A stretch of DNA of 15,670 bases from a virus, in IMG/VR virus record IMGVR_UViG_3300045988_079839, positions 1 to 15,670 of that record; one strand, 5' to 3'. The stretch's first letter is position 1, and each line of letters opens with the position of its first letter. The notes under the pieces are model-generated. The model made no database searches. It worked only from the letters and a program-made list of their open reading frames with translations, and had not been told where the DNA came from. Shown piece after piece: positions 1 to 15,670 of the stretch. The position numbers and the translations under genes were made by a program.

Positions 1-151
1 GACAGAGCATGGAGAGGGCTTACGTTATTCCCAATGAGAACACGTCCCCCTTTTGATTAAAAAAGCACAAAAAATACTTGATAAATAATAAGAGGTGTGG
101 TATTATAATTATAGAAACAAGGAAACCTAATAAAATAAGGAGGAATAAAAA
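1..151. repeat. Left inverted terminal repeat (151 bp, perfect)
   Basis: I compared the reverse complement of 15520-15670 base by base with 1-151 and found them identical. Identity breaks at position 152. Confidence 0.97.
78..106 (+). promoter_or_regulatory. Sigma-A type early promoter inside the left ITR
   Basis: TTGATA (78-83), 17-nt spacer, TGg extended -10, TATTAT (101-106). It is followed by SD AAGGAGG (138-144) and ATG at 151. Confidence 0.6.
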
Positions 152-330
152 TGAAGATTAACGGAGTAGAATATAGCGAGCATCATACAGCATTAACAAG
201 AGGTTATGTATCAGTAAAGAATAATGAGCACCCGAAACCATATAAAGGACGGTTTGGGGAAGGATACACAATAAGAACAAATAATCCGAATTCTACAAGA
301 TATTGTTTTATTACATATTATATTAAATAA
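151..330 (+). CDS. Hypothetical 59-aa protein, the only plus-strand gene
   Basis: I translated it by hand as MKINGVEYSEHHTALTRGYVSVKNNEHPKPYKGRFGEGYTIRTNNPNSTRYCFITYYIK with a TAA stop. The SD AAGGAGG lies 6 nt upstream and an ITR promoter is upstream. It is below the length cutoff of the ORF track. Confidence 0.55.
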   Translation: MKINGVEYSEHHTALTRGYVSVKNNEHPKPYKGRFGEGYTIRTNNPNSTRYCFITYYIK

Positions 331-332
331 AA

Positions 333-362
333 ATATAACCCGCCTATAACGGTGGGTTATAT
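333..362. terminator. Bidirectional intrinsic terminator between convergent genes
   Basis: Arms ATATAACCCGCC and GGTGGGTTATAT flank the loop TATAAC, giving a 12-bp stem with one G.U (plus-strand RNA) or A.C (minus-strand RNA) position. A U-run follows on the minus strand (TTTTATTTAAT). Confidence 0.6.
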
Positions 363-389
363 TCATGTTTCTTAATCTTTATTTTTTTT

Positions 390-1118
390 TTACCATTCTT
401 CAACGGCAAATACACCAGAGCAATACAGTCTGCTATTTGCTACAATTGCTATATGGAGATAGCCGTCTGTATCAATAACGATATCTCTAGCACTAATTTT
501 ATCGAAGCCTGACCCTACGTCATTTATTAAATCAAGACAACAAGCATGTACCCGAACTGTTTTATTTGGTTTTGGAATGTCAATAGGTAATCTAAAAGCT
601 ATATCTGATTCTGTTAACCCAACCGCTGTAGTTACATTAATATCAAATGCGAATAAATTTAGCTGTTTATTAAACATTATTTTACCGTTTTCAACAGTTA
701 TGTTACTATGTGCATTTGTAAGGCTTTTCCAGCCGTTAAATTTTGCGCTGTCAACTTTAACATTTGCGCTATTTGCAGACTGTAACGCATTATTAGCTGT
801 TACATTTGCTCCCTCTGCCGTTTGTTTCGCGCTATTTATTGCGCTGTCCTGTGCGGTGTCTTTTTCTTGTAAATTAGATACATTTCCCTCAACTACACCG
901 ACTCTTCCTTTTAAACTCTCTATCGATTGATTAGCGACTTGCACTTTAGCTTCTGCACTTCCTGCTGTCTGATTAGCTGTTGTTGCTGTTTCCTGCACTC
1001 CATGAATAGCGCCATCAATTTTTGACATATCAGAATTATAATCGCCTAAATATGTCGGTTTGTCAGTACCTATATACTGACTTAAATCATAGTAATTTGT
1101 TTTGTTTGTTGAACTCAT
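390..1118 (-). CDS. Tail fibre / receptor-binding protein
   Basis: It is the last gene of the structural block. The N-terminus (YYDLSQYIGTDKPTYLGDYNSDMSKIDGAI) resembles N-termini of Firmicutes phage fibre proteins. An Ala/Asn/Gln-rich coiled stalk is followed by a C-terminal globular part. SD is AAGGAGG. Confidence 0.55.
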   Translation of the reverse strand: MSSTNKTNYYDLSQYIGTDKPTYLGDYNSDMSKIDGAIHGVQETATTANQTAGSAEAKVQVANQSIESLKGRVGVVEGNVSNLQEKDTAQDSAINSAKQTAEGANVTANNALQSANSANVKVDSAKFNGWKSLTNAHSNITVENGKIMFNKQLNLFAFDINVTTAVGLTESDIAFRLPIDIPKPNKTVRVHACCLDLINDVGSGFDKISARDIVIDTDGYLHIAIVANSRLYCSGVFAVEEW

Positions 1119-1135
1119 TTATTATTCCTCCTTAA

Positions 1136-1975
1136 TTATAATTTTAACGCGGTTTTTGCGTTACTATCAAAAATGTACGCGCTTAACGCTTTAGCTTCAA
1201 ATTCTGCCACAGTCAGCAATAATGCGTCAAACTCTCTAGCTGTGATTGGGTTATTAAAGTGTAATTCTGCAAGTTGATATATAATATCTCGATAAAAGAC
1301 ATACTCACCTGTAAAAGGGTTGTGCATATATAAATTGCTGTCAACTCTAAATCTTTTTGCACCGTATAAGTCAAACTCTGTACAACTAAGGAATAGTCCG
1401 TCGAACTCTGTACAAGTTAAATTTAACGAATCAAATTCAATGCAGGTTAAAGCATAATATCTAAGATTGTCATACATATCACTTAATGCTTGATTTAAAC
1501 TTGTATAATAACCCTTTACAGGATTAAGAACCTTTATATTATTAGGAACATAAAGTTTAATATATTCATAGAGTTTGGTAACTTCACTATCAATATATTC
1601 TCTTGTTTCTGCATTTAACTTATAAATAAGGATATTAAGCGTGTTTACTTTCTCGAGTAAATCTGCTTGAATCTTATTTATTTTTTCATCAAGCTCCGTG
1701 TCTTTATCGTTCATATCCTGTCGGATATTTTTTTCTACTTCTGTGATATGTTTATATATATCAGCATTAAGATTGTCGACATATTTTTTTAACGCTTCAA
1801 CTTTTTCATTTGTATACTGTTTATAAGCATCTGTAAAACCGTTGATTGCGTTAATACATTCATTAACTTTATAGCCGATATAACATAAACATTCATAGTA
1901 ACTTTGTTTGTTGCTATAGACGCTAGGTATGTCGCAACAAAGTAAAGGAACTAAAGGTTTTAATTCTCCTGCCAT
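1136..1975 (-). CDS. Fibre/appendage-associated structural protein with coiled coil and tandem L-T/S-x-x-E-F-D decapeptide repeats
   Basis: Start chosen at MAGELKPL (ATG 1975) behind SD GGAGGTG. It sits between the lower collar and the fibre gene. The middle is heptad-like and there are two sets of three 10-aa repeats. Confidence 0.45.
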   Translation of the reverse strand: MAGELKPLVPLLCCDIPSVYSNKQSYYECLCYIGYKVNECINAINGFTDAYKQYTNEKVEALKKYVDNLNADIYKHITEVEKNIRQDMNDKDTELDEKINKIQADLLEKVNTLNILIYKLNAETREYIDSEVTKLYEYIKLYVPNNIKVLNPVKGYYTSLNQALSDMYDNLRYYALTCIEFDSLNLTCTEFDGLFLSCTEFDLYGAKRFRVDSNLYMHNPFTGEYVFYRDIIYQLAELHFNNPITAREFDALLLTVAEFEAKALSAYIFDSNAKTALKL

Positions 1976-1991
1976 ATATCTCACCTCCTTT

Positions 1992-2699
1992 TTACCAAAC
2001 TTTCATGAATAAATCTCGGCAAGCTTCTACAAGTTCTCGGTTGATATTCTGTATTTGGTTTCGATATTCTTCGATTGCTTCACTCGTAGATTTACCTCTT
2101 AGTCCTATTTCTTTTGTCTCTCTGTCTCTTTTGCTGTCTTTGTTGTCGTTTCCTGTATGATTATTTTTTGCGTTTGTTGTGGTATCATTAACAGTTTCTC
2201 CTCTGCTCATAGCACTTGCATAATCTTGTGTTGCAACTGTCACTTGAGGGTTGTCGCTGTCAATATTCTGATAGTTTTGGTTATTTTTTACTTTGCTTTC
2301 TCCTGCATCTGTTGAGTTAGTGGTTGTTTTTTCATTTCCTTTTTCTGCTTCTGTGAATGTTACATATATATTTGTAAAAGGGTTATCGTTTTGAATTGCA
2401 TCATACAGTTTTGTATAATACGGTGTTAATTCATACATTTTTGCTATAAAAGCAGTTTTCCACATTCCTAGCGTCTCAAAGCCTATATAATTATTCCAAT
2501 ATCTGAGTAAAAAATATGCTTTAAAAGTATACAGGTCTTTTCTATCCTCTGAGTAAAAAGGAAAATCAAAATCAAAAAATTTCCCTTGTGTTTTGTCAAT
2601 AATTCTTTGCACAGATAAATCCATACTCCACAGTTCTTGTGACGGGATAAAACTTTCACAAATATCTTTCACAGTGGTAGTGTATTTACTCAATTTCAT
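1992..2699 (-). CDS. Lower collar protein (phi29 gp11-like)
   Basis: It lies directly downstream of the portal gene. Start taken at MKLSKYTT (ATG 2699) behind AAGGAGGG, overlapping the portal stop. The FDFDFPFY...IGFETLGMWK region resembles lower collar proteins as I recall them. Confidence 0.55.
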   Translation of the reverse strand: MKLSKYTTTVKDICESFIPSQELWSMDLSVQRIIDKTQGKFFDFDFPFYSEDRKDLYTFKAYFLLRYWNNYIGFETLGMWKTAFIAKMYELTPYYTKLYDAIQNDNPFTNIYVTFTEAEKGNEKTTTNSTDAGESKVKNNQNYQNIDSDNPQVTVATQDYASAMSRGETVNDTTTNAKNNHTGNDNKDSKRDRETKEIGLRGKSTSEAIEEYRNQIQNINRELVEACRDLFMKVW

Positions 2700-3585
2700 C
2701 ACCCTCCTTACCTTTTTGCATATATTTCTCGGGTACATATCCATTTAGCATAGTAGGCAATTCACTATTGAAGTCTACCGTTACATTAAGATCCCATAAT
2801 TCATTGATAGCATTTGCACATCTTCTTCTTAATGTAAGACCAACGTTTCGATTTGCTTCTACCTGTCCGTTGTTTCCAGCCGTTTCACCTGTCACAAGAC
2901 GTTCACCCTTTTCTACTGGGTTACTTTCATATCCTAAAGATGTTAATACCTGTGACCACAAGTCCCGTAATTCTTGCTCACATTTATCTACAATGTAAGG
3001 CGCTTCCATGTTCAGTGCTTTGATGTCTTTCAAGTTTAGCGAATCAGAAACTTTTAAAACAGGCAAATAATTATCGTACATTTCACCTAAAACTTCAAAG
3101 CTTAATTTTTCATTGTCTGAGGAAGAGAGCACGACAGGAGTACGCTGTGCATACATATTAATATTTTTTGTTTTCCAAGTGTTTGCCATTGCGTCAGCAT
3201 ACATTAATGCCTTATAGTAATATGGCATTGTTGAGTAATTGTTCCATAAGATACAGCTATTTTCTTTACCGTACTCCTCTATATATCCATTAGCTGTATA
3301 AGCGATTCTATCTTGAGGTATATTGTAAATATCGGGTAAACCAGATAATGCAACATTCATGAATGCATACCCTGCAATATCGTCCTTGATGAATACACCC
3401 AAACCGTGCCAAAATAATGTTTGTTCAATGTACATGGGTAAAATTTCTTTGGGTAGATTGTTCCATTTGTACCTATTTACAAATATATCGAAAATATCAT
3501 AAAAAAAGATAGATTTTATTGTTTCAAAATCACTGTTTTTCTTTTTATTGACGTTTCGTTCAAAAATTCGTAACGGATTTCTCAC
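2686..3585 (-). CDS. Portal / upper collar connector (phi29 gp10-like)
   Basis: GTG start behind AGGAGGTG. Recalled gp10 similarity: NMYAQRTPVVLSSSDNEKLS vs [20 protein letters not shown], and EAPYIVDK...EKGERLVTGE vs DAPYVVDK...EKKERMVTDE. The length is similar (299 vs 309 aa). Confidence 0.8.
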   Translation of the reverse strand: MRNPLRIFERNVNKKKNSDFETIKSIFFYDIFDIFVNRYKWNNLPKEILPMYIEQTLFWHGLGVFIKDDIAGYAFMNVALSGLPDIYNIPQDRIAYTANGYIEEYGKENSCILWNNYSTMPYYYKALMYADAMANTWKTKNINMYAQRTPVVLSSSDNEKLSFEVLGEMYDNYLPVLKVSDSLNLKDIKALNMEAPYIVDKCEQELRDLWSQVLTSLGYESNPVEKGERLVTGETAGNNGQVEANRNVGLTLRRRCANAINELWDLNVTVDFNSELPTMLNGYVPEKYMQKGKEGDEIE

Positions 3586-3600
3586 TTATATACACCTCCT

Positions 3601-5217
3601 TTAGTTATTTGATAGAGCGTAGTTCCCTATATCATCAGTATGCCACAAAGTCACACCGTTGTCAAATATATTACGCAATTTCTTTAACTGGTCTAAATCA
3701 ATGTCACCTGTAAAACCGCAATGTGAGGTTTTTACATAATTCCAATACGCTCTTGATTGTAAATAAGGCGTTGTGATTTTGTTAATTGGATATCCAAATT
3801 GTTCAAAAAAACTATCAGCCATTTCTGCAAATTGTCTTTTACATGACATTTCATAGAAATCAACACCACACTCTTTGATGCCTGTCAACACGTTTTCCGA
3901 CAATGCTTTTCCGTGTGTCACTCCTGCATTTCTCGCTCTGTCTGTCTGATTGGCTAACATTCCAAGAGCGTCCCAAAAAGCGTTCGTTGTTTTGCCTAGT
4001 CCGTTAAGTCCTCCTTGTAAGCTTCCTCCTGCCAAGCCTGCTATTGCTGTGCCTGTTCCTATGGTAGCATCTACGGCAGTATGCACTTGTGACAATGCTA
4101 TAGAGCTTTTGTTTTGTGCAAGCCACGCTCTGTACGTATCAGAGGAAAAAGAACACATAGGAAAAGAGGAGTTAATAAGTGCTTCACACATTAAGCCGTG
4201 CCCTAACTCTTCGCGTGTTTTATAATTTTTAGGAGCTGTAAGAACTTGCGGAAGTGTTGCAATTGTTCCATAGCTGTCAAATTCAATAGACTTATCACGG
4301 TTATAACTATATTCATATCTATATATGTGTGTATTTCCTTGGTTGTTATCCGCTAGACAGAATAACCATGGATAAGAGTATAACTTTTTATTTTTTGGTT
4401 TATAACCCTCAAACACATTATCGGATATCTGCATAGATGTTATTTTAGGTTTAATCTCTTTTCCTCCTAACGCAAGAGTGCATAATTTTGGTGACATAAA
4501 TAAACCAATTACAGCATCTTGCGCGCCTTGTTTGTTGTAATCTTCCAACAATGTGTTAATGCCTTTTAGTCCATCTTCGCTTGTGACATCATAATGTCCG
4601 ATACTGCCCCAGCAATAGACGCCATTTTCTACGCGCCCCTCAAACCAACTTTGTTCGGCTGTTCCTCTTGTTACAAAAGCGCAACACTCTGTTGGTGTCA
4701 AGTCTAATTTTTTGTGTCGTGACACAATTGTTTCACCAGTTTCTATATTAACAGGTGTTAGATTTACGCCTATCTCGTCTTTATTTCTAGGGATATGATG
4801 ATATTCCACAAAGCAAGGCTTGATATTTGCATCATAAAAGTTGTTCTGAAAAACGTCTAATGAGAAGTTGATTCTAGTTGTTTTTTCTGAAAGCCATTCT
4901 ATTGAATCAATAAAGCAAAACACCCATTCATTAGAAATACCTGTATTCTGAAAAGCTAAATAATTGAGATTAAGTGCTTTCATTTCTGTGAACGGTACGC
5001 GGATATCATAATTTCCTATTCGAATAGGCGCAAGATGTGATAAATCAACACCGTTAATATGTTTCCGATATAACTCTAAATGGTTCAATAAGTCCTCTTT
5101 TGAGTTGTAAAGTCTAACGTGTTCGTATTCGTCCGACCACGGTACACCACTATACAATCTTAATTTTGTTTCGGGGTTGCGTGGTGCAACCCCTCCTTGT
5201 GTTGGTAAATTTATCAT
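3601..5217 (-). CDS. Tail knob protein (phi29 gp9-like)
   Basis: The C-terminus YWNYVKTSHCGFTGDIDLDQLKKLRNIFDNGVTLWHTDDIGNY closely matches the recalled gp9 C-terminus [42 protein letters not shown]. The N-terminus GVPWSDEYEHVR matches DVPFSNDYKNTR. Confidence 0.85.
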   Translation of the reverse strand: MINLPTQGGVAPRNPETKLRLYSGVPWSDEYEHVRLYNSKEDLLNHLELYRKHINGVDLSHLAPIRIGNYDIRVPFTEMKALNLNYLAFQNTGISNEWVFCFIDSIEWLSEKTTRINFSLDVFQNNFYDANIKPCFVEYHHIPRNKDEIGVNLTPVNIETGETIVSRHKKLDLTPTECCAFVTRGTAEQSWFEGRVENGVYCWGSIGHYDVTSEDGLKGINTLLEDYNKQGAQDAVIGLFMSPKLCTLALGGKEIKPKITSMQISDNVFEGYKPKNKKLYSYPWLFCLADNNQGNTHIYRYEYSYNRDKSIEFDSYGTIATLPQVLTAPKNYKTREELGHGLMCEALINSSFPMCSFSSDTYRAWLAQNKSSIALSQVHTAVDATIGTGTAIAGLAGGSLQGGLNGLGKTTNAFWDALGMLANQTDRARNAGVTHGKALSENVLTGIKECGVDFYEMSCKRQFAEMADSFFEQFGYPINKITTPYLQSRAYWNYVKTSHCGFTGDIDLDQLKKLRNIFDNGVTLWHTDDIGNYALSNN

Positions 5218-5238
5218 AGATAAATACCTCCGTTAAAT

Positions 5239-6507
5239 TTACGCTTTTGTGAAACTTGCCGTTTTTGTGATAGTCTCGTTCGGTCTGTAAATCGCTTTTA
5301 ATACGATAGTTCCTGTCTCGTCCGCTCCCGTATGAAGTAAATGTGTCCCTGGGATAACATATGTCTTTGCAGACGTTGCTCCGCTGTCAACTTCAAGTGT
5401 CACTAAATTCTGATGATATGTTCCTGTTCCGCCTTTAACTGTGACTTCAACTTCCTGTGTCTGTCCTGCTGTGTATGTTCCTGCCGTGACAGTAAGTGTC
5501 GGTGCATCAACAACCGCGTCTGTGGTAAATACTCGAATTGGGTAGAAAGGACTAGCACTGACCATTTCTACCTGTGTATAGAAGTAATTCCAAGATAAGA
5601 CGTTTGCGAGTCGCTGGTCTGTCATGTCTTTGAACTGGTCACGAACATTAAAGAATCGAACATCACAAAGAACGCCTTGTATTGCGCTGTTTGCAAATTT
5701 GTCTACAATAACGGTCTGAACTGCTACGTCTGCTTTGTCCATGTGGAACGCATAGGCTAATGCATCAACACTAATCTGTGCATTTACTTCCGGTGTGGTA
5801 ATCCAAATCAAGTTCGTTGGCATAGCATGTGAAGTTGCTCCTGCCGGATTGTTTTCCGGTAACGGGAATCCAAATTCCCCAACTGCTCTTTTTACTTCAA
5901 TCAATAATTTTTTCGCTGATGCTTCATCAGTAATCGCATCAACAGTTACAGCTGGAAGCACCTCTTTTTCATATCCGACATTAATCAAATCACGCATAGC
6001 AAGATATTCGTCCCAGTTCGCCCCTGTGATAGCACTCTCCATTTTTGCCATAATCATGTCGCGAATTCCATACTCACTAGTAAAAGCTTTTCTCAGATTG
6101 TCATATGTGACCGTGACCGGATACTGGATTTCTAAGTTCACATTATGGAACACTGACATAATGTAGGACTGATACTGCTGAAAAGCGTATTTAAAATCTG
6201 CCTGTGAATCATAGACGCGACCTTTGCACATATTTACGTAAGTTTCTTCGTGCGTTTCACCGTAACGCATAGGTTCTTTTTTGAATCGCGCTAACGGGTT
6301 TCTCCATGCGATACTATCTACCGTCTGCATACCGATACGATTAATCAATGACGGTACAATTTCATTTCTTACAGGGGCAAAATTCAGAATGTTATCATAC
6401 ACCGCCTGCAAATTGTCTGAGACTTCTACAGGTAGATGATTCTGCACCTCAAAAGAAAGTTCCTGCTTTATTGCTTTTAAAATATTTTTATTTGTTGCGT
6501 CTGCCAT
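5239..6507 (-). CDS. Major capsid protein (phi29 gp8-like) with C-terminal Ig-like domain
   Basis: VPSLINRIGMQTVDSIAWRNPLARFKKEPMRYGETHEE matches recalled gp8 [38 protein letters not shown]. The C-terminal Thr/Gly-rich beta region is like the BIG2 domain of gp8. Confidence 0.85.
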   Translation of the reverse strand: MADATNKNILKAIKQELSFEVQNHLPVEVSDNLQAVYDNILNFAPVRNEIVPSLINRIGMQTVDSIAWRNPLARFKKEPMRYGETHEETYVNMCKGRVYDSQADFKYAFQQYQSYIMSVFHNVNLEIQYPVTVTYDNLRKAFTSEYGIRDMIMAKMESAITGANWDEYLAMRDLINVGYEKEVLPAVTVDAITDEASAKKLLIEVKRAVGEFGFPLPENNPAGATSHAMPTNLIWITTPEVNAQISVDALAYAFHMDKADVAVQTVIVDKFANSAIQGVLCDVRFFNVRDQFKDMTDQRLANVLSWNYFYTQVEMVSASPFYPIRVFTTDAVVDAPTLTVTAGTYTAGQTQEVEVTVKGGTGTYHQNLVTLEVDSGATSAKTYVIPGTHLLHTGADETGTIVLKAIYRPNETITKTASFTKA

Positions 6508-6521
6508 TATTTAAAACCTCC

Positions 6522-6803
6522 TTACTCTGTCTTACCGTCAAAGTCTAAATCTTCAACGGTGATTTTTTCTTCTTTTTCATCTTTCTTTTCTTCACCATTT
6601 GCGTTAGTAGCAGATTCTTTCATGCGCTCTTTAAAACGTTTTTTATACTCGTCTTCAAGTTTGATATACTTATCTTTCCATTCGCTGTCAGTTTCACCGC
6701 TTCTTTCACCCTCATAATTCTGTAAGACCTCAATAGCGTCACCGTGTTCTTCAACGTCTGCTACTGCATCAATTAATTCGTTTAAAGCTTCATTAAAATC
6801 CAT
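6522..6803 (-). CDS. Scaffolding protein (phi29 gp7-like)
   Basis: A 93-aa acidic helical protein immediately upstream of the capsid gene. Start at MDFNEAL behind AAAGGAGGA. The C-terminus EKITVEDLDFDGK matches recalled gp7 ETITIEDLEAK. Confidence 0.7.
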   Translation of the reverse strand: MDFNEALNELIDAVADVEEHGDAIEVLQNYEGERSGETDSEWKDKYIKLEDEYKKRFKERMKESATNANGEEKKDEKEEKITVEDLDFDGKTE

Positions 6804-6846
6804 TAAGATTCCTCCTTTTTTATTTATTAACCCTTTTACAGTTTCT

Positions 6847-6875
6847 ATTATATCACCACGGCAAGAAAAAGTAAA
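6847..6875 (-). promoter_or_regulatory. Candidate internal promoter ahead of scaffold/capsid genes
   Basis: On the minus strand: TTTACT (6870-6875), 17-nt spacer, TGa, TATAAT (6847-6852). The TGA stop of the upstream gene supplies the TGn element. Confidence 0.45.
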
Positions 6876-7857
6876 GAGGCATTTTTCTTTTTCTTGAATG
6901 TGGATGGATTGGGTACGGTGATAATGTCTGTAAATAAGCATACCATTTTAGCGCGTTCTTTTTTCTATCCTCTTCTTTTTCCACACCTGCACGCTCAAAA
7001 TTCTTTAAAAATACCGACGCTAAATAATCGGGTTCTTTTGTGGACTTTCGAAACTCTTCCCATGATACTGGATATTTTATTGTTTCTATCCATTGTCCAC
7101 TACTTACGGTTTCTTCATCAAGCCAAACACATTGATAATAACCATCTGTGATATCGTACCCGTGAGCGTTCGCCCAATCTGTATAGACTGTAGCTGGTGT
7201 CCACTGTACAAGACCATAGCCACCATTATAGTTCCCCTCTTTTAAGGACTGCCATAATTCGGGGTTGATATTAGATTCTATCTCCATATTCCCCAACATT
7301 CCTGCAATGGCGTTCAACGTGAAATCTTTGAAAAACATGGTACTATAGAAAACATAAGCATTGTTTTTCATCTCATCTTCTGTAAGATAACGGTTTCCAT
7401 GAATCCATTCAAGGGGCCCTGCACTGTCGCCATAACGATATATCTTTGTCCATGCGGACGGTTTGGAAACATATGTATTAATGCTGACCTGCTCGGGTAA
7501 TGGATAACGCCCACTGTGCGCTCCCATAGTGACACCGCCACCCCCAACACCGTTCCCACTATACACCATTTCTGTATGACCACTACGCCATACAATGTCC
7601 CCTGCCTGCCAAGCCTCATTGATACTAATCTCTTTAAATCCTGCCTGTAATAGATATCCCTCTTCTGTTCTTGTGGTGAACCATGGGTTCACTGAAAAGA
7701 ACCCAGCTTCTGTAAGTGCTTTTGAAATAAAAGAGCTACAGTCATAATAAGTAATACCGTTCACGGTCTGCCCTCTTCGGTATTGCTGAGAATATCCAAT
7801 GTTGGGGGCATTGCACGCATTGACCGCCCACTGATAGGCTACATTAATATTTGGCAT
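6853..7857 (-). CDS. Tail-associated peptidoglycan hydrolase: N-terminal NlpC/P60-type cysteine peptidase + C-terminal phage tail lysozyme domain (functional analogue of phi29 gp13)
   Basis: YDCSSFIS (catalytic Cys context) and SGHTEMVY (His) resemble NlpC/P60. GMLGNMEIESNINPE...GGYGLVQWTP resembles the phage tail lysozyme domain. This is the only gene that ends in TGA. Confidence 0.7.
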   Translation of the reverse strand: MPNINVAYQWAVNACNAPNIGYSQQYRRGQTVNGITYYDCSSFISKALTEAGFFSVNPWFTTRTEEGYLLQAGFKEISINEAWQAGDIVWRSGHTEMVYSGNGVGGGGVTMGAHSGRYPLPEQVSINTYVSKPSAWTKIYRYGDSAGPLEWIHGNRYLTEDEMKNNAYVFYSTMFFKDFTLNAIAGMLGNMEIESNINPELWQSLKEGNYNGGYGLVQWTPATVYTDWANAHGYDITDGYYQCVWLDEETVSSGQWIETIKYPVSWEEFRKSTKEPDYLASVFLKNFERAGVEKEEDRKKNALKWYAYLQTLSPYPIHPHSRKRKMPLYFFLPW

Positions 7858-7871
7858 TTCATACCCTCCTT

Positions 7872-7895
7872 AAAATGTTTCACGTGAAACATTTT
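7872..7895. promoter_or_regulatory. Palindrome site A: 24-bp perfect palindrome AAAATGTTTCACGTGAAACATTTT
   Basis: The two halves are exact reverse complements. It lies between the endolysin stop and the tail hydrolase SD (AAGGAGGG starts 1 nt after the site on the minus strand). Confidence 0.8.
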
Positions 7896-7910
7896 GTTCC
7901 ACGTGAATAA
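7895..7910. promoter_or_regulatory. Palindrome site G: degenerate copy TGTTCCACGTGAATAA
   Basis: It shares the CACGTG core, 7 of 8 left-arm bases and 6 of 8 right-arm bases. Its centre lies 19 bp from the centre of site A. Confidence 0.45.
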
Positions 7911-7913
7911 AAA

Positions 7914-8903
7914 TTAAAGCATATATAACATATCTTTCGCGTAAACGAATTCAGTTCCACAAGCGCGTGCCAGTCCTCCGCCAAATGTTCCTGGACATTC
8001 AACCCCGTTCGGGTCTTTTCCCTGTAATAAACATAAGATTTCAAGAGCTGTGACAAGATACTGTGTTTCACCTCTTTTTACATAATGTTTTCCTGCTTTT
8101 GCTCTTGTTTTTTTACCTACAATACCGTCTTCTGCAATGGTATAGCCATAGTCTTCGTTCATAGCTCTTTGCACCACGCGAACTGCCATTCTTTTTGTAT
8201 TTCTACCGACAATACCGTCAACGGCAATCTGTACGCCTGTAAAATTAATGGCGTGCTGTTGACCCAAAGCAATCAATTCATTTCTTGGTTTTACGTGGCT
8301 AATAGGAGGCTGTGGTGTAGTAGGTGTAGTGCTTGAAGCTCCATAGTCTTTGTAAACGTGGTTCACATCACATCTTCCATTGATGCCATCAACCGAGCCA
8401 TTACTGGAATACTGCCATATAGCTACATTGTCTACACCTAAAGCATTAGCGTAGCGTGCAATCCATAAATCATACCCCCAACTTTCACCGATGTAATTCT
8501 CATACCATGATTTACTAGCGTAAATTCCAGCTTTATAACCATGCGTTAACATAGCATCGCAAAAACGCTTTGCGTTGTGCTTTGCTACAGACTGTGTTCC
8601 TTTTTCCTCGCTGTCAAAAAACACAGGGAGATTAGGAGTGTGTCCCTGTAACAATCTAAGGCAGTGATTAATTTCACCCTCAATTCTAGCTGTTGTTTTT
8701 GCGTAAGAATAAAAATAGACTCCATACGGGATACCCAATCGCTCGCATTCACTCACGTTTCGACTCCATTGTTTATCATCTTGTGATGCCATATCTTGTC
8801 CATATCCGCAACGTATGATTACATAGTCCACAGCATTTTTTACTTTTTCAAAATCAATCACTCCATTATGATACGAAACATCAACCGCTTTTTTTACACT
8901 CAT
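7914..8903 (-). CDS. Endolysin: GH25 muramidase with C-terminal peptidoglycan-binding repeats
   Basis: The N-terminus VDVSYHNGVIDFEKVKNAVDYVIIRCGYG is GH25-like. The C-terminal repeated DGIVGRNT / DGIVGKKT motifs are PG_binding_1-like. It follows the holin. Confidence 0.8.
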   Translation of the reverse strand: MSVKKAVDVSYHNGVIDFEKVKNAVDYVIIRCGYGQDMASQDDKQWSRNVSECERLGIPYGVYFYSYAKTTARIEGEINHCLRLLQGHTPNLPVFFDSEEKGTQSVAKHNAKRFCDAMLTHGYKAGIYASKSWYENYIGESWGYDLWIARYANALGVDNVAIWQYSSNGSVDGINGRCDVNHVYKDYGASSTTPTTPQPPISHVKPRNELIALGQQHAINFTGVQIAVDGIVGRNTKRMAVRVVQRAMNEDYGYTIAEDGIVGKKTRAKAGKHYVKRGETQYLVTALEILCLLQGKDPNGVECPGTFGGGLARACGTEFVYAKDMLYML

Positions 8904-8906
8904 TTT

Positions 8907-9131
8907 TTAATCCTCCTTTTTCTGTTCAAATGTGTCACAAATGCGCTGTAATGCAAGTGTGTTATTGTTCACTGCTTCTGTAATGTCTGACATTTCCTGT
9001 TTGTGCGATTCGTTTAATTTGTCCATGCGAGCGTCATTCTTATCTTCACGATATTTCACGTACCACATAGAAGCAATCGCTACAACTGTAGGTAACCCCA
9101 ACGTGTTAATAGCTGTCATGATTTCTTGCAT
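8907..9131 (-). CDS. Holin, BhlA/UviB-like
   Basis: A 74-aa protein with a single N-terminal TM segment (LGLPTVVAIASMWYV) followed by a charged helical tail (KYREDKNDARMDKL...), as in BhlA/UviB holins. It lies immediately upstream of the endolysin. Confidence 0.6.
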   Translation of the reverse strand: MQEIMTAINTLGLPTVVAIASMWYVKYREDKNDARMDKLNESHKQEMSDITEAVNNNTLALQRICDTFEQKKED

Positions 9132-9151
9132 GATATCACCTCCTTTTTTCT

Positions 9152-9180
9152 ATCATAACACAAATAGAATTATTTGTAAA
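9152..9180 (-). promoter_or_regulatory. Late (lysis/structural) promoter
   Basis: On the minus strand: TTTACA (9175-9180), 17-nt spacer, TGt, TATGAT (9152-9157). It is followed by AAGGAGGTG and the holin ATG at 9131. Confidence 0.6.
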
Positions 9181-9185
9181 TAAAA

Positions 9186-9203
9186 ATGTTTCACGTGAAA
9201 CAC
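9186..9203. promoter_or_regulatory. Palindrome site B: ATGTTTCACGTGAAACAC (16-bp perfect core 9187-9202)
   Basis: Verified by hand. It lies just upstream of the -35 of the holin promoter. Confidence 0.75.
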
Positions 9204-9218
9204 TATCACGTGAAACAT
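9204..9218. promoter_or_regulatory. Palindrome site C: half-site TATCACGTGAAACAT
   Basis: The right arm GTGAAACAT is exact and the left arm matches 5 of 9. Its centre is 15 bp from the centre of site B. Confidence 0.5.
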
Positions 9219-9337
9219 ATTGTACGTTACAAAATAATCAATGCAAAGGGAACGCAACGCCAAAAATTGATATCAGACTACTTGTCTATGTGCGTGTATA
9301 TCAATTACAATGCCCGTATTATTTTGGGTACGATATT

Positions 9338-9366
9338 ATGATAACATATATCATTTGAAATGTCAA
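9338..9366 (-). promoter_or_regulatory. Strong sigma-A type promoter overlapped by palindrome site D
   Basis: On the minus strand: TTGACA (9361-9366), 17-nt spacer, TGt, TATCAT (9338-9343). Site D overlaps the -35 by 2 nt. Confidence 0.6.
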
Positions 9367-9384
9367 TGTTTCACGTGAAACATT
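9365..9384. promoter_or_regulatory. Palindrome site D: 20-bp perfect palindrome AATGTTTCACGTGAAACATT
   Basis: An exact inverted repeat. It overlaps the TAA stop of the ATPase gene (9383-9385) and the -35 of the promoter at 9338-9366. Confidence 0.8.
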
Positions 9385-10429
9385 AAAAAGATATCACATC
9401 AAATATCATGTTCTTACACTCTAAATTTTCAAACAGAAGCAACCCTCTGTTAAAATATTCTCGTAACATTGTAACAATGTAATGTGTTGAATTGACGCGA
9501 ATAGCTGTATTGTCTATTACATCAGTTTTTGTAAAGCATATCCGCGTAGGGAAACTATCATCTGCACCTGTTGATACATATAGACATACATCATATTTTC
9601 TGACGTTATATAGATTATCGTTATACTTTATCGTACAAATATAACGTGACTGTCCCGATGGTTTACCAATCAAACATTCATTATCATTTAGATATTTGTT
9701 TTCACTGGCGTACTCGTTATAGTCAGCACCTCGAAAAGCTCGCGCAATAGCACTTTCCTTATACGCTGTTGAAGCACTTTCATTGTAAGTTCGCTCAAAT
9801 ACCCAACCGTCACCACGTAAAAATTTAGTATCTCTCTTTAACATTTTATTGATTCCAAATACGCTATAATAAGGGTTTAGCAATGACACTGTATTCGATG
9901 CCATATATAGCATTACTCTCCTGTGCTGTTTACCATGCCCAGAACTGATAGTTGTAAGCAACGATAACAGTTTATTTACTTCATTAGGTAAATATATATT
10001 ATCTTCGTCTTGGTACTCGTCAAAAAATACGGAACGGATATTGACGAATAATCCACGCATTTTTTTATACTTTCTCGCAACAGATAAAGCTAAACAATAC
10101 CCACATGGCTCTTCATTGATAAATAACTGCACTAACGCGCCACGCATCAGACTTTTTTCCGTCATGACATAACCGTCAAATTTTTCCGCAATGTCGCCAA
10201 AATAAGTGTCCGCACAATTCTTCATATCAACAACATTTCTATACAAATAGATAAACTGATTTTCTGGTCTGTATTTATCTTTTAAAAAATCAGAAACTTG
10301 TCTACATTTAATCGAATAACTTTTACCCGCTGTTCTGTTGCCGTCCACAATAAAAATGTCGGGTGTATTCCCATATTTATCTTTCATAGTTAATAATCTC
10401 TCACAGTGATAATAACCATCATTCATCAT
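9383..10429 (-). CDS. DNA encapsidation ATPase (phi29 gp16-like)
   Basis: Walker A is GNRTAGKS and Walker B is VFFDEY. Recalled gp16 similarity: QFIYLYRN vs QFIYVRRY, YLPNEVNKLLSLL vs YIPNEVSALLNLM, SNTVSLLNPYY vs SNAVSVVNPYF. Start taken at ATGATG (10429) behind GGAGGTG rather than 10456. Confidence 0.85.
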   Translation of the reverse strand: MMNDGYYHCERLLTMKDKYGNTPDIFIVDGNRTAGKSYSIKCRQVSDFLKDKYRPENQFIYLYRNVVDMKNCADTYFGDIAEKFDGYVMTEKSLMRGALVQLFINEEPCGYCLALSVARKYKKMRGLFVNIRSVFFDEYQDEDNIYLPNEVNKLLSLLTTISSGHGKQHRRVMLYMASNTVSLLNPYYSVFGINKMLKRDTKFLRGDGWVFERTYNESASTAYKESAIARAFRGADYNEYASENKYLNDNECLIGKPSGQSRYICTIKYNDNLYNVRKYDVCLYVSTGADDSFPTRICFTKTDVIDNTAIRVNSTHYIVTMLREYFNRGLLLFENLECKNMIFDVISF

Positions 10430-10442
10430 TTTAGCACCTCCA

Positions 10443-10458
10443 TTCACGTGAAACATTT
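10443..10458. promoter_or_regulatory. Palindrome site E: half-site TTCACGTGAAACATTT
   Basis: The right arm is exact and the left arm matches 5 of 9. It abuts the ATPase SD on the minus strand (CACGTGAATGGAGGTG). Confidence 0.5.
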
Positions 10459-10460
10459 AT

Positions 10461-10490
10461 TTTATAAAAGAGGTGGCATATAGCCACCCC
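10461..10490 (-). terminator. Intrinsic terminator after the p6-like/SSB-like gene pair
   Basis: On the minus strand GGTGGC-TATAT-GCCACC (10472-10488) is followed by TCTTTTATAAAAT. Confidence 0.65.
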
Positions 10491-10532
10491 TTTAGAAGAA
10501 GAGAATTAAAATGGTATTCCCACGGCATCATA

Positions 10533-10883
10533 TTATAAATTTGATACGTCTAAGGTACAATTAATATAATCGCGTCCTGCTTTTGTCTTTCCGCTAATTT
10601 TAATGATAGAGAATTTTTCCCCGTCCATTACACTTTCAATGTCTTTCAAAGACTGTCTAAAGGTTGCGGACTGCCCCGAATAGACTTTCTTATCTGGTGT
10701 GATAATGCTCACAATCTCCTGTGTATCGCCTTTGTCTTTAATATCATCAAATATAAGAAATCCGTCAACTGGGATAGATGCACCATCAGCGATATTTTTT
10801 AAAGGCTCAATGTCAGGCGCTGTGGTCATAAGATACTTCTCGACCTTTGTAAACTCTCTACTCATTTCTTTAATTTCTACCAT
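10533..10883 (-). CDS. ssDNA-binding protein (phi29 p5-like)
   Basis: 116 aa. Recalled p5 similarity: KNIADGASI vs KNLPDGTII, QEIVSIITPDKKVYSGQSATF vs EETVTTIFAADGSLYSAISKTV, FSIIKISGKTKAGRDY vs FKVKVVQGTSSKGNVF. It sits next to the p6-like gene. Confidence 0.5.
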   Translation of the reverse strand: MVEIKEMSREFTKVEKYLMTTAPDIEPLKNIADGASIPVDGFLIFDDIKDKGDTQEIVSIITPDKKVYSGQSATFRQSLKDIESVMDGEKFSIIKISGKTKAGRDYINCTLDVSNL

Positions 10884-10908
10884 AGTTCTTTACCTCCTGT
10901 TTTTCCTA

Positions 10909-11208
10909 TTAATCTTCCTTTTTTAATTCCTGCAACTCTGCTTCGGTAACAATTTTTTCACTCTTGACATTTGAATTAAGTAAGAACTGCTCATCTGTCA
11001 TTGTACGTCTTTCCAGTTTAAACTTAATATCTAATATGGAAACAATGTCTCCTTTGTAGTGCTTTTCAATCAAGATTTCCGCTTTATCTCTTGTCTTACA
11101 GTTTGGTAATTTCTCGTCAAAGCAATCTTTCTTGATTTCACCTGTCTCCCTGTCCTTGTAGATTCTTTCTACAGAAACCTCCGCTGTGACTAATGTCCTT
11201 GTAAACAT
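10909..11208 (-). CDS. Histone-like dsDNA-binding protein (phi29 p6-like)
   Basis: 99 aa with an acidic C-terminal tail. EKHYKGDIVSILDIK matches recalled p6 KRKYKGEPVQVVSVE. It lies upstream of the SSB-like gene, as in phi29. Confidence 0.4.
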   Translation of the reverse strand: MFTRTLVTAEVSVERIYKDRETGEIKKDCFDEKLPNCKTRDKAEILIEKHYKGDIVSILDIKFKLERRTMTDEQFLLNSNVKSEKIVTEAELQELKKED

Positions 11209-11264
11209 CTTGTTTTTCCTCCCTTTTTTCTGTTTCTTTGAGTGTGAATTGTAATGTAATATGT

Positions 11265-11331
11265 TTTATTTATTACATTATTATAATATCACAACAATTA
11301 AATGTAGTCAAGTGTTATGTTATAATTTTTT
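11265..11331. repeat. Direct repeat copy A of the early-promoter module (~67 bp)
   Basis: 11265-11288 is identical to 11541-11564 (24/24). The remaining 43 positions match at about 70 percent, including AGTCAAGT and TTAT..ATAATTTTTT. Confidence 0.8.
11283..11311 (-). promoter_or_regulatory. Early promoter P1 (drives the p6-like and SSB-like genes)
   Basis: On the minus strand: TTGACT (11306-11311), 17-nt spacer, TGa, TATTAT (11283-11288), then AAT. Confidence 0.6.
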
Positions 11332-11349
11332 ATTTTTTATCTAAATCTC

Positions 11350-11518
11350 TTACATATGTACTATCTGTATCAACATATAAAAACCATCACGAATAGTGAT
11401 AAGTTTAGCCGTAATCTCAGCGTTTTTTAAATTTGTGTCAGTTATTACATTACTACTATGTGACATTGCGCTTACACCGTACAAGCTGTTTAACAGACAT
11501 TTAATTTTTTTTACTCAT
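11350..11518 (-). CDS. Possible small protein gene requiring a +1 shift at an A8 run (or a homopolymer miscall); otherwise non-coding
   Basis: SD AAAAAGGAGGG is followed by ATG (11518) and a frame that stops after 5 codons (MSKKN). The +1 frame is open for 54 codons (11514-11353) and ends at TAA 11350-11352. The junction is the A8 run at 11505-11512. Confidence 0.3.
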
Positions 11519-11540
11519 CTTTTTTCCCTCCTTTTTCTAC

Positions 11541-11607
11541 TTTATTTATTACATTATTATAATAACACGGCGCTAAAATATAGTCAAGTATTATATCATA
11601 ATTTTTT
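11541..11607. repeat. Direct repeat copy B of the early-promoter module
   Basis: See copy A. Copy B overlaps the last codons of the polymerase gene. Confidence 0.8.
11559..11587 (-). promoter_or_regulatory. Early promoter P2
   Basis: On the minus strand: TTGACT (11582-11587), 17-nt spacer, TGt, TATTAT (11559-11564), then AAT. Confidence 0.55.
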
Positions 11608-13477
11608 TATCTTTTTGTGTGTGAATATTAAAGTCTTTATTTCTTAATATAATCCCACCTTTTACTCGCTCTGCTTTTAAGTTACAACTATCCATACTAA
11701 GTCCTGTAGATAACTCAGAGATATCTTTTTCTTCTTCAATAAATTTTCGCTTAGCTTGACTACTCATTCCACAAGCTTTAATATCAAGATAAGGCACACA
11801 TGGCTTATGATTTTCTTCAACTATATGTTCTGCATAAGTCTTTTGTCGCTCATAATATGCAAAATCAAATGTACTTTCACATTTCCAACAACAAAAATTC
11901 GTCGGATGTTCTACAACCATATTCGCTTTATCAAGTCCTATCAAATGAATCGAATCTGTATCCGCATAGCAAAATCGGTCATAATTCGCCATAGCGTGGC
12001 GTATTGTAAAGTTCATGGCATAAGATGTAATGGCGCTACCTATCGGGATATACCCAACTTTCTTATCATGTTCTTCATGCAAAATAAATCTAATAATCCC
12101 ATCTTCATCAAGATAAGGCTCTTTATAGGAAGAGTTATCTGACATAGCAAATTTTCCATAAAGATTATTCAAAAAAAGTTTCGATTTCTGTCTCTTAAAA
12201 CCTTTTGATATTCTCTTCTCTTCTCCATATTTATCTATATATTCATCGAAAAAACCCTCTCTAGCGTAGAACCATACATAATCATAGATAACCAAATCAT
12301 AGATATCATAAGTTTCTTGGAATAACTTCCAGTCAGTACAAGTCATAGTAAGAGTTATATTTGTGTCATGTATCTGCCCATCAATATCACGATAATACCG
12401 ATAGTATTCACCTTTATATCTGACGTTAGAGCTATATAAATTTTCATTCGCCTTATATAATGCACTATGCCTAACATGAAGTCACGGGAACGCTCCTTTT
12501 TTAAGTTGAAAACGACAATTGAATCGTATAAAAAAATATTTATTAGTAGAGCTTATAAGTTCATCGGGTGGCGCTCCCCTGTGATATTGCCCGTGACCGA
12601 ACGGATATTTGTTGCCGCTAATGCTATGCATCATTGATGGGTACAGAGAATTTACGTCAAACACTAACCCCCAACCCACTACCGTATGCGCGTATTGAGG
12701 ATTTACATAACACCACCCTCCATGATATGATTTATGAACATAATCCCACTGATTCCACACGCCTGTGCTTGATTCGTCTAAATAATCCTCTCTAATATCG
12801 GGAAATAACTTGTCATATTGTTTATTTTCGTAAAAGCCTTTGAATTCTGAGAGACAACACGAACCTATAGTTAGTTTATCGTGATTTTCATTAAACATCA
12901 TTTCTAAAGCTTCTTTTAACACTAATACATCATTTTCGATATATTTCTTTTCGTCTTCTGATATCTCACAATAAGCGTATCTCTCACCCTCATAGTCCAT
13001 ATCTAATTTTTGATGCTTTGTCCCAAATGATTTTCCGATATCTTTTAATGACGATGGCATAAGCTTTAAAGAGTTTCGAATTTCTAAAAATGTCTTATTC
13101 CATTTGAGTTTAATCCAATACCATGACCCCATATCTGATATACAAGTTTGAAATTCTTTTGAATTCATTTCTTTATCTTTACAGTGTACCCAACGCCACC
13201 CCTCTTTTAACAAAAAATCCACGATAAAAGAACCGTCAAAAGCAAGATTATGAAAGTATAACACATTGTTGCCTTTCATTGTCAAAAACCTGTTTAAAAA
13301 ATCTCTTATCGAATGAGTTATAGTGACAGTTTCTGTGTCATCGTATAAAGCCACGTCAGCACCAGACCAAACTTCTGTACTATCTTGTTTTTTACCTTTT
13401 TCTTGCTCTACTTTTTCACCCCATACCGTTGTTTCAAAATCGCACGCCCAAAAGGTTATCTTCTTTTTTCGTGGCAT
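11591..13477 (-). CDS. Protein-primed family-B DNA polymerase (phi29 gp2-like), one reading frame interrupted by a single in-frame TGA
   Basis: Motifs present: Exo I CDFETT, Exo II HNLAFDGSF, Exo III YIENDVLVL, motif A DVNSLYPSMM, motif B KLFLNNLYGKF, motif C YADTDSIH, and KxY as KTYAEH. Track ORFs 12482-13477 and 11591-12346 are in the same frame, and the 45 codons between them are all sense codons. Confidence 0.85.
12482..12484 (-). other. In-frame TGA codon within the DNA polymerase frame (context UGA-C)
   Basis: Plus-strand tca at 12482-12484. The 135 nt between this codon and the ATG at 12346 equal 45 codons in the same frame. Confidence 0.95.
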
Positions 13478-13493
13478 TTATAATCACCTCTTT

Positions 13494-14204
13494 TTATTCA
13501 TTCTCAACAACAATATCTTGTTCCTGTAGAAATACTTGAAAATCTTCTGTTGTGGAAAGAACGCCCATTCTCTGTAAAATGTTCCAAAACACAGCGTCAA
13601 CTGTAGCTTTATCCATATAAGGCTCGGTTGGGAATGCTTCCGGTTCTTTAGCATAAGTATACGCAAATAACGCTCTTTCTCTTTCTGTTGCATTTGATAA
13701 TAAAGCGTCTGTTTTTTCTCTTAACCAGTACGCTGTTTTTGGTGCAAAACTTCCTAAAGAGTCATACCATGTGTCTATAATAACTTCATAGTCTAGTACA
13801 GGTGTTGCTTCAATAACTACTATACCTGTCCTTTGTAACTTTTTCAATTCTTCAACCGTAGTATAACCTTGTATTCTAGCATATTCCTGTTCTTGCGGAG
13901 TTAATTTAATAAAAACTCTGTTTCTTTCAAGAGCGTGTTTACGTCCATATTCTTTAGAAGTTATAACCTCGCCAGTAAGCATATCAACAACCGTTGCATT
14001 TTTTCGTATTTCTTTTGCCGTCTGCTTTTTAATTCTATCAATTGAAGCTTGTGTTGGATTTTTTACTCGCTTAATTATCTTTACTTGTACACCTTGTTTT
14101 TGTTGATTTCTAACACGAGATAGATATTTAGTGTATTCGTGAGAATATTCTTTTTGAATAATCTCCGCTTTTGTTTTCTTCTTTTTAATACGCTTATTAG
14201 CCAT
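13494..14204 (-). CDS. Putative terminal protein (protein primer)
   Basis: 236 aa located immediately upstream of the polymerase, like phi29 gene 3. It has a very basic N-terminus and an acidic C-terminus. No clear sequence match to the TP sequence I recall, so the call rests on synteny. Confidence 0.5.
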   Translation of the reverse strand: MANKRIKKKKTKAEIIQKEYSHEYTKYLSRVRNQQKQGVQVKIIKRVKNPTQASIDRIKKQTAKEIRKNATVVDMLTGEVITSKEYGRKHALERNRVFIKLTPQEQEYARIQGYTTVEELKKLQRTGIVVIEATPVLDYEVIIDTWYDSLGSFAPKTAYWLREKTDALLSNATERERALFAYTYAKEPEAFPTEPYMDKATVDAVFWNILQRMGVLSTTEDFQVFLQEQDIVVENE

Positions 14205-14207
14205 CTT

Positions 14208-14402
14208 TTAGTCACCCTCCTTTTGCACTTTTCTTAAGAGTAAGCCATGCGGTACACGAGTGTACTCGATACTGTCTCCGGGGTGAATATCTAAATCACG
14301 TATTGATTCTTTTGGTATCATAACACGGGCAGTGTAGCCACCTGTTCCCCCTTTAGTGAACATTACTTTATAGCGTAATAATCGGTTTGTTAATTTTGCC
14401 AT
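14208..14402 (-). CDS. AbrB/SpoVT/MazE-type DNA-binding protein
   Basis: 64 aa. ARVMIPKESIRDLDIHPGDSIEY fits the swapped-hairpin AbrB-like motif (xxxxIPKexrexlgixxGDxve). Confidence 0.55.
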   Translation of the reverse strand: MAKLTNRLLRYKVMFTKGGTGGYTARVMIPKESIRDLDIHPGDSIEYTRVPHGLLLRKVQKEGD

Positions 14403-14413
14403 GATTTTCCTCC

Positions 14414-14878
14414 TTATAAAATATTAAATAGTTTCCATGTGAAATCTGAAAAGTGTTCCGCTATGAATGATACAGAAGATAAAAAAAGATACAGTAAAAA
14501 TGTTGCCATAATAATCACGGATAAAATACCTAAGAAAGAAGATATCTTTTCTAATTTGGTATATGGTTCTTTTTCTTCTGTAGGTGTATGCCTTTTTATC
14601 CAGTCTATTTCCGATTCGTGTAATGTTTCACGTGAAACATTATTGACATCTGGTTTGTTAGGGCTAACTGTCTCTATATAGTCTTTAATTCCATCTGACG
14701 GATTGGCGTAGCTATGTCCATCAAAACCCACATAAATGTTTTTATTAGTATACAAATTTTCTACCCAGTAGGGTTCGTCTACAAATAAGGCTATGTAGTT
14801 GTTTAGTGAGTTTTCAGTGTGAAAGTCGTGTATTTCTACGCCAAAATCTGTGATATTATGTAATCTGTATTTAATCAT
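14414..14878 (-). CDS. Early membrane-anchored protein of unknown function
   Basis: 154 aa with a C-terminal TM segment FLGILSVIIMATFLLYLFLSSVSFI. SD is AAGGAGAGG. The start overlaps the upstream stop (ATGATTAA). Confidence 0.6.
   Translation of the reverse strand: MIKYRLHNITDFGVEIHDFHTENSLNNYIALFVDEPYWVENLYTNKNIYVGFDGHSYANPSDGIKDYIETVSPNKPDVNNVSRETLHESEIDWIKRHTPTEEKEPYTKLEKISSFLGILSVIIMATFLLYLFLSSVSFIAEHFSDFTWKLFNIL
14595..14623 (-). promoter_or_regulatory. Weak candidate internal promoter with the same geometry to site F as the 9338-9366 promoter has to site D
   Basis: On the minus strand: TTACAC (14618-14623), 17-nt spacer, TGg, GATAAA (14595-14600). The palindrome centre is 11 bp upstream of the -35 centre in both cases. 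Confidence 0.25.
14621..14642. promoter_or_regulatory. Palindrome site F: 22-bp perfect palindrome TAATGTTTCACGTGAAACATTA inside a coding region
   Basis: An exact inverted repeat. It lies within the 14414-14878 gene and encodes ...NNVSRETL... Confidence 0.8.
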
Positions 14879-15296
14879 TTTTACCTCTCCTTAAAAATCT
14901 TGAATAATATCTTGTTTCCCATATATCGTCTATAGAATTTAAAATAACCTCATATTTACTATAGTCTACGCCATTAATTTGTTGACATAATGTTGCTACT
15001 CTGCCCCATTGAATATGAAAACTATCTCTAGCATTATCATATAAACCCCCTAACACATCTTTAAAAAATTCAATTAATTCTACACTAATACTTGTACTAA
15101 ATATATATAATTCATCTTTAATATAAAAACAATAACAAGTATTATCTATTGAAGCTGTAACAATAGAATCTTTAGTGCTATACATCTGCACTATTGTTAA
15201 TAAGGATTCGTCTGTGTATAACGCCTCACTTCTAACTATGTGCCCTGTATTAGAATTAATTACAACGACTTTAACTCTATTAATTTCTTCGTTCAT
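14871..15296 (-). CDS. Hypothetical early protein (141 aa)
   Basis: A complete ORF with SD AAGGAGGAA and a TAA stop. I recognise no motif. Confidence 0.6.
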   Translation of the reverse strand: MNEEINRVKVVVINSNTGHIVRSEALYTDESLLTIVQMYSTKDSIVTASIDNTCYCFYIKDELYIFSTSISVELIEFFKDVLGGLYDNARDSFHIQWGRVATLCQQINGVDYSKYEVILNSIDDIWETRYYSRFLRRGKND

Positions 15297-15300
15297 TTAT

Positions 15301-15519
15301 TTATTCCTCCTTTGAATAGTACCTTTTTCCCCAAGAATTAGATAGTTCACGTAGTTTGTTTTCTTCATTGTCTCGCTCTGTCTCTGTAAAGTCTGATAAC
15401 TCTAAATAGGCTGATATTCTACCCATTTGCATTATAAAGGCTACAAATGATTTATCATATAAACCTAGTTCAATATCTTGTTTAAATGTGTTATAAAATA
15501 ATTGATACTTCTCGTTCAT
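15301..15519 (-). CDS. Hypothetical early protein (72 aa), first gene of the right-end operon
   Basis: The ATG lies 1 nt beyond the ITR boundary. The SD and promoter are supplied by the ITR. Confidence 0.6.
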   Translation of the reverse strand: MNEKYQLFYNTFKQDIELGLYDKSFVAFIMQMGRISAYLELSDFTETERDNEENKLRELSNSWGKRYYSKEE

Positions 15520-15670
15520 TTTTTATTCCTCCTTATTTTATTAGGTTTCCTTGTTTCTATAATTATAATACCACACCTCTTATTATTTATCAAGTATTTT
15601 TTGTGCTTTTTTAATCAAAAGGGGGACGTGTTCTCATTGGGAATAACGTAAGCCCTCTCCATGCTCTGTC
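15520..15670. repeat. Right inverted terminal repeat (151 bp, perfect)
   Basis: It is the reverse complement of 1-151. Confidence 0.97.
15565..15593 (-). promoter_or_regulatory. Sigma-A type early promoter inside the right ITR
   Basis: It mirrors 78-106: TTGATA (15588-15593), 17-nt spacer, TGg, TATTAT (15565-15570). Confidence 0.6.

Follow-up and report, generated by a model that had tools for sequence, protein, structure and literature searches.

Chromosomal-type parS sites in a phi29-like phage genome and its relatives as candidate loading sites for host ParB

A repeated palindrome and its match to bacterial parS

Why does a small viral genome repeat one palindrome centred on CACGTG at widely separated positions, and which protein, if any, would read it? 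The window, by which we mean the whole 15,670-nucleotide stretch of DNA analysed here, contains exactly seven CACGTG hexamers (at 7881, 7900, 9192, 9207, 9372, 10445 and 14629). All seven lie within a single motif, present as four perfect copies of the 16-mer TGTTTCACGTGAAACA (16 of 16 positions, at 7876-7891, 9187-9202, 9367-9382 and 14624-14639) and three partial copies with three mismatches (7895-7910, 9202-9217 and 10440-10455). A first-pass annotation made from the DNA alone had described this family; all of its coordinates were borne out on recount, its extended palindromes of 24 bp (7872-7895), 20 bp (9365-9384) and 22 bp (14621-14642) were present as claimed, and no CACGTG was found beyond the motif, as it had stated. 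Its judgement that such a recurrence is not chance also holds. Base composition predicts 5e-6 perfect copies in the window, against the four observed, and dinucleotide shuffles gave a mean of 0.15 matches with up to three mismatches, with none of 200 shuffles reaching seven. The palindrome family is a real, selected feature.

Judged by its letters, every one of which agrees, the repeated 16-mer is canonical chromosomal parS, the site bound in bacteria by ParB/Spo0J. With the parS consensus taken from PMC7022226 and PMC10197239, four copies match the chromosomal-type site, a 16-bp palindrome of the form tGTTNCACGTGAAACa, in full and the other three in part. Among the papers listed as containing TGTTTCACGTGAAACA, almost all are ParB/parS studies in which it stands for chromosomal parS (for example PMC7022226 and PMC7053999). 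In a survey of 12 gut bacteria, Blautia, Enterocloster, Flavonifractor and C. innocuum among them, the 16-mer was the query that located 1-10 parS sites in each genome, and ParABS homologues are present in 12 of 12 (PMC10197239). ParABS and this consensus are general among gut Clostridia (PMC10197239).

The way in which the sites vary is also informative. Among 71 variant sites with one or two mismatches there were no symmetric compensatory changes, and the mismatches concentrate at three outer positions of each half-site, which together argue for a protein-type rather than a structure-type constraint. The earlier argument from identical sequence to a sequence-specific dimeric DNA-binding protein has held up. 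However, the binding protein need not be called unidentified, as it had been, because the 16-mer is the exact parS consensus of ParB/Spo0J; the evidence supports a host-protein reading, which the first-pass annotation had raised as a possible hijack of a host regulator. We infer with considerable confidence that the palindromes in the window are ParB-binding parS sites.

Five fixed sites in a phi29-like genome

The window is a complete phi29-like genome with 151-nt inverted terminal repeats, and Pfam matches identify phi29-type genes for the major capsid protein (Phi29_MCP), connector, gp9 knob, gp16 ATPase and type-B polymerase. The capsid protein is about 26% identical to that of phi29, megablast against GenBank phages gave no match for the window, and its relatives were retrieved through protein searches only. 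Taken together, the Pfam matches, terminal repeats and sites describe a phi29-like protein-primed podovirus with several parS sites, a feature of the phi29-type spore-entrapment strategy, and parS in the window would be a further instance of this already known strategy. The second arm of that strategy, the Spo0A boxes at early and late promoters through which the lytic cycle is suppressed, is missing in this phage: TGTCGAA occurs 0 times in the window against 1.75 expected, and the relaxed pattern TGNCGAA twice against 6.2 expected. Neither a phage ParB nor a p4 was found among 20 ORFs searched with Pfam and 10 small or unassigned ORFs searched with PHROGs. The host is probably a gut member of the Clostridia; the clues, both weak, are an 'uncultured Clostridia' MAG that includes the contig of one relative, and endolysin homologues in Blautia (44-46% identity), the closest from any named bacterium.

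All 80 IMG/VR relatives (median nucleotide identity ~85%) carry two to six perfect parS copies, and they keep perfect parS at five fixed positions, here called sites A to E. Across 1.1 Mb of relatives, 332 perfect sites were observed against 4e-4 expected. The search of related podophages that the first-pass annotation had suggested finds the motif in 80 of 80 relatives and, as described below, in other phi29-like lineages. Its placements of the sites were likewise confirmed: before SD sequences, after the ATPase stop, on a -35, before the holin promoter and inside an early gene. The genes of interest around the sites are all on the minus strand.

Site A (7872..7895) is a 24-bp perfect palindrome with its core at 7876-7891. 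It is found within the 56 nt that separate the stop of the endolysin gene (7914) from the SD of the gene for the gp13-like tail lysozyme, and it is perfect in 76 of 80 relatives. Next to it is the partial copy A' (TGTTCCACGTGAATAA, 7895..7910), found as the same variant in at least 52 relatives. The perfect 16-mer of site B (9187..9202), also perfect in 76 of 80, stands 6 nt upstream of the -35 TTTACA (9180-9175) of a promoter-like site (9180..9152) ahead of the holin gene, and is accompanied by the partial copy B' (9202..9218), which keeps TCACGTGAAACAT. Site C (9365..9384; perfect in 72 of 80), a 20-bp perfect palindrome, follows directly on the ATPase stop codon (9383-9385) and ends in two bases that also open a -35 TTGACA (9366-9361). 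The partial copy just 5' of the ATPase SD (10440..10458, CCATTCACGTGAAACA) is, from its alignment with relatives, a decayed fifth parS site, site D, which in the window has lost its left end to a 7-nt deletion; in relatives it is perfect in 54 of 76 covering contigs and has one mismatch in 15 more. An ATPase start called at 10456, inside this motif, was rejected as an artefact of ORF calling, as the SD GGAGGTG puts the start near 10429; the ATPase product in relatives is 354 aa. Finally, site E (14621..14642) is a 22-bp perfect palindrome within an early ORF (14414-14878, minus strand), where it codes for N-V-S-R-E-T-L, and is perfect in 50 of 62 covering relatives. Pairwise identity among relatives is higher in the motif than in the flanks at site B (0.997 vs 0.873), at site C (0.981 vs 0.885) and most clearly at site E (0.974 vs 0.773 for the flanking coding sequence), a pattern of selection on the sites themselves.

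The partial copies A' and B' are best read as the second arms of RNA hairpins. In the minus-strand transcript, A + A' gives a 13-bp hairpin of -16.7 kcal/mol (z = -5.45), with only UUUU ahead of the SD, and B + B' gives one of 13 bp and -18.2 kcal/mol (z = -5.2), which is then followed by UUUUUAUUU. In relatives, the paired half of B' is conserved and its loop side is variable. A terminator scan also matched B + B', at 9218..9186 (13 pairs, tail TTTTTATTT), and among the motif copies only this doublet joins a stable hairpin to a U-run, as in an intrinsic terminator. Folding is weak at C and E, which are single sites (-8.9 and -9.7 kcal/mol; z = -2.8 and -1.9), are without a U-run and do not qualify as intrinsic terminators. 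The RNA-level role that had been offered as an alternative stands for the doublets A + A' and B + B'.

Site C abuts a strong sigma-A-type promoter-like site on the minus strand (9338..9366; TTGACA, 17 nt, TATCAT, with an upstream TG), which is the top consensus match in the window (11 of 12) and would drive a conserved non-coding RNA. The candidate is a structured RNA of ~150 nt (9178..9332, minus strand) whose 3' terminator-like hairpin is parS B + B'. It lies in a gene-free 250-nt gap that is highly conserved and in which relatives likewise have no gene call, and its consensus fold shows compensatory changes at about 5 pairs; it is a possible packaging RNA. Rfam (E <= 1) returned nothing credible for the motif or for the 9132-9382 gap, and a tRNA search found none. 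Repeated promoter modules separate from parS (11265-11338 and 11541-11614, with weaker copies elsewhere) are better candidates than parS for phage-specific control elements.

Recurrence among other phi29-like phages

In independent phi29-like lineages, sites with at most one mismatch to parS were found in B103/Nf, VMY22, CPS2, CUB-FM, CH17P1, CI55P1 and CI644P5, and phi29 itself has four copies of TGTTTCACGTGGAACA, of which one immediately follows the stop of gp16. The C. perfringens phage CPS2 carries three perfect and three one-mismatch copies, and the E. faecium phage CUB-FM has a TGnTATAAT promoter-like site whose -35 region coincides in part with the perfect parS. Gut contigs of the Hungatella phage CH17P1 type have parS in 28 of 30 cases, and among the first 120 parS-bearing IMG/VR stretches listed, 26 were phi29-like. 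When 18 isolate phages were compared, a site with at most one mismatch was present in 11 of 14 from spore-formers and in one of four from non-spore-formers, a sample too small and too confounded by phylogeny to support a conclusion. In two of those 11, BC-5 and BeachBum, the sole copy has a single mismatch that breaks the central CACGTG. As E. faecium is non-sporulating, parS in its phage means that spore entrapment cannot explain everything.

From a sister gut clade of 50 genomes the motif is almost entirely absent, so that whatever parS does can be dispensed with; this suits an accessory role more than it suits a core switch. Clades of the CH17P1 type have doublets or triplets of parS between the capsid-gene stop and the following SD, and these fold into hairpins of 18-20 bp at about -30 kcal/mol. 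The same post-capsid slot holds strong but unrelated hairpins in sister clades that lack parS, from which it appears that this slot wants a hairpin of whatever sequence. The sites of other clades fall in stop-to-SD gaps without a promoter.

Proposed recruitment of host ParB and rival explanations

According to PMC2731898, the phi29 genome bears five parS sites and is moved into the prespore with the involvement of Spo0J, and parS/Spo0J spore entrapment is credited there to Meijer et al. (2005, EMBO J). Both phi29 and the window phage are protein-primed podoviruses with several copies of host parS and no phage ParB; in both, one parS follows directly after the packaging ATPase stop codon and the palindrome reaches into the flanks, as A-16mer-T. 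However, the phi29 sites are of the B. subtilis-type asymmetric variant TGTTCCACGTGAAACA, lie mostly inside genes and are coupled to Spo0A boxes at promoters, whereas the window phage has the fully symmetric consensus, mostly intergenic sites, two hairpin-forming doublets and no Spo0A box. The palindromes had been likened to the p4 sites of phi29, with an unrelated sequence, but phi29 itself carries parS, a p4-like protein was not found in the ORFs scanned, and phages whose early genes are unrelated also have the motif. The right phi29 counterpart is the parS/Spo0J sites and not the p4 sites.

ParB-CTP clamps accumulate in vitro only on blocked-end DNA (PMC7053999), which counts against the loading of ParB proposed below unless the terminal-protein-capped ends of the window phage retain the clamps; chromosomal DNA is, in contrast, circular. 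With bacterial chromosomal parS/ParB(Spo0J)-CTP complexes the window phage has in common the identical 16-bp sequence and clustered sites, and by analogy a shared mode of nucleation followed by CTP-dependent sliding clamps would be expected; the sites are, however, on a 15.7-kb linear viral genome and not around oriC, and there are about five per 15 kb as against 1-10 per chromosome. Plasmid-prophages such as P1 and N15 are temperate, and each brings a ParA, a ParB and a centromere sequence of its own. What they would share with the window phage, as proposed here, is a phage genome kept in dividing cells through a ParB-centromere interaction, but the window phage, with neither a ParA nor a ParB gene, carries a copy of the site of its host. 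Lytic phages, too, can carry sites for a host's master regulators, for example the CtrA sites described for phages of Alphaproteobacteria (PMC9437464). As with those sites, and with the Spo0A boxes of phi29 and Nf, parS in the window would allow a virulent phage to read host cell state. However, Spo0A and CtrA are transcription factors on phage promoters, whereas the main work of ParB is segregation, and it is no more than a possibility that ParB affects transcription in the window phage.

We propose, with a probability of roughly 0.65, that this phage, like phi29, carries loading sites for host ParB and recruits that protein without having a ParB of its own. On injected phage DNA, host ParB dimers would nucleate on the four or five perfect sites and then, if they behave as chromosomal ParB does, form closed, CTP-dependent clamps that travel along the 15.7-kb genome. 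Phage DNA would in this way mimic the host origin region and be held and moved by the ParABS/SMC segregation machinery; lytic growth would be delayed and the DNA passed to daughter cells or to the forespore, the outcome being the 'spore entrapment' of phi29 or, more generally, a carrier state. That segregation or entrapment of the phage genome is the payoff is a claim to which we would give even odds. Sites A and B would have a second job, pairing with their half copies to form the 13-bp transcript hairpins, and the B + B' hairpin with its U-run would end the small conserved RNA.

ParB might bind and the payoff nevertheless be regulatory or antagonistic, which we consider rather unlikely. In the regulatory version, ParB at sites B and C would occlude the promoters for the small RNA, lysis and structural genes and make late expression dependent on ParB or the cell cycle; in the antagonistic version, many phage copies would titrate ParB off the host origin. 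This reading is favoured by the two bases that site C shares with the -35 of the window's best promoter match, by the 6 nt that separate site B from the next -35, by the overlap in CUB-FM and by a density of sites far above that of gut bacterial chromosomes. Against it, sites A, D and E are off promoter-like sequences, as are the stop-to-SD sites of other clades, and the window promoters are consensus matches only. Furthermore, the studied case, phi29, as treated in PMC2731898, ties parS to segregation and transcriptional control to Spo0A boxes.

A role in RNA alone, with hairpins for termination, processing or mRNA stabilisation spread as a copied intergenic module and an incidental match to parS, seems improbable to us. 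It would account for the stable doublets (z about -5), the U-run after B + B' and the strong CH17P1-type hairpins, with unrelated ones in the same slot of parS-less sister clades. Yet those sister-clade stems differ, and Bacillus, C. perfringens, Enterococcus and gut phages share the exact 16-mer; the chance of an arbitrary 16-bp palindrome being parS is ~1 in 65,000 (4^-8); moreover, C and E fold weakly and without a U-run, E sits in a coding region, and compensatory change was seen in 0 of 71 variant sites. Very improbable indeed is a phage-encoded dimeric regulator, such as the AbrB/MazE-like product of 14208-14402, bound to an early/late operator set, which is how the first-pass annotation had understood the palindromes. 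The sites do lie at operon boundaries, and the AbrB/MazE-type gene is among the early genes and accompanies the motif in 66 of 80 close-clade contigs. However, its homologues are confined to the close clade and one other locus, it is undetectable in parS-bearing phi29, CPS2, CUB-FM, CH17P1 and CI55P1, and we rejected it as the binder. No phage protein tracks the motif, nor was a p4-like protein detected among the ORFs scanned with Pfam and PHROGs; what recurs here is the universal parS of hosts, the module repeated at the window's early and middle promoters is a different one, and the sister clade does without the motif. These points count against the operator set.

Should host ParB load on the sites, a common group of small gut phages classed as 'strictly lytic' could ride the host chromosome-segregation machinery. 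This could explain their persistence in spores or carrier cells, their person-to-person transmission alongside spore-forming Clostridia and why such phages are binned together with bacterial genomes, and it would extend to many uncultured lineages a mechanism so far studied in one Bacillus phage family only. The presence and absence of parS between sister clades amounts to a natural experiment. A wider reading, which we hold very tentatively and think doubtful, is that parS arrays are a widespread accessory module of phi29-like phages of Firmicutes, repeatedly gained and lost, which grants a ParB-dependent carrier or dormancy state; in this clade the sites would also be built into the lysis promoter and into both promoter and terminator of the candidate packaging RNA, so that loaded ParB restrains packaging and lysis. 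Such a module would span abundant uncultured human-gut clades as well as phages of non-sporulating hosts, and formally virulent phages would then persist in spores or dividing cells without integration. In practice, parS-bearing phage contigs can mislead software for origin-finding or binning in which parS serves to mark a chromosome. DnaA boxes were considered as a parallel hijack and set aside, as they are not enriched in any clade; one sister-clade contig (L254) carries an inverted pair of perfect DnaA boxes in its post-capsid hairpin slot.

The genome and its palindromes

Perfect 151-nt inverted terminal repeats (1-151 and 15520-15670) bound the window, which shows it to be a whole linear genome of protein-primed type. 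By its hallmark genes it is a phi29-like podovirus, encoding a gp10 connector (2686-3585), a gp9 tail knob (3601-5217), a Phi29_MCP capsid protein (5239-6507), a gp13-like tail lysozyme (6853-7857), a GH25 endolysin (7914-8903), a gp16 packaging ATPase (9383-10456 as called) and a type-B DNA polymerase (11591-13477), together with a weak match to SSB; nearly all real genes lie on the minus strand. No nucleotide-level match was found among GenBank phages, and isolates in the GenBank phage collection reach no more than 31% identity in the capsid protein. At least 80 close relatives are present in IMG/VR (14-16 kb; capsid identity 89-98%, nucleotide identity about 85%). Two weak clues bear on the host: among named bacteria, Blautia has the homologues nearest to the endolysin (44-46% identity), and the contig of one relative was binned with an uncultured Clostridia MAG. 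A single in-frame TGA (12482-12484, minus strand) breaks the polymerase gene. In each of the 67 relatives aligned, the codon is TGG (Trp) and the 628-aa polymerase is intact; the TGA is a nonsense variant or read error confined to this genome, not a case of recoding.

Exactly seven CACGTG hexamers occur in the window, each within a copy of a symmetric motif. Four copies are perfect instances of TGTTTCACGTGAAACA (sites A, B, C and E, at 7876, 9187, 9367 and 14624), and three have three mismatches (A' at 7895 and B' at 9202, adjoining sites A and B, and D at 10440). The base composition of the window predicts about 5e-6 perfect copies, and no dinucleotide shuffle reached the observed motif count. 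The longer perfect palindromes of the first-pass annotation (24, 20 and 22 bp) are as it described them, and it also places the sites correctly with respect to genes. What it called a partial copy at 10440 is a decayed fifth site, since the perfect copies of the relatives fall at five syntenic positions; in alignment with these, a 7-nt deletion has taken away the left end of site D in the window.

By sequence, TGTTTCACGTGAAACA is the canonical chromosomal parS, the nucleation site of ParB/Spo0J. A literature search matched this exact string in 27 papers; among the 20 matches listed, almost all are ParB/parS studies. It serves as parS in a review of chromosomal ParB (PMC7022226) and in a study of ParB spreading with CTP (PMC7053999). 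Furthermore, a search of twelve gut bacteria with TGTTTCACGTGAAACA, including Blautia coccoides, Enterocloster, Flavonifractor and C. innocuum, gave 1-10 parS sites per genome, and all twelve have ParABS homologues (PMC10197239). No ParB-like or p4-like protein was found among the window ORFs with Pfam (20 ORFs) or PHROGs (10 small or unassigned ORFs).

Conservation and distribution of parS

All 80 relatives carry two to six perfect copies, located at positions A-E. The site is perfect in 76 of 80 relatives at A and again at B, in 72 of 80 at C, and, where the position is covered, in 54 of 76 at D and 50 of 62 at E. Over the 1.1 Mb of the clade, perfect sites number 332 where 4e-4 would be expected. 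Pairwise identity is higher in the motif than in its flanks at B (0.997 versus 0.873), C (0.981 versus 0.885) and E (0.974 versus 0.773), where the flanks are coding sequence. In 90-99% of 336 sites the flanks lengthen the consensus, as AA-16mer-TT, and the inner A...T is found also in phi29, B103, the C. perfringens phage CPS2 and the Hungatella phage CH17P1. Where a site departs from the consensus by one or two mismatches (71 cases), these cluster at the three outer positions of each half-site and symmetric compensatory change is absent (0 of 71), a pattern that would be expected of a protein-binding site, not of a selected stem.

The type phage of the group, phi29, is already known to exploit parS: it carries five sites, and Spo0J takes part in bringing its genome into the prespore (Meijer et al. 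2005, as summarised in PMC2731898). The principle is thus not new, and the window sites are the same kind of thing. In phi29 we confirmed four copies of TGTTTCACGTGGAACA, which is TGTTCCACGTGAAACA of the B. subtilis type read on the opposite strand; one copy immediately follows the gp16 stop codon, the relative position of site C. Among 18 phi29-like isolates, a site with at most one mismatch is present in phi29, B103, Nf, VMY22, BC-5 and BeachBum (the sole copy in the last two has its mismatch within the central CACGTG), and in CPS2 (three perfect and three one-mismatch copies), CI644P5 (C. innocuum), CI55P1 (Clostridium), CH17P1 and the E. faecium phage CUB-FM. It was not found in PumA1, Aurora, CPP2, CPD2, Cp-7 or two actinophages. 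The CH17P1-type gut lineage, independent of the window clade, is a natural control: parS occurs in 28 of 30 gut contigs with 74-97% capsid identity to CH17P1 but in 3 of 50 (701 kb in total) with 58-61%. Thus, the motif is accessory and clade-specific, and neither base composition nor the architecture of the genome comes near to explaining it. What is new is the instance itself, a gut clade, abundant and uncultured, whose parS array is the densest and most perfect among the phages compared, the sharp contrast in parS presence between sister clades, a recurring doublet-as-hairpin arrangement, and the placing of sites around a candidate packaging-RNA gene. Our literature search, outside which most subscription journals lay, found no work surveying phi29-like phages for parS apart from that on Bacillus phi29/Nf.

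The exact 16-mer occurs in at least 120 stretches in IMG/VR, with phi29-type hallmark genes in 26 among the matches listed. Four contigs without these genes have 4-5 perfect parS each, in arrays spanning about 0.8-1 kb (L121, L161) or 2.4-3 kb (L123, L120); these are probably centromere arrays of plasmid or origin type, or else host DNA among 'viral' contigs.

A probable role of host ParB, and parS doublets

Most likely, host ParB nucleates on the parS sites of the phage genome. By analogy with chromosomal systems it would then spread as CTP clamps, and the genome would thereby be tied to the origin-segregation machinery and passed to daughter cells or forespores, as in phi29. Three observations weaken this model. 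No Spo0A boxes (TGTCGAA) were found in the window, and parS also occurs in CUB-FM, whose host E. faecium is non-sporulating. In addition, ParB clamps slip off open DNA ends in vitro (PMC7053999); we infer that their retention on a linear genome would need terminal proteins or roadblocks as stoppers, or steady reloading from several sites.

The first-pass annotation had offered an RNA-level role as the alternative, and this holds for the doublets A+A' and B+B', which form hairpins, but not for single sites, which fold weakly (-9 to -10 kcal/mol) without a U-run. On the minus-strand transcript, B+B' pairs over 13 bp (-18.2 kcal/mol, z = -5.2) ahead of UUUUUAUUU, a hairpin picked up by a terminator scan; A+A' gives a similar one (-16.7 kcal/mol), located after the endolysin stop and before the SD that follows. 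Relatives keep 11-13 pairing nt of B', with a variable loop side. In CH17P1-type clades, the space from the capsid-gene stop to the following SD holds two or three parS copies that fold into hairpins of 18-20 bp and about -30 kcal/mol, and in parS-less sister clades the same slot holds strong hairpins of quite different sequence. In our reading, hairpins are needed at certain gene boundaries, a requirement that accounts for the half copies; in some lineages two parS copies fill the slot, and such doublets serve both purposes. The need for a hairpin gives no reason for the stem to be parS in phages of Bacillus, Clostridium and Enterococcus as well as in those of the gut.

CPS2 (L095) has three near-identical modules of ~45 bp (5788-5828, 10564-10604 and 13595-13635), each with two parS copies 25 bp apart immediately 5' of the SD of the holin, appendage and terminase genes. 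Comparable doublets or triplets, with 25-28 bp spacing, follow the capsid gene in contigs L237-L253, L291 and L298. In L254, from a parS-less sister clade, the post-capsid hairpin (9564-9588) consists of two perfect DnaA boxes in inverted orientation, TTATCCACA, with a one-mismatch version in L255 and L257; the pair may be due to chance, as no clade showed overall enrichment of DnaA boxes. The window also has conventional G+C-rich terminator hairpins after the SSB gene (10462-10495; AAAGGGGTGGCTATATGCCACCTCTTT followed by UUUAU) and at 332-363, where the left-end plus-strand ORF 151-330 meets the minus-strand late operon, and the phage therefore uses ordinary terminators besides the parS hairpins.

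The gap between the ATPase and holin genes

This 250-nt gap is very conserved and gene-free in the relatives. On the minus strand site C is its first element, and the last two bases of the site are the first two of the -35 of a strong promoter-like site, the best match of its kind in the window (TTGACA, 17 nt, TGnTATCAT). Within 9178-9366 lies a candidate RNA of ~150 nt, with a terminal helix and an internal hairpin, whose fold is backed by compensatory changes at about five pairs; no Rfam model or tRNA matched it, and it is a plausible candidate for a packaging RNA. The terminator-like B+B' hairpin comes next and is followed by a second promoter-like site, for the holin gene (9180..9152). As ParB bound to either site C or site B would overlap or adjoin a -35 element, it may have a side effect on transcription.

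A 74-nt promoter module is repeated in the 380-nt gap that follows the polymerase gene (11265-11338 and 11541-11614, 82% identical); weaker copies occur at 11430-11465 and, towards the right end, at 15540-15575. Each module combines TTGACT-17-TATTAT on the minus strand with a common downstream TATTATAATAATGTAATAAATAAA, and they are likely to be phage-specific early or middle promoter/operator units.

Follow-up and report, generated by a model that had tools for sequence, protein, structure and literature searches.

How can a phage lineage persist with a stop codon inside the gene for its essential replicase? The window analysed here is a complete phi29-like phage genome of 15,670 bp, with inverted terminal repeats and a phi29-type major capsid protein, connector, gp9 tail knob and gp16 ATPase. 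Unlike phi29, its clade is uncultured, and it is ~45% identical to its nearest cultured relatives, the Clostridium symbiosum phages CS229P1-3. The features of the polymerase locus are as follows.

11591..13477, minus strand: protein-primed DNA polymerase frame of 628 codons, with the TGA at 12484..12482 as sole interruption
12482..13477, minus strand: N-terminal ORF, the 331-aa termination product with the exonuclease domain, motif A and the start of TPR1
12482..12484, minus strand: in-frame TGA, polymerase codon 332, derived from TGG (Trp) through a G>A transition (C>T on the plus strand at 12482)
12485..12487, minus strand: Pro codon CCG directly 5' of the UGA
12481, minus strand: +4 base C, the first base 3' of the TGA
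12347..12481, minus strand: post-stop segment (LHVRHSALYKANENLYSS...), 45 sense codons, conserved coding, translatable by readthrough alone
11591..12346, minus strand: 251-aa ORF with motifs B, C and KxY, called a second polymerase gene by gene callers
12433..12459, minus strand: AU-only 7-bp inverted repeat with arms at 12453-12459 and 12433-12439 (TATATAA and TTATATA), judged incidental

A single in-frame TGA interrupts the polymerase gene

The polymerase frame opens with an ATG at 13477 and runs through 331 sense codons to the TGA at 12484..12482 on the minus strand. Beyond the TGA, the same frame stays open for 296 more codons, to a TAA at 11593..11591. The probability of 296 open codons by chance at 35.5% GC, calculated from composition, is ~4e-10. 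Inspection of the reading frame confirms the description in the first-pass annotation of two polymerase ORFs in one frame, split by the TGA only, and the ORF coordinates match its 331-aa fragment and 628-codon enzyme. The 45 codons at 12481..12347 contain no stop, ATG, GTG or TTG, and the ATG at 12346 is the first place downstream of the TGA where translation could start in frame.

The translated frame aligns with phi29 DNA polymerase (PDB 1XHX) over residues 30-618 with E = 5e-75, and the alignment is unbroken at the junction, as the first-pass annotation had proposed for phi29 gp2. The phi29 residue at the stop position is T302, within ...ELKEGYIPTIQIKRSRFYKGNEYLKSS.... Both polymerase halves match Pfam PF03175, which together with the continuous phi29 alignment supports the earlier proposal that the post-TGA segment is coding. 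The catalytic motifs are readable in the translation, specifically motif A (DVNSLYPS), motif B (KLFLNNLYGKF), motif C (YADTDSIH) and KxY (KTY). Like phi29 DNA polymerase (PDB 1XHX, 2PZS; PF03175), to which it is 34% identical over the full length, the predicted protein has all catalytic motifs and an aligned TPR1. With exonuclease motifs, motifs A, B and C, KxY and the TPR1 region in one frame, the gene is predicted to encode a single-chain polymerase of the phi29 gp2 type.

Other routes around the stop were considered. A -1 frameshift, by slippage of tRNA-Pro on C-CCG, gives GUG ACU UCA UGU UAG and thus a stop within a few codons. The +1 frame is open for ~65 codons, yet it never rejoins the polymerase frame. 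A two-piece polymerase made of the 331-aa and 251-aa products, or re-initiation of ribosomes after the stop, would fit the two ORFs predicted by gene callers, both of which match PF03175. Such an enzyme would nevertheless lose 45 conserved codons and be broken inside the TPR1/palm region of a single-chain protein, and neither the GTG nor the ATG close to the stop lies in the polymerase frame. Internal initiation or a split enzyme is rejected in view of the 45 start-less codons and the absence of a Shine-Dalgarno sequence ahead of the ATG at 12346, and we regard either arrangement as exceedingly improbable. ARAGORN detects no tRNA gene in the window. With 45 codons lacking an in-frame start, no productive frameshift and no phage tRNA, no alternative route leads to the full-length protein, supporting the conclusion that the full-length polymerase needs ribosomes to pass over the UGA.

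The TGA allele is real and heritable

The TGA allele occurs on ~15-20 contigs from seven named assemblies or runs, which may partly share biological samples. An identical genome is present in ERZ27293909, ERZ1745386, ERR527143 and ERR527120, and a second sub-genotype in ERZ791907, ERZ10620963 and ERZ19650513; contigs L077-L083 carry the same TGA. The exact 331-aa protein is present on 11 contigs, and the C-terminal product of the second sub-genotype (P0018) on nine, including the source of GenBank DAL11833.1. Over 14 kb, ~60 substitutions separate the two sub-genotypes. Within the polymerase gene they differ by six synonymous and three nonsynonymous changes, of which two synonymous and one nonsynonymous lie downstream of the stop, too few for dN/dS or a statement on purifying selection. 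The allele is the assembled consensus in all seven assemblies or runs, and one contig header gives a coverage of 34.4.

A base-call error, one of the possibilities first raised for this site, is refuted by recurrence of the same allele across independent assemblies and in two diverged sub-genotypes. The base is also the same with different assemblers (SPAdes-style NODE_ names, k119/k141-style names and Logan contigs) and under different accessions. Nothing specific speaks for a sequencing or assembly artefact except that a one-base difference from TGG is a generic error signature, and we give this explanation almost no weight.

A further contig, L087, which belongs to another lineage, has an independent TGG>TGA change at codon 332 with otherwise intact genes, a recurrence that is represented by this one contig. 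Its polymerase gene is 86.5% identical to that of the window, and its nearest relative (L013, 94%) has TGG. The flanks of the stop differ as well, reading CCA TGA CTA CAT ATT AGA CAG in L087 and CCG TGA CTT CAT GTT AGG CAT in the window.

The ancestral codon is tryptophan

Codon 332 is TGG (Trp) in 74/74 IMG/VR relatives with 62-96% amino acid identity, and it is TGG too in a relative binned in a Clostridia metagenome-assembled genome (MAG). A degenerate pattern for TGA at codon 332 has no match in IMG/VR. Over 5,486 aligned Trp positions at all loci, Trp-to-stop changes are found only at polymerase codon 332. A megablast search of INPHARED with the polymerase gene returned no close relative among GenBank phages. 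At the position of the stop, phi29 has Thr and CS229P2 has Phe. As read from the alignment, the ancestral codon is TGG, and Trp is invariant within the clade.

The first-pass annotation had proposed to align homologous polymerases at this column and had named a sense codon in relatives as the finding that would speak against recoding. With TGG in all 74 relatives and no recurrence of TGA among them, programmed readthrough fails that test. Among the options it listed, a nonsense mutation combined with leaky readthrough fits best, with the difference that the mutation belongs to a persisting lineage and not to a single isolate. The TGA is best explained as an inherited nonsense (opal) mutation, TGG>TGA, whose origin lies in a single lineage of an uncultured phi29-like podophage of the human gut.

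The phage genome has no recoding signal and no altered code

The phage genome has no recoding signal, no suppressor tRNA and no code change. The predicted fold of the 121-nt region is no better than that of shuffled sequences (z = +0.33), with 125/200 shuffles folding equally well or better. The AU-only inverted repeat noted earlier does exist, yet it lacks statistical support and is not conserved in L087 or in the TGG relatives. Rfam gives no match at E <= 1 in the region, and no SECIS element is found.

A programmed recoding site is rejected on the grounds that the stop is not conserved in relatives and that there is no conserved 3' stimulatory RNA element. Selenocysteine insertion is likewise rejected, given that the region has no SECIS or other Rfam match and no significant fold, and that the homologues carry Trp, Phe or Thr at this position and not Cys or Sec.

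Reassignment of TGA to Trp, as in code 4 or in recoded phages, is rejected on account of conserved TGA terminators, a lone in-frame TGA and no tRNA. Specifically, the window ORF at 6853..7857 ends in TGA, as do 66/70 of its homologues. Across the clade, TGA closes 101/1,047 genes and is swapped with TAA in some of them; in the window, 19/21 ORFs end in TAA. TGA is therefore a genuine terminator in the clade and the genetic code is not reassigned. In-frame TGA occupies 1/73 Trp positions of the genome.

The stop codon lies in a weak termination context

The stop reads CCG-UGA-C, with C at +4 and a slow-releasing residue in the P site, and judged by its sequence the context is of the weak-termination type. 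Of the 73 Trp positions in the genome, five have Pro at -1, and codon 332 alone combines Pro at -1 with C at +4. The base after TGA gene ends in the clade is T in 90/101 cases and C in 1/101. UGA-C is the weakest bacterial termination tetranucleotide on record, and UGA is misread by tRNA-Trp in E. coli and B. subtilis (PMC5289835, which cites Engelberg-Kulka 1981 for E. coli); the first-pass annotation had anticipated both points. Readthrough of UGA in B. subtilis is ~6% according to Lovett et al. 1991, as cited in PMC6316719. Peptide release is slowed by a C-terminal Pro according to Hayes 2002, Bjornsson 1996 and Pierson 2016, as cited in PMC7246954. An ancestral UGG codon and a weak context, two of the features expected under near-cognate suppression by tRNA-Trp, are both present at codon 332.

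We consider it somewhat better than an even chance (probability about 0.55) that the phage is a viable natural opal mutant, in which near-cognate UGA decoding by the host tRNA-Trp restores wild-type polymerase at a lower dose. The stop is probably a tolerated mutation and not a designed recoding signal. The allele persists across samples, and host ribosomes therefore probably read through the weak stop. Specifically, the ordinary tRNA-Trp of the host (anticodon CCA) would decode UGA as a near-cognate in a fraction of translation events. Because UGA replaces UGG, near-cognate decoding would give back the native residue, and the product would be wild-type full-length polymerase at reduced dose. 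The other ribosomes would terminate and release the 331-aa fragment. Readthrough may be unusually easy at codon 332, where release factor 2 would act on peptidyl-Pro-tRNA with C after the stop. From these data we infer readthrough as the mechanism, Trp as the inserted residue and a polymerase dose sufficient for growth; the lineage is presumed viable from its recurrence in assemblies alone. A few per cent of readthrough might fall short for an essential replicase.

Alternative explanations

The UGA might instead terminate efficiently and leave a defective genome that makes no polymerase, with related TGG phages supplying the polymerase, and perhaps the terminal protein, in trans. Many related lineages share gut samples, dozens of them in one IMG/VR dataset (3300045988), and other singletons of the clade carry inactivating polymerase lesions, namely a +1 frameshift (L084), a 59-nt deletion (L088) and a TAA (L092), so broken genomes do get assembled. 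Dependence on a helper is nonetheless unlikely. A point nonsense mutant has no replication edge over its helper, whereas the TGA is the consensus in every named assembly or run, including the contig of coverage 34.4, and is found on 7-11 contigs among the variants listed, compared with <=3 for any full-length variant. The lineage has also diversified into two sub-genotypes with all other genes intact. Efficient suppression of UGA by the host would make the codon effectively sense, through an opal-suppressor tRNA, a tRNA-Trp variant (A9C/G24A or a 4-bp anticodon stem) or weak or absent RF2. Forms of tRNA-Trp(CCA) that read UGA more readily are common; in bacteria, a 4-bp anticodon stem is found in 8.9% of tRNA-Trp genes, and A9C and/or G24A in many (PMC13092985). 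The scarcity of TGA and TAG terminators in the genome and the fact that UGA stands specifically for Trp point in the same direction, but the conserved use of TGA as a terminator in the clade, including the stop of the window's own ORF at 6853..7857, does not. If UGA were freely decoded, several in-frame TGA codons would be expected in an AT-rich genome, where just one is present, and a host of this kind is also unlikely. As to the identity of the host, the non-phage half of a 28-kb contig (L078) comes from the Bacteroides thetaiotaomicron chromosome, as shown by exact matches to TrkA, TrkH and SGNH hydrolase. Inference of the host from this contig is rejected, in that a phage of Gram-positive type is joined to this DNA just after the lysin gene and a chimeric assembly is the simplest explanation.

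It is distinctly unlikely that the opal codon is favoured and not just tolerated, either as incipient TGA>Trp recoding or as a selected device, be it a dose throttle or a protein-preserving change at an immunity-targeted CCN-TGG. Lower still do we rate the particular proposal that the UGA is advantageous as a throttle on polymerase dose, as a source of a useful 331-aa exonuclease fragment, or as a DNA change that keeps the wild-type protein at the invariant Pro-Trp (CCN-TGG) while escaping DNA-targeting immunity, for example by PAM loss. The same mutation arose independently in two lineages, the TGA lineage is comparatively often sampled among the variants listed, and Trp has one codon, so synonymous escape is impossible. 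Further lesions cluster at codons 325-345; if the opal codon is favoured, these and the L087 recurrence would mark a selected hotspot. The cluster is, however, biased by the way of its discovery, because the protein cluster of C-terminal fragments captures only breaks at ~codons 284-376. L087, L088, L091 and L092 are moreover one contig each, and all the IMG/VR relatives have kept TGG. Avoidance of Type II restriction sites is excluded: Pro-Trp is always CCNNGG (CCATGG in L087), but CCNNGG occurs nine times and CCATGG twice elsewhere in the window. A degenerate scan with the 26 nt upstream of the Trp codon, covering one genome per GTDB species (185,579 species representatives), found no CRISPR spacer against the region. 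Apart from a fortuitous hit in a Fusobacteria MAG (L090), it matched only the related TGG phage contig in the Clostridia MAG (L089). Escape from CRISPR by loss of a PAM or protospacer is thus unsupported rather than excluded.

Comparison with known systems

Readthrough at codon 332 would resemble the leaky decoding of UGA by tRNA-Trp in B. subtilis and E. coli, in that UGA stands in for UGG, the context is weak and no dedicated signal or factor takes part. Such decoding is known from laboratory reporters or from chromosomal opal mutants, whereas here the opal codon lies in the essential replicase of a wild phage lineage circulating in human guts. In phage Qbeta, programmed readthrough of a UGA by tRNA-Trp extends the coat protein to the A1 protein. 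Qbeta shares with the proposed case a phage UGA, a host tRNA-Trp, a few-per-cent level and two products from one frame. In Qbeta the stop is conserved, and the short and the long product each have a function by design, whereas none of the 74 relatives has the stop described here. Because this stop splits a single-domain-chain enzyme, the short product is presumably waste.

The suppressor-sensitive (sus) gene 2 mutants of phi29 carry a nonsense codon in the polymerase gene and grow by suppression, for which an engineered su+ host is needed. GenBank V01155 carries the annotation 'gene 2 (sus)'. The present phage shares with those mutants the phi29 type, the affected gene, which encodes the protein-primed polymerase, and the kind of lesion; theirs are laboratory alleles, while this one is a natural allele in uncultured populations. 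Recoded gut phages, in which TAG is read as Gln or TGA as Trp with phage suppressor tRNAs (Borges et al., bioRxiv 10.1101/2021.08.26.457843; PMC9523058), are similar in their low GC, in the depletion of TGA or TAG as terminators and in having in-frame TGA standing for Trp. They have many in-frame stops, mostly in late or lysis genes, and usually suppressor tRNAs; by contrast, this genome has one in-frame TGA, in an early gene, has no tRNA and still ends a conserved gene with TGA.

Implications

The TGA is a lineage-specific mutation explained by known biology, with no new recoding mechanism. Gene callers split the polymerase into two fragments annotated as 'hypothetical' or 'DNA polymerase B' (e.g. 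GenBank DAL11833.1), so annotation and completeness tools may mis-score such genomes. If the proposed readthrough is true, an uncultured gut host of Clostridia type misreads UGA as Trp enough to sustain an essential viral replicase, and the allele would report on translational leakiness naturally and in vivo. In addition, it would exemplify the 'ambiguous intermediate' stage proposed for stop-codon reassignment in low-GC phages.

Genome and relatives

The 15,670-bp window has a GC content of 35.5% and perfect inverted terminal repeats of 151 bp at positions 1-151 and 15520-15670 (the terminal repeat of phi29 is only 6 bp), indicating that it represents a complete linear genome. Nearly all genes lie on the minus strand, and their products match the phi29 major capsid protein, gp9 tail knob, connector and gp16 packaging ATPase, together with a GH25 lysin, an amidase/lysozyme and the PF03175 protein-primed DNA polymerase. 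The window is therefore a complete phi29-like podophage genome. Within each terminal repeat, a region resembling a promoter (TTGATA...TATAAT) and a Shine-Dalgarno sequence precede the end-most gene.

Megablast returned no close phage relative from GenBank. The closest GenBank phages, Clostridium symbiosum phages CS229P1-3 and unannotated human-faecal contigs, share only ~45% identity in the polymerase. The clade of uncultured human-gut phages to which the window belongs is abundant in metagenomes, with 74 IMG/VR loci (polymerase amino-acid identity of 62-96%) and a polymerase protein cluster of 1,480 members at 90% identity.

The 64-aa product of the ORF at 14208-14402 gives a weak MazE/AbrB-type (PF04014) match; this ORF, which the clade retains and which sits between the small early ORFs and the gene at the terminal-protein position, may encode a small DNA-binding regulator. 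Two sizeable non-coding gaps are located at 11209-11590 and 9132-9382. An Rfam scan of the entire window (E <= 1) detected no phi29-type packaging RNA (pRNA) and no other credible family; a clade pRNA, if present, would be too diverged for the Rfam model. The mechanically called ORF 6522..6941 is over-long at its 5' end (6804-6941). Because its homologues in relatives have stops inside the first ~46 codons, the true start lies near codon 47, which removes an apparent 89-nt overlap with the lysin-like ORF 6853..7857. The final codons of this upstream gene read ...Pro-Trp-TGA-T, so that its natural TGA terminator stands in a strong +4U context.

An in-frame TGA interrupts the polymerase gene

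Features of the polymerase gene
ATG 13477 to TAA 11593..11591, minus strand: protein-primed DNA polymerase frame, with a TGA as its sole internal stop
12484..12482, minus strand: the internal TGA (codon 332), preceded by the Pro codon CCG and followed by the base C

In a phmmer search against PDB, residues 30-618 align with phi29 DNA polymerase (1XHX; E = 5e-75) without interruption at the stop, which corresponds to phi29 T302 within ...KEGYIPTIQIKRSRFYKGNEYLKSS... in that alignment. The first-pass annotation had described this UGA-split frame correctly in every particular, and the AU-only inverted repeat that it reported is present as described. The phi29 segment around T302 is part of the TPR1 subdomain.

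The 45 codons 3' of the TGA contain neither stops nor ATG, GTG or TTG, so that translation could next begin only at the ATG at 12346, which has no Shine-Dalgarno sequence before it. None of the frameshifts at the TGA site rejoins frame 0. With no in-frame start, no Shine-Dalgarno sequence and no frame-restoring shift, the C-terminal half cannot be reached in any other way; that the polymerase works as a split enzyme is very improbable.

The TGA allele is real and inherited

The exact 331-aa truncated product is found on 11 contigs, and contigs from ERZ27293909, ERZ1745386, ERR527143 and ERR527120 show 0-1 mismatch to the window. The same TGA is present in a second sub-genotype, 99.3-99.6% identical to the window (ERZ791907, ERZ10620963 and ERZ19650513), whose C-terminal ORF product occurs on 9 contigs, including GenBank DAL11833.1. 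Because the two sub-genotypes are separated by ~60 substitutions over 14 kb, the allele has been inherited through real diversification. Its presence in several assemblies and both sub-genotypes refutes the base-call error considered by the first-pass annotation, and a sequencing or assembly artefact of any kind has almost no likelihood.

The polymerase genes of the sub-genotypes differ by 6 synonymous and 3 nonsynonymous changes, with 2 and 1, respectively, downstream of the stop, too few to test selection there. Protein change is unusually fast by comparison in the 236-aa ORF at 13494-14204, directly upstream of the polymerase at the terminal-protein position and without a Pfam match, where the sub-genotypes show 6 nonsynonymous but no synonymous differences.

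One 28,015-nt contig (L078; ERZ1745386 NODE_1842) joins the first 7.8 kb of the window genome, at 100% identity, to bacterial DNA. The junction (locus 7762, window 7909) is just past the GH25 lysin gene, and the non-phage part is Bacteroides thetaiotaomicron chromosome, in which the TrkA, TrkH and SGNH-hydrolase proteins match exactly. Most likely the contig is a chimeric assembly, and it should not serve to infer the host.

Codon 332 is neither reassigned nor a conserved recoding site

TAA closes 19 of the 21 window ORFs. TGA closes ORF 6853..7857, whose homologues end in TGA in 66/70 cases and in TAA in 4/70, and accounts for 101 of 1,047 gene ends in the clade. TGA stands at only 1 of the window's 73 Trp positions, and among 5,486 aligned Trp positions in all fetched loci, Trp-to-stop changes occur solely at polymerase codon 332. 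The genetic code is thus not a different one.

Codon 332 is TGG in 74/74 IMG/VR relatives and in a relative binned in a Clostridia MAG, while more distant polymerase homologues have Phe or Thr in this column. The first-pass annotation had offered programmed readthrough as one option and had taken a sense codon in relatives as the mark of an error or a private mutation; by that criterion the TGA is a mutation and not a programmed signal. A degenerate pattern demanding TGA at this site found nothing in IMG/VR, the 121 nt downstream show no more stable folding than shuffled sequences (z = +0.33), the AU stem 3' of the TGA is not kept in the relatives compared, Rfam gives no match for an RNA element at the site, and the window encodes no tRNA genes. 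Codon 332 is thus not a conserved recoding site, and programmed recoding is not supported.

Termination context and recurrence

Pro precedes 5 of the genome's 73 Trp positions and C follows 11 of them; codon 332 alone combines Pro at -1 with C at +4. That bacteria terminate inefficiently at UGA when C comes next is well documented, and tRNA-Trp misreads UGA in both E. coli and B. subtilis (PMC5289835). For B. subtilis, a UGA readthrough level of ~6% is reported (PMC6316719 citing Lovett 1991), and a C-terminal Pro slows peptide release (PMC7246954 citing Hayes 2002, Bjornsson 1996, Pierson 2016). Genuine TGA terminators of the clade, 66 of which come from one conserved gene, are followed by T in 90/101 cases and by C in 1/101; the preference for T is also seen in the capsid, ATPase and polymerase (5/6) genes.

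A second TGA at codon 332 was found in L087 (ERZ27297294), a contig of a separate lineage whose polymerase gene is 86.5% identical to that of the window. The closest relative of L087 (L013, 94%) has TGG. The L087 flanks (CCA TGA CTA CAT ATT AGA CAG) match the haplotype of its own relatives and differ from those of the window (CCG TGA CTT CAT GTT AGG CAT); recombination could be the source only if the transferred tract were < ~5 nt. All other L087 genes are intact. The TGA has probably arisen independently, a grading short of proof because L087 is one contig. The +4C background underlies both events and is also present in 27/76 TGG sequences of the same alignment.

Tracing the cluster formed by C-terminal fragments of the polymerase revealed 4 more lesions, each in a single contig.

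Further polymerase lesions
L084, ~codon 303: +1 frameshift
L088, codons ~325-344: 59-nt deletion
L091, codon 340: TTA>TGA (1.75x coverage)
L092, codon 345: GAA>TAA

Clustering near codon 332 is suggestive at best, because this route detects breaks solely at ~codons 284-376.

Elsewhere in the clade, the IMG/VR relative L051 has an in-frame TAA (Lys>stop) at codon 277 of its tail-knob gene, a homologue of window ORF 3601..5217; here, too, an essential gene of an assembled genome contains a nonsense codon. Two independent ENA assemblies (L085, 3710-4911, and L086) carry a perfect ~1.1-kb tandem duplication that starts 801 nt before the end of the polymerase gene, crosses the intergenic region and takes in the first ~200 nt of the gene that follows. 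The resulting 333-aa fusion ORF joins 67 aa of a 99-aa protein to polymerase residues ~362-628. The duplication is either real or a scaffolding artefact.

A tolerated opal mutation as the probable explanation

The TGA is best explained as an opal mutation that a circulating phage lineage tolerates and that its sequence context favours. A G>A transition changed UGG to UGA at the one Trp codon with the least favourable context for RF2, and host tRNA-Trp would read UGA-332 often enough to yield wild-type polymerase. Because the inserted residue would be the original one, the only cost would be a lower polymerase dose and a wasted 331-aa fragment. We assign a probability of roughly 0.55 to an opal mutation with tRNA-Trp readthrough supplying the polymerase.

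The genome could instead be defective and helper-dependent, given that polymerase lesions of a plainly inactivating kind do occur on singleton contigs; this is disfavoured, and we consider it unlikely, since assemblies give the mutant as their consensus wherever it is seen and its lineage has diversified. A host with an efficient suppressor or tRNA-Trp variant is plausible in that such variants are common (PMC13092985), but fits poorly with the conserved TGA terminators and with a TGA that occurs only once, and is likewise improbable. There is a slight chance that the allele is selected, as a dose throttle, as the source of a useful fragment or as immune escape at a Pro-Trp site that cannot be changed synonymously. 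A restriction-site avoidance version was tested and excluded, and no CRISPR spacer supporting immune escape was found in GTDB species representatives.

The behaviour proposed for codon 332 matches ordinary leaky opal suppression by tRNA-Trp. Its mechanism is similar to that of Qbeta A1 readthrough, but its conservation and purpose are not. Every feature that defines recoded gut phages of code 4 or 15 (10.1101/2021.08.26.457843; PMC9523058) is lacking, although the window shares their low-GC, TGA/TAG-poor background. We regard the TGA as a new case, found in nature, of something already known; the finding would gain substantially in weight should selection turn out to underlie the recurrence at codon 332.
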